DNA of 64,000 nucleotides from an archaeon. Its GTDB lineage: Archaea > Nanobdellota > Nanobdellia > Pacearchaeales > GW2011-AR1. Both the position numbers and the translations under genes were made by a program. The notes below the pieces were generated by a model. That model was not told where the DNA came from, did no database searches, and saw nothing but the letters and a program-made list of their open reading frames with translations. Positions 1 through 64,000 of the stretch are shown one piece after another. The DNA is taken from contig JABHSE010000004.1 in the NCBI GenBank assembly GCA_018697035.1, positions 259,300 to 323,299 of the forward strand, in the 5' to 3' direction. The stretch's first letter is position 1; every line of letters begins with the position of its first letter.

Positions 1-530
1 ACAACATCAACCGCATCAACAATAATCTCCCCAAACTTCTCCCTCAAATATTCAACACCCTTCCCAGTCATAGCCGTCTGTGCAACCTTCACCAACTCAT
101 CCCGACTACCAATATCAACAGCCAAACCACCCAAAATTTCCTGAGCCTTATCCCCAGCCCAACGATAACCCCTGCAAATCACAGTAGGATGAATCTTCAT
201 ATCAAGTAATTTCTCAGCATTCTCCAAAAACTTCCCAGCCAACATAACAGCCGTCGTAGTCCCATCCCCAACTTCCTTCTCCTGAGTCTTCGCAATTTCA
301 ACAACCATCTTAGCAGCAGGATGCTCAATCTCCATCTCATCCAAAATCGTCACACCATCATTCGTAACAACAACATTCCCGACTCTATCAACCAGCATCT
401 TGTCCATCCCCATCGGCCCCAAAGTAGTCTTCACAGTCTCCGACACAACACGAGCCGCCAAAATATTGTTCCGCTGAGCATCACGCCCAAGAATCCGATC
501 CCCTTCATTTCCAATAACATCCTCAACCAT
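1..530 (-). CDS. ths: thermosome subunit (group II chaperonin), N-terminal ~176 codons; the rest lies beyond the left edge
   Basis: My translation of the reverse strand from the ATG at 530: [78 protein letters not shown]. This is the canonical thermosome/CCT N-terminus. It is absent from the ORF track because it runs off the window. Confidence 0.9.
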
Positions 531-550
531 AGAACCAAAACCCCATTTCT

Positions 551-572
551 CTTTATAAGAATTATTGCACTC
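551..572 (-). promoter_or_regulatory. thermosome promoter: TATA box plus conserved upstream element (copy 1 of 3)
   Basis: The reverse strand reads GAGTGCAATAATTCTTATAAAG, 20 nt before the thermosome ATG. Near-identical strings occur at 4552-4575 and 34231-34253. Confidence 0.6.
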
Positions 573-629
573 AACTGTCACCCAAAGATACTAAACAAGA
601 TATATAAACAATTCACACATAATTAAACC

Positions 630-1187
630 ATGGACACAGGAATCAAAGTCGGCGACCTAATGACCCGAAGCTTCGTCCACGTCTCTCCAGACACCGACCT
701 AAAAACATGCGCCAAAACCATGGTCAAAAAAAGAGTCGGAAGTCTACTTATAACAGAAGACGACAAACTCAAAGGAATCCTCACAGAAAAGGATATCATT
801 TGGGCAGTAGTGAAAAAATCCTATGATGACCTAGAAAACATAAGAGCTAGTAATCTAATGAAAAGAAAAGTCACAACCATAAAACCAGGAGCAGACATAA
901 CTGACGCGATGAAAAAATTCAAAAAAAAGAAAATTCGTCGTCTTCCAGTTGTAGAAAAGAAAAAATTAATTGGACTCATAACGGCAAATGATATTTTAAG
1001 AATAGACCCAGGACTTTTCCAGGCAATTGCCGAAACAATAAAAATTAAAGAAGAAAAATCCAAATTCAAACGACACGGAATAGAGGCAAAAAGAAAATCT
1101 GGCATATGCGAAGAATGCGGAATATTCGAACTCCTTTACAAAGACGAAGCACAATGGCTATGCGAAGAGTGCTACACCAAAAGATAA
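630..1187 (+). CDS. CBS-domain pair protein with C-terminal CxxC..CxxC zinc ribbon
   Basis: VGDLMTRSFVHVSPDTDL..GILTEKDII and RRLPVVEKKKLIGLITANDIL are CBS repeats. The tail is CEECG..CEEC. A TATA box ATATATAAA lies ~21 nt upstream. Confidence 0.8.
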   Translation: MDTGIKVGDLMTRSFVHVSPDTDLKTCAKTMVKKRVGSLLITEDDKLKGILTEKDIIWAVVKKSYDDLENIRASNLMKRKVTTIKPGADITDAMKKFKKKKIRRLPVVEKKKLIGLITANDILRIDPGLFQAIAETIKIKEEKSKFKRHGIEAKRKSGICEECGIFELLYKDEAQWLCEECYTKR

Positions 1188-1218
1188 TCTTTATATAATC
1201 TATTTCTCTAACTTAATC

Positions 1219-1716
1219 ATGGCCCAGAAAAAACAGGTGTATAAAGAAAAATTAACCCAAGTCGGCTACTGGAATTATGAAGAAGTATACAATATGCTCT
1301 ACAATTGGTTAAAAGATCACGGATACAAACTATACGAAAATAAATACAGAGAGAAACTCTCAAGCGCAGGAAAGGAGGTAATAATACTCTGGGAATCGAA
1401 GAAAAAAATAACAGATTATTTCCTATACAAAATAGAACTAGAGTGGCACATCCTAACAATGAAAGATGCCGAAGTAGAAGTCGAAGGCAAAAAAACAAAA
1501 ACCAATAAGGGAGAATTAGAAATAGTATTCAAGGGTATAATTGTAAAGGACTACGAAAAAAGATGGGAAGACAAGCCCTTCTATAAATTCCTAAGAGGAC
1601 TCTATGAACAATATGTCATACGAACAAGCGTCGATGAATATGAAGACGACCTCGAAGACCAAATCAAAGAACTAATCACTGATCTCAAAGCCCTCCTTAG
1701 AATACCCGTAGGCTAG
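1219..1716 (+). CDS. hypothetical protein
   Basis: Clean ORF with CTTTATATAA ~20 nt upstream of the ATG. No family recognised. Confidence 0.6.
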   Translation: MAQKKQVYKEKLTQVGYWNYEEVYNMLYNWLKDHGYKLYENKYREKLSSAGKEVIILWESKKKITDYFLYKIELEWHILTMKDAEVEVEGKKTKTNKGELEIVFKGIIVKDYEKRWEDKPFYKFLRGLYEQYVIRTSVDEYEDDLEDQIKELITDLKALLRIPVG

Positions 1717-1757
1717 ACCATATAAATCTTTATAAAATAATTTCAACCTCTCAATAT

Positions 1758-3116
1758 ATGAAAAAAATCATATTATTATTTGCAACACTTTTACTCCTAG
1801 CCTCCGTATCAGCTTTAGAAATAGAGGCAAAATACGACACAAACATAATCATCCAAGATTTCGAAAACACAATCGAATTAGAACTAGAAATATCAAACGC
1901 GATACCAGGAACATACAACCTCTACACCTTAGCCGATCTATCAATCCAACCATCAGCAACATTCGAAATCAACGACAGCTTCTTCAAAAAAACATTCACA
2001 ATAAAACCAACATCAAACCTCGACGCCACAGGCAACTACGCGTTCACCTACACATTAAATCATAGAGGAATAGAAAAATACGAACAAAAAATGCTCCTAG
2101 AAATCAAGGATCTCAGCAACACAATCGAAATCGACTCAAACCTAATAGATCCATCATCAACAGAAGTTTCATTCTACATCCAAAATAAAGAAGCAACAAC
2201 ACTAGAAAACATCACCGCAACATTTTCCTCAGTCCTCTTCGAAGAAACAAGAACCTTTACATTAAAACCATACGAGAAATTAGAAATATCAATAAAGCCA
2301 CATGCTGACATTCTCAAAAAAACCTTCGCCGGAGTATACATCGTAACAGCAGCTTTCGAAACAAAAAACGGTAAAAAAATAATAGAAGGCAACCTTAACC
2401 TAGGGGAGAAAAAAGACATAACAACAACTGAAGACGTCTCGGGATTCTTCATAAAAAGAGAAATCATAACAAAGGTCAACACCGGAAACATCGACGAAGC
2501 AATAGAAATCAAAATCAAAAGAAACATATTCGCTCGCCTATTCACAAGCTTCAACAACGAACCGACATTAACCAGACGAAACGGCATGAGCATAGAATAC
2601 ATATGGACAAAAGAAAGACTATCCCCAACCGAAGCATATGTAGTCAAAGCAAAAACAAACTACGCCTTACCATTCTTCATAATCATCTTCGCAACACTAG
2701 CAGCACTAGGATACTATAGATATTCTCAAACCAAACTAGAAATAAAAAAATCCGTATCACCAGTAAAAACAAAAGGTGGAGAATTCGCACTAAAAATAAG
2801 CCTCACACTAAAGGCAAGACAGGAAGTGGAAAACGTAACTTTAATAGACAAAGTCCCAAGCATAGTAAAAATATACAAAAAATTCGGCACTCTCAAGCCA
2901 GACAAAATAGATACAGAGAACAGAAGAGTCCATTGGAACATTGGAAGCCTTGAAGCAGGAGAAGAAAGAGCATTTAGTTACATTGTATATTCAAAAGTCG
3001 GCATCGTCGGAAAATTCTCCCTACCACGTGCCTTAGCTGTATTCGAAAAGGAAGGAAGTATCCATGAAATCGACTCAAACAACGTCTTTTTTATGAACGA
3101 ACAATCCAACGATTAA
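1758..3116 (+). CDS. secreted/membrane-anchored hypothetical protein
   Basis: N-terminal signal-like segment MKKIILLFATLLLLASVSA and an internal TM segment YALPFFIIIFATLAALGYY. TATA box CTTTATAAAA upstream. Confidence 0.6.
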   Translation: MKKIILLFATLLLLASVSALEIEAKYDTNIIIQDFENTIELELEISNAIPGTYNLYTLADLSIQPSATFEINDSFFKKTFTIKPTSNLDATGNYAFTYTLNHRGIEKYEQKMLLEIKDLSNTIEIDSNLIDPSSTEVSFYIQNKEATTLENITATFSSVLFEETRTFTLKPYEKLEISIKPHADILKKTFAGVYIVTAAFETKNGKKIIEGNLNLGEKKDITTTEDVSGFFIKREIITKVNTGNIDEAIEIKIKRNIFARLFTSFNNEPTLTRRNGMSIEYIWTKERLSPTEAYVVKAKTNYALPFFIIIFATLAALGYYRYSQTKLEIKKSVSPVKTKGGEFALKISLTLKARQEVENVTLIDKVPSIVKIYKKFGTLKPDKIDTENRRVHWNIGSLEAGEERAFSYIVYSKVGIVGKFSLPRALAVFEKEGSIHEIDSNNVFFMNEQSND

Positions 3117-3145
3117 CTTTTATAGCAACAATCCTATTTTCTCAG

Positions 3146-4189
3146 ATGGAAAAAATACCAGCAAAATTAAAATACAAAACCGAAGATTTCATAGTAGAAG
3201 AAATTCAGGATAAATGGGTTTGCAAAGCATCAAAAGAATTTATACAACCTCTAATGAAAATAGAGAATTCAGAAAAACCTTTCTTATGGTGTGAGCTAGA
3301 AAAAAAAGATATAGATCATTTCACAACAATCAAAACAATCGCAAATCACCTAAACAAAAACACCCAAGCAATAGGCTACGCCGGAACAAAAGACAAACAA
3401 GCTCACACATCACAAAGAATATCAATTGAATCCCCCGACATAGAAAACCTTCAAACCTTTCAACATCCAAACATAATCCTGAAAAACTTCAAATGGAACA
3501 AACGCAAAATTAAAATGGGATACCTCGACGCCAATCACTTCAAAATCACACTCCGAGACATCGATAAAAAAGACGCAATCAAAATATCATCCCAAATCAG
3601 AAAGAAGACCTTTTTCCCAAACTACTTCGGTCCACAAAGATTCGGAATAAATGAAGGTAATATAAAAATAGGAAAGGCGATCCTAAAAAGAAATTTCAAA
3701 AAAGCAATTCAATCCATTCGAGAAGATCAAAATTGGCAACAAAATGAAACAGACAGGCTTCCTCTATCAGTCTTAAAATGTCTTCCTAGAAAAATTTTAC
3801 TTATGTACGTCCACTCCGTCCAATCCAAAATATTCAATGACATAGTCGAACAAGCACTAGAAGAAAGATTAAACCTAAACCAAAAAGGCCAACAAAGCGG
3901 GATGTTAGTAGGATACAAAACAAGGCTCTCACAAGGACGACTAGGAGAAATAGAACAAGAAGTTTTAGATAAACACAATCTAGAATTAGAAGATTTCGAC
4001 ATCCAGGAAATCCCATTCCTCAGAATCAAAGGCTCATTCCGAAAAGCCATCACATCAATAGAAGACCTAAAGGTAGAAACCCTAGAAGACGAAGAATTCG
4101 AAGGCACCAAAAAAATCATCTTAGAATTCACACTACCATCTGGAACTTACGCAACAACATTCTTAGAAAACTTTTTTATATTCAATTAA
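3146..4189 (+). CDS. truD: tRNA pseudouridine synthase D (TruD/Pus7 family)
   Basis: DFIVEEI, the GYAGTKDKQAHTSQ motif containing the catalytic Asp, and NYFGPQRFG. Confidence 0.85.
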   Translation: MEKIPAKLKYKTEDFIVEEIQDKWVCKASKEFIQPLMKIENSEKPFLWCELEKKDIDHFTTIKTIANHLNKNTQAIGYAGTKDKQAHTSQRISIESPDIENLQTFQHPNIILKNFKWNKRKIKMGYLDANHFKITLRDIDKKDAIKISSQIRKKTFFPNYFGPQRFGINEGNIKIGKAILKRNFKKAIQSIREDQNWQQNETDRLPLSVLKCLPRKILLMYVHSVQSKIFNDIVEQALEERLNLNQKGQQSGMLVGYKTRLSQGRLGEIEQEVLDKHNLELEDFDIQEIPFLRIKGSFRKAITSIEDLKVETLEDEEFEGTKKIILEFTLPSGTYATTFLENFFIFN

Positions 4190-4532
4190 AAATATCTTTT
4201 TCCAAGTTCCTAAGTCCTTCAGTCAACAATCGCCTAGCCCCACGAGCCATCTTACTTCCTTCAATCCAAGAAATATCTTCTCCCCTTTCTAACATTCCCT
4301 TCATAAAATCAGAAGCGACATAGTATATTTTATCCTTAGTTCTAGATACATAAAACATAGGTTCATCCTCAGAATTAACCGAACACAAATTTACAGCTCT
4401 GTAATCAGCAATAGAATGCTTATCATAACCAAGCACAAAAAGAGGCACACCACATGCAGACAATTCATAATAACTCTCGACTTGCTTCCCCATAATTCTC
4501 CTACCCATTACTGGCTCAGACAATAAATCCAT
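4182..4532 (-). CDS. hypothetical protein; start moved to the internal ATG (MDLLSEPV...)
   Basis: The ATG at 4532 lies 19 nt downstream of the conserved promoter element at 4552-4575. The longer track ORF would translate through that promoter. Confidence 0.5.
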   Translation of the reverse strand: MDLLSEPVMGRRIMGKQVESYYELSACGVPLFVLGYDKHSIADYRAVNLCSVNSEDEPMFYVSRTKDKIYYVASDFMKGMLERGEDISWIEGSKMARGARRLLTEGLRNLEKDIFN

Positions 4533-4551
4533 AAAACCGCAAAACAAATAT

Positions 4552-4575
4552 CCTTTATAAAAATTATTACACTCC
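4552..4575 (-). promoter_or_regulatory. TATA box plus conserved upstream element (copy 2 of 3)
   Basis: The reverse strand reads GGAGTGTAATAATTTTTATAAAGG. Confidence 0.55.
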
Positions 4576-4616
4576 ATTTCAAAACATTATTAAACAGAAG
4601 CCTCTTATGAAATCCA

Positions 4617-5090
4617 ATGAACTCCTCCCATAAAACCGGTATAGCATTCGGTCTAACTTCCGGCGTCATAACAACACTCGGCGTCATGATCGGACTAAAC
4701 GCCGCAACTTCTCTCAAGCTCGCAGTCATCGGAGGAATACTAACAATCGCAATCGCCGACGCATTCTCCGACGCATTTGGCATCCACATCTCACAAGAAA
4801 CTTCAAAAAATATAAAACACAAACAAGTCTGGGAAGCAACCTTCGCAACCTTCGCAACAAAACTAATCGTCGCACTAACATTCCTAATCCCAATCCTGAC
4901 CCTTCCGCTCCAAACCGCAATAAAAATCAACCTAGTATGGGGCCTCCTATTGATCACATCCTTCAACTACTACCTAGCAAAATCCCGAAACGAATCCCCA
5001 ACAAAAATAATCACACAACACCTCACAATCGCAATCACAGTCATCGCAATAACGCACTACGTCGGAAAACTCATCTCAATGTACTTCTAA
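4617..5090 (+). CDS. small polytopic membrane protein, weakly VIT1/CCC1-like
   Basis: FGLTSGVITTLGVMIGL...IADAFSDAFGIHISQE resembles VIT-family TM1/TM2 motifs. About 4-5 TM segments. Weak call. Confidence 0.4.
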   Translation: MNSSHKTGIAFGLTSGVITTLGVMIGLNAATSLKLAVIGGILTIAIADAFSDAFGIHISQETSKNIKHKQVWEATFATFATKLIVALTFLIPILTLPLQTAIKINLVWGLLLITSFNYYLAKSRNESPTKIITQHLTIAITVIAITHYVGKLISMYF

Positions 5091-5129
5091 CACAACAATC
5101 TTTAAATAAACAAATCAAATAGACATATT

Positions 5130-5312
5130 ATGATACTAGAAAAAATAGCACTTACATTATTACTAGCAACGGGAACCCCAGAAATACGAAACATAGAAAC
5201 TCCAACAATTCCATATTCAGAACCCGCAAAGCAAGAATTACAACATAGGATACCAGAAGCCATCTACTCAGAAGAAAGACATGATTTTTATCTAAAACAA
5301 ACAAAACTCTAA
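5130..5312 (+). CDS. small hypothetical protein with N-terminal hydrophobic segment
   Basis: 60-aa ORF with CTTTAAATAA ~24 nt upstream of the ATG. Confidence 0.35.
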   Translation: MILEKIALTLLLATGTPEIRNIETPTIPYSEPAKQELQHRIPEAIYSEERHDFYLKQTKL

Positions 5313-5355
5313 GGTCAGCGCCAACATTTAAATACCCAAATCAGATATCCAATCG

Positions 5356-5928
5356 ATGACATTCGATTACGTAAGCTATCTGATACTCCCCCTCCTAATC
5401 TTCCTAGCGAGAGTCGCAGACGTAAGTATCGGAACAGTCCGCCTAATCTTCGTAGCAAAAGGATTCAAATTCTTGTCTCCAATCCTAGGTTTCTTCGAAG
5501 TCTTAATCTACATAATAACGATGAGCAAAATCTTAGCCGACATGACAAACGTCTGGCTATATATCGCATACGCAGCCGGCTTCGCAACAGGAAACTACGT
5601 AGGAATATGCATCGAAGAAAAACTCTCCATCGGAAAAGTGCTAATAAGAATAATCACACAAAAAGATTCAAAGCAATTAATTGAAAATCTAAAAAACCAA
5701 AACTACAATCTAACAACAACAAACGCCAGAGGAAAAAGAGGAAAAGTTAAATTAATTTTCTCAGTAGTAAAGAAAAAAGAACTAGGTAAAATAATCAAAA
5801 TAATAAACGAGACAAACCCAAAATCATTTTATTCAATAGAAGACATACGCTATGCACAAGACAACAGCTTTATGCCTCAAGACATAACATCACTACAAAA
5901 ATCCAAATTCAACTTCAAAAGAAAATAA
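5356..5928 (+). CDS. UPF0316/DUF2179 family membrane protein
   Basis: The N-terminal LLIFLARVADVSIGTVRLIFVAKG pattern, three TM segments and a soluble C-terminal domain are typical of UPF0316. Confidence 0.65.
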   Translation: MTFDYVSYLILPLLIFLARVADVSIGTVRLIFVAKGFKFLSPILGFFEVLIYIITMSKILADMTNVWLYIAYAAGFATGNYVGICIEEKLSIGKVLIRIITQKDSKQLIENLKNQNYNLTTTNARGKRGKVKLIFSVVKKKELGKIIKIINETNPKSFYSIEDIRYAQDNSFMPQDITSLQKSKFNFKRK

Positions 5929-5931
5929 CAT

Positions 5932-6603
5932 CTAAATAATCTCAACAATATCCCCAACGTTCTTCTTCAAAGAATAAAGCATAGGTGGCCTATGCGAAAC
6001 ATTTTTCCTCAAACCTTCCTCTTTCAAAATACCAAGCGAAATAATCTTCTTAGAAAAATTCCTCTTATCAAAGCTCTTATTGAAAACCATTTCATAAATC
6101 TTCTGCACTTCACTTATCGCAAACTTTTTCGGAAGCAATGAAAAAGCAACAGTCGTATACTCAAACTTCCACTTCAGCCTCTTCAAAGAATATTCCAATA
6201 TTTCCTTATGATCAAAGGCAAGTGAAGGAACATCCTTGATAGAAAACCACTTAGCATCAGAAACATCAGTAGCAGCTTTCAATTCTATACCCTCAGAGTT
6301 AACAAGAGCCATATATGCAACAGTAACGACCCTTCCCCTAGGATCCCTTTTGGGTTCCCCGAAACTAAACAATTGTTCAAGATAAACATCTCGCACCCCA
6401 GCCTCTTCCTCTAATTCCCTTTTAGCCGCATCCTCCAAAGACTCATCAATTCTAACAAAACCACCAGGAAACGCCCAGCCACCCTTAAATGGACTGATAT
6501 TCCGCTTCACCAAAAGAACCTTCAACTCACCACCTTCAATAGTAAAAATAACTATATCTGCAGTCAACGACGGCTTCTCAAAATCATGTATACTTTCTTC
6601 CAT
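5932..6603 (-). CDS. nrtR: Nudix-related transcriptional regulator NrtR (Nudix domain plus C-terminal winged helix)
   Basis: Nudix box GGWAFPGGFVRIDESLEDAAKRELEEEAGV, followed by a ~90-aa C-terminal wHTH-like domain. The gene sits at the end of the NAD cluster. Confidence 0.75.
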   Translation of the reverse strand: MEESIHDFEKPSLTADIVIFTIEGGELKVLLVKRNISPFKGGWAFPGGFVRIDESLEDAAKRELEEEAGVRDVYLEQLFSFGEPKRDPRGRVVTVAYMALVNSEGIELKAATDVSDAKWFSIKDVPSLAFDHKEILEYSLKRLKWKFEYTTVAFSLLPKKFAISEVQKIYEMVFNKSFDKRNFSKKIISLGILKEEGLRKNVSHRPPMLYSLKKNVGDIVEII

Positions 6604-6638
6604 AGTGTCAACAAAACAATAACATATTTAAATTTACC

Positions 6639-7418
6639 CTAAATACCCTCGATAGACTGCAACGGCTTATCAGACAATTTAACTTCGACAACATCTCCTC
6701 TGTTGAAATCATACGTCTTAAACCCTATTCCGATAATTCCACCATAATCTCGAGTAGATTCAAAAGAAATATTTTCATCAGATAAAATTTCACCCCTTAA
6801 AACTGTTGGAACGTAAATTCTTTTTCCAAGATATGTTTCTGTAATTACGAACCTAAGCTTTTTTTCATTTGCACCAAATTCGTCTCCGCCTATGGCATTA
6901 AACCAACCTGTAGAACCAGTACCCGTAGAAATAACAGCACCCGAACTTCTATGCTCTTCCCTTTTACCTCTATAATCAATGATATACCTAGAAGTATTCA
7001 ATCTCTTTTCGGCCCCAACATAAACTTCATTAGTAACAAGTTCATCCAAAACCTTATCATTCAATTTAACTTCCCCCCTCTGCCTCTCAATAACATTAAA
7101 TTTTCCACCCAGTATCTCTTCCAACTTTCCCCTCTCATTCATAGACAAACTCGCCAATGCCCCTTCACTAGAAGTCATGTCAGAATTTATTCCCAAAAGA
7201 TAAGAATCCCTTATTCGATTAGCAGCCTCTATATACGTACCATCACCACCAAGAGTTATTACCAAATCCGCACCGGAAAGCTTTTCCTTACTCAAATCAT
7301 CATACATAGTCCAACAAAAATCACGTCCACTCAAAACTTCTCTCAATCTCCGAGAACTTTCCAAGTGTTCGGAACTATCCTTATTACTTTCAACAACAAC
7401 AATCTTCTCAAACTCCAT
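6639..7418 (-). CDS. nadK: NAD kinase
   Basis: DLVITLGGDGT motif, the later TGSTGW motif, and typical length. Confidence 0.85.
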   Translation of the reverse strand: MEFEKIVVVESNKDSSEHLESSRRLREVLSGRDFCWTMYDDLSKEKLSGADLVITLGGDGTYIEAANRIRDSYLLGINSDMTSSEGALASLSMNERGKLEEILGGKFNVIERQRGEVKLNDKVLDELVTNEVYVGAEKRLNTSRYIIDYRGKREEHRSSGAVISTGTGSTGWFNAIGGDEFGANEKKLRFVITETYLGKRIYVPTVLRGEILSDENISFESTRDYGGIIGIGFKTYDFNRGDVVEVKLSDKPLQSIEGI

Positions 7419-8439
7419 TCTTCAACACTCCATCAACAAGATCTTTAACCTTCATAAATCTCTCGTTATAATTTCCAGCAACACTAACAAAATCAACACC
7501 GATACCTTCATACATATCCTTCAGCAACTTATTATTCTTCAATCTCTGCTCATCCGCACCAGCAAAACGCAACCCATCAGAAACCCACTTCACATCTGGC
7601 TCAAGAAATACTACCAAATCATAATTCTGCAATGCAGCAACCTCTTCAATCAACCTCGACTTATTCCCCGAAAAATACATGTCAAGATAATACTGAGTTA
7701 TAACAGCATCGCTGTCAACAAACAAAACCTTATCACTACTCCTAGCCTTCTTATCCTGCAAAATAAAATGCTCCATAGCAATTTTATCAAACATATCCAC
7801 AGTCAAAAGATTAGAATGCCTCTCACAATAATCCCTACCAATCTCATGAACATATTCAGTATTATAAAATTTAGCAAGCTTCTTACATAACGTCGTCTTC
7901 CCACAACTCTCAGTCCCAACAATTGCAACACTCTTAGTGAAATAAGGCTTAACACAATTAGGCAACTTATCCCAATTCCCGTAAAGATCTTTCCTTAATT
8001 CAGTCGCAGAAATCGTAACAGTTTTCCGCTTATCGTCCACAACGACATGTTTTGAATCAGGATAATATTTCTTAAACAATTCATCATATTCTGTTTCAGA
8101 ACTAAAAACATAATCAATCGGCTTGCCTATTTTTTCCTTAATCATATTAGCTCCTTCTTCCCAATCATAATCGTTATCCCAATGATCATCTTCAATATGA
8201 ATTATCTTTATATTATCTAAATCATTCAAAGACTCACCAATCCAGGAAAGCCTAACCTCAGCGGGAATATATTTCATTCCATCTTTTTCGCACAGCTCTC
8301 GATCCCGATTCTTAGAAGACGAAACAACAACATACAACTCATCAACATAATTAGAAGCAGCCATAATAACATACACATGACCCTGATGGAAGGGGAGAAA
8401 CTTCCCTCCTATAAATCCAACAGTTTTCCTACTTACCAC
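7408..8439 (-). CDS. nadR: NadR-type bifunctional NMN adenylyltransferase / ribosylnicotinamide kinase (no HTH domain)
   Basis: GGKFLPFHQGH nucleotidyltransferase motif plus a second P-loop GTESCGKTT. The start is probably the GTG at 8439, overlapping the pnuC stop by 11 nt. The track ORF extends to 8487. Confidence 0.8.
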   Translation of the reverse strand: MVSRKTVGFIGGKFLPFHQGHVYVIMAASNYVDELYVVVSSSKNRDRELCEKDGMKYIPAEVRLSWIGESLNDLDNIKIIHIEDDHWDNDYDWEEGANMIKEKIGKPIDYVFSSETEYDELFKKYYPDSKHVVVDDKRKTVTISATELRKDLYGNWDKLPNCVKPYFTKSVAIVGTESCGKTTLCKKLAKFYNTEYVHEIGRDYCERHSNLLTVDMFDKIAMEHFILQDKKARSSDKVLFVDSDAVITQYYLDMYFSGNKSRLIEEVAALQNYDLVVFLEPDVKWVSDGLRFAGADEQRLKNNKLLKDMYEGIGVDFVSVAGNYNERFMKVKDLVDGVLKNGV

Positions 8440-9127
8440 TATGCTTGCCCTCCAACTTTTTCCAGTTATAATAACCATACACCGCATTAACCAAAAACGC
8501 CGACCACATCACAAGTATACTAACATCTCCACCACTCGTAACGAAAATATAGGCCCACATCACGATAGAAAGCACGTTCACCATTATCCAGAAAAGCCAC
8601 TGCTCCGTCAATCTCTTATTCAGCATAATAGTAGCCACAATCGAAAAAACAGTCGTAGCCGAATCAATAAACGGCAAAGTCCCATTAATCACTTTCAACA
8701 CTAGCCCGTAAACAAGCAAAGCAATAATAGAACCTCCAAACCAAACAAGCCTATCTTTCCAACTCAAACTCTTCACAGCTATCTCGCTACCATTCCGCAT
8801 ATTCTTTTTCCAAAAATAGATACCAACAAAAGCCATCGGCAAGAAGTAAAGCATGTTCAACATAACATCTCCATAGTACCGACTCTGATACGCAACATAC
8901 GAATAGGCCAAAATATTAGCCAAGCCAAAATAAAAACTACTTATCCTCGCCTTCGCAGTCAAAACCACACACAACATCCCAGTCAAAGAAGCAGTCAATC
9001 CAATCCAACTATCTTGCCACGCAAAAAACAAATAAATATTAATCAACGTAAAAGACAAAAGCCAAACCTTTTCAAAAGTATTCCATTCTCCAATAAGACG
9101 AGCAATCTTATCTCTCAAGTCCCTCAT
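8429..9127 (-). CDS. pnuC: nicotinamide riboside transporter PnuC
   Basis: Seven-TM protein with a WQDSWIGL..LTAKARISSFYFGLANILAYSYVAY pattern typical of PnuC. Confidence 0.8.
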   Translation of the reverse strand: MRDLRDKIARLIGEWNTFEKVWLLSFTLINIYLFFAWQDSWIGLTASLTGMLCVVLTAKARISSFYFGLANILAYSYVAYQSRYYGDVMLNMLYFLPMAFVGIYFWKKNMRNGSEIAVKSLSWKDRLVWFGGSIIALLVYGLVLKVINGTLPFIDSATTVFSIVATIMLNKRLTEQWLFWIMVNVLSIVMWAYIFVTSGGDVSILVMWSAFLVNAVYGYYNWKKLEGKHSGK

Positions 9128-9549
9128 TTTACACCTCCCTTAAATTTAGTTATATAGTCCATCAATATCTTCTCATGATCAAAAGCCAACTCAGGCAAAT
9201 TGTCCATTGGAAAAAACCTCACATCCCTAGCATCATCCTTAGCCATAATCTCACCTCTAAAATTCCTAGCAACATAAGCACAAGTAACATAATGCCCCCT
9301 CGGATCTCTACCTGGTTCCGAATAAACTCCAATCAACTCCAAGTCAGAAACTTTCGCTCTCAGTCCCGTCTCTTCAAATAATTCCCTAACACCAGTCTCC
9401 TCAACTGTCTCATCACCATAATTAAGATGCCCGCCAGGAAAAGCCCACATATCCCTAAACGGCTCAATAGCTCTCTTTATCAAAAGCAACTCTTCCCTTC
9501 TTTCAATAATAATATCCGCAGTCACACAGGGGTTCAGATATTCACTCAT
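9124..9549 (-). CDS. Nudix hydrolase (ADP-ribose pyrophosphatase-like)
   Basis: Nudix box PGGHLNYGDETVEETGVRELFEETGL. The start is set at the internal ATG (MSEYLNP), which overlaps the nadD stop by 8 nt. Confidence 0.8.
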   Translation of the reverse strand: MSEYLNPCVTADIIIERREELLLIKRAIEPFRDMWAFPGGHLNYGDETVEETGVRELFEETGLRAKVSDLELIGVYSEPGRDPRGHYVTCAYVARNFRGEIMAKDDARDVRFFPMDNLPELAFDHEKILMDYITKFKGGVK

Positions 9550-10102
9550 GATAAAGTCCCTCCCTAAGTATATATTTCTCAACATCCTCATGAACCAATT
9601 CATAAATAGGCTTATCCGCAGCGACCCTTTCCCTTATCTCAGTAGAAGACGTCCCCAAAAGAGGCTTCTCATAAAATGTCATATCCCGAGAATCTTCCCT
9701 CACAGAATATCCCTTCCTCTCAAAAACCAAGAAATCAATCAACTCTCTTAATTTCGCACCATCTTTCCAACTAGGCAAATCAGACACAGCATCAGAACCC
9801 GCCATAAAATAAAAATCATGATCATATTTACTTTTCAACTTCCGAACAGTATCGATAGTATAATTAACACCCTCAGAATCCAATTCAGTACTATCAACCC
9901 TAACATGATCCATCCCCTTAATCGCATATTCAATCATCTTAACTCTATGCTTCGAATCCGAAAGATTTTTACCAAAAGCATGTCTCTTACACGGAATCAC
10001 CCAAACCTCATCTACAACCTTAGACTCCAGAGCATCACCAATAATCTTAGTATGAAAATTATGTATAGGATCAAAACTACCTCCAAAAATTCCCACCTTC
10101 AT
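9542..10102 (-). CDS. nadD: nicotinate/nicotinamide mononucleotide adenylyltransferase, NadD type
   Basis: GIFGGSFDPIHNFH (GxFxPxHxxH) motif, ~186 aa. Confidence 0.85.
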   Translation of the reverse strand: MKVGIFGGSFDPIHNFHTKIIGDALESKVVDEVWVIPCKRHAFGKNLSDSKHRVKMIEYAIKGMDHVRVDSTELDSEGVNYTIDTVRKLKSKYDHDFYFMAGSDAVSDLPSWKDGAKLRELIDFLVFERKGYSVREDSRDMTFYEKPLLGTSSTEIRERVAADKPIYELVHEDVEKYILREGLYHE

Positions 10103-10923
10103 TCTCGCACCCCATACAATAAACTAACTTTTCCGACCGAAGGAACCTTCCGCTTATGCTCTGTATTAGCATGCCTCATCACAACATCAGAAATGATTCT
10201 ATTATCAAATCCCGTAATCTCTTCGATTTGCGAAGCACTATATCCCTGATCAAAACCATTCTGAATCAACTCCGCCGCATCATAAGTATACCCAAGTTCA
10301 CCTTCATCAGTCTGACCTTCCCACAAGCCAGCAGTCGGAACCCTATTAACAAGATCTTCAGAAACACCCAAGTGCGCCGCAAGTTCCCGAACCAACCTCT
10401 TCGGAAGATTACCCAAAATATTATTATCCACCGCCGCATCCCCCCGCTTAGTACAATACCCCAAAACATAATCCTCGTCCCAGTTCCCAGTTCCCATAAC
10501 CCTATAATTCTTAGAAGCAGCAACCCTGCTCAAAACTACCGCTCTCAACTCAGAATATAAATTACCCCTATGAAACTCACTATCAATACCAGGAACTTGA
10601 CGAGCGAATATATCAGCAATAGGTTCAATCGGAACAACCACAGATTCAATTCCAAGATTCTTAGCAACTCTCAAACCATCCTCCTTATCTTCGTCACGAT
10701 TCGCATCCGATGGCATCACAATACCATAAAGTCCAAGTCCACTGCCCTCACGACCAAAAGCATAATCACACAAATAAGCAGTCGCAGTAGAATCAATACC
10801 ACCACTCAAACCAATAACACCACCATAAGCACCAGTCCCCTTAGTAAGCCGAATCACTTCATCCGCCAACTCATCAACAGCCCGCTCAACTCCATTTGCA
10901 AAATATGCCCGCTCTATTTTCAT
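10099..10923 (-). CDS. nadE: NH3-dependent NAD+ synthetase
   Basis: PP-loop GLSGGIDST. The ATG at 10923 overlaps the upstream stop as ATGA. Confidence 0.85.
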   Translation of the reverse strand: MKIERAYFANGVERAVDELADEVIRLTKGTGAYGGVIGLSGGIDSTATAYLCDYAFGREGSGLGLYGIVMPSDANRDEDKEDGLRVAKNLGIESVVVPIEPIADIFARQVPGIDSEFHRGNLYSELRAVVLSRVAASKNYRVMGTGNWDEDYVLGYCTKRGDAAVDNNILGNLPKRLVRELAAHLGVSEDLVNRVPTAGLWEGQTDEGELGYTYDAAELIQNGFDQGYSASQIEEITGFDNRIISDVVMRHANTEHKRKVPSVGKVSLLYGVRE

Positions 10924-11834
10924 TTTTCCTCCTCCAATAAATAGGGCGTTAAACAAAGCCTACAAAATTTATCTCCCCGCATAAACCCTTCAATCTTATC
11001 ACTAGTATTCGCAAGCAAAAAAACATCACTCACCTTCAAATTCAAACCATGATCCTCATTTATCTCACTAATTATTTTCTCCTGCATCAATTTATACTTA
11101 TCGTACAACTGCCTAGGCCTAATCCTATCAAGAACCCTATCAGTCACAACCAATGAAAAAATATTCTTAAACCACTTATTAGCAACTAACGTCTCAAGCG
11201 GCTTCCGAGTAAAAGTAAAACCCGATCTCAAATAATACATCCCAAAGGGTTTACTCATAGATGCAACAACCGCTACAATATTATCATTACTAACATCAAT
11301 CTCATACAATTCAGTCATCCCCAAATACGCCAAATCATAAACAACCTTATGACTCTCACAAATATCAGTAACAACCTCATTCCTTATCACATTACCATCA
11401 CGCCCAGAAGGATTCGATATAAAAAAATACCCTGGCTTCAACTTCGAAAAATCCTCATCTTCAGAAACCTCAACAATAGTAATACCAAGCCGACTAGCAT
11501 ATTCCTGATATCCCTCATACTCGCCCTCAAAAACATAAATCACCTCATCCGCATTCTTAGCCTTAATCTCAGCAAGCAAATGAAAAATCCCTTGCCGCGA
11601 CCCATCCGTAGAATATCTATATCCAAAATCTTTCAAAGCAGGGACATCCTCAGAATAATACTTCACAAACTTCTCAATAATCGGCTTATCAAAATCATCA
11701 AGACCCGGACTAATCGAACTCAAAAAAACATCATGTGGAAAATTCTCACAAACCTCGTCGATAACTTCCCGAACTTCAGGAAAATAATAACAATATACTC
11801 CCCGAATAGCTTTCATCTCATCCATATTCTTCAT
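10920..11834 (-). CDS. PLP-dependent aminotransferase-fold protein (class I/II-like), function unknown
   Basis: NPSGRDG (NPxNPTG-like) and the SMSKPFG lysine motif. Short for the family at 304 aa. Confidence 0.45.
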   Translation of the reverse strand: MKNMDEMKAIRGVYCYYFPEVREVIDEVCENFPHDVFLSSISPGLDDFDKPIIEKFVKYYSEDVPALKDFGYRYSTDGSRQGIFHLLAEIKAKNADEVIYVFEGEYEGYQEYASRLGITIVEVSEDEDFSKLKPGYFFISNPSGRDGNVIRNEVVTDICESHKVVYDLAYLGMTELYEIDVSNDNIVAVVASMSKPFGMYYLRSGFTFTRKPLETLVANKWFKNIFSLVVTDRVLDRIRPRQLYDKYKLMQEKIISEINEDHGLNLKVSDVFLLANTSDKIEGFMRGDKFCRLCLTPYLLEEEK

Positions 11835-12697
11835 ATCAAAATCGCTCCCTTATACTGCCAATCATATCTCAAATGTCCATCCGGAAAGAAAATAACCTGC
11901 CTCATATTATCCCTCTCCGGCTCAATGGTCAAAGCACTTGTCAAGCAAACATTCTGACCCTCCAAATCATAAACGGTCGCACCATGAGCAAGCGCCAACA
12001 GCTGATTACCATTTTCCTTAACAAACAGTTCAATCTCAGAATAATTTTCATCACCAATCATATTCTCCATAGTCCAATCGTAAACACTCTTACACTCAGA
12101 ACCCTGCGGAGCTGCCAACTTCCTAAGACTCAACTGCTCAACCCCCCACCCCTTAACTTTCTTAATCAAAGCCAAAGCCTCATCCTTACTGTCAACAAAA
12201 CCCTTAACCAAAGTGCAACTAATCCTAACGGTATACCCGATATCATGCAACTTAGCAATCAACTTTTCCAAATCAAAATACTCACCCTCTGGAGTAAAAA
12301 TCAACTTATTCTTATCTCTCTCATAATGGACAATAGAAATAGCAATCGTAGTCAATCCAAGATCATACCACTTCTTCAAATACTCATCACAATCATCCCC
12401 CGCGAGAACAATACCATTCGTCTGAATCTCAATAAAAGGAAACTCAAATCTTTCCAACTTATTCAAAAACTCACTAATTTGTTCAGGAAAAAGGGTGGGC
12501 TCACCCTTACCAGTTATAAGAACAGTACTAACATCATTCATTTTAGAAAAATTACAAGCCTTCTCAAAGTTCCTCCAATTAACAACCGGCTCTTCCAAAC
12601 CAATACCCTGCTTCGGAGTCATCCGCGAAACACAATAGGGACATCTAGCGTTACAAGCCGAACTCCCAGCAACAATCGTCAATGTTTGAATCTTCAT
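11831..12697 (-). CDS. radical SAM enzyme, function unknown
   Basis: CNARCPYC (CxxxCxxC) cluster near the N-terminus, then GKGEPTL and IQTNG motifs. Confidence 0.75.
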   Translation of the reverse strand: MKIQTLTIVAGSSACNARCPYCVSRMTPKQGIGLEEPVVNWRNFEKACNFSKMNDVSTVLITGKGEPTLFPEQISEFLNKLERFEFPFIEIQTNGIVLAGDDCDEYLKKWYDLGLTTIAISIVHYERDKNKLIFTPEGEYFDLEKLIAKLHDIGYTVRISCTLVKGFVDSKDEALALIKKVKGWGVEQLSLRKLAAPQGSECKSVYDWTMENMIGDENYSEIELFVKENGNQLLALAHGATVYDLEGQNVCLTSALTIEPERDNMRQVIFFPDGHLRYDWQYKGAILI

Positions 12698-13350
12698 ACC
12701 CTCCCCTCCAAAACATCTTTAGTCGTCACAAAGTTAACCCCAGCCTCTTCCCAATTTTTCAAAACCACTTTAGTCTCCAAAGGCGTACCAACCAAATGCG
12801 GCAAGTCCCTCATAGCATCCATAACCGCATAAACATTTCGCCCTTTCTTGACATTACCCATCACCGCAAAATTATCACAAACATTCAAGGCAACACCATA
12901 GAGCACAACATTCTCAGGATTCAAAATATCAATAGCCTCCGAAGTCAAAGAATTCCCGCTAAAAACATCAAACTCATATTTCTCAATAACAAGATTCCGA
13001 GCCTTCACTATCTTCTCAGCATCGACATTTTGAGCATCCCGAGTCAACCTATAAATATTATCCATAGGACGAGTCGCAGGAATATACTCAGCACCTTTAG
13101 TCCCAGCCATACAATGAGGAAAATATGTATCCACAAGATCCGGGTTCTCAGCATCAATCTCCTTATCCTCCAACCTATGCCAGTCCGCACTATTAACAAC
13201 ATAAATCCCATTCTGCTTGGCATACCCAGTCAACTTAGCTAAATTACCCTCTATCTCTCGAGCATCAGGCACAGGCAAAGTACCCCTAAAACTTTCGTCA
13301 TCTCGCATAAAATCATACTGAGTATCAACATTCCAAAAAATAGTTCTCAT
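12694..13350 (-). CDS. pncA: nicotinamidase (isochorismatase family)
   Basis: N-terminal VDTQYDF, the FPHCMAGTKGAE metal site, and the GVALNVC catalytic Cys. Confidence 0.8.
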   Translation of the reverse strand: MRTIFWNVDTQYDFMRDDESFRGTLPVPDAREIEGNLAKLTGYAKQNGIYVVNSADWHRLEDKEIDAENPDLVDTYFPHCMAGTKGAEYIPATRPMDNIYRLTRDAQNVDAEKIVKARNLVIEKYEFDVFSGNSLTSEAIDILNPENVVLYGVALNVCDNFAVMGNVKKGRNVYAVMDAMRDLPHLVGTPLETKVVLKNWEEAGVNFVTTKDVLEGRV

Positions 13351-14598
13351 CTAATACACGCACTCCTCCATAGCATATTTAGCATCATCATAATCGAATA
13401 TATCCTTAAATCTAGCAACATCTTCAAGACTACCCATAGTCTTAGCCGGATTGTCACTCAACTTAACAGTCCCATACCCATTAGATTCAACAGCCTTCAT
13501 AACAAGCGAAAGAGGCCTCAGTCCCAAGTCATTAGTAAGATTAGTCCCCCAACCAGCGACAACATTTATCCTATTCCCAAACTCATTCTGCAAGTCAGCA
13601 ATCTTCTCCACATTAAGCCCGTCACTCGGAACAAACAACTTAGTCTTCGGATCAATCCTATTTTTTTCATAAAACCCAATCTGCCTTCTAGCAAAAGCCG
13701 CAGGGTCCCCCGAATCTTGCCGAAGCCCCTTCCAATTACGAGCCTGCTCATAGCTCATATCGTCAAGAAAAAAATCAGATCCATAAGTATCAGTCAAAGC
13801 AATAGACAACCCAACCCCATACTCATCAAACCATTCCTCCAAAAACCTATTATGAGAAGCCTTTATGTCAAGATCACTATCATGATAAATCCCAGACATA
13901 ACCATATCCATCTCATGAGCATTCGTACCCATTGGCTCAAGCCCAAGCTTCATCGCCAAATAAACATTCGACGTACCGACAATTTGATTCGGAACTCTCG
14001 CCTTCAACTTTGAAACAACACCCTCTTGCCACTCCTGATCAAACCTCCGCCTAGTCCCAAATTCCATGAACCTCACATTAGGATTCTCCTCCAAAGTCTC
14101 AATCTTCCTTTCAAGATTATTAGCACCTTTTTCCATAATAACCCGAAGCTGATCAGAATCCATGTTCTGCATAAGACCACGATAATAAAGAGTATTAAAA
14201 GTCGCAAGAGCAGGCGTCTCCCAATATATCCCAGCTCCCCAAGGCCCATCAACTTCAAAATCAAATTCGCCATTCTTCACGGTCAAATTATAATCAGGAA
14301 GCACAATATTCTCTAAGAATCCAAGATAGTCATCCTTAAACAATTGTTCGCCATTATTTTTTAATCCCGCCAAATATGTTAACTCGTTACTAGTAGGCCT
14401 CGTATACTGAATCCTATCCAACTCCTGCCTCAACTTCCCTTCATCAACAACCGCCGGAAGACTAACATCCTTCGTCCTATTTTTGAACGCATACTTAACC
14501 GAAACATCATTATACCTATGAAAAGCAAATTGCCCCATGGTCAACTTATACATATCGGTATCAAGAAACGACTCTGTTGTTCGTGTTGTGTTTACCAT
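13351..14598 (-). CDS. pncB: nicotinate phosphoribosyltransferase
   Basis: LDTDMYKLTMGQ motif. The start is set at the ATG at 14598, 21 nt downstream of CTTTATATA. The track ORF adds 7 codons. Confidence 0.85.
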   Translation of the reverse strand: MVNTTRTTESFLDTDMYKLTMGQFAFHRYNDVSVKYAFKNRTKDVSLPAVVDEGKLRQELDRIQYTRPTSNELTYLAGLKNNGEQLFKDDYLGFLENIVLPDYNLTVKNGEFDFEVDGPWGAGIYWETPALATFNTLYYRGLMQNMDSDQLRVIMEKGANNLERKIETLEENPNVRFMEFGTRRRFDQEWQEGVVSKLKARVPNQIVGTSNVYLAMKLGLEPMGTNAHEMDMVMSGIYHDSDLDIKASHNRFLEEWFDEYGVGLSIALTDTYGSDFFLDDMSYEQARNWKGLRQDSGDPAAFARRQIGFYEKNRIDPKTKLFVPSDGLNVEKIADLQNEFGNRINVVAGWGTNLTNDLGLRPLSLVMKAVESNGYGTVKLSDNPAKTMGSLEDVARFKDIFDYDDAKYAMEECVY

Positions 14599-14602
14599 AA
14601 CA

Positions 14603-14621
14603 TAGTGTATAATATACACTA
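14603..14621. promoter_or_regulatory. perfect 9-1-9 palindrome TAGTGTATA-A-TATACACTA between the TATA box and the pncB ATG; candidate NrtR operator
   Basis: Read directly from the sequence. It lies between the TATA box (14621-14629) and the ATG (14598). Confidence 0.5.
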
Positions 14622-14723
14622 TATAAAGATTATGGCGATTGAGTATATGTATTATTTACACTAAGTATCATAAAAATCCAACAAATACAAACCCATAAAT
14701 ACCAATAAATTCAAAGAACAACA

Positions 14724-15449
14724 ATGGAATACAAAGCATACTCCTTCGATCTAGACGACAATCTCTTAAAACTCCCGACCCTAATTTACCTGGAAAATAA
14801 AGATAAAGAACAAGTAAAACTATCCACTCTGGAATTTGAAAAAATAAGACCAAATTTGAAAAAACTAAATCTGAAAATCACAACAGAATCTTTCAAAGAT
14901 TTCTGCGAAGACTCCCAATTCCTAATCGACATCAACAAAGCCACAAAAGCAGGAAGCTGGGGAAACTTAGTAAACTGTATAGTTCATCACGCAAGTATCT
15001 TCGCAATAATAACAGCAAGGGGACACAGCCCTGAAGCAATAAAAAAGGGGATAAAGTTGACAATAGAAAAATATATACCGAAATCACAATTAAAAAAATT
15101 CAGCGAAACATTCTCAATGAAGTACAACTTACAATTAGAAGACAAATCTCGAGAAGAAATACTAGACATCTACCTAGATCTATGCAAGTTTTATCCAGTA
15201 AATAACAAAAATATTAAAGAAAAACTAAAAGCCGAAGATGTAGGAGAACTAAAATCTTTAGCATTCGAAGACTTCCAAAACTATATAACAAAATACGTAA
15301 AAGAAAAGTTTGGAGAAGAAACAAAAGTAAAAATTGGATTCTCAGACGATTCTATCTTCCATCTCAACAAAATGGTTAATAATATTCTAAAAAAACATGG
15401 GCTATTCTTCTATCAAACAAACGACGAAGGAAAAAACAACTTTATCTAA
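14724..15449 (+). CDS. hypothetical protein, possibly a HAD-like phosphatase
   Basis: N-terminal FDLDDNLL (DxD) and IITARGHS resemble HAD motifs I/II. Weak call. Divergent from pncB. Confidence 0.35.
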   Translation: MEYKAYSFDLDDNLLKLPTLIYLENKDKEQVKLSTLEFEKIRPNLKKLNLKITTESFKDFCEDSQFLIDINKATKAGSWGNLVNCIVHHASIFAIITARGHSPEAIKKGIKLTIEKYIPKSQLKKFSETFSMKYNLQLEDKSREEILDIYLDLCKFYPVNNKNIKEKLKAEDVGELKSLAFEDFQNYITKYVKEKFGEETKVKIGFSDDSIFHLNKMVNNILKKHGLFFYQTNDEGKNNFI

Positions 15450-15488
15450 ATAATACTAATCCCCATCCTAGTATCGAGGCCGAGAGAA

Positions 15489-15529
15489 ACGAAGTCATCC
15501 TTTTAGGAAACAGGGCCTGTTATTCAGGG
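15489..15529. repeat. ~40-nt imperfect direct repeat, left copy (partner at 16954-16995)
   Basis: CGAAGTCATCCTTTTAGGAAACAGGGCCTGTTATTCAGGG versus CGAAGGTTATCCCTATGGGAAACAGGGCTGTTCAAGAGGGG. Confidence 0.5.
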
Positions 15530-15612
15530 AAATTTTGAAGAAATTTATATCCCACCCAAGATAGACCTAATCGGTAACCCCTTTGATGGGATTGTTTTTT
15601 AATTTGCCACTA

Positions 15613-16182
15613 TTATAAGGAAGATATATCCCACCCAGAATTAACAAGGTGCTTAAACCAGTGTTTTTGGTGGAATTCTGGAAGTCCAACCAAATCAATC
15701 AACACAACAGAAATATTATTAGAGATGTAATCAAAACTTCCAGAAAACTTTAAATTAATCTTCCCATTATTATCTCTAATAACGTTCATTGTACCTCTTT
15801 CAAGAATAAATTCTCCAGAATTTTCTCGAGAAAGGTAATAATCGAGAACCTCTTTTTTAAAATGGAACCTTTGGAGATTATTACAAACATCATCTCCATT
15901 TTTTGACCACAAATCTGTAAATGGACCTTTTGGTCTTCCAGTTTTATCGGATTCTTTTCTTTCCAGTTTTTTTCTTATGGCCCTTTTTTTATTTTCTGTA
16001 TGGGTCTTTACCGCATGACAAATTGCACATAAGGCTTGTATATTATCTGGATCATTAGTTCCTCCATCCCATTTAGGCAAAATATGGTCAAAATGAGTTA
16101 TTTTGGGAGTCAATTCTCTTGGACAATCTGCACATTTATTATTTTGTCTTTCTAATATCTTATTTTTTGGTATTCCTGCCAT
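15613..16182 (-). CDS. HNH endonuclease
   Basis: CADCPRE..HFDHILPKWDGGTNDPDNIQALCAICH is an HNH motif. The ATG at 16182 lies 19 nt after TTTTTAAGG. Confidence 0.75.
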   Translation of the reverse strand: MAGIPKNKILERQNNKCADCPRELTPKITHFDHILPKWDGGTNDPDNIQALCAICHAVKTHTENKKRAIRKKLERKESDKTGRPKGPFTDLWSKNGDDVCNNLQRFHFKKEVLDYYLSRENSGEFILERGTMNVIRDNNGKINLKFSGSFDYISNNISVVLIDLVGLPEFHQKHWFKHLVNSGWDISSL

Positions 16183-16211
16183 AAAAAACCAGCGAATCAA
16201 ACCTTAAAAAT

Positions 16212-16853
16212 TTATCCCCAGGACTTTCCCCATTTCATCGGAGTTCCCATAGGTGTTTTGGGTTCAGAGAGATTCCTAACCATTTCATCAATATCTCCCT
16301 CTATCTCTGCCTGTTTCTTTTCTTCTTCAACATCAAAATCATCTCTTTCATCTTCTATATCATCATTACATTTCCAGCAAACACCTTCGAAATTATATTT
16401 ACTCGGACGAAACCATTTTTTCTTGCATCTAGGACATAAATTTCTACGATATTTTGATTTCACAAAATGGCATCTAAAGCATAAGGTCTGAACAAAATCA
16501 AAAGCATAATAATCTTTTAGTGCTAATTCTTTCGTCTTCTCTTTGAGTTCAGGATGATCTCGCATATAAGCCCCAAGTTTCCCAACCTTAATATAACCTT
16601 TAGAGGTAGAAAAACCTCCGCTCTTAGTTAATGCGCAAGGAGGGAATGTGAAATTCATTTCCTCGGACATAGAAATAATTGAAACTTTTCTAAAATTACG
16701 AAGCATATAGGCTTTAAAGGATATTTTATGGTGAGGCGTTAACTTATTTGTAGAACCGCACCATTCACACCTATCTTTTATCTTTCCATCTTCTAGCGCT
16801 AACTTTTTTGCCTCTTGGAATTCTTTTGTTTCCCACGGCTTTCTCTCCGTCAT
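16212..16853 (-). CDS. HNH-like zinc-finger nuclease domain protein
   Basis: CEWCGS..LTPHHK and CFRCH, plus extra CxxC pairs and an acidic tail. Its promoter is paralogous to that of 15613-16182. Confidence 0.6.
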   Translation of the reverse strand: MTERKPWETKEFQEAKKLALEDGKIKDRCEWCGSTNKLTPHHKISFKAYMLRNFRKVSIISMSEEMNFTFPPCALTKSGGFSTSKGYIKVGKLGAYMRDHPELKEKTKELALKDYYAFDFVQTLCFRCHFVKSKYRRNLCPRCKKKWFRPSKYNFEGVCWKCNDDIEDERDDFDVEEEKKQAEIEGDIDEMVRNLSEPKTPMGTPMKWGKSWG

Positions 16854-16953
16854 AAAAAATCCACTCAATCAATCCTTAAATATCTGCTGAATCCCGCTAA
16901 AAAATTATTAAAGAGTTTTATTTCTCTCCCACCCTATGTCGTGGGCAAGCGAA

Positions 16954-16995
16954 GCGAAGGTTATCCCTATGGGAAACAGGGCTGTTCAAGAGGGG
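16954..16995. repeat. right copy of the ~40-nt direct repeat, abutting the tRNA-Tyr 3' end
   Basis: See 15489-15529. It ends 5 nt from the tRNA-Tyr discriminator base. Confidence 0.5.
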
Positions 16996-16999
16996 TTAA

Positions 17000-17070
17000 T
17001 CCCCCCACCCTGAATCGAACAGGGCCACAGCGGGCTACAACCGCCTGCTCTACCGATGAGCTATAGGGGG
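17000..17070 (-). tRNA. tRNA-Tyr: tRNA-Tyr (anticodon GTA)
   Basis: Hand fold: acceptor CCCCCTA/TGGGGGG with C1-G72, D arm GCTC-ATCGGTA-GAGC, anticodon arm GGCGG-TTGTAGC-CCGCT, T arm CCCTG-TTCGATT-CAGGG. No encoded CCA. TATA box ~25 nt upstream. Confidence 0.85.
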
Positions 17071-17116
17071 ACAAAAACAAAACTCTGAATAGCTTTATAA
17101 ATTTTTAGATAAGATG

Positions 17117-17250
17117 TCGGGGAACCCTGAATCGAACAGGACCACAGAAAGGGTTACCGAACACCTTGCTCGAATTTTTCCCAACGAAGTGATTAGAAAA
17201 ATTTTAGAGTAAAGTGTGAGTACGTTTGCTCTGCCATAAATTATAGGGGG
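17117..17250 (-). pseudogene. tRNA-Tyr-derived chimeric or degenerate element with a duplicated promoter
   Basis: It has the same promoter, the 5' acceptor CCCCCTATA and a near-identical T arm. The anticodon region is replaced by ~80 unrelated nt, and the 3' acceptor TTCCCCG cannot pair with the 5' end. Confidence 0.45.
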
Positions 17251-17291
17251 ACAAATACAAAACCTCTAGAAGCTTTATAAATTTTTAGATA

Positions 17292-17795
17292 TCATTTCCC
17301 AGCCCGCAAAACAATCCGCTTAATCGCCTTCATCCCCTCAGCACTAAACTCCGAAACAACAACCCCGAATAAAACCTCGTCCTCATCCTCCGCATGTTTC
17401 CTCAAAACATCAACAAACACCCTCATATCCTTAACCAAAGCCTCACGAACCCTCGCATCACTACCCGAATTAATAGCATCACCAATCTTCTTGACATGCC
17501 CCCTCAAATCCCTATGCTCAAGAAAAATCGTCTCAATCGGAATCGCAAAACCCTCAGCCTTCATCACCTCAAAAAGCTCCTCCTCCATCTTCTCATGCGC
17601 GGTCCAAAGCTCACCAACCTTCCAAAAAGTGTGCACTAAGTTAGAATAATTAATATTGCCGACCTCGTCCACTTCAGTGGATGCCATCTGGGCAGAAGGC
17701 ACACCCTTGGGTACCTCCTTCATAATAAAATCTAACTCTGACAATTCCATCTCGATAGCCTTATGTTCATCTCTCAATATCTTAACCGGATTCAT
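17292..17795 (-). CDS. hemerythrin-like (HHE cation-binding) domain protein carrying an in-frame repeat insertion
   Basis: RDEHKAIE, HEKMEEELF, LEHRDLRGH and HAEDEDEVLF are hemerythrin-like His/Glu motifs. Confidence 0.65.
   Translation of the reverse strand: MNPVKILRDEHKAIEMELSELDFIMKEVPKGVPSAQMASTEVDEVGNINYSNLVHTFWKVGELWTAHEKMEEELFEVMKAEGFAIPIETIFLEHRDLRGHVKKIGDAINSGSDARVREALVKDMRVFVDVLRKHAEDEDEVLFGVVVSEFSAEGMKAIKRIVLRAGK
17658..17716 (-). repeat. in-frame ~57-nt repeat element, copy H (encodes PKGVPSAQMASTEVDEVG)
   Basis: About 49 of 57 nt match 33093-33149 by hand alignment. Confidence 0.7.
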
Positions 17796-17882
17796 AACAA
17801 ACTAAACAAAACCAAATACTTATACCTTACGAAACACCGTTAACAACCCAAATCTTATAAACAAAAGACCCCTTATACAAAA

Positions 17883-18824
17883 ATGAAATTCTTCAACAAG
17901 CTAATAAAAAAACAAAAACCTCTAACAACATCGTCCGTAGGATTCTCATACCCAAATCAAGAAGTCCTCCGCGACATATCCCTCTCAATAAAATCCGGCG
18001 AACTAATCTCAATCATCGGAGAATCTGGATGCGGAAAATCAACCCTTCTAAAAATCATCGCAGGAATAATCTCAACATCATATCAGGGCAAAATCAAAAT
18101 CTTCGGCAAACCAAAACTCTTCAATAAAAACAAAATCGGCTTCACTCCACAAGAAGTATCCCTAATCCCAGACCTATCAATCCTAGACAACATCAAAATC
18201 TTCGGACTAAATTCCGGCATCACAGAAAACCAGGCAATAAAAAAAGCCAATGAACTTATGCAAATATTAAAACTAGAAGAAGACTTAAATAAACTTCCAT
18301 CCCAAATATCAGGCGGACAAAGAGTTAGACTAAACATAATCCTATCCCTCCTTCACGACCCAAAAATTCTGATTCTAGATGAACCCTTCGCTGGACTCGA
18401 CTTTCTAAACCGAAGACTCCTCTGGCATTTCCTAGAATCCCTCCGAAAAAAAGGCAAATCAATCATCCTAACATCCCACCTCCTAACCGAAACACAAGAA
18501 CACGTCGACAGATTAATCATCCTAAAAAAAGGCAAAGTCTTCTTCTCGGGCAACCTAGAAAAACTAAAAGCCAAACTCAAAATAAACTACATATACGAAA
18601 TAAGATTCACTCACCTCTCAAAATCAAACTTAAAAGAAATCAGAAAATACTGCACATACAAGGATGTCAAAATACTAGATTCCTATGAAAAATACCTCAT
18701 GTTCGGAATCAACACTGAAAGGCAAAAATCCTACCTACTAAAACTTTTACAAAAACTAAATCTAAAATGGAGCGAAATAAGTTTCCGTGAACCAAACCTC
18801 GACGAAACATTCCTAAAAGCATGA
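17883..18824 (+). CDS. ABC transporter ATP-binding protein
   Basis: Walker A GESGCGKST, signature SGGQRVR, Walker B ILILDEP. Confidence 0.85.
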   Translation: MKFFNKLIKKQKPLTTSSVGFSYPNQEVLRDISLSIKSGELISIIGESGCGKSTLLKIIAGIISTSYQGKIKIFGKPKLFNKNKIGFTPQEVSLIPDLSILDNIKIFGLNSGITENQAIKKANELMQILKLEEDLNKLPSQISGGQRVRLNIILSLLHDPKILILDEPFAGLDFLNRRLLWHFLESLRKKGKSIILTSHLLTETQEHVDRLIILKKGKVFFSGNLEKLKAKLKINYIYEIRFTHLSKSNLKEIRKYCTYKDVKILDSYEKYLMFGINTERQKSYLLKLLQKLNLKWSEISFREPNLDETFLKA

Positions 18825-20044
18825 TATCTCCAATCCTAAAAACCTACGCCTACCTGAAAAAAGATTCTCTCTTACTTTACAAGCGAAAAAAATACCTCTA
18901 CCTCTTCATCCTCCTTCCCTTAATTATAGCAACCCTTTTCCTCTTCGCACTCAACCCAAAAGACTACGACATCAAGGTAGGCATCTGCGACTTCGACCAA
19001 ACTGACATCTCAACCCAAGCCTTTCAAAATCTAAACGGCTTCAGTCCAATCATCCTAGAAAACAAAAACTGCTTAGAGAAAATGCAAGAACAAATCAAAC
19101 AAAGTAAAATAGATATAGGCTTAGAAATAGGAGAAGGCTTCACTCAAAACCTCGAAGAACTAAAACAATCAAAGTTAGTGGTATACTACGACAACACCGA
19201 CATAGCATTCGCCAATCTCATCTCGTGGAAAATCGATCAATCACTCCAACCATTCAAACGACAAATCATCGACAACCTAAACCAAGAACTAGACACCAAA
19301 ATCAACTCAGTCCGAAGCGGTGTTGACCTAGCACTAGAATTTTCCGACTTCAGCAAAACTCTCCAAAACAAAATCCAAGAAACTGACGACGACCTCAAAT
19401 CACTCGAAGAGATGAACACCGAATTCCTAACAAACCCAATATGGACAGATAAGCAACCAATCTACGACGAAGACCTCAAAAAAGATGCAGGCATAATCTA
19501 CATATTCCCAATCTTAGCAATCTTCATAATCCTAATGCTCAGCAGTACCTCAATCATCTACGACAAAAACTGCGGTTTCATTACAAGAGTTAAAGCATCA
19601 TCTTCCCCGATTTTTTACATCCTAGCCAAACTAATCTTCTTCACAGCTCTTACGGCAATCCAATTCGCGATCATCCTAATCCTATTCATGTTCTACGGTA
19701 CAAAATATGCAATCGACCCAGCAGCCATCCTTCACTTAATTCTCTTCATCGGAATCATCAACACAGCACTAGGCCTAATCATCGGACTAATCGCAAACAA
19801 CGAAGGAATTGCAGTCCTCTTTTCCCTAATGATATCATTCCCACTCATGCTAATATCCGGAATTTTCTTCCCAACCCAAGCTCTCCCAAAAACAATCCAA
19901 TGGATATCAACAATACTCCCTCTTCATTATCAAATAGCCGCGACAAAACAAACCCTCCTTTTCTCCCAAACATTCCAAACAACATGGGTATACCTCGCAA
20001 TAATACTCTTCGCAACAACCTACTACCTAATCAGAAAAAATTAA
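18821..20044 (+). CDS. ABC-2 type transporter permease
   Basis: One N-terminal TM segment, a large loop, then ~5 C-terminal TM segments. The start overlaps the ATPase stop by 4 nt. Confidence 0.7.
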   Translation: MISPILKTYAYLKKDSLLLYKRKKYLYLFILLPLIIATLFLFALNPKDYDIKVGICDFDQTDISTQAFQNLNGFSPIILENKNCLEKMQEQIKQSKIDIGLEIGEGFTQNLEELKQSKLVVYYDNTDIAFANLISWKIDQSLQPFKRQIIDNLNQELDTKINSVRSGVDLALEFSDFSKTLQNKIQETDDDLKSLEEMNTEFLTNPIWTDKQPIYDEDLKKDAGIIYIFPILAIFIILMLSSTSIIYDKNCGFITRVKASSSPIFYILAKLIFFTALTAIQFAIILILFMFYGTKYAIDPAAILHLILFIGIINTALGLIIGLIANNEGIAVLFSLMISFPLMLISGIFFPTQALPKTIQWISTILPLHYQIAATKQTLLFSQTFQTTWVYLAIILFATTYYLIRKN

Positions 20045-20085
20045 CCCATCAGTATCCTTAAATATCAGAGTCCCTTAACACTACG

Positions 20086-21255
20086 ATGCTGCGAAATTTT
20101 TTTAGAAAAAAACAGAAACCTAAAATAGAATTAGAGAAAGTAAACTTTAATGAAATCGAAGATTGGCTTGAAAATAAAAAAAACAAGCTTATCAAAAAAG
20201 AAGAGGAAATTTTCATTATAATAAAAAAACGGGCAAATATCTCAACTTCAAACATAAGCGGAAAAATAAAAAATCTCGAAGCAATAGATATCGAATCAAA
20301 AAAAGTCGAAGAAAGAGCAAAAATAATAGTCAGACAAAGCCTCGACAAATATTTAAGTTTCGTAGAAGTATTCACAAAAGAACTAACCGAAACAAAAAGA
20401 GAAAGACTTAGCAACTTCATCGAAGACACAAACCAAATATTCTCAGATTTTGACAAACGTTCCTACATATTCTACCAAAGAGCAAATTACCTAATCGGTG
20501 ACGAACTTGTAGCAATGAAAGAAGAAATTAACGACCTCTCAAAATATTTCGCTGACCTATTTAACAAAAATGAGAAAATCATGCATTCTCTCAACTTAAT
20601 ATCCTCCATTCAATTAAAATTAGCACAACTAAACGAAATCACCACAACCCTAAATGAAATTAATTCAGAAATAAAATACTTAGACGAAAAAACGACAAAA
20701 GAAAAAGAGAGAACAAACAATATTTTAAATGAAATTAAAAAAGTCAAAATTAGTGAAGATTATATGGAGAATCTAAAAAAGAGAAATGAAATTGAACTAG
20801 TTAAAAAACAACTAACAGATGACATCTCAAAACTAAAATCACTAATCGACTTCAAAAAAATCACCAACGCTTTCCATTCAGATGAAAATAAAATGAAAAT
20901 AATCAAAGACTACAAAGAAAACTTCCAAAGAAAATTTGAAGAGAATAAATGCGAAAATCTCCTAACCTTAATCAATGAAGCCGAACTAAATAATAGTTCC
21001 ATATCCAACAAAATAAAACAAATCAACAAAGAAAAAAATAAGATATCTGAAAATAAAAAACAAATAAAAAAGGATGAGGCCAAGAAGTTATTGGAAGAAA
21101 TAGAAAGAATAGGATCAAAACTTGAATATATGGCTATCGAAAAAATCAAAAACAGCAAAAGGAGTGATAAAATAAAAGAAAACAGGGAGGAAATCCGAGA
21201 ATCTGTATCACTCTATATAACTGAACTAGGCGGAATCTTGTCCCACCAAAATTAA
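20086..21255 (+). CDS. coiled-coil hypothetical protein
   Basis: K/E/N/I-rich heptad-like sequence throughout. TATA box CCTTAAATATC ~26 nt upstream. Confidence 0.55.
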   Translation: MLRNFFRKKQKPKIELEKVNFNEIEDWLENKKNKLIKKEEEIFIIIKKRANISTSNISGKIKNLEAIDIESKKVEERAKIIVRQSLDKYLSFVEVFTKELTETKRERLSNFIEDTNQIFSDFDKRSYIFYQRANYLIGDELVAMKEEINDLSKYFADLFNKNEKIMHSLNLISSIQLKLAQLNEITTTLNEINSEIKYLDEKTTKEKERTNNILNEIKKVKISEDYMENLKKRNEIELVKKQLTDDISKLKSLIDFKKITNAFHSDENKMKIIKDYKENFQRKFEENKCENLLTLINEAELNNSSISNKIKQINKEKNKISENKKQIKKDEAKKLLEEIERIGSKLEYMAIEKIKNSKRSDKIKENREEIRESVSLYITELGGILSHQN

Positions 21256-21287
21256 AAATAAAAAAACTAAAATCTAATCAAACAATC

Positions 21288-21497
21288 CTAATTTCTAGGG
21301 TTATTCTTCTTAAAACAATCCTGACAAAAAACATCTCTGCCTTCAGTAGGTTTGAAAGGCACTTCACATTCTTTCTTACATGCTGTACAGATTGCCTTGT
21401 GCTTCTCTTGAGGACCATTATTGAAATTGTTCCGTCCACCAAAATTGCCTCGTCCACCAGAATTATTGTTCCGGTTATCGAATCTTCTATTTTCCAT
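21288..21497 (-). CDS. CxxC-x17-CxxC zinc-ribbon protein with an RGG/N-rich N-terminus
   Basis: CTACKKECEVPFKPTEGRDVFCQDC matches the CxxC-x17-CxxC domain pattern. Preferred over the overlapping frame 21278-21556. Confidence 0.65.
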   Translation of the reverse strand: MENRRFDNRNNNSGGRGNFGGRNNFNNGPQEKHKAICTACKKECEVPFKPTEGRDVFCQDCFKKNNPRN

Positions 21498-21610
21498 ATT
21501 ACTTTTTCTCCTTTCAACTTATCAACATCAGAAAAAAAGCACACTGACTTTCGCAAAATTCCATAACATCTAAAAATAACACCTTCTATGGGTTTAAAAG
21601 TTTATGTAAT

Positions 21611-22366
21611 CTACTTCAAACCTACCCTTCCCCGCTGCCAATCATCAATAATCCTAATCGCGCACCTATCCTCATCCACAAAACCACCCTTCAAAAGCCA
21701 ACCCTTTTTCTTACCAATTGCCAAAAACACATCGTAAACACTATCTCCATCTTCAACCTCACAACCATAAAATTTCTCAAGTATACCCCTATCTTTCTTC
21801 ATAATAAACTCCACAATCTTCAAAGCAACCTTTTCCGGATTCCGAATCTTATGAGGATCCTTAGAAGCAGTCAAACCAATACTAATCTTATCATCCCCAG
21901 CAGGAATAACACCAGGCGAATCCATAATCCTCAACTTCCCACTCCGAATCCACTCCGTCTTCCGCGTCGTCCCACTAACACTCTTCACCTTAACTCCAGC
22001 ACCTGGCACCAAAGCATTAATCAAACTAGACTTCCCAGCATTAGGATAACCAACAACTCCAACCCGCAAACTCTCCCTCTTCCAGCTATCAGACATATTC
22101 TCAAGTCCCTTCTTCAACTCCTTAATACCTCTCCTCTTCAAAGCCGAAACAAAAAAACCATCAGCATAATCCTTCTTCAAGCTCTTCAAATCTTCAACAC
22201 CAATCAAATCACACTTATTAAAAACATAAACCAATCGCGTCCCCATCTTCTCAACCTTCGAAACAATCTCCGAATTAGCAGCAATCCCAGGCATCCTAGC
22301 ATCAAGCACAAGCAACACAACATCCGAGTTCCGAAGAACATTCAACACAACAGGCCAAAATCCCAT
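21611..22366 (-). CDS. circularly permuted GTPase (YlqF/RbgA/Nog2-like ribosome biogenesis GTPase)
   Basis: G4 NKCDL precedes G1 GYPNAGKSSLIN, and DSPG follows. Start at the ATG at 22366 (MGFWPV). Confidence 0.75.
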   Translation of the reverse strand: MGFWPVVLNVLRNSDVVLLVLDARMPGIAANSEIVSKVEKMGTRLVYVFNKCDLIGVEDLKSLKKDYADGFFVSALKRRGIKELKKGLENMSDSWKRESLRVGVVGYPNAGKSSLINALVPGAGVKVKSVSGTTRKTEWIRSGKLRIMDSPGVIPAGDDKISIGLTASKDPHKIRNPEKVALKIVEFIMKKDRGILEKFYGCEVEDGDSVYDVFLAIGKKKGWLLKGGFVDEDRCAIRIIDDWQRGRVGLK

Positions 22367-22414
22367 AATAAACAAAATAACCAGGAAATTATAAACCTAT
22401 CCCAAACAGTAAAC

Positions 22415-22441
22415 CTTAAAAACAATGTTACCACTACAAAA
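22415..22441. repeat. 27-nt motif CTTAAAAACAATGTTACCACTACAAAA (partner at 34265-34291)
   Basis: 24 of 27 nt are identical to 34265-34291. Both lie at the left edge of an SD-led island and upstream of a minus-strand promoter. Confidence 0.55.
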
Positions 22442-22661
22442 TGCAACATTAATACAACGACATACCAAAAACAGAACCACAGATAACAATTCAAAGAAAT
22501 TTGAATTAAGTAATCCTCAAAGAAATATGTCAAAAAGAAAGGAAATACCTATTGTACCAAGGAGAAATATCTCAAAATAGGCCATTTCAAAAGAAGATAA
22601 AATAGATTCATCTATGTCTATGATAAATATATAATAATAAAATTTAACAATAGGAGGAAAT

Positions 22662-22937
22662 ATGTCCATAATGAACGTAGCAATAGTCCTCATAGAGGCC
22701 GCCATCTTGGCATTCCTAACAGAAAGAGGAATAACGTTATTCCAAAATAACATTACTCCTGAAACAAAAAAACTCAGGATAGTCCAACAGCTCTATACTT
22801 TGGACCCATCAGAACCTCGAAAGATGGAGTTAAGGAAATACACCCGCAAACTAAAAGATTACAAATACACCCTTGCCCTATTACTCACAATAGTAATAAT
22901 AACAATAGGGATAACAGTTTACGCTATAACCAGTTAA
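22662..22937 (+). CDS. island 1: small two-TM membrane protein
   Basis: SD TAGGAGG 6 nt before the ATG. Hydrophobic N- and C-terminal segments. Confidence 0.55.
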   Translation: MSIMNVAIVLIEAAILAFLTERGITLFQNNITPETKKLRIVQQLYTLDPSEPRKMELRKYTRKLKDYKYTLALLLTIVIITIGITVYAITS

Positions 22938-23022
22938 AGGAGGTGCCTGACAAAAACACTGTACAACCGTACAAAACCGTACAACAAAACATTAATTTAT
23001 CTTAAAAGAAAAGGAGTACAAC

Positions 23023-23424
23023 ATGAACTTTATCATCGAATTTTTCATCAGCATAGGTTTCATCGCAAGAACAAAACCGATCATGATCGATTCAAAATTG
23101 GCCGGATTAGCAAAACTCCAAAGGGAACTGAGTGAAGCGAATAGAATCAACGCCAGACTTGCTGCAGACAAAATGAGAGAGGAAGAACGAGCTGAGAAAG
23201 CAGCGAAAAAGGCAGCGGAAAAAGAAGCAGCCGAACTCAAAGCCAAAATTGAAGCTCTTGAAAAAGAAAGCAAGGCAAAACAGGATAGTCTTGAGGCAGG
23301 TCGTAACACAGAAAGACGTAATGCCGCCAAGTTCATTACAACTGCAAAAGAAGAAGCGGAAAAGGCAAGTATTATATCTGGGAACCTTGTTGCCATCACT
23401 ACCAAACGCATCGCAACAAAATAA
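23023..23424 (+). CDS. island 1: membrane-anchored coiled-coil protein
   Basis: SD AAGGAG, an N-terminal hydrophobic segment, then an A/E/K-rich helix. Confidence 0.55.
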   Translation: MNFIIEFFISIGFIARTKPIMIDSKLAGLAKLQRELSEANRINARLAADKMREEERAEKAAKKAAEKEAAELKAKIEALEKESKAKQDSLEAGRNTERRNAAKFITTAKEEAEKASIISGNLVAITTKRIATK

Positions 23425-23498
23425 CCCCTGCCGGAGCAGCCATATCTTAGACAAACAAGATCCCTGGCTGCCTTAATCTTAACCGGGAGGTAATTATT

Positions 23499-23654
23499 AT
23501 GTCAACATGCAAAAAAAACTGCCGACGCACACAAAACTGCCCGAAAAAATGCCGGCCAGTTTGCGTAAAGAAATTCAGAACAGAGAAAATCTCTCAGAAA
23601 AAGAAAAGACAAAGCATGAGAGCATTTTTGAAAAAAATTACAACAAACCCATAA
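23499..23654 (+). CDS. island 1: 51-aa Cys-rich basic peptide (not in the ORF track)
   Basis: SD GGGAGG 9 nt upstream. My translation: MSTCKKNCRRTQNCPKKCRPVCVKKF... Confidence 0.35.
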   Translation: MSTCKKNCRRTQNCPKKCRPVCVKKFRTEKISQKKKRQSMRAFLKKITTNP

Positions 23655-23667
23655 GAAAGGAAACATT

Positions 23668-24303
23668 ATGAATTTCGAAAGAAAAATCGAAAGCATATTT
23701 GATCAGGTAGAAGCCATTTGGCCCATGATTAAGGCAATGATCGAATCTGGACAACTCACCGAAGAAGCGGTCACAGAACTTCTTGACGGACCCTATGAAG
23801 AATTGGTTGCCACATACCGGCCCCTGCTTCCCATCCTTCCCATGATCATCTCCAAACTCGTCATGGAATTCCAACCCATGGTCCTTCCCGTAAGAAAACT
23901 CAAATTCCAACTCCAGTCGAATCCGGCATGGAAGAAAATGCAGAGTGACAACTACACTCTTAAAGCTGAAACCCGCAAGGAAATCTTTGCCGCTTATATG
24001 AGTAAGGATTTCACAAGGGAAGAAGCCTGGGCAATGATGATGGAAGATACCACACCCGTCAAACCGGCTCAAGCCTCCAATGGAAATGCATTCCTTAAAG
24101 GATACAAAGCCGCTGCCGAATCTTCCAAAGAAATCTTGGGCGATAAAAAGAAAATGGCTGCCCTCACAGAACTCCTGGATAGCGTTAAAGAAATGATAAA
24201 AGAAGTCAAAAAAACCCAGGAAAAACCGGAAACTCAACCCGTCACTTTCCCAGAACGGGAAGATGATGAGCTTGAAAAAACTGATCCTGATCAGGAAGAA
24301 TAG
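23668..24303 (+). CDS. island 1: hypothetical protein
   Basis: 211-aa ORF with the RBS context GAAAGGAAACATTATG, which is shared with 24392. Confidence 0.55.
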   Translation: MNFERKIESIFDQVEAIWPMIKAMIESGQLTEEAVTELLDGPYEELVATYRPLLPILPMIISKLVMEFQPMVLPVRKLKFQLQSNPAWKKMQSDNYTLKAETRKEIFAAYMSKDFTREEAWAMMMEDTTPVKPAQASNGNAFLKGYKAAAESSKEILGDKKKMAALTELLDSVKEMIKEVKKTQEKPETQPVTFPEREDDELEKTDPDQEE

Positions 24304-24391
24304 GTAAAACTACCAAACTTGGAGCATGGCTAACAATAGCATCGCTCCAAGCCAAAACCATAAACAACAAACAACCAGGAAAGGAAACATT

Positions 24392-24661
24392 ATGAAAATC
24401 ATGATTGTAGGACCAACCGGAACAGTCATCCCAGTATACCTCGAAGAAGGCTGTGAAAATTGCCCAAAACGGGAACTCTGTCTTTTTCAATCTCTTGCAG
24501 AAGAAGCCATGGAACTTATGGAAATCCTGGAACTTATGGTAAAAGAAATCAGGGGAAATTCCTTGAGTAGTAGCACCTCAAAGTGTAACACCTGCTGGAT
24601 AAAAGGCAAATGTCTTATGGAATCTCAGGTAAGAGAGGCCGACAGAAGCACCATCCATTAG
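24392..24661 (+). CDS. island 1: small Cys-containing hypothetical protein
   Basis: The internal ATG with GAAAGGAAACATTATG is preferred over the track start at 24326. CENC..C and CNTC..C motifs. Confidence 0.45.
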   Translation: MKIMIVGPTGTVIPVYLEEGCENCPKRELCLFQSLAEEAMELMEILELMVKEIRGNSLSSSTSKCNTCWIKGKCLMESQVREADRSTIH

Positions 24662-24675
24662 CCCCTGATTCCATC

Positions 24676-24714
24676 CCGCGCGCAGCAACTTCCCAACATT
24701 CCCGCTGCGCGCGG
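24676..24714. terminator. GC-only 11-bp inverted repeat CCGCGCGCAGC-N17-GCTGCGCGCGG
   Basis: Read directly. It begins 15 nt after the stop of 24392-24661. No T-run follows, so a terminator role is uncertain. Confidence 0.4.
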
Positions 24715-24788
24715 ACCAACTAAAAAAATAAAGGAATTTAAATTCCTAGACATAAAAAAATTTCTTAAAACAAAAAGGAGAAAATTTC

Positions 24789-25409
24789 ATGGAATTCAAA
24801 ATCAAGAGCACGAGAAAAGATATCATCTGGGGAGACAAAGTCTTCGAAAGCGATATCACAAGACAAGCCCAGGAACTAATTAACACCAATGGATTCGCAG
24901 GAACATACATCAGGCATCTCAGCACAGGCAGATCAGAAACAGAAAGCATTAACCTTGCCCTCCTCTGTCTAGCAGAAGAAAACCAAAAAATTGTGGGAAC
25001 AAGCCTCAATCTTCTCATGAAGGATGAATTTTGCAAAAGAGTCCTTCCCCGTTTACCTATGGGAAGAATTCTCTACGAAATGCTCAAGGCACCACACATA
25101 TTCAACATATCAAGCGAAATCATCGAGACAGTGGAATTCCCAAAAAAATATATCGGTGTAGATACATGGAGCAACGGGTTATTCGGTTGGAGATACAGAG
25201 AAGAGAAACACGTGGTGAAAACAAATGAGAAGATTACAAAGATCGGCAGCGAAATTTTGATAGAACTCCAACCAGATTTCGTAGCCAACTTAGGATCTAT
25301 AAACATTAGATACGGACCCTTCAATATCGAGAACATAAGAAGAATGGTAGATAATGGACGAACACCTACGCCTTTCTGGAAAGAACTTTTCAAACACATC
25401 TTCTATTAA
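24789..25409 (+). CDS. island 1: hypothetical protein
   Basis: 206-aa ORF with SD AAAGGAG ~9 nt upstream. No family recognised. Confidence 0.55.
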   Translation: MEFKIKSTRKDIIWGDKVFESDITRQAQELINTNGFAGTYIRHLSTGRSETESINLALLCLAEENQKIVGTSLNLLMKDEFCKRVLPRLPMGRILYEMLKAPHIFNISSEIIETVEFPKKYIGVDTWSNGLFGWRYREEKHVVKTNEKITKIGSEILIELQPDFVANLGSINIRYGPFNIENIRRMVDNGRTPTPFWKELFKHIFY

Positions 25410-25602
25410 TAAATAACAAAACAAAAGGAGAAACAAAAAAAGACAAACATCGTGGAATCTGCAATCAACTAAACCAAAGACTGCAGAAAAACAATCCAAC
25501 CCTCACCCATCCACTAGGTGAAATAAAATAAAAAACAAAAGGAAAATATAGTATCATGCGAATACATAGATAAAAAAACATAAATATTCCTGCCGGTCCC
25601 GA

Positions 25603-25638
25603 GATGGCGCACAATGTATCCAATACATATGCGCCATC
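25603..25638 (+). terminator. hairpin GATGGCGCA...TGCGCCATC preceding the T9 run
   Basis: A 9-bp GC-rich stem plus inner pairing, followed by the T-run at 25656-25664. Confidence 0.5.
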
Positions 25639-25655
25639 CAAAACTCTCCAATATC

Positions 25656-25710
25656 TTTTTTTTTGGCCAAACATAGGTATTCCAATATACTATATTACAC
25701 TATATACATC
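25656..25710 (+). repeat. conserved T-run/AT-rich module, copy 1 of 4
   Basis: TTTTTTTTTGGCCAAACATAGGTATTCCAATATACTATATTACACTATATACATC aligns with 35582-35636, 46823-46876 and 47244-47300. Confidence 0.7.
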
Positions 25711-25882
25711 AAACAAAACAATCACTCACTAAAACCTCATTTTCGCCCGCTACCACTCGCCAATCAACCAGCACCCCTCGTCAGTCAAACGCCTTATAAA
25801 ACAAATCATACTCCAAAATATACTTATCATCTCACACTTCTATATAAATAAAAAACAACTCCAAAGACCAAGGAGGTGAAAA

Positions 25883-26026
25883 ATGATAGTTAAACTACAA
25901 GTTTTATACGACGACCTTAACCCAAACGGCGGAAGAGGACGAGACAAGATAATTCGTGAGATTGATAGAGCAATGGACGGCGCAACATGGGAAGCAAGCG
26001 GCGAAGGTTGGATAGCTAGAAGATAG
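25883..26026 (+). CDS. 47-aa hypothetical peptide (not in the ORF track)
   Basis: Strong SD AAGGAGGTG 5 nt upstream. My translation: MIVKLQVLYDDLNPNGGRGRDKIIREIDRAMDGATWEASGEGWIARR. Confidence 0.35.
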   Translation: MIVKLQVLYDDLNPNGGRGRDKIIREIDRAMDGATWEASGEGWIARR

Positions 26027-26115
26027 TTATGGCAAAAAACTCTACTCGATCTATGACTGCCGACAAGGCCATTAGACACGAATACAAACCCAATTTATTT
26101 TTTATTTAATTTATC

Positions 26116-26742
26116 CTAATCCAATGTCTCCAAACTCTTCACAAAAATTTCCTTCTCCAAATCCTCTCTCAACAACTGATAATCACTCCCAATAATCTCA
26201 CCCTTTCTTCCAACAATATCAACATACTCTAATTCAGAAGTAGTCCGAGCCTTAACCAATATCAACAAAAACGAATGCAACTTCCGACTCCCGACCCCTA
26301 ACTTCTGACTCCCAACCTTAGTAACATGCTCCAACGTCACAGAACAAACCTTCTCAAACTCACACCTAACTCCAAACTTCTTCCCAATTCTCTTCACAGC
26401 ATCCTCAAACCCCTCTCCCTGAATCATCCTCCCAGCCGGGAGCGACAACTTACTAAAGAACGGCCTCTTCTTCCTATCAATCAAAAAAACCCTTCCATCC
26501 CTCTCAATCGCAACCAAAACAACCGGCATCACAAAACGCTTATCCGAAACATAGGGAATCTCCTTCTCTCCCTCTTCCGTCAAAATATACTCATCACTAT
26601 CCTTCATTAAAATTCCCTCGCTCACCAGCTTCCCCAAATGATAACTAAGCTTATTCGACCGAACTCCAACCCCCCGCTCTATCTCACTAAACCGCAGCCT
26701 ACTCTCACACAGAAAACATTCCAAAATCTTATCCTTCATCAA
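26116..26742 (-). CDS. ArsR-like wHTH fused to a degenerate Nudix domain (putative ligand-sensing regulator)
   Basis: N-terminal LRFSEIERGVGVRSNKLSYHLGKLVSEGIL is a wHTH. The Nudix-like box PAGRMIQGEGFEDAVKRIGKKFGV lacks the RExxEE glutamates. Confidence 0.55.
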   Translation of the reverse strand: MMKDKILECFLCESRLRFSEIERGVGVRSNKLSYHLGKLVSEGILMKDSDEYILTEEGEKEIPYVSDKRFVMPVVLVAIERDGRVFLIDRKKRPFFSKLSLPAGRMIQGEGFEDAVKRIGKKFGVRCEFEKVCSVTLEHVTKVGSQKLGVGSRKLHSFLLILVKARTTSELEYVDIVGRKGEIIGSDYQLLREDLEKEIFVKSLETLD

Positions 26743-26788
26743 ATTTTTTGAGCAACTCTTTATATATAAGAACTCATATACTCTACTT

Positions 26789-27358
26789 ATGGATATACCA
26801 ATAAGCCAAAAGATTTCTCAAATAAAAGAAACCCACAAAATGATAAAAGAAATAAAAGAATTCCCAAATCTAGAAAAGTCAAAACCTACATCAGACAAAA
26901 CCCACCAAATCGCCGTAACAGGCATAATAAGAAACAAGGAAGGCAAATATCTAATCTGCAAACGCTCCCCAAATGAAAAAGCCTTCCCAAATAAGTGGTG
27001 CGTCCCAGGTGGCAAAATAGAAACAAAAGATTTCATAAATACCCCGAAAGACACACAAGACCACTGGTTTGATATCTTCGAAAAAACTCTAATGAGAGAA
27101 GTCTTAGAAGAAACAAGCCTAACAATAAAAAACATAGGCTACATATCAAACCTAGCATTCATCCACCCAAACGGCTCCTCATCAATGATAGTCTCCCTCC
27201 ACGCCGACCACGATTCCGGAATTGTAAAACTCCAAGAAGAAGAACTAACGGATCACGCCTGGGTAACAATAGAAGAAGCAAAAGAGTTTAATTTGATTGA
27301 AAACATACTAGAACAAATCATTGCAACAAACGACAAGCTCACTCCCCGAAATTCCTAA
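26789..27358 (+). CDS. Nudix hydrolase
   Basis: WCVPGGKIE...MREVLEETSL, a Nudix box with an insertion. Confidence 0.7.
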   Translation: MDIPISQKISQIKETHKMIKEIKEFPNLEKSKPTSDKTHQIAVTGIIRNKEGKYLICKRSPNEKAFPNKWCVPGGKIETKDFINTPKDTQDHWFDIFEKTLMREVLEETSLTIKNIGYISNLAFIHPNGSSSMIVSLHADHDSGIVKLQEEELTDHAWVTIEEAKEFNLIENILEQIIATNDKLTPRNS

Positions 27359-27941
27359 TCATGCTCTCAAGCTTCTTGATATTCAAAGCCTTCCCATCAT
27401 CTCTCTTTGTACGAGCAATGTCAGTAAAATACTCGTGCCCACAAATAAAGTCCAATTGAAACTTCAAAAAACCCAAACCATATGGAAGCCCAAGCTCTTT
27501 CCGAAGCAACTCTCCTTTATCAAAAAAACATTCTCGCCCCAAGTTATCCAAATCGCAATCACACATCAGCTCTCCCAAATAATTACCAGGATTCTGAGGC
27601 ATAACAGTCGCCATAATAATATCACAACACATCTCAACCCTCTCACTAGAATATCCCAATCCAGGCAAATACCCTCTCATAAATTCCGCAGTCCGAATCT
27701 CGTTATTAGTCCTACCAGGAATCACAATATGATCATGAATCAAAGCCCCACTCTCCAAACAAAATCGCTCCTCATAAGACAACCCCAGCTCAACCGCGTA
27801 ACCACGAGCAGCCGAAAAAGCCTCAAACTCATGCTCAAAGTTATGGTAACAAAGTTTCGGAGCACTCCCCATCCCAAGCTCAACAAGATTCCCAAGTCTA
27901 ACCATATCATCCCTCGCAATCAAATTCTGTTTCGCTTTCAT
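27339..27941 (-). CDS. HD-domain phosphohydrolase
   Basis: HNFEHEFEAF .. GALIHDH (H..HD) motifs. Confidence 0.65.
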   Translation of the reverse strand: MKAKQNLIARDDMVRLGNLVELGMGSAPKLCYHNFEHEFEAFSAARGYAVELGLSYEERFCLESGALIHDHIVIPGRTNNEIRTAEFMRGYLPGLGYSSERVEMCCDIIMATVMPQNPGNYLGELMCDCDLDNLGRECFFDKGELLRKELGLPYGLGFLKFQLDFICGHEYFTDIARTKRDDGKALNIKKLESMIRNFGE

Positions 27942-28033
27942 ACTATATCAATAATATCTATATACAAGAAACATCTCATAGAAAATTACAGATTAAACGC
28001 AAGATTTATAAAATAAATAAGATTTATCCTAGC

Positions 28034-29026
28034 ATGAAATGTCTAGAGAATAAAAATACCAAAGAAATAATTTTAGACATCAAAGATAAAAAAATCCTCT
28101 CAGTCATTTCACAAAATGCAAGAATGCCACTAACTAGGGTCGCAAAAAAAGTAGCCCTCTCAAGAGATTCCATAAACTACAGAATCAAGAACTACGAAAA
28201 ACAAAGACTCATTAAAGGATACCGAACCATAATCAACATCGCCCACTTCGGCTACGACAACTACCATCTCTTTATAAAACTAAACAATCCCTCACCAGAA
28301 CTAGAAAAAAAAATCATCGACAAACTAATCCAAAAACCATTTATAAGAGCCGTCCTAAAATTTAGCGGAAAGTTCGATCTGGAAATAGCAATAGTAGCAA
28401 ACAGTATCTTAAACCTTGACAAGATACTAGATGAGATAAACAACAGCAGCGAGCAAAACATCCTCGATTACGAATTATTAGCAATATCAAAAACATTCAC
28501 AACAAAATCCTTACCAATGAATCAATCCAAACACGAAAAATCCAACAAGACGAAAATAAAAAAGATAGACAAAAAGGATATCCAAATATTAAACTTACTA
28601 AGTAAAAACGCGAAACTTCCCATCTTTGAATTAGCCGAGAAACTAAAACTCTCAACGGACGCAATCATCTACAGGATAAAAAAATTAAAAGAATCAGGCA
28701 CAATAATAAAATTCATCCCAGTGATAAACTTCGATGCTCTCGGATACAACCTCCACGTCGTCCTTCTAAACACAAATATCTCCAAAGAAAAAGATGAGAA
28801 AAATCTATCCAACTTTTTATCAAAAAATGAAAACACTCTATGGGCAGTAAAGGCAATCGGGAAATTCAACGTCATAATTTATCTACTAACAAAAAACGCA
28901 GGAGAACTTCAAAAAACCTTACTAGACTTAAGGAAATTCCTCCCAGGACGACTAAATAAACAAGAACTCCTAATCGCCCATGAACAATTTAAATATGATT
29001 ATTTCCCAGAAGAATTAATAAAATAA
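28034..29026 (+). CDS. tandem Lrp/AsnC-family transcriptional regulator (two HTH-plus-RAM-like modules)
   Basis: DIKDKKILSVISQNARMPLTRVAKKVALSRDSINYRIKN recurs as DKKDIQILNLLSKNAKLPIFELAEKLKLSTDAIIYRIKK. Confidence 0.75.
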   Translation: MKCLENKNTKEIILDIKDKKILSVISQNARMPLTRVAKKVALSRDSINYRIKNYEKQRLIKGYRTIINIAHFGYDNYHLFIKLNNPSPELEKKIIDKLIQKPFIRAVLKFSGKFDLEIAIVANSILNLDKILDEINNSSEQNILDYELLAISKTFTTKSLPMNQSKHEKSNKTKIKKIDKKDIQILNLLSKNAKLPIFELAEKLKLSTDAIIYRIKKLKESGTIIKFIPVINFDALGYNLHVVLLNTNISKEKDEKNLSNFLSKNENTLWAVKAIGKFNVIIYLLTKNAGELQKTLLDLRKFLPGRLNKQELLIAHEQFKYDYFPEELIK

Positions 29027-29095
29027 TTTACCTTAAACTACAAACCCTCCTAAGACTCGTAATTCTAAAATTCACAATGATGATAATTCTTCATA

Positions 29096-30193
29096 CTATC
29101 TAACTCGAATCCGCCCTTCCTGCCAATCCCTCAAAATAATCCGAGCCGTCCGATCCTCATCTACAACCCCACCCTTGATCAAAAACCCTCTCTTCCGACC
29201 AAGCTCCTCAATCAAAATCTCAACATCCCCTCTAGCATCAATCCCATAAAACTCATCAATAGCATGTGCACTCTTCTCTGCATCCACAACAGCCTTCTCT
29301 TCCTTCTCAGTCAAATTCTCCGGATCCACTGCAGGAGCAGCCCGAACCAAAAACATAACCGCCCTCTCAGGATCATGAACATCACTATAACTCCGCGCCC
29401 CAATCCTAACATCCTCCGCGAACCCCTTCCTCTCCGTGGTATACCGGTCCTCAGGAATAACCCCAGGCGTATCAAGTACAAGTATACCCTCACTCATCCG
29501 AATCTTCTGCATCCCCTTTGTAAACCCAGCCTTAGCCCCAGTCTTCGCGCAAGGCCTCCTAGTCATAAAATTAATCACAGAACTCTTCCCCGCATTTGGA
29601 ACACCAATAACACCAACATGAACCCGACCCCAATTCTCATCCCTCTTAACAATCGCCGTCTTCTCTTCAGCTCGAGTCTTCTTCTTTCCCTTTCCTTTCT
29701 TAGTAGGACTATCATCCCCTCTAATAACCGAACTATCCTCTGCAATCCCCTTCGCCTTCCTCTCCGCCAAAATCCTCTTAGCCTCCATCTTAACCCGAGC
29801 CTTCAAATCATTCAACCCAATCCCCTGCGTCGCCGAAACAAAAACATAAGGCCGCATCCATTCAGGAATCCGCTTCTCAAGTTCCTTCCGGTCAACCAAA
29901 TCACACTTATTAAAAATATAAATCAATTTCTTGCCCGATGAAGACGGAACTTCTTTAGAAGTTCCCTTTTTAGAGGGTACATTATTACGTGTCACCAAAG
30001 CACTATTCAAGATCTGCTCCTCAATCTCAACATTCCGCGTCTCTTCAATATACCTCGCATCCAAAATCTCCAAAACAATATCCGAAATCGCAATCACATC
30101 CTTCATAATCTTCGGATACTTCTGCCGCTGCTTCTTAATATTCTCAATCCTACCAGTATGCCGACTCCCAAACGAATATCTTACTCTTACCAT
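29096..30193 (-). CDS. circularly permuted GTPase, paralog of 21611-22366, with a K/E-rich insert
   Basis: NKCDLV precedes GVPNAGKSSVIN and DTPG. The C-terminus GFLIKGGVVDEDRTARIILRDWQEGR matches the paralog. Confidence 0.75.
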   Translation of the reverse strand: MVRVRYSFGSRHTGRIENIKKQRQKYPKIMKDVIAISDIVLEILDARYIEETRNVEIEEQILNSALVTRNNVPSKKGTSKEVPSSSGKKLIYIFNKCDLVDRKELEKRIPEWMRPYVFVSATQGIGLNDLKARVKMEAKRILAERKAKGIAEDSSVIRGDDSPTKKGKGKKKTRAEEKTAIVKRDENWGRVHVGVIGVPNAGKSSVINFMTRRPCAKTGAKAGFTKGMQKIRMSEGILVLDTPGVIPEDRYTTERKGFAEDVRIGARSYSDVHDPERAVMFLVRAAPAVDPENLTEKEEKAVVDAEKSAHAIDEFYGIDARGDVEILIEELGRKRGFLIKGGVVDEDRTARIILRDWQEGRIRVR

Positions 30194-30239
30194 GTATAAA
30201 TAAAATAAAACCGCTATAAAAAACTACTTACAAACAGAA

Positions 30240-30980
30240 TTAACTTTTATTAATAGAAACAGAAACGGGGTTCTCAAAAACACGATCAAAAAATCCATCA
30301 ATATCTGAATTATAACTACACCAATTATTTTTATTTTTCTTAAGGGAATCTAAGTTAATATAATTATCAGGATATAAATCATGTCCACTAGCCCAATTTG
30401 TTTTATATTCCCAATCTCCATGTTTAGCAACAAATATATGATTTCTAGGACGAACACTTCCATGCCACAATTGATCCGATGTAGGATCAGCGACAATGAA
30501 ACCCTTTTCTTCTCCAAGTAAAAACGGGAAGGCTGTATAACAATGATCATGATCACTATCCAAAACACTAGCATTGGGATAACCCATACCCAAACCAGCC
30601 ACCATTAAATTCTGAGCAGAGGGGCAACATTCATAACTAGGAAACGTAGAATCGTTTTTTTTACCAAGAATATAATGCTTATACATTAAATCATAAATAA
30701 TTTTTACATGTTCAAAAAGCTCCTCCCTATCTCCTAATTGCATAGCAGAAAAACCTGGAGAATCTCTATATTTCTCCAAAATTTCTTCTATATTAGATTT
30801 ATTACTGCTTTCTCCATAATTAATTACTCCATTATTAGAAACATCTATATGTCTAGGGATATCTTGATCATTACTAAAGCTCTTTAATTCAAAATTATTC
30901 TTTATATCGAACCTCTCCTCATACGCCCGCGTCCAAATAGAAAACGGATTTATTTCATCATGCACTTTATCTTCAATCAT
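30240..30980 (-). CDS. hypothetical protein with a transglutaminase-like Cys-His-Asp pattern; compositional outlier
   Basis: ECCPSAQNL..(~35 aa)..HDHCYTAF..(~17 aa)..VADPTS resembles a transglutaminase-like cysteine peptidase core. It lacks the local C>>G skew. Confidence 0.4.
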   Translation of the reverse strand: MIEDKVHDEINPFSIWTRAYEERFDIKNNFELKSFSNDQDIPRHIDVSNNGVINYGESSNKSNIEEILEKYRDSPGFSAMQLGDREELFEHVKIIYDLMYKHYILGKKNDSTFPSYECCPSAQNLMVAGLGMGYPNASVLDSDHDHCYTAFPFLLGEEKGFIVADPTSDQLWHGSVRPRNHIFVAKHGDWEYKTNWASGHDLYPDNYINLDSLKKNKNNWCSYNSDIDGFFDRVFENPVSVSINKS

Positions 30981-31045
30981 AAAAGATAGGTTCAGATTAC
31001 CTTTTTAAAACTTTACTATTGTAGCTACTTCAAAATGACATGTAT

Positions 31046-32359
31046 TTACCTTCTAGACCGCGTCCGCCCCATAGCAACCCGCCTAGATCCCGAAACCTTC
31101 CCACCCCTCCGACTCCTAGATTCATTCCGCCTTCCACGAGCCCCACTCTTCCGCCTATCCCGACCTCGCCCCCGACCAATACCTTGCCTCCTAGGCCTAG
31201 GCTTAGCCTCGACACCCTCAGCAGTCTTAGCCGCAACCGAATGCCACTTATGCCCAGCATGCTCAACCTTCCGCTTAATCACCCGCTCAATCTGATTCAA
31301 ATAGTTCCTTTCCTCAGCCGAACAAAAAGAATAAGCAGTGCCACTCTCTCCAGCCCTCGCCGTCCGACCAATCCGATGCACATAATTCTCAGGCTCATTC
31401 GGCAAATCATAATTAACAACATGACTAATATTTGAAACATCAATCCCTCGAGCCGCAATATCAGTCGCAACCAAAACCCGAACAGCTCCACACTTAAATT
31501 CTCTCAATGCCTTCTCCCGCTGAAACTGAGATTTATTCCCATGAATCGCAGCAGCCTCGACACCATTCTTATTCAAAATCATCGCAACCTTATTCGCCTT
31601 ATGCTTCATCCCAACAAAAACCAAAACCCTATCCATATTCTGCTGCTTAATCAAATCCAACAACAGCTCCTCCTTATTCTTCCGATCCACAAAAAAAACA
31701 CACTGCTCAATCTTATCAACCGGAGTAGACTGCGGCGTAACCTCAACTCTAACCGGACTCTTCAAAAAATCATCAGCCAGCTCACTAATCTCCTTAGACA
31801 TTGTCGCCGAAAAAAACAAAACCTGCCTCTCCTCGCGGCATGTCTTAACAATCTTCTTAACATCCCGCAAAAACCCCATATCCAACATCCGATCCGCCTC
31901 ATCCAAAACCAAAAACTCCACATTCTTCAAACTAACTTTCCCTTGATTCATCAAATCAATCAATCTACCAGGAGTCGCAATCAAAACATCAACCCCGGCT
32001 CTCAAAGCTCTAATTTGCGGAACAATTCCTACACCACCATAAACAGCCAAATAATTAAAATTCAAAAACTTCCCATAACTCTTAAACTCTTCCACAATCT
32101 GAGCAGCAAGCTCTCGAGTCGGAGCCAAAACCAAAGCCCGAGGACCCTTCCCATTATATTTCTTCTCATTCAACTTCTGCAAAATAGGTACCCCAAACGC
32201 CGCAGTCTTCCCAGTCCCAGTCTGAGCAATGCCAATAACATCTTTCCCACTCAACAACAAAGGTATAGTCTTCTCCTGAATCGGAGTTGGCTCTATATAT
32301 CCCGCTTCTTTCAATGCCTTCAATATAGGCTCAGCAATTCTGAGTGTTTCAAATTCCAT
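31046..32359 (-). CDS. DEAD-box ATP-dependent RNA helicase with an Arg-rich C-terminal tail
   Basis: AQTGTGKT, PTRELA, DEAD, SAT and HRIGRTARAG motifs. The tail is RPRRQGIGRGRGRDRRK... Confidence 0.9.
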   Translation of the reverse strand: MEFETLRIAEPILKALKEAGYIEPTPIQEKTIPLLLSGKDVIGIAQTGTGKTAAFGVPILQKLNEKKYNGKGPRALVLAPTRELAAQIVEEFKSYGKFLNFNYLAVYGGVGIVPQIRALRAGVDVLIATPGRLIDLMNQGKVSLKNVEFLVLDEADRMLDMGFLRDVKKIVKTCREERQVLFFSATMSKEISELADDFLKSPVRVEVTPQSTPVDKIEQCVFFVDRKNKEELLLDLIKQQNMDRVLVFVGMKHKANKVAMILNKNGVEAAAIHGNKSQFQREKALREFKCGAVRVLVATDIAARGIDVSNISHVVNYDLPNEPENYVHRIGRTARAGESGTAYSFCSAEERNYLNQIERVIKRKVEHAGHKWHSVAAKTAEGVEAKPRPRRQGIGRGRGRDRRKSGARGRRNESRSRRGGKVSGSRRVAMGRTRSRR

Positions 32360-32422
32360 ACCTATTAATCAAAAAATGCCTATATAAACTAACCAGTATA
32401 CTAGTAAATATTGAGGTATACC

Positions 32423-34210
32423 TTACTTCTTAACCTTCTCAAACAAAAACTCAAAATATTCCCCACCAATCGAGCTCGCCATCCTTTCAACAATCAACTC
32501 CGGAGTAGAACTAGCCAATCTTCCTAAAACAGGATTATGATTCACAATCAAATTAAAATCTTCATCAAGCCCACTAGCCTCAATCCCATCCACACGAGCA
32601 CCCTTAGGCAAGTTTTTCGCAATCTCTGCTCCCAAATGCGTAGCCAAAATAATAAAACAACCTTTCCGAACAAAATATTCAGCAGTCGCACCAATAATCT
32701 TCCCAGCAACACCAGGCTCCGTCACAGCCTCAATCTCATCAGCCAGAATCAGCGTGTTATTCCCAGATTTAATCCCAGACATCTGCGTAAGCAATGTCTC
32801 AAACGCCCCCTTAGAAGTACTGCCTTTAGTCTTAGCAAAATAATAAACCTCATCAAAAACCGGACACTCAAAAATACTCCCAACAACTGGCAATCCCATA
32901 CGAAACAACGAAACATTCTGCAACATATGCTCCAGCAAAGTAGTTTTCCCCCCTGAATTAGCCCCAGTCAAAATCGAACACCGAGCCTCATCGTCCAAAA
33001 CAAAACTAACCGGTTGAGCATCACGCAAAAACAGATTCAACCCATCTTCCAACAATAAGCTAGTACCATCTTTAGGCATAGTCATATCTTTACCGACCTT
33101 GTCCGTATCAGCGGATGCCATCTGGGCAGGAGGTACACCCTTGGGTGCCAAACCATCAACATACTTCGCAACCCCATTACAAAAGTCCTCGACAACTATC
33201 TCCGCCTCCAACCTCTGCAAAATCTTCGGTATACCTCTCAATTTCGAAGCATTCCGCTTAATCCTCTCCGCCACATCACTAAACTCATTAGCACTAGCAA
33301 TCCGAATCTGCGCCTCCAATTCCTTATAATCAACAGAAACAGGAACACCTAAATTAAAAATATGCTCCGGTACACCACTCCTCTCAATAGCCTCCCGAAC
33401 TAAAACCAAAATCTCGTCACTCATCTTCCCCTCACCAAGCATCTTCAGCATAACCTCACCTGAAATCATCATACCCTTAATTCCCTCACCAACCTCCTCA
33501 TTAATATCCTCAAGCGCAGCCTCGACCTCGCCCTCCGTTATAATCTTCCCCTCCTTATTCTCAAGCAATGCAAACGGCTCAATCAACAAATCCAAAACCT
33601 CTCGAAGCTCACAAGAAACATCCGCTCCATTAAGCAAAGCAAAATTCTCCCGCCAACCACTTAAGCTCTCCAAAAATCTCTCAAGATAAACATCCTCGAC
33701 GCTATTCAAAAAAACACTCTGCGGCAACCTTTCAAGCATTCCCCGAAAATCATCGCAATCGACAACCTGCACAACATCATATCGTTCCAACTCTGCAACA
33801 TCATTCTGACTAGTCAATAAAACGACTCCACAACTCAATTTATTTAATCTAACAAACGTAGACTCATCCTCAGTTACAACCACAACATCATATCGCGGCT
33901 TCCAACTAGCCCTCGGCTTACTCAATCTTCCCAACACGTCTCCCAATTCCCAATTCCCGACTCCCAACTTCTTAAAAAATTCTTGCCTCGCATAAACTTC
34001 TTTAAGAGAACTATCAATCCCAAAACAATTCCAGACATTTGAACTCTCCGAAAAAACAAACCCACCAGACAACTTTGCCAAAACCTTCCGATGGACAGCC
34101 TTAGCGTCTTTAGTTCGATAAATACTCCCAACCTTCCCGACACTACTCTTCCCAAGACTAAACGGACTCAAACTGTTCTCCGAAACAAACTTAACAAGCT
34201 CTCTTCTCAT
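32423..34210 (-). CDS. MutS-family ATPase (MutS domain V, MutS2-like, no Smr domain seen) carrying an in-frame repeat insertion
   Basis: TGANSGGKTTLLE Walker A and LILADEIEAVTEP Walker B. The start is moved to the ATG at 34210, 20 nt after the promoter element. The track ORF reads through that promoter. Confidence 0.7.
   Translation of the reverse strand: MRRELVKFVSENSLSPFSLGKSSVGKVGSIYRTKDAKAVHRKVLAKLSGGFVFSESSNVWNCFGIDSSLKEVYARQEFFKKLGVGNWELGDVLGRLSKPRASWKPRYDVVVVTEDESTFVRLNKLSCGVVLLTSQNDVAELERYDVVQVVDCDDFRGMLERLPQSVFLNSVEDVYLERFLESLSGWRENFALLNGADVSCELREVLDLLIEPFALLENKEGKIITEGEVEAALEDINEEVGEGIKGMMISGEVMLKMLGEGKMSDEILVLVREAIERSGVPEHIFNLGVPVSVDYKELEAQIRIASANEFSDVAERIKRNASKLRGIPKILQRLEAEIVVEDFCNGVAKYVDGLAPKGVPPAQMASADTDKVGKDMTMPKDGTSLLLEDGLNLFLRDAQPVSFVLDDEARCSILTGANSGGKTTLLEHMLQNVSLFRMGLPVVGSIFECPVFDEVYYFAKTKGSTSKGAFETLLTQMSGIKSGNNTLILADEIEAVTEPGVAGKIIGATAEYFVRKGCFIILATHLGAEIAKNLPKGARVDGIEASGLDEDFNLIVNHNPVLGRLASSTPELIVERMASSIGGEYFEFLFEKVKK
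33093..33149 (-). repeat. in-frame ~57-nt repeat element, copy M (encodes PKGVPPAQMASADTDKVG)
   Basis: See 17658-17716. Same orientation and reading frame. Confidence 0.7.
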
Positions 34211-34230
34211 CTCCGAAAAAATCCAAACCG

Positions 34231-34253
34231 CCTTATAAGAATTATTGCACTCC
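34231..34253 (-). promoter_or_regulatory. TATA box plus conserved upstream element (copy 3 of 3)
   Basis: The reverse strand reads GGAGTGCAATAATTCTTATAAGG. Confidence 0.55.
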
Positions 34254-34264
34254 AAACCAACAAT

Positions 34265-34291
34265 CTTAAAAACAATTTTACCACTGTAAAA
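34265..34291. repeat. 27-nt motif CTTAAAAACAATTTTACCACTGTAAAA (partner at 22415-22441)
   Basis: 24 of 27 nt identical. Weaker similarity (CAAC.ACATAC..AAAACA) continues for ~40 nt. Confidence 0.55.
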
Positions 34292-34449
34292 CCATACAAA
34301 CAACTCCACAACACATACAGAAAACACAATATACATACAGAAATACCTAGAAATCCGTGGAAAACCAGAAATATCCAGAAAAAGAAATAGACTCGTCTCT
34401 GGTAATCCTCAAAATATTTTACAAAACCATTAATCTAAAAGGGGAAATC

Positions 34450-34914
34450 ATGAACTGGCTAAAAAACCAAGCAAAGAAGCTCTTTGGAAAAACAAAACCT
34501 GAAGAAAAAACACCTGAAGAAAAAAACCAACCAGAAAAAGAATTCGAGGAAATTCTAAACACCTTGTTAAAACTAAACATCCTCATCCGAAAAGACCCTC
34601 AACTTGAAGATGAAGTAATGAAAGAAATTGAAGAAACAATCGACAACCTCCAAATTGTAATTCCGAGTATGATGGAAAGGTATCCAGGAGAAACACTGAC
34701 TTACGAACTCAAAAAAATAGGTCAAAACCACCTCTACAAAATCGTCAAAGAATACCTCGACCTCTCCTCAACAAGTCGCAAACAACAAGCCGAGATGTTC
34801 AAAAACAAGATAGCCTCTCTCTACAACGTCGCAAAAAGATCCAAAGATATCATAGAAAACAACGAGGTAGCAGAATTCAAAACCATGGCAAATTTCTTAT
34901 CAACCAAATTTTAA
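34450..34914 (+). CDS. island 2: hypothetical helical protein
   Basis: The internal ATG preceded by AAAGGGG (SD) is preferred over the track start at 34357. Confidence 0.5.
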   Translation: MNWLKNQAKKLFGKTKPEEKTPEEKNQPEKEFEEILNTLLKLNILIRKDPQLEDEVMKEIEETIDNLQIVIPSMMERYPGETLTYELKKIGQNHLYKIVKEYLDLSSTSRKQQAEMFKNKIASLYNVAKRSKDIIENNEVAEFKTMANFLSTKF

Positions 34915-34938
34915 TTCAATCAATCAGGGAGAACAATT

Positions 34939-35100
34939 ATGGAAAACACAGGTGACAAAGACGAGCAACAAAACACACAAGACACAGATAAAAGTGATCA
35001 AGAAAGATGGCGGAGGATAAAACGACCATCAGATTCAGATGAATTTTACTGGTGGAAAGGAGAGCAATATCCAGTTGATCATAAAGGAAGAGTCTGGTAA
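34939..35100 (+). CDS. island 2: 53-aa acidic/Trp-rich peptide (not in the ORF track)
   Basis: SD AGGGAG upstream. My translation: MENTGDKDEQQNTQDTDKSDQERWRRIKRPSDSDEFYWWKGEQYPVDHKGRVW. Confidence 0.35.
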   Translation: MENTGDKDEQQNTQDTDKSDQERWRRIKRPSDSDEFYWWKGEQYPVDHKGRVW

Positions 35101-35162
35101 CAATCCAAAAAACAAACCAACAATCAAAAACAGACTCTCTAAAAATTCAAGGAGGAAGCAAA

Positions 35163-35504
35163 ATGTTTATACCAGATATCATGATAGACATTCTGAATTT
35201 CTATTCAGAATGGACAATAAAAAGCGCAGTATTAAGTCCAATAATTTCCATATTATTATTAATGATAATCATATGGAAATTAAAAATGACAACGGAGAGT
35301 ACTCAAATAATAGGAGCACTCCTACTCTTTACCATATCGCTCCCAATAGGGTTCATGGTAGGATTAATAATAGAAGTATTCTTTTTCCCATATGATCCAC
35401 CAAACGCAGGAGGAATCTTGGGATTGAATATAGCACCCCTATTTTGCCTCCTTGAGATAATGGACGAAAGCACTAGAGAACAACCACTAAAAACCTACTC
35501 ATAA
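35163..35504 (+). CDS. island 2: small three-TM membrane protein
   Basis: SD AAGGAGG 7 nt upstream. Preferred over the overlapping frame 35039-35395. Confidence 0.55.
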   Translation: MFIPDIMIDILNFYSEWTIKSAVLSPIISILLLMIIIWKLKMTTESTQIIGALLLFTISLPIGFMVGLIIEVFFFPYDPPNAGGILGLNIAPLFCLLEIMDESTREQPLKTYS

Positions 35505-35539
35505 ACCATCAAACTTCTTAAAAGATTTAATGCTTAAAA

Positions 35540-35581
35540 GATTGACAAAGCCTCTAGTTCATTAGAACCACTTTGTCAATC
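35540..35581 (+). terminator. hairpin GATTGACAAAG-N20-CTTTGTCAATC followed by T10
   Basis: An 11-bp stem, extendable by AAAA/TTTT, immediately followed by the T-run at 35582-35591. Confidence 0.6.
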
Positions 35582-35636
35582 TTTTTTTTTTCGCCAAAAC
35601 CTATATACTCCAATATGCTACATTAAACAACACACA
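35582..35636 (+). repeat. conserved T-run/AT-rich module, copy 2 of 4
   Basis: TTTTTTTTTTCGCCAAAACCTATATACTCCAATATGCTACATTAAACAACACACA. Confidence 0.7.
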
Positions 35637-35675
35637 TTAAAATCAAAAAAATTTCATAAAATCATATATTCCAAT

Positions 35676-37091
35676 CTATCTCCGAGCAACCCTATTCCGA
35701 GTATTCCTACCACCACCCCGAAACCCATCCTTAGACCCCCGAGCCGGCCTTCTACCATCACTACTCCCTCTATCTCGCCTAACACTTCTCTGCCCACCAG
35801 AACTAGCCCTTCCCCTACTTCCAACATTAGGACTCCGATCATTCCTAGGTCCTCTACTTCTCATTGGTCCCCGACCACCACTACTAGGTCTACCACGTCC
35901 CGAACTCCGACCTCCGAATCTAGAACCTCTTGTATCCTCAAGCATCTCAATCCTAACCCTCTCAAACCGCGGCGTCTCTGTCCTCTTAACCTCAAGTCCC
36001 TCATTCCGCCTCAACACATTCGAAAAATTATCATAATCCCTAGAAGCGACAATATTAACAGCCAACCCACTCTCTCCAGCCCTAGCAGTTCGCCCAATCC
36101 GATGAACATAATCCTTAGCGTCCTTCGGTAAATCATAATTATAAACATGGCTAACTCCCTTAATATCAAGCCCTCGAGCAGCAACATCAGTACAACAAAC
36201 AACACCAGCCATCCCTTCGCTAAACTCCTTCAAAACTCTAATCCGCTTCTTTTGATCCATTCCTCCATGAATCGCTCGAGCACTAACCTTATTCAACCTC
36301 AAATTCTTCTCAACAAAATCCGCATTCCTCCGAGTATTACAAAACACCATCGCAAGGCCATCGTGCTTCTGTTTCAACAAATGCACAAGCAAAGAAAACT
36401 TCTCCCCATCACGAACATCATAATAAATTTGCTTCAACTTAGAAGTATCAACATAATTCTCAACCGCAATCTCAATCGGAGCCTTCATATGCCTATCCGC
36501 AAAATCCGCCAAGTCCCCGCTAATCGTAGCCGAAAAAAGCAAAGTCTGCCTATTTTTAGGACATGCATCAACAATCTTAGAAACATCAAACTTAAATCCC
36601 ATATCCCACATCCGATCTGCCTCATCCAAAACCAAATAATCAACCTTACTCAAATCAACCATACGCTGTTTCAAATGATCTAACAATCTACCAGGCGTAG
36701 CAACAACAATATCCGCGTATACCAACTTCTTCTGCTGATGACTAATCGATACACCACCGTATACCGGCACAACTTCCAAATCTTTATAGTAAGCAAATTC
36801 CCTCAAAGCCTCAGCAACCTGCTCAGCCAACTCACGAGTCGGAGTTAAAATCAAACCCTGAATTCCCTTCCCCTTCTCGACATTCTTAATCATCCCAGAG
36901 CCAAAAGCCAACGTTTTCCCCGAACCAGTGGCAGAACCAGCGACGACATCCTTTCCTTCAAGAATCAACGGTATCGTTTTTTCCTGAATTTCTGAAGGCT
37001 TCGTAAACTTCTTATTCGAAATCACTTTCAAAACATGTTCACAAAGACCCAATTTTTCAAATTGTTCCATTCTAATCTTATAAATTTCCAA
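35676..37091 (-). CDS. DEAD-box ATP-dependent RNA helicase with an RG/S-rich C-terminal tail
   Basis: GSATGSGKT, PTRELA, DEAD, SAT and HRIGRTARAG motifs. The start could instead be the ATG at 37070 (MEQFEKLG). Confidence 0.9.
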   Translation of the reverse strand: MEIYKIRMEQFEKLGLCEHVLKVISNKKFTKPSEIQEKTIPLILEGKDVVAGSATGSGKTLAFGSGMIKNVEKGKGIQGLILTPTRELAEQVAEALREFAYYKDLEVVPVYGGVSISHQQKKLVYADIVVATPGRLLDHLKQRMVDLSKVDYLVLDEADRMWDMGFKFDVSKIVDACPKNRQTLLFSATISGDLADFADRHMKAPIEIAVENYVDTSKLKQIYYDVRDGEKFSLLVHLLKQKHDGLAMVFCNTRRNADFVEKNLRLNKVSARAIHGGMDQKKRIRVLKEFSEGMAGVVCCTDVAARGLDIKGVSHVYNYDLPKDAKDYVHRIGRTARAGESGLAVNIVASRDYDNFSNVLRRNEGLEVKRTETPRFERVRIEMLEDTRGSRFGGRSSGRGRPSSGGRGPMRSRGPRNDRSPNVGSRGRASSGGQRSVRRDRGSSDGRRPARGSKDGFRGGGRNTRNRVARR

Positions 37092-37195
37092 GAATTTTTC
37101 TCAGACCTGAATCCCCATGACCAAGGCCTAAGGACTCTAACTTATAATAAAAAACCAAAAGATAGCTATATAAGTCTTTGCATCCACAAATCTTC

Positions 37196-37333
37196 ATGCC
37201 GAAAAAATGTCCCGCTTGTAACTCAACTCGCTATCAGAAAATCGAAGGTGACTTCAAATGTGCCAGATGTGGATTCATAAACAAACCAAACGAAAACATA
37301 AAACTCGACTCACAAATAACTACTCTTTCTTAA
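37196..37333 (+). CDS. 45-aa zinc-ribbon protein (not in the ORF track)
   Basis: MPKKCPACNSTRYQKIEGDFKCARCGF.. with CxxC-x14-CxxC. TATA box CTATATAAG ~22 nt upstream. Confidence 0.45.
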   Translation: MPKKCPACNSTRYQKIEGDFKCARCGFINKPNENIKLDSQITTLS

Positions 37334-38066
37334 CTTCGTCAACTTCCCCCTTACTCCCTTCCAATTCTTGAAGCTCGCTTTCTTCTTTCTTCAACTTCAT
37401 CTTAACTGCTTCAATCCGAGCCAACTTATCCCTCTCAGCTTTTATCTTCCCAATCTTAACCTCTGTCTCATTCACTCGCTTTTCCATATACTCAAGCTCC
37501 CTATCGTCATCACTTACAACACCCTTACTTTTATATCCGCGTTTCATCATCATAAAAACACCAACCATAACCAAAGCACCAACCAAAAAATACCACCAGT
37601 AAGAAAAACTATCTTTAACATCAGTAACCTTTCCAGTTAAATACGAAGATGCACTCTCAACTTCAGGTTCTTCCCCTTCAATAAGTATACTTTCATTCTT
37701 AACAACATCCGAAACATTTTCAACTTTCCAAACATCAACAACACATTCCGAAGACAAACAGTTAATAAAAACAGGTTTATCTGTTTTCATATTCAAAAAA
37801 TCCGAATCCCTAACTTTCGTCCCAGAATCAAGCACCATAATCTGCAACCTATAATTCTCAACATTCAAAGAAAAAAACGTAGTCTCAAAAAAACCATCAT
37901 CATCAACCAGCCCCTTGTCCAGATTCAAAACCTGACCACCTTCACCAGGCCAAACATAAATCTTAACCTCATTCCCATCATCAGCCTGAACCCGAATCGG
38001 CTCGTCCATAGCGAACACGCCACTCATCATCATCAGAACAAACACACCAAAAACAACACATCTCAT
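37320..38066 (-). CDS. secreted/membrane-anchored protein with a C-terminal cytoplasmic coiled coil
   Basis: Signal peptide MRCVVFGVFVLMMMSGVFA and the TM segment WWYFLVGALVMVGVFMMM. The ATG at 38066 lies 20 nt after the TATA box. Confidence 0.6.
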   Translation of the reverse strand: MRCVVFGVFVLMMMSGVFAMDEPIRVQADDGNEVKIYVWPGEGGQVLNLDKGLVDDDGFFETTFFSLNVENYRLQIMVLDSGTKVRDSDFLNMKTDKPVFINCLSSECVVDVWKVENVSDVVKNESILIEGEEPEVESASSYLTGKVTDVKDSFSYWWYFLVGALVMVGVFMMMKRGYKSKGVVSDDDRELEYMEKRVNETEVKIGKIKAERDKLARIEAVKMKLKKEESELQELEGSKGEVDEVKKE

Positions 38067-38156
38067 CAAAATAACCAAACAACATTCTTTAAAAATATTT
38101 CGCTAACAACACCCAATCACTAACTTTAAAAACAAATCTTATTTCCCTAGATTATA

Positions 38157-38227
38157 GATCCCGTAGTCTAGTGGTAAAACAACTCGTTTACACCGAGTAG
38201 CTCGAAGTTCGATTCTTCGCGGGATCA
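38157..38227 (+). tRNA. tRNA-Val: tRNA-Val (anticodon TAC)
   Basis: Hand fold: acceptor GATCCCG/CGGGATC, anticodon arm ACTCG-TTTACAC-CGAGT, T arm CGAAG-TTCGATT-CTTCG, discriminator A. The D stem is weak. Confidence 0.8.
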
Positions 38228-38340
38228 TTAAGGGATTGTAAATCCCTTCCATCTCGCCAAGCATGGGACAACTGTTCGATTGGAGGAGATGCTATTCTAA
38301 TCAAACTAAATTAAAAATTCATTGATTAGAATTGCTTCGA

Positions 38341-38384
38341 CGATTTATTTCGCGGGATCATAAATCACTTTTCATCTCACTAAG
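38341..38384 (+). repeat. duplicate of the tRNA-Val 3' end plus downstream flank
   Basis: CGATTTATTTCGCGGGATCA-TAAATCACTTTTCATCTCACTAAG versus 38210-38261 CGATTCTTCGCGGGATCA..TAAATCCCTTCCATCTCGCCAAG. Confidence 0.6.
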
Positions 38385-38423
38385 AGTAATAACATTTAAA
38401 AACAAAATCAGCCATATCAAATC

Positions 38424-40286
38424 ATGTCAACCCATAATCCTTCATCTCAGGAAAAATCAGTCGAACAAAACTTAGCAAAAGATTACGTCCCAAAATCCAA
38501 ACCAGGAAACCTCCCAATATCAAATCAGGTAGACCAGGCCATGAAAAAGAAAATGGAAAAAACCCAAAAGGAAATAGAAAAATTCAAAATAGAATTCCTA
38601 AAGAAATACAAAAATACTCAAAGCGTCGGAATCATTCCACAACAAGCCGCTAAAAAAATAGAAGAAGAATACGAAATCTCCGAAGACGACTCCAAGCGAG
38701 AACTAATCCACATCTTAACAATAGTCCCAGAATCCCAATATAAAAAAATCGGGCAAATAAAACTCGACGCGATAGAAATAGCAAAAAAAATCAACGACAA
38801 ACTCTGGGTGCACATAATGACCCCAATAGATTTTTGGAACCTAGGTCTTGACTCAAAATTCGAAGTAATGGAAGCCCTAGCAATGTCATATCCGCTTCAC
38901 GATAAAGGATTCTTGGGAAGCGTCCGAGTAGCTCAAATCCATAAATCTCTAGTCTTGAAAAAATTCGAAAAATACGTCACATCCTACGTAATCGGTGGCT
39001 CCCTAACAAGAGGTGAAACAATCAAAACTTCCGACATAGACGTCTTCATAGTAATCGACGACACCGACGTAAAACGAATGCCGAGAATGGAACTTAAAGA
39101 AAAACTCCGAGGCATAATCTATTCATATATAGGAGAAGCCGAAGCAATATCAGGAGTTAAGAACAAACTATCTCCACAAATCTACTTAATGACAGAATTC
39201 TGGGAAGCCGTAAAAGACGCACACCCAGTAATGTTCTCCTTCATCCGAGACGGCATCCCACTTTACGACCGAGGCGCATTCCTACCTTGGAAGTCACTTC
39301 TAAGAATGGGAAAAATCAAACCATCCCCCGAGGCAATCGATATGTTCATGAGCTCCGGCGACAAAATCAAAGAAATCATAGACAAAAAACTCTTCGACAT
39401 AGCAACACTAGATCTCTTCTGGGGAATCTCAACACCGACACAAGGACTTCTAATGCTTTACGGCCAAGCACCAGGAAACGTCTACGATACAGTCAAAGCC
39501 TTCAGAGAAACATTCGTAACAAAAGAAAAACTAATTGAGAAAAAATACGCCGACATCCTAGATAATATCGCAATCAAACACTTCAAAGCAATGGAACACG
39601 GCAAAATAAAACCAGGCGACATTAAAGGAGAACAAGTTGACAAACTAAGAAAGGATGCGCTAGATTACATCGCAAGACTAAAAGAACTACGAGAACAAAT
39701 AGAAAAACGAATCCAGGAAAAATCAATCGAACAAATATACAAAGACACATTCGGCATGGTAGGCAGTCTCCTAAAGAAAAAATCCGAAGCAACAATAATA
39801 AGCGAATTCGATAAAAAGATAATCCAAAAAGGAAAATTCCCTCCAAGATTCCTAACAAATCTAAAATTCATAGCAAAAACCAGACGAGACATAGCAAAAA
39901 CTCAATTAGAAAAGAAAAAGACAACAAAGAAAAAAGACAATCTAACATTCAAACAATCTCAAAACGTAGACCAAGCAAGGAAACACGCAGCCGAAATAAC
40001 AACAGCCCTAATCGAACACACACAACGTTGCGAACTAGCATCCCTAGAAAAATCCCGCTTCCAAATCAAATCCCACGACACACAAGCCGAAGTCTTCTTC
40101 CTAAAAAACACATTCCTAGTTCAACCAAATCAAATTCAGAAAATATCAAAAGACAAACTAATCAAATCAACACCAAAAGAATTACAAGAACAAATAACAA
40201 CGCAAGGAAATAAAGAAACAAAAATAGACCACAAATCTCTATCAACCCTACATAAAATCTTCGGCGAATTCGATTTAGTTTATTAA
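38424..40286 (+). CDS. nucleotidyltransferase (pol-beta fold) domain protein with long helical extensions
   Basis: GGSLTRGETIKTSDIDVFIVIDD is a GS..DxD NTase motif. Confidence 0.6.
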   Translation: MSTHNPSSQEKSVEQNLAKDYVPKSKPGNLPISNQVDQAMKKKMEKTQKEIEKFKIEFLKKYKNTQSVGIIPQQAAKKIEEEYEISEDDSKRELIHILTIVPESQYKKIGQIKLDAIEIAKKINDKLWVHIMTPIDFWNLGLDSKFEVMEALAMSYPLHDKGFLGSVRVAQIHKSLVLKKFEKYVTSYVIGGSLTRGETIKTSDIDVFIVIDDTDVKRMPRMELKEKLRGIIYSYIGEAEAISGVKNKLSPQIYLMTEFWEAVKDAHPVMFSFIRDGIPLYDRGAFLPWKSLLRMGKIKPSPEAIDMFMSSGDKIKEIIDKKLFDIATLDLFWGISTPTQGLLMLYGQAPGNVYDTVKAFRETFVTKEKLIEKKYADILDNIAIKHFKAMEHGKIKPGDIKGEQVDKLRKDALDYIARLKELREQIEKRIQEKSIEQIYKDTFGMVGSLLKKKSEATIISEFDKKIIQKGKFPPRFLTNLKFIAKTRRDIAKTQLEKKKTTKKKDNLTFKQSQNVDQARKHAAEITTALIEHTQRCELASLEKSRFQIKSHDTQAEVFFLKNTFLVQPNQIQKISKDKLIKSTPKELQEQITTQGNKETKIDHKSLSTLHKIFGEFDLVY

Positions 40287-40339
40287 TATATATTTTAAAA
40301 CACACATCTTCTTTTAAAACATATAAGCATAAACACATT

Positions 40340-40756
40340 ATGACACAGGAATTCCAATACGACATCTACATGATATGCCCAGTAAGAAACGCAACATTAG
40401 AGGAAATAGGACTTCTCAAAGAATACAGAGACAAATTCACAAAAAAAGGAAAAACAGTTTGTTATCCAGCGGAAAGCACTAATCAGAACGACACAACTGG
40501 AGGATATCAGATATGCGAAGACCACTGCAATGAGATTCATTGCTCAGATGAAGTTCATGTTTACTGGAACCCAGACTCAAGCGGAAGCTATGTAGATCTA
40601 GGAACAGCATTCCCAAACCATTTCGTCCACGGCAGAAATATCCAGTTAATAAATAGAAACACAGTAGAAGAGATGGTAGATCAACATAAAAATAACGGAG
40701 TCACAAAAAGCTACGAACACGTCCTCCTAAAACTCGACAACCTAGCAAAACTCTAA
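40340..40756 (+). CDS. hypothetical protein, possibly nucleoside 2-deoxyribosyltransferase-like
   Basis: The pattern IYMICPVR .. VHVYWNPDSSGSYVDLGTAF resembles the Rossmann-like deoxyribosyltransferase-like layout. Weak call. Confidence 0.3.
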   Translation: MTQEFQYDIYMICPVRNATLEEIGLLKEYRDKFTKKGKTVCYPAESTNQNDTTGGYQICEDHCNEIHCSDEVHVYWNPDSSGSYVDLGTAFPNHFVHGRNIQLINRNTVEEMVDQHKNNGVTKSYEHVLLKLDNLAKL

Positions 40757-40798
40757 CCAAACCAAATCTTTAAAAACAAAACTTTCACTTAACTTACC

Positions 40799-41065
40799 AT
40801 GACAATCGCAAAAGTAATTCAATTCAGAAGAGGACGAAAAACATTCAAACCCAGACACTTCCTCCTAGAAATTCCAGGAACAACAACAAGAGAGGCAGCC
40901 TCGGAACTAGTCGGAAAAACAGCCACATGGACATCTCCAGGGAAACAAGCAAAAAAAATCACAGGTAAAATTTCTTCAGCACACGGCGGCAACGGCGTAG
41001 TCCGAGCAATCTTCGAAATAGGTTTGCCAGGTCAGGCAATCGGAACAGAAGTAGAAATCAATTAA
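40799..41065 (+). CDS. rpl35ae: 50S ribosomal protein L35Ae
   Basis: GKISSAHGGNGVVRAIF and overall similarity to eL33/L35Ae. 88 aa. Confidence 0.85.
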   Translation: MTIAKVIQFRRGRKTFKPRHFLLEIPGTTTREAASELVGKTATWTSPGKQAKKITGKISSAHGGNGVVRAIFEIGLPGQAIGTEVEIN

Positions 41066-41066
41066 T

Positions 41067-41612
41067 ATGGCACTAAGAAAAGGATCAGCATACAGCAAAC
41101 GATACGCAAGGCCCTACACTCGTGTCTCCAAAAAACGAGCAAAAACATACATTAAAACAGTTCCAAATGCTAAAATTGTAAAATACAAAATGGGTGACCA
41201 AAGAGCATTTGACGCCGGAGAGTTTCCAGTAGTACTTCACATGATATCAAAAGAGAAATGCCAAATCCGAGACAACTCAATCGAAGCAATCCGTCAGTAC
41301 CTAAACCGTTTCTTACAAGTAAAAGTCGGAAAGGAATTCTATCTCGAAGTAAAAATAGTTCCTCATCACATTCTACGAGAAAACAAAATGCTTACAGGTG
41401 CAGGAGCTGATCGTATGCAGACAGGTATGAGCCGAGCCTTTGGTAAAACCATGGGAAGAGCAGCATTAGTAAAACCAAATCAAGTCCTTTACATTGTAGG
41501 AGTAAAAACATTAAAAGCCGAAGCACAAGCAAGAAAACTAATCCAATCTATCAAAGCACGAATCGCTTGCAAAACCTCAATAACAAATGTCATGCCTCCG
41601 ATTAAGGCGTAA
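41067..41612 (+). CDS. rpl10e: 50S ribosomal protein L10e (uL16)
   Basis: MALRKGSAYSKRYARPYTRVSKK..LTGAGADRMQTGM is canonical L10e. Confidence 0.9.
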   Translation: MALRKGSAYSKRYARPYTRVSKKRAKTYIKTVPNAKIVKYKMGDQRAFDAGEFPVVLHMISKEKCQIRDNSIEAIRQYLNRFLQVKVGKEFYLEVKIVPHHILRENKMLTGAGADRMQTGMSRAFGKTMGRAALVKPNQVLYIVGVKTLKAEAQARKLIQSIKARIACKTSITNVMPPIKA

Positions 41613-41643
41613 ATCTTATTAACTCAATACAATATCAATCTCT

Positions 41644-42723
41644 ATGAAAACTTTTTTTATCCTCGGCAGAAACCCAGAACTTTCTCGTAACGAAATCCTA
41701 GAATTCCTAAAGGCAAGAAACCGAGCCCATAATGAAATTCTCTTTGAAGAAAACCTTTTAGTTATAGAGTTCAACGAAGGTGAAAGACTCGATATACAAG
41801 AATTCGGCGGCACAATGCACCTCGGAGAAATCACATTCGAAGGCACGAACGAAAAACTAAAAATCCATCTAAATAAAAACGAAATAGTTCCCTCAGATAA
41901 ATTCACATACGCCACATTCGGGAACCAAGACCCACAAATTCTAAAAGACAAATTCAAAAAAGAAAAGAAAATAGCATCAATCAAACACGGTAGGAAACTA
42001 ATAAAATTCCAAGACGGAAACAAACAAGAAAACCCAAAGGCCGACTTCTACATCTTCCACCACTCTCACAATGACACAATATACCTAGCAACAGCGACCC
42101 AAACCTACGACCCAACCGAAGTCAAAAATCGAGACATGAATAAACCCGTCAGAAGAGAAGAACTCGCAATATCCCCAAGACTCTCTAAAATACTAATCAA
42201 CCTTTCAGGAGCAAAACCTCACGACAAACTATTAGATCCATTCTGCGGAATCGGAGGAATCCTAGCCGAAGCTCTAATTAAAAAAATAAACGTACACGGA
42301 ATCGACAAAGAAAGAGAAGCAACAATCGGAGCCGAACAAAATCTAAAATGGCTAACTCAGGAATATGCAATACAAACCAAATATCAGATAGAAAACAACG
42401 ACTCCAGACGAGCCCCAGACCTACAATTCAACGCAATAGCAACCGAAACACCACTAGGAAAACTCCTAACCAAAAAACCCTCTGAAAACCAAGCAAGACA
42501 AATCATCACAAATTTCGAAGCTTACATGGTCCCAATCCTAAAACGCCTCAAGAAAGTCAAAAAACCTTCCGCAAAAATCGCAATAACATTCCCAGTAATA
42601 CGAAACCTCCACACAGACGCACAGAAAATAGCCGAAAGATCCGGACTCAGAATATACATCCAACCAATCCAAGAATCAAGATCCGACCAATTCGTCTCCA
42701 GAGACATTCTAGTTCTCCAATAA
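41644..42723 (+). CDS. SAM-dependent RNA methyltransferase, Trm11/TrmG10-like
   Basis: LLDPFCGIGGILAEA is SAM motif I, and the N-terminal domain resembles Trm11. The catalytic motif is divergent (TETPLG). Confidence 0.55.
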   Translation: MKTFFILGRNPELSRNEILEFLKARNRAHNEILFEENLLVIEFNEGERLDIQEFGGTMHLGEITFEGTNEKLKIHLNKNEIVPSDKFTYATFGNQDPQILKDKFKKEKKIASIKHGRKLIKFQDGNKQENPKADFYIFHHSHNDTIYLATATQTYDPTEVKNRDMNKPVRREELAISPRLSKILINLSGAKPHDKLLDPFCGIGGILAEALIKKINVHGIDKEREATIGAEQNLKWLTQEYAIQTKYQIENNDSRRAPDLQFNAIATETPLGKLLTKKPSENQARQIITNFEAYMVPILKRLKKVKKPSAKIAITFPVIRNLHTDAQKIAERSGLRIYIQPIQESRSDQFVSRDILVLQ

Positions 42724-42785
42724 TAATAACTCCTAAATAGAGACAACAATAGAAACATTTAAATAAAATAAAATTCTAAAATAGT

Positions 42786-42986
42786 ATGGAAAATAATTAT
42801 AGAAATCCAGAAAACGAAAGAGAAATCCCTGACAATTTAGGAACCAGGGTATTAATGAAGCACATGAGAAGTAACTCACCTTCCTTCGGTAGGAAAAAGG
42901 ATGGAAAATACACTTTAACAAAAGAAGAGATTAGTAGAGTAACAGATTATTGCGAAACATATAATATATATTTAGAACCTGATTAA
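42786..42986 (+). CDS. small hypothetical protein
   Basis: 66-aa ORF with TATA box CATTTAAATAA ~26 nt upstream. Confidence 0.4.
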   Translation: MENNYRNPENEREIPDNLGTRVLMKHMRSNSPSFGRKKDGKYTLTKEEISRVTDYCETYNIYLEPD

Positions 42987-43062
42987 CCTTTTCTAAAATC
43001 GTCACCACCACGAAATGATAACAAACCCAAAACTTTAAATACTAATAATAACGTATTCCATC

Positions 43063-43464
43063 ATGGAAAATGACACAAACAACTGGAATACCTCAGAAGA
43101 TATTAATTCAGTTGGAAAAGGGAAACTTGATTCTCTAGAAAATAACATTAAAGAATTGGAAAGTATGATCAAAGAAAGGAATACCTTAAGTAATAATTTT
43201 ATAAAAGAAGGTGAAGGCATGAAATCCAACATCAAAACATTTTTAATTGAAAACTCACCCGAAGGAGAAGGTGACTCTGAATTCGCAAGAGAAAGATCCG
43301 AACTCCGAAAGAAACAAATCGAAATCTCAGAACTCCAACTTAATGAAAAAGTAAACTGCTGGCGAGACATCGCACTTCTAAAAAAAGAATTCCGTGAAAA
43401 TATAAAAGAATTAAATGAAAAGAAAAGCCGATCAGATATGCTCGGAAGAATTCTAAGTGAATAA
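43063..43464 (+). CDS. coiled-coil hypothetical protein
   Basis: E/K/L-rich. Its stop overlaps the start of the next gene (TAATG). Confidence 0.55.
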   Translation: MENDTNNWNTSEDINSVGKGKLDSLENNIKELESMIKERNTLSNNFIKEGEGMKSNIKTFLIENSPEGEGDSEFARERSELRKKQIEISELQLNEKVNCWRDIALLKKEFRENIKELNEKKSRSDMLGRILSE

Positions 43465-45389
43465 TGTACCAAAAACCCCTAAGCCCAGAAGAAATATGTA
43501 ACAAACTCAGACCAGTCTTCGGAAAAAAGATAGATGAAATATACTTCCAGTATACCATGGCAAATGGCAGAGAAGAGCAAGAAGAAATAGCCCACGTCCT
43601 AAGCACACTATACCAAAAACACCTCATGCAACTCCTAGACAAATCCGTCTTACTAGAGCCTCCCAAAAAAGAACTAATCGACGGAACTTACAACCTTGCA
43701 AACATAATCTACGCAGGAAAAGAAATCACTCCATTCACACTAAGAGAACAAGACTGGCCACGTCATATCTGCATCACAGGAATGTCCGGATCAGGAAAAA
43801 CAACATTCGCATTCAAAATAATCGAAGCATTAAATGCCCACAAAAAACCATACCTAATCTTCGACTGGAAAAAATCATTCCGACCACTCTTAAAACAAAA
43901 CCCATCAATCCTAGTCTTCACAGTAGGAGACGAAAAAGTAAGCAACCTATTCAAAACAAATATCAACCAACCTCCAAAAAACGTCTCACCAAAAGAATGG
44001 GTAAACGTACTAGCAGACTTCCTAACAGAAGCATTCTCAGCATCATTCGGTGTCCATAAAGTAATCCTAGAAACACTTGACGAAGCCTTCAAAGAATGGG
44101 GAATCTACCACGGCTCCCAAAACTACCCAACATGGAACCACATCAAATGGAGACTCGAAGAGAAACTTGAAAAAGCAAAAAATAGGGAAGGCGGATGGAT
44201 AGAATCAGCCTTAAGAATAGCAACCGTACTAACATTCGGAGAATTCGGAAAAACCCTAAATTACAAAGGAGATAAAGCAATCTCAGTCGAAGAACTCCTT
44301 GACAAAAAAGTAATCATGGAACTAAACTCACTTGGCGGAATCGAAAAAACCGTCTTCTGTGAATTCCTCCTAACGTACATCTACAAACTCAAAAAAGCCA
44401 GACAAAATCACGCCTCACATGGATTCGACCACGCAATCTTAGTAGACGAAGCCCATAATATCTTCCTAAAAAAACCAACAAACTTTGCAAACGAAACAAC
44501 AACAGACATGATCTACCGAGAAATGCGAGAATACGGAACTAGCCTAATATGCCTCGACCAACATATATCCAAAATCTCCGATACAGTAAAGGGAAACTCT
44601 GCATGCCATATCGCATTCCAGCAGCAACTACCACAAGACATATTCGACATCTCCGAACTAACACAACTCCGAGACCAACGACACTACTTCTCAAGCCTAC
44701 CAGTAGGTTCAGCAATAGTTAAGCTCTCCGAACGATACAATCAACCATTCCAAATCAAGGTACCATATACTGAAAATCGAGAAGAAAATATAACTAGCGA
44801 AGATATAAAGTCTAGAATGCAATCTTTCATAATGGGAAAAGGGTACAGCGAAAAATCAGACCTAAAATTCAATAAAGCAATAGAAAAACCAAAAGCAATA
44901 GAAAAGAAAAATCCACTCCCAAAGAAAATTATCGAAACAAAATCAGAAATTAATTTAAATGAAACTCAGCAAATTATCTATGATTATATAACCGAGCACA
45001 TCAAAGCAGGTATACCCCTAGAACAAATTGAAAGCATTTTGGAAAAATCCAAGACACAAGGGAATTACACTTCATCTGATATAGCTCAAGCAATAAACAA
45101 AATTAGAGAAAGAAAACCAATAGACACAGATAAACCATTGGAAACCAAAACAATAATCAACGAGGAAAAACCAACGACTAATCCCTTAACTAAAGACGAA
45201 GAAGTCTTCTTGGAATACCTCCAAAAAAATCCAAAACACAATCTAGCAGCAACCGCAATCTATAAAGAAATTGGACTCTCCGCAAGAAAAGGAACTCAAA
45301 CAAAGAAATCCTTAGAAGAGAAAGGTTTAATTAGGGTTAAGGAAGTTAAATACGACAAGGGCTGGAAAAAAATAATTAGATTACTATAA
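43464..45389 (+). CDS. HerA/FtsK/VirB4-like P-loop ATPase (DUF87-type) with a C-terminal wHTH
   Basis: Walker A GMSGSGKTT and Walker B AILVDEAHN. The C-terminus LAATAIYKEIGLSARKGTQTKKSLEEKGLIRV is wHTH-like. Confidence 0.65.
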   Translation: MYQKPLSPEEICNKLRPVFGKKIDEIYFQYTMANGREEQEEIAHVLSTLYQKHLMQLLDKSVLLEPPKKELIDGTYNLANIIYAGKEITPFTLREQDWPRHICITGMSGSGKTTFAFKIIEALNAHKKPYLIFDWKKSFRPLLKQNPSILVFTVGDEKVSNLFKTNINQPPKNVSPKEWVNVLADFLTEAFSASFGVHKVILETLDEAFKEWGIYHGSQNYPTWNHIKWRLEEKLEKAKNREGGWIESALRIATVLTFGEFGKTLNYKGDKAISVEELLDKKVIMELNSLGGIEKTVFCEFLLTYIYKLKKARQNHASHGFDHAILVDEAHNIFLKKPTNFANETTTDMIYREMREYGTSLICLDQHISKISDTVKGNSACHIAFQQQLPQDIFDISELTQLRDQRHYFSSLPVGSAIVKLSERYNQPFQIKVPYTENREENITSEDIKSRMQSFIMGKGYSEKSDLKFNKAIEKPKAIEKKNPLPKKIIETKSEINLNETQQIIYDYITEHIKAGIPLEQIESILEKSKTQGNYTSSDIAQAINKIRERKPIDTDKPLETKTIINEEKPTTNPLTKDEEVFLEYLQKNPKHNLAATAIYKEIGLSARKGTQTKKSLEEKGLIRVKEVKYDKGWKKIIRLL

Positions 45390-45614
45390 TATTCACAAAA
45401 AAACCGTACCAAAAGAAAACAAGAAATAACTAAAATTCATAACCTGAATTTTAAGAAACATAAAGAAACACGGAAAGGAAAGAAATATGTAAAGGAATAC
45501 GTGTTTAAAAATAAAAAAACCATAGAGGAAACTCTATTAACATATAGAAATACCATGTCGGTGTTTCAAATTATTCTAACAGCATCAAAAGATGCAAAAA
45601 AAGGACATTAATTT

Positions 45615-45767
45615 ATGCCAATTAGAGGAAATACCAGAATCTGTAAGTGTGGAAGGAAAAAATCTCTACAGTTCAAATATTGTAGTTTCTGCAAAAAAAA
45701 GAAGGAATCTTCTATTGAAAGAAAAACATACAGAAAAAGGAAAAGAATCAAAGAAAAATTTATGTAA
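45615..45767 (+). CDS. island 3: 50-aa basic CxC..CxxC peptide (not in the ORF track)
   Basis: My translation: MPIRGNTRICKCGRKKSLQFKYCSFCKKKKE... The RBS is weak. Confidence 0.25.
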   Translation: MPIRGNTRICKCGRKKSLQFKYCSFCKKKKESSIERKTYRKRKRIKEKFM

Positions 45768-45800
45768 TAATAATTAAAACCAATAGCAAGGGAGAACCAA

Positions 45801-46196
45801 ATGCAAAAAGAAAATGAAACACCCAAAATCGCCCTACTTGCAATGGGACTAGTATTCGCAATCTTCTCACCCCTCTGCGCCGGAAATTCTGAAATCACAA
45901 GAATTTTCGGAGTCCCAATAGTAGCATTCGGCATAGCGGGATACTCTTTTATGATCCTGAGCACCTTAGCAAGCACCATTGGACCAAAACCCACAACCTC
46001 AAAAACAATCTATTCAACCTTAGTCACAGGAGGATTCTTTTTCACTATCTTCCTGATCTACAGAAGCATCGAAAATGCTTTCCTATGTCCCCTATGTATG
46101 GGAGTATTAATGATCAACATAGTACTATTCGTCATGTTAATTTGGCCACTACCAACAACACAAAAACAAGCAAACAAATCAGCAACTCCTTCCTAA
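45801..46196 (+). CDS. island 3: VKOR-like (vitamin K epoxide reductase family) four-TM protein
   Basis: The loop Cys plus FGVPIVAFGIAGY and the TM CxxC (CPLCMGV) match VKOR hallmarks. SD AGGGAG upstream. Confidence 0.5.
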   Translation: MQKENETPKIALLAMGLVFAIFSPLCAGNSEITRIFGVPIVAFGIAGYSFMILSTLASTIGPKPTTSKTIYSTLVTGGFFFTIFLIYRSIENAFLCPLCMGVLMINIVLFVMLIWPLPTTQKQANKSATPS

Positions 46197-46288
46197 AAGA
46201 AGGTCTATATATCAACAAGTCCCAAAAAGGAGGCAGGGACAAACTCGCACTTAAACTTAAACTTAATTTTTAAAAAAAGGAAATTGTT

Positions 46289-46750
46289 ATGAAAAAAATT
46301 CTATCAATGATCGCCCTTATGATCCTCTTGGGAACAACCACAGTTCAAGCCCAAGAAAGAGGTAATTATCTCCAAAACGCCGGAGATTCCATCATTACTT
46401 CAGTCAAGGCAATACCTATTCAGGCACTCAACACTGACTATATTGCGGATGAGACAAAGGAACACGGATTTCCGGGAACAACAACAAGTGTTGCAAATAA
46501 CGCAACTCGACCAGTCATTAAACTGGCAAACGGAATATGGGATGCCCTGTCCAACCAAAACACCAGCGGCAACACGGAAGACATTGGAGCATTCAATGAA
46601 TTTGCAGAAAGCAGATTTATTGGATACCTAAAAAATGCAGTCGTATATGGAGGAATCGTATTGGTAACAGGCGGCACCGGAGTAGTAGCGATTATAGCAG
46701 CAACCGGTGGCTTCATGCACAGTATGGGAGTTAACCAAGAGAGACCATAA
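46289..46750 (+). CDS. island 3: secreted/membrane protein
   Basis: Signal peptide MKKILSMIALMILLGTTTVQA and a C-terminal Gly-rich hydrophobic segment. SD AAGGAAA upstream. Confidence 0.55.
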   Translation: MKKILSMIALMILLGTTTVQAQERGNYLQNAGDSIITSVKAIPIQALNTDYIADETKEHGFPGTTTSVANNATRPVIKLANGIWDALSNQNTSGNTEDIGAFNEFAESRFIGYLKNAVVYGGIVLVTGGTGVVAIIAATGGFMHSMGVNQERP

Positions 46751-46776
46751 CATGCTGCCATAAATAATTTTTAAAC

Positions 46777-46815
46777 TTGCTCGAGGCGCTGCGAATAAAA
46801 CGCCGCCTCGAGCAA
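46777..46815 (+). terminator. hairpin TTGCTCGAGGCG-N15-CGCCTCGAGCAA preceding T9
   Basis: A 12-bp GC-rich stem, with the T-run at 46823-46831. Confidence 0.6.
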
Positions 46816-46822
46816 TCCCCTC

Positions 46823-46876
46823 TTTTTTTTTCGCAAAACCTATATATTCCAATATACTATATTACAATATATATAT
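46823..46876 (+). repeat. conserved T-run/AT-rich module, copy 3 of 4
   Basis: TTTTTTTTTCGCAAAACCTATATATTCCAATATACTATATTACAATATATATAT. Confidence 0.7.
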
Positions 46877-46900
46877 TGCCTTTCTAGTTTGTATTAATAA

Positions 46901-46934
46901 ATGCCTCCTAGGCAAAAGGTATACCCTTGGGTGT
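46901..46934. repeat. decayed intergenic copy of the in-frame repeat element
   Basis: ATGCCTCCTAGGCAAAAGGTATACCCTTGGGTGT versus ATGCCATCTGGGCAGGAGGTACACCCTTGGGTGC (33115-33148). Confidence 0.5.
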
Positions 46935-46946
46935 AAACAACAACAA

Positions 46947-47228
46947 TCACGCAGCAGCATAAACCGCATGCGCCCGATTACTAATCCGCCATCTCATCCT
47001 AGCCAAATAATCCTCACCCTTAGAATTCTTAGAAACCCGCACAACCAACCCCTTTCCTTCCAACCCCAACAACAACCTCTTAACAAACTCCTCATCCCTA
47101 GCCAACTCCCTCGCAACATCAACCGTAAAAACCAACCTCGGAAAAACCGAAAACAAATAACTCAAAATCTGTTCCGATATCCTCTCTATCTTAACATCAC
47201 TAATCTTTGGCATCCATTCCCAAAACAA
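46947..47228 (-). CDS. small winged-helix DNA-binding protein
   Basis: FTVDVARELARDEEFVKRLLLGLEGKGLVVRV is wHTH-like. Module copies 3 and 4 bracket the gene. Confidence 0.55.
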   Translation of the reverse strand: MFWEWMPKISDVKIERISEQILSYLFSVFPRLVFTVDVARELARDEEFVKRLLLGLEGKGLVVRVSKNSKGEDYLARMRWRISNRAHAVYAAA

Positions 47229-47243
47229 ACTCCCTTTATATTC

Positions 47244-47300
47244 TTTTTTTTTCTATCTCAACCTATATACTACAATATACCATATTAAACAATATACATA
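47244..47300 (+). repeat. conserved T-run/AT-rich module, copy 4 of 4 (no preceding hairpin or island)
   Basis: TTTTTTTTTCTATCTCAACCTATATACTACAATATACCATATTAAACAATATACATA. Confidence 0.65.
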
Positions 47301-47396
47301 GCCAAGTCATGCGCCACACTCCTAACCCCGAACTCCAAACCAGAAAAAGCTCAGCTTTTTCTAAACATTTATATATAATAAACATCTGGCTACATC

Positions 47397-49799
47397 ATGG
47401 GTGAAAAATTCGTAGCATGGTTATCCGACCTTTCCAAGGCCGACCTAAACCTCGCAGGAGGAAAAGGCGCGAACCTAGGCGAAATGTTCAATTCAGGATT
47501 CCCAGTCCCACAGGCCTTTGCGGTAACAACAGATGCATTCTTCTTCTTCCTAAAACAAGCGAAACTCGAACAACAGATAAAAGATCTCCTTCATAAAATC
47601 GACGTCGACAAAACAGAAGATCTCCAAACAAAATCCAAAGAAATACGAGACTTAATATCAACTGCCGAAATGCCGAAAAACCTAGAAACCGAAATATTGG
47701 AAGCATACGATCATTTCAATGTAGATCTAAACGAAATCCAAAACTCGCCAGGCGCACTAGCAATCCTAAAATCAGCACGAGAACCAGTCTTCGTCTCAGT
47801 CCGAAGCTCAGCAACAGCAGAAGACCTGGGGGACGCATCATTCGCAGGACAACAATCTTCTTTCATAAACATCAAGGGAAACCCAGAGCTAATTCAAAAA
47901 GTAAAAGAATGCTTCGCCTCAATATTCACCGCACGTTCAATTTACTACCGAAAGAAAAAAGGCTTCGATGAATTAGTAGGCATCGCAGCAATCGTACAAA
48001 AGATGATAAATTCTGACAAGTCTGGTGTTATGTTTTCCAAGAACCCAGTTAAAAACAACGACGAAGTTTTAATAGAAGCAGTCTTTGGACAAGGCGAAGG
48101 AATAGTATCAGGAACAATTAAACCAGACCAATACACCCTCAATAGAAGCTTCGAAATCTTAGAAGAACACATTGCCGACAAAAAACTAGCAATCGTAAGA
48201 ACCGCAGGCGGCCAAACAAAAACCGTAACACTAACACCCGAAAAGTCTAACGAACGAGTCCTCAAAACCCACGAACTAAAACAACTAACCGAATTCGCAT
48301 TAAAACTAGAAAAACATTACGACAAACCACAAGACATCGAATTCGCAATAGAAAGCGACACAATATACATCTTACAGACAAGACCGATAACAACATTAAA
48401 AGAAAAATCAGATTCAGATGAACCGCAGGCCGAATTAGACGGACAAGTCATAACACAAGGAATGGCAGCATCCCCAGGAATCGCATCAGGCGTAGTAAAA
48501 ATAATCCATGAAATGTCCGACCTGGAAAAAATCAAACAAGGTGACATCTTAGTAACAACAATGACAAACCCAGATATGGTAGTCTCAATGCAAAAAGCCT
48601 CAGCAATCCTAACTTCAGAAGGAGGAGTAACGGCACATGCAGCGATAGTATCAAGAGAAATGGGAATACCAGCAATCGTCGGAGCACAAAACGCACTAGA
48701 AGTCCTAAAGGATGGAGACGAAATAACAATAGACGGATATACAGGTAAAGTATTCCAGGGAAGAGCCGAAAACAAATCAGTCGAAATCTTACCAATCGTC
48801 TCAACAAAAACAAAGATTAAAGTCCTAGTCGACCTTCCACAATTCGCCGCACGAGCCGCAAAAACAGAAGCATACGGAGTCGGACTAGTAAGACTAGAAG
48901 GACTAATCGCAACCTCAGGAAAACACCCACTAGCATACGAAGCCGAAGGCAAACTAGACGATTATAAAAACATGTTAAAAAAGGGACTCGGAGAAATAGC
49001 AGACACTTTCATTGGAAAACCAATATGGGTAAGATCCTCCGATATCAGAAGCGACGAATACTCAAACCTAGAAGGAGCTCCAAAAGAAATAGAAAAAAAC
49101 CCAATGCTTGGAGATCATGGAATCAGATTCTCATTAAAACATCCAGAGATATTCAAAGCAGAACTACTAGCAATGAAAGAGCTCGCAGACAAAGGCCACA
49201 AATTTGGAGTCATGTTCCCACAAATTATATCAGTAGATGAGGTGAAAAAAGCAAAAGCAATATTCAACGAACTAAAAATAAACAACGTCGCATTCGGAGT
49301 CATGATCGAAACACCAGCAGCAGCAATCCTAATAAAAGACATCTGTGAATGTGGAATCGACTTCGCCTCATTCGGAACAAACGACCTAACACAATATACC
49401 CTAGCAATCGACCGAGGTAATGAAGATGTTCAAGATATATACGACGAAATGAATTGGGCAGTTCTAAAACAAATCAGCCGAGTAATAAGAGAATGTAAAA
49501 AACAAGGAGTAGAATCTTCAATATGTGGACAAGCGGGATCAAAACCAGAGATGGTAAAATTCCTAATCAAGCAGGGAATAGACTCAATCTCTGTAAATGC
49601 CGACGCTGCAAAAGAAATCTCAGAGCTCATCCAAAAACTAGAAACAGATTCCCAAATAGAACCAATAAATAACAAAGAAGATATTAAGGAAGAATTAGAA
49701 GAAGTGAAAAAATCAGATGAAGAAGTGAAAAAGGAAAACATGAATCCAGAACCAGTAGAAGTTATTGAAGAATCCAAAAAGGAAGATATTTTTAATTAA
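47397..49799 (+). CDS. ppsA: phosphoenolpyruvate synthase (pyruvate, water dikinase)
   Basis: GGKGANLGEM, the phosphohistidine loop TSEGGVTAHAAIVSREMGIPA, and a C-terminal PEP-utilising TIM domain. An acidic tail follows. Confidence 0.9.
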   Translation: MGEKFVAWLSDLSKADLNLAGGKGANLGEMFNSGFPVPQAFAVTTDAFFFFLKQAKLEQQIKDLLHKIDVDKTEDLQTKSKEIRDLISTAEMPKNLETEILEAYDHFNVDLNEIQNSPGALAILKSAREPVFVSVRSSATAEDLGDASFAGQQSSFINIKGNPELIQKVKECFASIFTARSIYYRKKKGFDELVGIAAIVQKMINSDKSGVMFSKNPVKNNDEVLIEAVFGQGEGIVSGTIKPDQYTLNRSFEILEEHIADKKLAIVRTAGGQTKTVTLTPEKSNERVLKTHELKQLTEFALKLEKHYDKPQDIEFAIESDTIYILQTRPITTLKEKSDSDEPQAELDGQVITQGMAASPGIASGVVKIIHEMSDLEKIKQGDILVTTMTNPDMVVSMQKASAILTSEGGVTAHAAIVSREMGIPAIVGAQNALEVLKDGDEITIDGYTGKVFQGRAENKSVEILPIVSTKTKIKVLVDLPQFAARAAKTEAYGVGLVRLEGLIATSGKHPLAYEAEGKLDDYKNMLKKGLGEIADTFIGKPIWVRSSDIRSDEYSNLEGAPKEIEKNPMLGDHGIRFSLKHPEIFKAELLAMKELADKGHKFGVMFPQIISVDEVKKAKAIFNELKINNVAFGVMIETPAAAILIKDICECGIDFASFGTNDLTQYTLAIDRGNEDVQDIYDEMNWAVLKQISRVIRECKKQGVESSICGQAGSKPEMVKFLIKQGIDSISVNADAAKEISELIQKLETDSQIEPINNKEDIKEELEEVKKSDEEVKKENMNPEPVEVIEESKKEDIFN

Positions 49800-49863
49800 T
49801 TGTTGTCACTACTAAGATACAACAAATAGAAAACTTTATAAAGTCTAATACCCTACATTAATC

Positions 49864-50619
49864 ATGGCAAAAAAAGCAAAAGATACAAGAACTCCAGGTG
49901 AAAAAGAAGGTCACCAAAATCTATTATCAGCCGGATTAGGTTACTACAACATTTCACAAATAGGAGATACTTCAAACATAGTTGAACAAGCAAAGGGCTT
50001 AGAAAACTATGCAGCAATGCAAGGATTAGATCCAGAAGCAGATCTAAACGGTCTCCCAAGACAAGCAGGATTATTCGGACAACTTATCCCAGAAGAACAA
50101 AAAAGCGCAAGGGAAAAATTAATAAAAGCTACAGAGGCAAATTTCGCTTATGCTCTTAATGGATTGAACGGAGAAAAAGCTGTAGGATTAGCTGCAAAAT
50201 TAGGAATAACTAAAGAAGAATTAGAATTAGAAGGAAAATTATCTAACCCAGAAGCAACAATAGAAGACACAAAAAAAGCTTTCTCTGGAATATATGAACC
50301 AAGCTCTCTAGTTTCTCACTACATAGCTCTAAATCAAAATCCTGAAGAAATAAAACAGGCAGCATATGGAGCACTAAATAGAGCAGAAATGAGAAGGCGA
50401 GGAGAATTCGTATATGCAGTAAAAGATAAAGCAACAGGAAAACCAATAATGAGATACGAAGGCGCAAAAGCAAAAGCATACATAACAGAAAACATAGAAA
50501 AAGCTCCAGAGCAAATAGCAACCGATGTAAAAATGGGAATAGGCTCACACCTAGCCTCAATAGTAGTTGCAAGAGAAATGCAAAAAGCCCAGAAAGCCGC
50601 TGAAGCTCAAAGCGAATAA
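49864..50619 (+). CDS. hypothetical protein (A/E/K-rich)
   Basis: 251-aa ORF with TATA box ACTTTATAAAG ~23 nt upstream. Confidence 0.55.
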   Translation: MAKKAKDTRTPGEKEGHQNLLSAGLGYYNISQIGDTSNIVEQAKGLENYAAMQGLDPEADLNGLPRQAGLFGQLIPEEQKSAREKLIKATEANFAYALNGLNGEKAVGLAAKLGITKEELELEGKLSNPEATIEDTKKAFSGIYEPSSLVSHYIALNQNPEEIKQAAYGALNRAEMRRRGEFVYAVKDKATGKPIMRYEGAKAKAYITENIEKAPEQIATDVKMGIGSHLASIVVAREMQKAQKAAEAQSE

Positions 50620-50653
50620 TTCCAAATATAACTTTTTATTTTTTTATTAAAAA

Positions 50654-51511
50654 CTAATTACCTTTCTCAATCGATAAATCAACAAGCCGAGCCATCTCTC
50701 CCAAAAAATCATCCGCCATCACAAACCACTCATCCAAATCCCTACCTTTAACTCTCGCTTTCTCTCCATGGGCAATCTCTTTTGCCACATCACGAATCTC
50801 ATTATAATATTTCACATACTTCTTATGTAACATTTTCTTCTCAACAAAATGTTTCTTCAAAACGAATCCAATCTCCTCAGGACTGGCAGGTTGAACACCG
50901 GTAGAAATCAAAGCTGCATGAGCTGAATCAACCATTGTCCAATATAAGCCATCAACAACTCCAAGCATTAACTGCCGAGCTCGTGTCAAATGTCCAGGCG
51001 ATCTTTGCAAAAGCGTATAAATTGATTCCGGTGTAGAACGAATCTTTCCCTCTTTTAACAAAACTCTCAATGGATTGAAGAACCCACCAAAGTCAATCAA
51101 AGCATCACCATATCTCAAAACATTAATCACAACCGGATCACCCTTCATCATATCATCCCACCAAGTCGAAAGCTTCACTGTATTAACATGCAACGACTTC
51201 CGATAAGGATTACCAACAATAATCTTCCCTAACTCCTCACGATACCAAGCAATTAACTCCTCATCCCAACGAACCGAAACATCATCAATAATTACAATCA
51301 CATCAATATCCGAACCAGGGGTAGAAACCTTCTTGGCACTAGATCCAAACAGAACAACCGACTTAATCATCTGGTCAAATTTTTCATAAACCTTCATGGC
51401 AAAATCCATCGCAATCTCACGCTCACCAACGATTTTCATAGTAGGAAAATCACTCTTCTTCGGCTTAACTTTCTTCACCTTAGACTTTTGTCCAACAACT
51501 TTCTTCACCAT
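50654..51511 (-). CDS. nucleotidyltransferase domain protein with a helical (HEPN-like) C-terminal half
   Basis: LFGSSAKKVSTPGSDIDVIVIIDD is a GS..DxD motif. Confidence 0.6.
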   Translation of the reverse strand: MVKKVVGQKSKVKKVKPKKSDFPTMKIVGEREIAMDFAMKVYEKFDQMIKSVVLFGSSAKKVSTPGSDIDVIVIIDDVSVRWDEELIAWYREELGKIIVGNPYRKSLHVNTVKLSTWWDDMMKGDPVVINVLRYGDALIDFGGFFNPLRVLLKEGKIRSTPESIYTLLQRSPGHLTRARQLMLGVVDGLYWTMVDSAHAALISTGVQPASPEEIGFVLKKHFVEKKMLHKKYVKYYNEIRDVAKEIAHGEKARVKGRDLDEWFVMADDFLGEMARLVDLSIEKGN

Positions 51512-51618
51512 CTTTTTTTGTTTTACCAGTAAAATAAAAACATGAAAGTTTCTAACTTACCTTTACTTATATCTAGTAATTATATTTTATAAACATAACT
51601 ACCTCAAACTAAACCAAA

Positions 51619-52254
51619 TCAACCATCCTCAAAAATCCGACTCCCAACACGAACCATATTACTCCCCTCCTCAATCGCCATCTCAAAATCCCCACTCATC
51701 CCCATTGACAAAATTTTCATAGAAAAACCCTTCTCTCTCAACTCATCAAACAAAACCTTCATTTTCCCAAATTCATCTCGACGACCTCTAGACCCAATAC
51801 ACATCAAACCAATAACCCGAACATTCTTTAAAACAGAAATCTCACTAATAAAATCCTCGACTTCTCCAGGCAAAACCCCACTCTTACTTTCCTCAAGAGA
51901 AATATTAACTTGAACCAAAACCGGCATCACCTTACCAACCTCACCAGCGAACCTGTCAATCAATCGCGCCACCTTCAGCCTATCGACACTCTGAATCAAA
52001 TCAAAATTCTCAACAATACTCCGAACTTTATTGGATTGAATAGTCCCAATAAAATGCTTCTTAACTTTTCCATCAAACTCACCAAACTTCCCCAACGCCT
52101 CACCAACTTGATTCTCTCCAATATCCCCAACCCCAAAACCAATCAACTCATTAATCTCCGCCACACTCCGCCTCTTCGTAACAGCAACTAATATCACTTC
52201 ACTCCCAATACTCTGTTTAATTCTAGTCAAATTATCTAAAATTTTACTCACCAT
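51619..52254 (-). CDS. yggS: YggS/PROSC-family PLP homeostasis protein
   Basis: LVAVTKRRS contains the PLP Lys. GENQVGEA and FIGTIQSNKV are family motifs. Confidence 0.85.
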   Translation of the reverse strand: MVSKILDNLTRIKQSIGSEVILVAVTKRRSVAEINELIGFGVGDIGENQVGEALGKFGEFDGKVKKHFIGTIQSNKVRSIVENFDLIQSVDRLKVARLIDRFAGEVGKVMPVLVQVNISLEESKSGVLPGEVEDFISEISVLKNVRVIGLMCIGSRGRRDEFGKMKVLFDELREKGFSMKILSMGMSGDFEMAIEEGSNMVRVGSRIFEDG

Positions 52255-52316
52255 AAAAAATCAAACTCTCCAAAACTTATAAAACTTCTGTCAAATAAAA
52301 CCAGTCAATAGTTTTA

Positions 52317-52407
52317 ATTATTAACAGGAAAGTTCGCAGTGTAAAAAAATACGAAGCGTACAAGCGTACGTGAGTATTTATTTTACCAAGAAATTTTCGT
52401 TAATAAT
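52317..52407. ncRNA. 91-nt structured hairpin element X (homolog of 59654-59744)
   Basis: Hand fold: 9-bp helix, bulged A, 5-bp helix, internal loop, 12-bp helix, GAAG junction, then a 5-bp stem with an AAGC loop. See the findings. Confidence 0.45.
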
Positions 52408-52412
52408 AAAAA

Positions 52413-54356
52413 TTAAGCCATCGGAGCCCCGCCAAACCGCGACTGTCCTCCGGCCATTTGTCCTCCAAGCTCAACAGGCATCGTTGTAAACCCAGCACCG
52501 AAATAAGTATGATGCGTCTGCGGATTCAAATTCCCATACCCACCAAAATAGTTACCCTGAAGATTAAAGGCCTGATCCCAGGTAGGACCATTCTTCATGC
52601 CATAAATACCAGAACCAAACGCAGCCAATGTCATAGAATGAGGAGCGACCTTAAAATGCTGAATCATCGAAGGCGCTTCAACAATCTTCCTCATCTCATC
52701 AAATCTCCCAGTTTTCTCCAACTCTTCTAGAATAGCCTTAATCGGAACGTTCCCCATACCAGGTGCCAAGTGTGTATCAGCATAACCAAAATTATCCGTC
52801 AAATGAATATGTTTAACCATCGACTTATCCTTCGAAATAATCTTCGTCTGCTCCACAACATCTTTCTCGGTAAATCCCTTCTTCCTCATAACATTCAAAT
52901 GCCCAACATCCCAAGTTACACCTAACTTATCCTCAGCCAACTTCTTCGCCTTACTCTTACTAACACCCTTATCAATCAAATGCTCCACAAAATTTTCTCT
53001 AGACTTCTCAACCAAATCCTTCATATCCTCAGCCCGCGAAAAGGCCATACCCTGAAACATATTCTCAACAGCCAAAACCGGCGCTTTATCCCCAAACTTA
53101 TCATAACTCCGCGCAGCCAAATTCCCAAAAGTCTTCGCAGCTTTCTCTTTCGCAAAATCCTCTCCCATCTTCCAAACCCCAGGTGTATCACGCCTAGTAA
53201 TCTTCTGCAACTCCTGAATAGACTTATCAATAAGCAACTGCTTCTGCACCGGAGCAAAAATGCCCATAACATTCTGATCTCTAGAAATAGGGACAACGTC
53301 ATGTATCCCCTCCGAAGCCTCAGAATAATTCTCAGATAACTTCTTCAATTTCTTCTTCTGCTCAGGAGTCCCATACTTATACGCTTGCCCAAAAGCCGAA
53401 ATAAACGACAACTCTGCATTCTCCATAAAAAGACTAGCCTTCCTCATCTTCTCATAAGCCCCAACTTGCCCACTATCAGAATCCAACTCCCCAACCTTCT
53501 CCCACGATCTACCTCCATCAATAGGCTTAACAATATGGTTAGTCCCCTCTTTGATAAACATATTCTCATACTCCCCCAAATTTATAGGCGCACTCCCAAT
53601 AATCTCATTAACATGCTTACTCATCTGTGCAACCTCAGTCAATTTATTCGACCACTCTCCATTATTCATAGCTTCAATACTTCCCTCCGCACTAAACAAC
53701 TTCCCAGCCTCACGTCCTTTAATGTGCCGAACCACAGGACGACCATCCGGACCTCTCTCAATAACCCCACCCTTCTCCAACAACTCCGGCATCTCCGGCC
53801 GAAACTTAAACTCCCTCTTAATCGGCTGAGCTTGCCCTGTATCTTGATTAATAGCCGTAGTTCTTTCTATCACATACTTCTTCTCCCCTAATTTCTCATC
53901 ACCAGGCCTCCATTCAGTCCCAGGCGCACCATTAGATGCATGCAAAACAATAGGCAAATTACCACTAGGATCCAAACCTTGCGCTTTCTCAATCGCACCA
54001 AACAGCCTCCTCTCGTTATCCGCTCTACCATCAGCAGTCCAACCCTGCTCCCCAAACCCAGCCGCATCAATAATAGGCGCATGCACAGAAGGCTTAATCC
54101 CAGTCAGTTTCATTAAGGCCCTCATCTCATCAAAATGCTGCCTAGGAATAGTCTCCGAAGCATTAGCATCCACCATAGTCACCTCGAAAGTCTTAGCTCC
54201 GTGCTTAACTGCATTAACAGTTTCTCCTAACTGATTAGCAGTTTGCGCCGATCCAGGAAAACCTAACTGCGAACCGCTCATTTTAAATCCAATACTATAT
54301 TCAGAATCAAAAGAAGAACCCCCTCCACTATAAAACCCTTCATAACTTTCAGCCAT
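52413..54356 (-). CDS. large xylose-isomerase-like TIM-barrel (AP endonuclease 2 superfamily) protein with a long insertion and Gly-rich termini
   Basis: SVHAP, IVLHAS, LAVENM, WDVGHLN and VKHIHLTDN..D.H are spaced like TIM-barrel metal ligands. SD GAGGTGAT 3 nt before the ATG. Confidence 0.5.
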   Translation of the reverse strand: MAESYEGFYSGGGSSFDSEYSIGFKMSGSQLGFPGSAQTANQLGETVNAVKHGAKTFEVTMVDANASETIPRQHFDEMRALMKLTGIKPSVHAPIIDAAGFGEQGWTADGRADNERRLFGAIEKAQGLDPSGNLPIVLHASNGAPGTEWRPGDEKLGEKKYVIERTTAINQDTGQAQPIKREFKFRPEMPELLEKGGVIERGPDGRPVVRHIKGREAGKLFSAEGSIEAMNNGEWSNKLTEVAQMSKHVNEIIGSAPINLGEYENMFIKEGTNHIVKPIDGGRSWEKVGELDSDSGQVGAYEKMRKASLFMENAELSFISAFGQAYKYGTPEQKKKLKKLSENYSEASEGIHDVVPISRDQNVMGIFAPVQKQLLIDKSIQELQKITRRDTPGVWKMGEDFAKEKAAKTFGNLAARSYDKFGDKAPVLAVENMFQGMAFSRAEDMKDLVEKSRENFVEHLIDKGVSKSKAKKLAEDKLGVTWDVGHLNVMRKKGFTEKDVVEQTKIISKDKSMVKHIHLTDNFGYADTHLAPGMGNVPIKAILEELEKTGRFDEMRKIVEAPSMIQHFKVAPHSMTLAAFGSGIYGMKNGPTWDQAFNLQGNYFGGYGNLNPQTHHTYFGAGFTTMPVELGGQMAGGQSRFGGAPMA

Positions 54357-54403
54357 ATAATCACCTCAACATATTAAACAAAATCATTATATAAAATTAC
54401 CCA

Positions 54404-54982
54404 TCACCAAGTCGCCTTCCTCTTCTTATCACGCCGACTCTCAGCCTCGACATCGACAAAACCAGCAACCTCCAGCATAGACTTCCCACGCCGACTCTCA
54501 GCCTCAACATCTACAAAACCCTTACCAACATCTTGCTCCACCGAACTCTCATAATCCGACTTCACATCATCAACATCAACACCTTTGTCCTCATACATCT
54601 TAGAATCATATAACTCCCCAACACCGGCACTCGCCTTATAGAAATCATCACCATCCTTCTTCTGTTCATCAATACCACCAACAGTTTCCTCTAAACCCAA
54701 ACTCGGAGCAAGAAAAACCTCATCAACTTCCGACCCAGCATCATCATTAGAAACATCCCCAAGCCTCAGAGCCTCATCATCAACCTTCTCAACCTCATAA
54801 TCATTCTTGAACCCAACTTTAAACTCTTCAAATTCAGTCTCGCCAAAAACATCCTTATCATCAGAAACCGCATCACTCACCTTCTCAATCAAACCCTTCT
54901 CAAGGACAACAATAGAATCATCATCTACAACAATACGCGGCAAATCTTCAGCCTCAAGCGACCCATCTTCTTTCTCGCCCAT
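54404..54982 (-). CDS. acidic (D/E-rich) hypothetical protein with a basic C-terminal tail
   Basis: ORF with a TATA box ~20 nt upstream. It contains an internal 19-aa tandem duplication, GFVDVEAESRR. Confidence 0.5.
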   Translation of the reverse strand: MGEKEDGSLEAEDLPRIVVDDDSIVVLEKGLIEKVSDAVSDDKDVFGETEFEEFKVGFKNDYEVEKVDDEALRLGDVSNDDAGSEVDEVFLAPSLGLEETVGGIDEQKKDGDDFYKASAGVGELYDSKMYEDKGVDVDDVKSDYESSVEQDVGKGFVDVEAESRRGKSMLEVAGFVDVEAESRRDKKRKATW

Positions 54983-55020
54983 AACAAATCAAAGAAAACA
55001 AACTTTATCTATTTTGCCTT

Positions 55021-55617
55021 TTACAAAATACTAGCACCACGACGTCGGGTTTTCTTTTTCACAGAAATACCTTCCAATCCAGACCTCACTTCTCGCCGCT
55101 TACCTTTCTTTTTTTTCTGCCCCTCAATATTATAAACAGCCCCACCACTATTCTTTTTTTGACCGACAACAGCACCATTATACAAAGAACTATCAGGACC
55201 AGTATTATATACATCACCAGGACCTTTTCCTCCTTGTCCAGAAGCTCCGTATAAATCGAAACTACCTGAAACTGTACCATACAAATCACCACCAGAGCTC
55301 TCTTCCGTCACATCATAAGAAAACTCATCACCACCAAAATCATCATCATCCCCAAACTCTTCAACTTCCTCCCAATCCACCGACTCTTCCAAACTCTCGC
55401 TCCCCCAATTCTCAATAACATCACCCCTAGCCAACATTGTATCACCAATCGAAAACTCCTTCTCTTCCTTCTCCTCAACCTCCTCATCTTCAGAAACAAA
55501 ATCTTGCCTCTCCCAAATACCTTCACCTACCGATTCTTTATTCTCAATTTCCGAATCCCCAGCATCGCTAACCTCACGAACTCCATTATCTAGCTCACGA
55601 ATTTCTTTAACACTCAT
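55021..55617 (-). CDS. acidic hypothetical protein with a K/R-rich C-terminal tail
   Basis: ORF with a TATA box ~19 nt upstream. Its composition parallels 54404-54982. Confidence 0.5.
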   Translation of the reverse strand: MSVKEIRELDNGVREVSDAGDSEIENKESVGEGIWERQDFVSEDEEVEEKEEKEFSIGDTMLARGDVIENWGSESLEESVDWEEVEEFGDDDDFGGDEFSYDVTEESSGGDLYGTVSGSFDLYGASGQGGKGPGDVYNTGPDSSLYNGAVVGQKKNSGGAVYNIEGQKKKKGKRREVRSGLEGISVKKKTRRRGASIL

Positions 55618-55658
55618 AATAGAAAACCCAAAACAACATTTAACTATCTTACTAATCG

Positions 55659-57209
55659 TTAATCCCCTCGTCCCTTAAATGCATCCGTAAACCCAACATC
55701 TCCACCCTCAGATAAACTCTCAGCCGCTTCATCATCATGATTATCAAAACCAAGACCAGGAGATGAGGCCATCCTATGCGCCTTCTTGTAAATATCATAA
55801 ATAAGATAAAGAGTATCGGCCGCTCCAGAAACAGCAGCCCCCCTCATCGTACCCTCAACATAATTATCTTTCTTAATCTCCTCCGCCATCAAAAACTCGC
55901 CATCCTTCTTCTTCTTAATTTTACTTTTCCCAAACAAACCAAACAAAGCCGCAAAAGGATTAATATCCTGCGAAGCTGATTCCTGATTCTTGACTCCCAA
56001 CTCCTTCTCTCGTTCATCCTTACTTTTTAAAAAATAATCCAAATCCTCTTTCAACTCCCTTAACGCATCTCCAGCAACATCCAAAGAAAATTCCATGCTC
56101 TTCTCCAACTCATCCTTCTCTAACAACTTCTTCGCAGCAGTCAACTCCTCATCATTCAAAGCATAAGCATCAAAATACATATCAACATTACCCCCCATCC
56201 CAAAACCATAGTCCCCCTTCTGCGTCACCCTCTGCGAAACATGCCCACGATACTTAAACGTAATAATCACAACTTGATTATATTTCCTCTTAGGCTCATA
56301 CCCCTCAAATCTATCTTCATCTGGACTAACAGGCTTAACCCCCAACAACTGCAACTCAAACATAGTCGTCGAAAACGCATTAACAAGAGCCGCATTTTTC
56401 TCAAACCCCTGCTGCTTCAACTTCTCCGCCGCAACAATATAAGGCTTCATCCACTGAGAATATAACTTCACCGTCTCAACCTGCGACTTCAAATAATTCT
56501 TCTCAATACTAAACCGCTTCCGCAACTCAGCCTCCGAATACTCAACCCATTTCAAAAACTCACTAATCCTAGGCAACAAAATCCTCATAACAGAATCGTT
56601 AATCAAGCCAGACCCACCCTCTTTCTTATCCTCACTATTCATCCTCTTAACATCCTCATGCGAATTCGCAATCATAAAAGCCTCACGTAAAGTCGAAAAC
56701 CCCATTTCAGCCGAGGCCATCTGATGAATCGCTCCGCGCCCCTTCTTCATATCAACATTATCCAACCAAATTTGTTTCAACGCCAACATCCCTTCTTCTT
56801 TCTTCTGCTTATCTTTCTTATCATTCGCATCATCATAGTGCTCCAACCTCAATTCAAACTCCTTCAAATCATAAATCAAATTCAAAATAGATTTAATCAA
56901 CTGATTCATATCCCCAGACATCTTAACAGCCTTATCCTGCATAATCGAAGACTTCTGATTCATCTCACTAAACTGCCCCGACCCCGGGCTCGCCATAAAA
57001 TTATCAACAATCTTCTCCATGTTCGTCCAACCAATCTGCGATGCAAAATCCAAAATCCAATAATAAATCGGCTCCAACTGATTCTGCTGGGAATCAAAGC
57101 TCAAAATATGCGACGAAACCTTAGCCCCATCATTCAACCCCATAGCTCTCAGGTTATTCTTAGATTTCGACATAACCTCACCTATCGCCCACTTTAAATC
57201 ATTCTCCAT
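55659..57209 (-). CDS. hypothetical protein (516 aa)
   Basis: The ATG at 57209 lies 20 nt after GATTTATATAT. No family recognised. Confidence 0.6.
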   Translation of the reverse strand: MENDLKWAIGEVMSKSKNNLRAMGLNDGAKVSSHILSFDSQQNQLEPIYYWILDFASQIGWTNMEKIVDNFMASPGSGQFSEMNQKSSIMQDKAVKMSGDMNQLIKSILNLIYDLKEFELRLEHYDDANDKKDKQKKEEGMLALKQIWLDNVDMKKGRGAIHQMASAEMGFSTLREAFMIANSHEDVKRMNSEDKKEGGSGLINDSVMRILLPRISEFLKWVEYSEAELRKRFSIEKNYLKSQVETVKLYSQWMKPYIVAAEKLKQQGFEKNAALVNAFSTTMFELQLLGVKPVSPDEDRFEGYEPKRKYNQVVIITFKYRGHVSQRVTQKGDYGFGMGGNVDMYFDAYALNDEELTAAKKLLEKDELEKSMEFSLDVAGDALRELKEDLDYFLKSKDEREKELGVKNQESASQDINPFAALFGLFGKSKIKKKKDGEFLMAEEIKKDNYVEGTMRGAAVSGAADTLYLIYDIYKKAHRMASSPGLGFDNHDDEAAESLSEGGDVGFTDAFKGRGD

Positions 57210-57312
57210 ACTAAGAACTAGAATCAAGAATATATAAATCTTAGGCACACCAGGTCATATCACCCAAAACCCAACCCAAAATACTTTAATACTAACAACC
57301 CCTAAATATAAC

Positions 57313-57726
57313 ATGTTATTTGGTAAAAAGAAAAAGGGTATGGTAGACCTCCGAGAGCTCCAAAAACGAGGCGTAGTCCGAATCCCGACAAAAAAAATAT
57401 CAATCCCGGCAGATAACGAAGGCTTCGTAGAATTAGGCAATACTCCCAATTCCCAACTCGGGCCTAATAGGGTCATGTCCACAGAGGAACCAACTCCCAA
57501 CTCTTCAAAAAGCAACACCGACTTCTTCGGATTCATAGACACTCCCGCAACAGACCAAACAGACAATTTCTCAACCGAATCAGACGGCTACAACAAACGA
57601 GAAGTCGACGCAAAAATCACAAATCTCGACAACAAAATTTACAAACTAGAACAAAGAATCGAACTCTTAGAAAAAAAACTAGATGTTAATCAATCAACAA
57701 GTAACGTAGGAGCAATGGGATGGTAA
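57313..57726 (+). CDS. hypothetical protein with a C-terminal coiled coil
   Basis: 137-aa ORF with a TATA box ~24 nt upstream. It overlaps the gltX start by 7 nt. Confidence 0.5.
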   Translation: MLFGKKKKGMVDLRELQKRGVVRIPTKKISIPADNEGFVELGNTPNSQLGPNRVMSTEEPTPNSSKSNTDFFGFIDTPATDQTDNFSTESDGYNKREVDAKITNLDNKIYKLEQRIELLEKKLDVNQSTSNVGAMGW

Positions 57727-59402
57727 AAATTTCCAAAGAAACAATCAAAGCCTACGCTCTAGAGAACGCAATCAAACACAAAGGCAAAGCATCACAAGGA
57801 GCAGTCCTAGCAGGTCTCTTCGCAGAAGGTTTAGAAAAATCCGAAATCAAAAATATGATACCCAAAATCCAACAGGTCCTAAAAAAAATAAACACCATGT
57901 CCGTAGAGCAACAACAGAAAGAATTCGAAAAAATAGATTCTAAAACATCCAAAAGAGAAATTAGAGAAGGGCTAAAGGAATTACCAAACGTAAAAGAAGG
58001 GAAAGTCATAATGAGATTAGCTCCCTTCCCGTCAGGACCTCTCCATATCGGAAACGCCAGAAATATGATTCTAAATGATGAATACGCAAAAATGTACAAC
58101 GGAAAATTATTATTATTTTTCGACGACACAATAGGTTCAGCGAATAAAAGAATAGAGCCAGAATCGTACGAATTAATCAAAGAAGGATTAGATTGGCTTG
58201 AAATAAACTACCATAAAAAAATAATATACAAATCAGATAGAACCAAGAAATACTACGAATATGCAGAAGAACTCCTAAAAAAAGGATACCTCTATGTCTG
58301 CCACTGCGACCAAGAAAAAATGCAAGACCTAAAAGCAAAAGGTATCGAATGCTCCTGTAGAAAATTCCCCCCAATGAAACAACTAACAAGGTGGAAAGAA
58401 ATGTTCACAGCCAAAATGGGTTCAATGACAGTCCGACTAAAAACTTCAATGCAAGATTCAGATCCAGCATTCCGAGATAGAGTCATGTTCAAAATATCAG
58501 ACTTCCCTCACCCAAAAACAAAAAACAAATTCAGAGTCTATCCTTCAATGGAATTCTCATGGGGAATCGACGACCACATCTTCGGCTCAACCCACATCCT
58601 AAGAGGAACCGACCATCAAATGTCAACCCGAGTCCAAGACTTCATAAGAGAAATATTCAAATGGCAAAACCCTGAATCATTTTACAACGGCCAATGCGAA
58701 ATCAAAGGTGTCAAAATATCAAAATCAAAAGGCACCCAAAAAATAAAATCCGGCGAGTACACAGGATGGAACGACCCCCGAACATGGTCACTACAAAGCC
58801 TTCGAGACAGAGGATTCAAACCCGAAGCAATCCGACAATTCATCCTAGCACTAAGCATCAAAAAAGCAAACATCACAACACCAGTAGAAGCTCTCTATAT
58901 CCTAAACAAAAAACTAATCGGAGACGCCCCAAGATACTTCTTCATAGAAAACCCACAAAAAATCACAATCAAGGGATGCCCTCATCTAACGGCGAAAATC
59001 CCTCGACACCCAAATAACAAATTAGGAAACAGAAAGCTAAAAACAACTCAGGAATTCTTAATATCTGAAAACGACTTCAATATAATGAACAATCAAGACT
59101 ATCGCCTAATGCATCTACTAACATTAAAATCAAGTAAAACAGGACTAAACCCCAGGGACTTTTCCTTTATATCAGAAGAACCACCAACCACAAAAACCAA
59201 ATTCCTACACTGGCTTCCAACATCCCCAAGCAATATTCATATACAGGTTGTAATGCCAGATGGAGAAATAAAAAAAGGATTAGGCGAATATGAATTAGAA
59301 AAATTAAAAGTAGGCAACATTATTCAATTCGAAAGGTTTGGATTTTGCAAATTACATAAAAAAGAAAAAGAAAAATTAGAATTCTGGTTTGCACATAATT
59401 AA
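57720..59402 (+). CDS. gltX: glutamyl-tRNA synthetase (archaeal/eukaryotic type) with an N-terminal GatB/YqeY-like appended domain
   Basis: PSGPLHIGNARN (HIGH) and VKISKSKG (KMSKS-like). The N-terminus KAYALENAIKHKGKASQGAVLAGLF is YqeY-like. Confidence 0.85.
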   Translation: MVKISKETIKAYALENAIKHKGKASQGAVLAGLFAEGLEKSEIKNMIPKIQQVLKKINTMSVEQQQKEFEKIDSKTSKREIREGLKELPNVKEGKVIMRLAPFPSGPLHIGNARNMILNDEYAKMYNGKLLLFFDDTIGSANKRIEPESYELIKEGLDWLEINYHKKIIYKSDRTKKYYEYAEELLKKGYLYVCHCDQEKMQDLKAKGIECSCRKFPPMKQLTRWKEMFTAKMGSMTVRLKTSMQDSDPAFRDRVMFKISDFPHPKTKNKFRVYPSMEFSWGIDDHIFGSTHILRGTDHQMSTRVQDFIREIFKWQNPESFYNGQCEIKGVKISKSKGTQKIKSGEYTGWNDPRTWSLQSLRDRGFKPEAIRQFILALSIKKANITTPVEALYILNKKLIGDAPRYFFIENPQKITIKGCPHLTAKIPRHPNNKLGNRKLKTTQEFLISENDFNIMNNQDYRLMHLLTLKSSKTGLNPRDFSFISEEPPTTKTKFLHWLPTSPSNIHIQVVMPDGEIKKGLGEYELEKLKVGNIIQFERFGFCKLHKKEKEKLEFWFAHN

Positions 59403-59602
59403 ATATTTTTATTCCGCAACCAAAACAAAATTCCCACAACACCAACAAACAAAACTCCAGTCAAAACATACCATCCAAAATTACTCTCTGGCTCAGGAAA
59501 CAAAAACAAAACAACAATCCCCACAATCACCACAACCGGAATCAACCTATCAACACTCTCGCCAACATTATTCAGAAACCCACCTCTACTAATCCATTTC
59601 AT
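59399..59602 (-). CDS. small two-TM membrane protein
   Basis: Start moved to the ATG at 59602 (MKWISRGG). The track N-terminus overlaps structured element Y. Confidence 0.4.
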   Translation of the reverse strand: MKWISRGGFLNNVGESVDRLIPVVVIVGIVVLFLFPEPESNFGWYVLTGVLFVGVVGILFWLRNKNI

Positions 59603-59653
59603 AAATATAAAAATTATCCAATCCTTAAAAATATTACTTTTCCAAACATTTTC

Positions 59654-59744
59654 AATTCTTAGCAGGTTTAGACGAGGCGAATAGTTCCGAAGTGTGCAAG
59701 CGCACATAAGGGTTTATTCAACGAAGTATAAACCGCTAAGAATT
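59654..59744. ncRNA. 91-nt structured hairpin element Y (homolog of 52317-52407)
   Basis: Same architecture as X, with compensatory helix changes. Confidence 0.45.
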
Positions 59745-59752
59745 AAAAATAA

Positions 59753-60151
59753 TCAACAACAATATAACTTATCCCTATCAATCTTCCCTTTCCCAAACGG
59801 ACTCCCCGTCTTCCTAATATTTGCAACCATCTCCTCATTCCCCTTCAAACCCTTCCCCATCAAAACCATAGCCTGCCTACATTTAAGCACCCCATCACAA
59901 ACCCAAATATTCAACGGACACGAAACACTGCAAGCCCGACACATATTACATTCAAATATAATCTTGTCCTGTACCTTAGCCGACAACAAATCCCCATGCC
60001 CTCTAGGCGAATACTGCTCCTCCCTCAAAACCCGAAACACTCCACACCGAGCCTTACACATCCCACACTGAACACAACTATCAAAAACCTCCGCAGCTTC
60101 CTCCATAAGATTACCCGCTTCAATCCTCGCAGCCTTACTAATTTTTGCCAT
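59753..60151 (-). CDS. 2x[4Fe-4S] ferredoxin-type iron-sulfur protein (GlcF/HdrC-like)
   Basis: CVQCGMCKARC and CNMCRACSVSCP cluster motifs. Start at the ATG at 60151. Confidence 0.7.
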   Translation of the reverse strand: MAKISKAARIEAGNLMEEAAEVFDSCVQCGMCKARCGVFRVLREEQYSPRGHGDLLSAKVQDKIIFECNMCRACSVSCPLNIWVCDGVLKCRQAMVLMGKGLKGNEEMVANIRKTGSPFGKGKIDRDKLYCC

Positions 60152-60224
60152 TATTTCATTAATATATATTGGTACTCTTTGAGAGCAGCCATATAAATAA
60201 AACAACTTAACACTACTTAAAAAT

Positions 60225-61043
60225 TTATATCCTCAACCCTTCACTTTTCCGCCCCCGAAAAACCAAAACCTCACTACACCCAATCTCTCGCAACATCTCA
60301 AAAGCCTGATCAATACCCATATCCAAACTACCATGTTTTAACTTATGAAAATCATTCCCAACTGTTACGCCAATTCCCATATCAACTGCCTTCTCAATAA
60401 TCCACCTCTGAGGAAACTGCTCACCCAAAATACCCCACCCTGCACAATTAAACTCTAAAGCAATGCCTTTACTTTCCATCAACTTCAACAAATCCAAAAC
60501 CTCCTCACGATACCAATCATTATCCAAGACCTCATTCCCTTCCAACCTCTCCCGAAAAACATCCAAATGTGCAACACAATCAATTAACCCGAACTCGATC
60601 ATTTTACGAATCTCCTTGAGATATAATTCAATAAAAGCCCTCTCTCCTCCGAAAACCTCCAATCCGCCTTTAGGAAAATGTGGCCTATTCATTCGACCAG
60701 TAGCATCTCGCAACCAATGAACCGACCCCAAAACAAAATCATAGTTACGATCTCCAAGTTCTTCGACAAACCATTTCTCATATCCCTCCAACCAATCCAA
60801 CTCAACTCCAATCAAAACCTTAACCTTACCAAAAAACTCCCGCCTTAATAAATTCAATTCCTCATAATATGAATCCAAATGCTTCCTCTCATCCCTATAA
60901 TCATTAACATCTTTTGGCATCCTAAAGTGATCCGTAAAACAAATATGCGTCAACCCCTCATCAACAGCCATCTCAACAATCTCCCTCGGCTCAAGCTCCC
61001 CATCGCTCTCCGTACTATGAACATGACAATTAACTCTTACCAT
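60225..61043 (-). CDS. PHP-domain (histidinol-phosphatase family) metal-dependent phosphoesterase
   Basis: N-terminal NCHVHSTESDG plus later H/D/E ligands. Start at the ATG at 61043. Confidence 0.75.
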   Translation of the reverse strand: MVRVNCHVHSTESDGELEPREIVEMAVDEGLTHICFTDHFRMPKDVNDYRDERKHLDSYYEELNLLRREFFGKVKVLIGVELDWLEGYEKWFVEELGDRNYDFVLGSVHWLRDATGRMNRPHFPKGGLEVFGGERAFIELYLKEIRKMIEFGLIDCVAHLDVFRERLEGNEVLDNDWYREEVLDLLKLMESKGIALEFNCAGWGILGEQFPQRWIIEKAVDMGIGVTVGNDFHKLKHGSLDMGIDQAFEMLREIGCSEVLVFRGRKSEGLRI

Positions 61044-61093
61044 ACTAACAAAAACAAACAACCCTACTTAAAATTTTATATATTCAAGCCCAA

Positions 61094-61297
61094 CTAATCA
61101 TCCAAAACAGGTTCTTCCAAAGTATAGCAAATCTTATCCTTAGAAGCATAAATCTCTGCAATCTTCAACTTGTCATCCTCGGGCAAATCATCAATAATAT
61201 CTCCCAAAAGCCGCCTAAGTCCACCAATAGTTTGGATATCACCAATAGAATAATCGGCACCACCAAGAAGCTTCTGATAGTATTTTTTTACTTCCAT
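61094..61297 (-). CDS. small hypothetical protein
   Basis: 67-aa ORF with GGGAG ~9 nt upstream. Confidence 0.4.
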   Translation of the reverse strand: MEVKKYYQKLLGGADYSIGDIQTIGGLRRLLGDIIDDLPEDDKLKIAEIYASKDKICYTLEEPVLDD

Positions 61298-61406
61298 ACA
61301 CTAAGCTCCCAAGAGGAACAAACACAAAGTTCAATCATAAAAACAACTTCTCCATTATAAAAGATAAAACAAAGATTCTTATTTAAAATTTTAGGTGATT
61401 AATAAA

Positions 61407-61440
61407 ATCCGTGAGAATCCATGCAATCCGTGAATTAATT
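61407..61440. repeat. 34-nt block of three 9-nt ATCCGTG-containing units, copy A
   Basis: ATCCGTGAGAATCCATGCAATCCGTGAATTAATT. 32 of 34 nt match 61866-61899. Confidence 0.65.
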
Positions 61441-61833
61441 TCCCTTCTTCTCTAAATATTTCTTTAGCCCATTATCATAAATCTTCCTCTTAACCTGAGC
61501 TTTTTCTCCAAAATTTAAAAGCAAACCAACTTCCTTATCGGTCGCAGTCAAATAATTCAACAACTGATTCTCTTCCTTCCCAGAAAACTCAATAATAGCT
61601 TTAATCTCCACAATGATTTTTCCTTCAACAACAAAATCTGCAATATAATCTCCAACAACATCACCCTCGTAAAGAACCTTGATTGGAACCTGATTCTCGT
61701 ACAACAATCCCACCTTCCTAAATTCAATCATCAAAGCATTTTCATAAACTCTTTCCATAAACCCGTAACCCAGAGTATTATAAACAGAATAAAAGGCCTT
61801 AATTATCTTCTCACTAATCTCCTCATATTTCAT
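61435..61833 (-). CDS. GxxExxY family protein (PD-(D/E)XK nuclease-like fold)
   Basis: LGYGFMERVYENAL (GxxExxY) followed by ADFVVEGKIIVEIKA (D..E.K). Confidence 0.8.
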   Translation of the reverse strand: MKYEEISEKIIKAFYSVYNTLGYGFMERVYENALMIEFRKVGLLYENQVPIKVLYEGDVVGDYIADFVVEGKIIVEIKAIIEFSGKEENQLLNYLTATDKEVGLLLNFGEKAQVKRKIYDNGLKKYLEKKGN

Positions 61834-61865
61834 ACATCAAAACAATATAGGTAATATTTATACCT

Positions 61866-61899
61866 ATCCGTGAGAATCCGTGCAATCCGTGAACTAATT
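61866..61899. repeat. 34-nt block of three 9-nt units, copy B
   Basis: ATCCGTGAGAATCCGTGCAATCCGTGAACTAATT. Confidence 0.65.
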
Positions 61900-61902
61900 T
61901 TT

Positions 61903-62457
61903 CTACCCCCCAAAACACAAATCCAAATCCTCCTTCTTCAAAACCACATACCGAAAATCCCCCGACCGTAAATCCCGAGAGTACCCTCTCCCAACACTCG
62001 CCGTAATAACCTCGCTCCCCTGTCTCTTAATAACATCCATCGCCGGCAAAAAATCAGCATCCCCAGACAACAATATACAAACATCACACTTAGAATCAAC
62101 CAAACAAAAATCAATCATATCAGCCGCAATCATAACGTCAACTCCTTTCTCAATCCTAAGTTTCTTCCCCATACTATTAACAACCTTCAACTTCCGCGTA
62201 TTCACAACAACCCCTTTCTTCTTCAGCCCCGCCAAAAAAACCATATGCTTATAATAATTCTCCTCGCCCAGGTCTATATCCGGTACCGAATTATAATACC
62301 TCACCTCGACAAAATCCAAACCAAACCTATCACAAACCAACTTCCCAATTTTCTCAAAATCTAAACCCCTCGGCTTCCGTACAATCGATTTCACATTATG
62401 ATACCAATTATTCCCATCAACAAAAACTATTGCACTTCTCTTATTCTCCAAAGCCAT
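61903..62457 (-). CDS. NYN/LabA-like (DUF88) ribonuclease-fold protein
   Basis: AIVFVDGNNWYH .. VDVMIAADM .. ILLSGDADFLP. The start is ambiguous (62457, 62481 or the track's 62487). Confidence 0.7.
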   Translation of the reverse strand: MALENKRSAIVFVDGNNWYHNVKSIVRKPRGLDFEKIGKLVCDRFGLDFVEVRYYNSVPDIDLGEENYYKHMVFLAGLKKKGVVVNTRKLKVVNSMGKKLRIEKGVDVMIAADMIDFCLVDSKCDVCILLSGDADFLPAMDVIKRQGSEVITASVGRGYSRDLRSGDFRYVVLKKEDLDLCFGG

Positions 62458-62539
62458 TATAAAAAAGGTAAAGCCCGGCATTCCCAAAGGTCATACCGGG
62501 GACGTAATACATATCATAAACATCAAATATATTTAAACC

Positions 62540-63088
62540 TTACTGTCCCAAGAATTTCATAAATTGGAAAGTCACTTGCTTAAATTCAGAAACTTTATCT
62601 GCTAGCCCAAAATTATGTTCTTTTGACTTAGGAGATGATGTATATACATAATCCAATAAATTCTTATAATTGAATTTCACAGCGTCTCTCTTTAGGCCAA
62701 AACCAAGCATATCATCTCCAACATAATTTTGCTCACTTAAAAATCCCAAAGCATGACTCACTATCATAAAATTCATTGGTCTAATCGAATTATTATCCAT
62801 AGCATATCTAATAACATCTGCTCCATATAAAAACTGAGAATCACTTAACCATCGAGCTCGCTGAGAATGCTCAGCAAAATCATCTATTATATATGGAAGT
62901 CCCAAAAACCTCTCTATCTTTTGAGAATATCTTCTATTAAACATCTTCCGCCTTTCATCTCCACTTTCTTTAAAAATTGAAAAATTTATTTCCGGGAAAT
63001 TCCATTCTTCATCATACTTTATTTCCAGGATATGAGAAGTTCCAAGTAATATCTTTTCAATTTCCTTTGAACTTTTTTCTTTTCCCAT
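62540..63088 (-). CDS. hypothetical protein; compositional outlier
   Basis: The ATG at 63088 lies 21 nt after a TATA-like GATTTATTATG. The track start at 63139 is a TTG. No family recognised. Confidence 0.5.
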   Translation of the reverse strand: MGKEKSSKEIEKILLGTSHILEIKYDEEWNFPEINFSIFKESGDERRKMFNRRYSQKIERFLGLPYIIDDFAEHSQRARWLSDSQFLYGADVIRYAMDNNSIRPMNFMIVSHALGFLSEQNYVGDDMLGFGLKRDAVKFNYKNLLDYVYTSSPKSKEHNFGLADKVSEFKQVTFQFMKFLGQ

Positions 63089-63122
63089 AACTCTTCTCAA
63101 AAAAATGACATAATAAATCTTT

Positions 63123-63374
63123 TCATTCAATATCTTCAATTAAACACTTAGCAACCCTATTTCTATAGATGTAACTCTTCTCAAAAAAATCACCTAAAGT
63201 TTTATTTTTATTAAAAACAACAAAATAAAGATATTTCATAGTATCTCCCCACATACCACAAAGATCCCTAACATCACCAGGGTGAGCCATTTTATCTAAC
63301 TCCGACCAACATAAACATCCAAGCTCTCTTTCAACTTTACAATAAACATCATGGAAATCTTCATCTATTCTCAT
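63123..63374 (-). CDS. small hypothetical protein; compositional outlier
   Basis: The ATG at 63374 lies 20 nt after AAATATTATAAAC. No family recognised. Confidence 0.45.
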   Translation of the reverse strand: MRIDEDFHDVYCKVERELGCLCWSELDKMAHPGDVRDLCGMWGDTMKYLYFVVFNKNKTLGDFFEKSYIYRNRVAKCLIEDIE

Positions 63375-63427
63375 ACTCAAGTCAATTCAAAACAGTTTAT
63401 AATATTTTATACATCCCAACATACATA

Positions 63428-64000
63428 TCACATCCGCCCTTCAACTTCCCCAACATATCTCTCCGCAAAATCCTTAACAAAAGCATACCTACCTACAGCC
63501 AATTCCCGAGCCTTAGGAGTATGAAACGAGTCAGGCGTAATCTTCAAAATCTTCTCATAAATATGATTAATCATAGTAGACTTACTCCCATCATAAACAT
63601 CCTTAATCGGAATACTTGGATCATAAAACGGCCTCCCCCACGCAACAGTCGCTTCAACCATCCTCACAAGAATAATCGCACCCAACGCATCAAGCCTATC
63701 CGCATCCTGCAAAACCTGAGCTTCCCGAGTCTTAGCCTCCAACCCCTTACTATAACGATGAACCGCAACCGAATGAACAACTGAGTCAATCTTCCCATAA
63801 GGAAAAGCCGTCTTCCTCAAAATACCAGGAACCATTTTAGCACCCTCCTCCGCATGACAAAGACTTCCCTTAAATCCAGTAGGCGTATCTCGCATCTTCT
63901 CCTTACTCCGCGCCACATCATGCAACAAAACAGAAGCCCGAACAATATCCATATCAACACTCTCACCTTGGCTAATATTCAAAGCCAACCCATAAACCCT
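63428..64000 (-). CDS. HD-domain phosphohydrolase; the N-terminus probably lies beyond the right edge
   Basis: LLHDVAR and DADRLDALGA motifs. The frame stays open to the window end (..RVYGLALNISQ), and the track start is a TTG. Confidence 0.7.
   Translation of the reverse strand, partial: RVYGLALNISQGESVDMDIVRASVLLHDVARSKEKMRDTPTGFKGSLCHAEEGAKMVPGILRKTAFPYGKIDSVVHSVAVHRYSKGLEAKTREAQVLQDADRLDALGAIILVRMVEATVAWGRPFYDPSIPIKDVYDGSKSTMINHIYEKILKITPDSFHTPKARELAVGRYAFVKDFAERYVGEVEGRM

Follow-up and report, generated by a model that had tools for sequence, protein, structure and literature searches.

Two hairpin elements, X and Y, in a stretch of 64,000 nucleotides from a Pacearchaeales archaeon (the window) belong to a family of structured repeats of Pacearchaeota-type DPANN archaea; some bacteria have copies that share its apex and architecture. 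The family comprises two subtypes, pairs better on one strand than on the other, sits by rule at the 3' ends of genes and is gained and lost between relatives. The explanation favoured here, tentatively and with rather less than even confidence, is a non-autonomous mobile hairpin repeat that would be recognised in single-stranded form and would come to rest as a boundary at gene ends.

The original prediction described X and Y as homologous 91-nt hairpins with an identical layered fold. Folding with ViennaRNA gives every one of the layers, and the two 91-nt cores read as quoted (52317-52407 for X and 59654-59744 for Y). The full hairpins are longer, as both elements continue outward through one mismatch into a TTTT/AAAA helix (P0, 4-5 bp) and reach 101-103 nt in total. 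Their parts are as follows.

52311-52413, + strand: element X, X-type, with P0, P1, bulged A, P1b, internal loop, P2, 3x2 junction loop, P3 and AAGC loop (82-97 bits by covariance model (CM), and by fold).
52317-52331, + strand: 5' arm of X, with P1 at 52317-52325, the bulged A at 52326 and P1b at 52327-52331; its partner is 52394-52407, and it covaries family-wide.
52332-52340, + strand: 5' strand of the X-type internal loop, GTTCGCAGT, kept in all X-type copies.
52341-52386, + strand: core of X, with P2 at 52341-52352 paired with 52374-52386 (with a bulged A), from fold, motif search and alignment.
52353-52356 and 52371-52373, + strand: junction GAAG/TGA, part of the X core.
52357-52361 with 52366-52370, + strand: P3, also in the X core, with the AAGC loop at 52362-52365.
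59649-59749, + strand: element Y, Y-type, of the same architecture as X (94-99 bits by CM, and by fold).
59671-59678, + strand: 5' strand of the Y-type internal loop, GACGAGGC, with its partner AACGAAGTA at 59720-59728, kept in the orthologue in L009 and in other Y-type copies.
59679-59719, + strand: core of Y, with P2 at 59679-59688 paired with 59710-59719, including G.U, U.U and U.G; the G.U pairs are kept in Y-type copies.
Within 59679-59719, + strand: junction GAAG/TAA, P3 TGTGC/GCACA and loop AAGC of Y, from fold and alignment.

On the + strand the minimum free energy (MFE, ViennaRNA) is -26.9 kcal/mol for X and -36.4 kcal/mol for Y (z of -5.9 and -6.9), and none of 200 dinucleotide shuffles was as stable; the - strand folds more weakly (-19.3 and -28.8 kcal/mol, respectively). 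The motif GAAG-N5-AAGC-N5-TRAG occurs without mismatch exactly twice in the window, in X and in Y. Two details of the predicted fold had to be revised. The asymmetric internal loops are partly paired (UUC/GAA in X and AC/GU in Y), the UUC of the 5' strand of X pairing with the GAA of CAAGAAA (52387-52393) and leaving C-GCA-G opposite C-AA-G. The TTTATT tract, taken to be constant, is not family-wide, and typical Y-type copies have GCGTTCTTGC at that spot. The 5' strand of the junction is often GCGAAGC or GCGNAGC, in X (52349-52358) and in many other copies. As DNA this is the classic, very stable GNA mini-hairpin sequence; it could give an alternative local fold if the element acts as single-stranded DNA.

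The homology of X and Y was borne out by covariance-model searches, which returned ~40 further full-length copies (60-103 bits), far more than chance would give, so the pair does not stand alone. Model R1, built on a structural alignment of X, Y and the L009 copy, was searched against 1.49 Mb around the TIM-barrel protein (TIM) gene, the neighbour of X, in 80 GTDB species, plus the window and L006-L009, and its matches were to a Y-type copy in L013 and to X-type copies in L026 and L036. The apex pattern CGNNGYGTRCAAGCGYACRTRAG, whose ascertainment is biased towards AAGC apices, picked out 47 loci in JGI metagenomes, and in these model R2 made 36 full-length matches of 62-99 bits, plus weaker ones (some of the contigs are duplicates); some of the R2 copies have apices outside the search pattern. 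Among the closest relatives, L006-L008 (TIM protein 71-78% identical) have no element at the X or Y sites, and L009 (69% identical) carries a syntenic Y. The apex pattern had no match in viral contigs, and BLAST of one bacterial apex against plasmids and phages gave chance matches only, the best of which (a Ralstonia megaplasmid) forms no hairpin.

The family is absent from Rfam. When X, Y and the bacterial copies were searched against Rfam 15 at gathering and at permissive thresholds, only tRNA, rRNA and tmRNA passed, and the best matches on the elements themselves were to miRNA and snoRNA models, at 14-32 bits against thresholds of 37-160. A literature search on hairpin repeats of DPANN or Pacearchaeota found nothing relevant. 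The elements lack the signature sequences of SRP RNA, 6S RNA, T-box stem I, retron ncRNA and ssoA-type origins, all of which were rejected on that ground; K-turn, sarcin-ricin and SECIS-like readings of the GAAG/TRA loop, compared by hand, misfit in strand arrangement or loop sizes.

The bacterial copies (L102, L107, L098, L126, L103 and L124) are near-perfect, G.U-rich hairpins of 40-46 bp with the common apex ATGC-GAAG-CGTGC-AAGC-GCACG-TGAG and a bulged A 26 nt before the junction. Two of them, which adjoin tRNA-Sec (L102 and L107), have the apex in common and stems that are wholly different and compensated. Three other copies (L013:12939-13093, L093:5034-5175 and L123:1225-1359) hold extra hairpin-forming inserts of 35-55 nt in the internal loop or apex, with the outer helices intact.

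The copies fall into two subtypes. X-type copies have the internal-loop strands TTCGCAG and CAAGAAATT and a P2 of GTAAAAAAAT/ATTT(A/C)TTTTAC. Y-type copies have the loop strands GACGAGGC and AACGAAGTAT (the 3' strand is also written AACGA(A/C)GTAT) and a P2 of G.AAGG-TT-GC with conserved G.U, U.U and U.G. Both subtypes occur on the same contigs (L108, L097, L106 and L093), and ~90% of each core is kept even where the genomes have diverged deeply; the X core of L026, for example, is ~92% identical to that of the window, at a TIM protein identity of only 53%. The outer arms (P0, P1 and P1b) show compensated differences between clades and are similar within one contig. One motif recurs inside the hairpins: 5'-C-GNA-G-3' opposite 5'-Y-RA-G-3' is the sub-apical junction in all copies, is also the X-type internal loop (C-GCA-G/C-AA-G) and, flipped, is part of the Y-type loop (C-GA-G/C-GAA-G).

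Selection on the fold is seen in an alignment of 41 sequences fitted to the model, in which two P3 pairs were constrained by the search pattern and P0, P1, P1b and P2 were unconstrained. In this alignment 94.2% of cells are paired, compared with 72.7% when partners are shuffled and 37-52% when they are slid, and the covariation score is 0.549 versus 0.187. Double-sided changes occur in 34 of the 37 pairs, so the proposal that the helices change while pairing stays, first made from X and Y, holds well beyond those two. The paired columns contain 76 G.U and 22 A.C. Three inherited Y-type positions contribute 32 of the G.U, and the remainder is still 2:1. The flanking + strand is strongly C/A-rich, which would favour A.C, yet it is G.U that is in excess, as expected from selection for pairing on the + strand; to judge from the 76:22 ratio in the sequences, it is on the + strand of the window that the fold is selected. 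The bacterial copies of L098, L102 and L107 have 7-10 G.U and an MFE of -52 to -66 kcal/mol on the folding strand, and 0-1 G.U and -26 to -42 kcal/mol on its complement.

The placement of the copies is equally regular. For 45 of the 48 copies, the distance from the 3' end of the folding strand to the 3' end of an opposite-strand gene falls between -21 and +10 nt. The abutted ORFs encode S7, EF-2, EF-1a, DnaG, RadA, RNase Z, ProRS and others; elsewhere the abutted gene is a tRNA (L109, L117 and L098), tRNA-Sec next to SelA (L102 and L107) or tmRNA (L126), and one copy (L133) stands at the 3' end of 16S rRNA within a 16S-tRNA-Ala-23S operon. The SelA and tmRNA genes, together with a GAD-domain AspRS, identify several loci as bacterial. 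The exceptions are L095, L118 and L132, which represent one locus type (the element has tRNA-Gly and tRNA-Cys on either side and shares their strand), and the truncated L127. Archaeal copies have conserved flanks, 5'-AACA and 3'-TA, and the terminal TA makes a TAA on the gene strand even beside tRNA and rRNA genes. TATA-like boxes upstream of the hairpins lie at -15 to -55, at no fixed distance. After the hairpin, + strand T-runs do not exceed four within 25 nt in 35 of 37 copies. On the gene strand T3-T4 is common, X-type copies have an internal T7 (the complement of GTAAAAAAAT) and Y-type copies have no T-run of at least five. The L133 copy (L133:3275-3377) begins 0-2 nt past the 16S 3' end, before tRNA-Ala and 23S, and is antisense to this archaeal rRNA operon. 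The LSU match of the same locus spans model positions 1-2987 within ~2 kb of DNA, and its 23S looks heavily reduced or interrupted.

In the window the genes around the two elements are the following.

52413-54356, - strand: 647-aa TIM-barrel (AP_endonuc_2) protein, abutted by X; X ends opposite the final A of the TAA stop.
51619-52254, - strand: YggS-like PLP protein, the next gene after X on the gene strand, with a TATA-like TTTTATAA at 52277-52284 (-) between X and the ATG.
59753-60205, - strand: 150-aa 4Fe-4S dicluster protein, abutted by Y; the stop TGA is 3 nt from the end of Y.
59399-59602, - strand: 67-aa membrane protein (ATG at 59602), the next gene after Y, with a TATA-like box at 59625-59632 between Y and the ATG.

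The better-folding + strand of X and Y is thus antisense to both neighbour genes. The TATA-like box between X and the YggS-like ATG would place X upstream of the predicted promoter of that gene, and since each element touches a stop codon and the next TATA-like box lies beyond it, both appear to be located, on the gene strand, downstream of one gene and upstream of the promoter of the next. The boxes are centred ~26 nt before the start codons of the YggS-like gene (52254-52284) and the 67-aa membrane-protein gene (59602-59632), a spacing that implies leaderless mRNAs. The 5' ends of X and Y are 15-35 nt away from these boxes, so that divergent transcription into the elements is conceivable. 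A mechanical ORF of 102 aa (59399-59707, - strand) extends into Y. Its plausible start is the ATG at 59602, giving 67 aa with two predicted membrane helices, and gene callers could falsely lengthen this ORF across Y.

The archaeon of the window is a marine one: proteins 100% identical to the TIM protein adjoining X occur on Saanich Inlet and other marine contigs, and its homologues are labelled Pacearchaeota, Nanoarchaeota or Woesearchaeota. The X region is identical in the five contigs with the identical TIM protein, which are hence uninformative on population variation. GC skew is -0.04 to -0.56 over the whole window with positive AT skew, and strand asymmetry is extreme in most of the Pacearchaeota loci L090-L136 as well. 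Genes on the + strand (e.g., PPDK, 47397-49799) have a GC skew near 0 and an AT skew of +0.40, a pattern suggesting that replication contributes largely, in addition to coding bias. The folding strand is the C-rich strand in every archaeal element, and replichore and neighbour-gene strand are confounded as determinants of element orientation in every locus sampled.

Gain and loss were found by searching the sampled loci with joined flanks, which identified five junction-spanning empty sites in relatives, 72-86% identical. At a filled site the element takes the place of the last codons and the stop, or encodes them (L108:12501 compared with L112, L094 with L092 and L123 with L108), and at EF-1a (L108 compared with L123) it overlaps the conserved last codon; the alignments of filled and empty alleles are too diverged to place exact boundaries. 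The empty EF-1a site (L123:341-732) has a short hairpin, AAGGTCTAATTGACCTC, whose first two bases are the final AA of the TAA stop, and then TTTTTATTTTT; this short hairpin with T-runs may represent the ordinary terminator of these genomes.

Copy density is highest in L108, with six copies in a 14-kb locus; L093, L094, L097 and L106 have two copies each. The 64-kb window has two (model R3, filters off), and the TIM loci of 80 related species have four in 1.42 Mb. Orthologous copies with compensatory changes persist at one site in the window, L121 and L026 (X) and in the window and L009 (Y). Gene order around the elements varies, an X-type copy following the TIM gene in the window and L026 and NTP_transf in L036, and a Y-type copy following NTP_transf in L013. 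As a flanking duplication AATT alone recurs (21 of 37), and it is self-complementary and lies within the stem. A chimeric copy (L104:3651-3753) combines a 5' half and flank that match X and the window's YggS side exactly with a 3' half and flank from a copy that follows a KH-domain gene (as L093:5034), leaving P1 and the top of P2 unpaired; either two copies have recombined or the metagenome was mis-assembled at the repeat.

Candidates for a mobilising enzyme were sought in the sampled DNA. No distant pairs of the arm motif, as expected of an autonomous partner with the same ends, occur in ~1.8 Mb. With approximate IS608 TnpA and E. coli RAYT queries, tblastn detected IS200-like genes only in the element-free L060, and a weak match in L008. 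The L060 genes are two IS200/IS605 TnpA-like genes (5374-5754 and 11935-12294) in a Woesearchaeota locus that lacks the hairpin element. A Pfam survey of 124 neighbouring ORFs showed only housekeeping families, and no integrase, among the matches listed (25 of 122 families).

In lifestyle the family comes nearest to the REP/REPIN or MITE class. REPINs are extragenic imperfect palindromes of ~100 bp that are multi-copy, located at gene 3' ends, long-persisting, conserved as hairpins and recognised single-stranded; their two inverted REP ends are conserved, each with its own ~14-bp palindrome, around a variable spacer, and they are stated to be undetected in archaea (10.1101/2021.07.10.451892). 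The present family likewise consists of multi-copy, extragenic palindromes of ~100 bp, whose density varies widely, between 2 per 64 kb and 6 per 14 kb. It differs from REPINs in that its centre is conserved and its ends are variable and compensated, in that it spans archaea and bacteria, and in that no RAYT was seen with the approximate queries used. Correia, ERIC, RUP and Rickettsia palindromic elements are dispersed, long hairpins of 100-150 nt that lie beside genes or in frame in gene ends and vary between strains. They have conserved terminal inverted repeats, usually with a TA-type duplication, are near-identical within a species and are not known to be related between phyla. In contrast to these MITE-type repeats of bacteria, the family has no clear duplication, its ends diverge with compensation and its core is common across domains. 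A MITE had been named as the alternative to a selected structure, and the dispersed, gained-and-lost behaviour of the family comes close to it; a clear target-site duplication is missing, however, and covariation goes well beyond the pair. Inverted conservation, a cross-domain core and an antisense, RNA-like constraint together place the family outside every defined one.

In the favoured explanation X and Y would be one copy per subtype of a dispersed family of imperfect palindromes of ~101-105 nt that spreads duplicatively and non-autonomously, with a lifestyle like that of REPINs and MITEs. Its duplicative, non-autonomous nature is suggested by multi-copy dispersal combined with presence/absence polymorphism and overlap with ORF ends. 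A trans-acting protein would recognise the single-stranded hairpin (RNA, possibly ssDNA), probably through the recurrent C-GNA-G/Y-RA-G loops and the apical stem-loop. A resting copy would serve, or be tolerated, as a gene-end boundary or insulator where a short hairpin with a T-run would normally be the terminator. The asymmetry in G.U, the deep conservation of the cores and the retention of orthologous copies with compensation point to recognition of the single-stranded + strand by something conserved, and the same three observations suggest that resident copies are not neutral. Against a mobile repeat, the conserved and variable parts are reversed from those of REPINs and MITEs (core ~90% identical where the flanking protein is ~50% identical), the only candidate target-site duplication is the self-complementary AATT, and transposase, RAYT or integrase genes were not seen near the copies. 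The persistence of orthologous copies with compensatory changes argues for function at each locus over pure selfishness.

The main rival, which we regard as rather unlikely taken by itself, is the original prediction minus its guide idea: a stable structured non-coding RNA family made from the + strand, as genes or as processed units, whose conserved apex and C-GNA-G loops would be bound by a widely conserved protein. Such an RNA would be cut from divergent or convergent read-through transcripts and would need no promoter or terminator of its own; in one version the hairpin would stop or neutralise polymerases that enter the 3' end of the neighbour gene in antisense. It would explain a G.U excess that runs counter to the local C/A-rich mutational trend, the ~90% core over deep divergence with an apex kept from archaea to bacteria, the compensated orthologues and a hairpin that ends just short of the opposite-strand gene, and the TATA box of the next gene, 15-35 nt upstream of the hairpin 5' end in X and Y, fits divergent transcription. 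It is harder to reconcile with a TATA distance that varies from -15 to -55, with the lack of a T-run or other terminator after the hairpin on that strand, with presence or absence between close relatives and with six copies of two sequence classes in 14 kb, which is odd for an RNA gene. A bolder conclusion, and an unlikely one, is that the family is an unrecognised class of structured RNA common to DPANN archaea and bacteria, antisense to the neighbour gene and bound by a widely conserved protein via the apex and the C-GNA-G loops, which would act as a portable gene-end module (e.g., a barrier to antisense or convergent transcription) or spread via RNA as a prokaryotic SINE-like element. Ranked third, and in our estimate quite improbable, is a 3'-end element of the gene (-) strand, i.e., a terminator and/or 3'-exonuclease block for the abutted gene. 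The location is exactly that of a terminator, often behind highly expressed genes (S7, EF-2, EF-1a, tRNAs and 16S rRNA); a short hairpin with a T-run takes its place in one empty allele, the element opens with TAA-TTTT(T) on the gene strand and in X-type copies the apical hairpin is followed by the conserved T7. X-type copies also resemble intrinsic or bidirectional terminators in having A-rich and T-rich arms around a G+C-rich apical hairpin. Terminators nevertheless differ from elements of ~100 nt with conserved internal loops: pairing is best, and apparently selected, on the antisense strand, the gene strand having A.C mismatches where the + strand has G.U, Y-type copies have no gene-strand T-run of at least five and one copy occupies an rRNA operon spacer, where termination would harm. 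The mobile-repeat, + strand RNA and gene-strand terminator readings are not mutually exclusive.

Two further readings fare worse. An attC-like site, whose folded strand would be recombined by a tyrosine recombinase with the genes between elements as cassettes, is very improbable in spite of a geometry like that of the attC bottom strand: an imperfect hairpin, specific to one strand, that is ~100 nt long, has an extrahelical base and lies at a stop codon, with the folded strand antisense to the upstream ORF and genes in same-direction runs. Gene order around the elements does differ between relatives, and integrons are reported from archaea, including Nanoarchaeota (PMC9668308). The attC boxes RYYYAAC/GTTRRRY, however, are not at the base, which is ATTTT/AAAAT; AAC/GTT occurs in some X-type copies only, ~15 nt inside, and most copies have AGC/GCT there. 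The apex is conserved where that of attC is variable, no integrase was seen among the neighbour families listed (25 of 122), and in place of cassettes beside intI the neighbours are core housekeeping genes, some in canonical order (S7, EF-2 and EF-1a), with DnaG, RadA, RNase Z, tRNAs and 16S rRNA or an rRNA spacer. The remaining reading, a guide RNA, H/ACA-like or other, that would pair with a target through its internal loop, is effectively refuted. In its favour, the element is one hairpin in which two helices enclose an internal loop and a GA-containing loop lies under the apex, as in archaeal H/ACA sRNAs, and each loop is conserved in orthologous copies, with X differing from Y; the original prediction had likened the variable internal loop on a fixed scaffold to a guide RNA pocket. 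The ~40 copies give only two conserved loop classes, each recurring several times even within one contig, and fixed classes repeated so many times are not guides; the loops are, moreover, largely self-paired. No match of at least nine pairs, and no bipartite target, was found for the loops in the 16S (partial), tRNA-Ala and 23S of the relative L133 (shuffled mean 0.08-0.14); the host's own rRNA lies outside the window. The misfit to archaeal H/ACA rules in helix lengths and 3' flank, noted at the outset, was upheld. An ACA (ANA) is required 14-16 nt 3' of the pocket's top and immediately behind the lower stem, and nucleotides 13-16 after P2 are GUUA in X and CCGC in Y, with a tail of AAAAAU. 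The lower stem has 9-10 bp, a bulge and 5-6 bp (15-16 bp in all) plus P0 where ~9 bp are expected. The junction lacks K-turn or K-loop geometry, as it sets 5'-GNN-3' against 5'-RA-3' (3x2) between C-G and G.U/G-C, with only the first G.A invariant.

If the family is indeed a mobile repeat of the REP/REPIN type, it would be a first well-defined example in DPANN archaea, with unusual traits: a core common to two domains, a G.U constraint antisense to the neighbour gene and a habit of occupying gene 3' ends and supplying their stops. The elements alter the called C-termini of proteins and create repeats able to mis-join metagenome assemblies, as the L104 chimera illustrates. For uncultivated organisms with highly compact genomes, they provide a way to study transcription boundaries and genome rearrangement.
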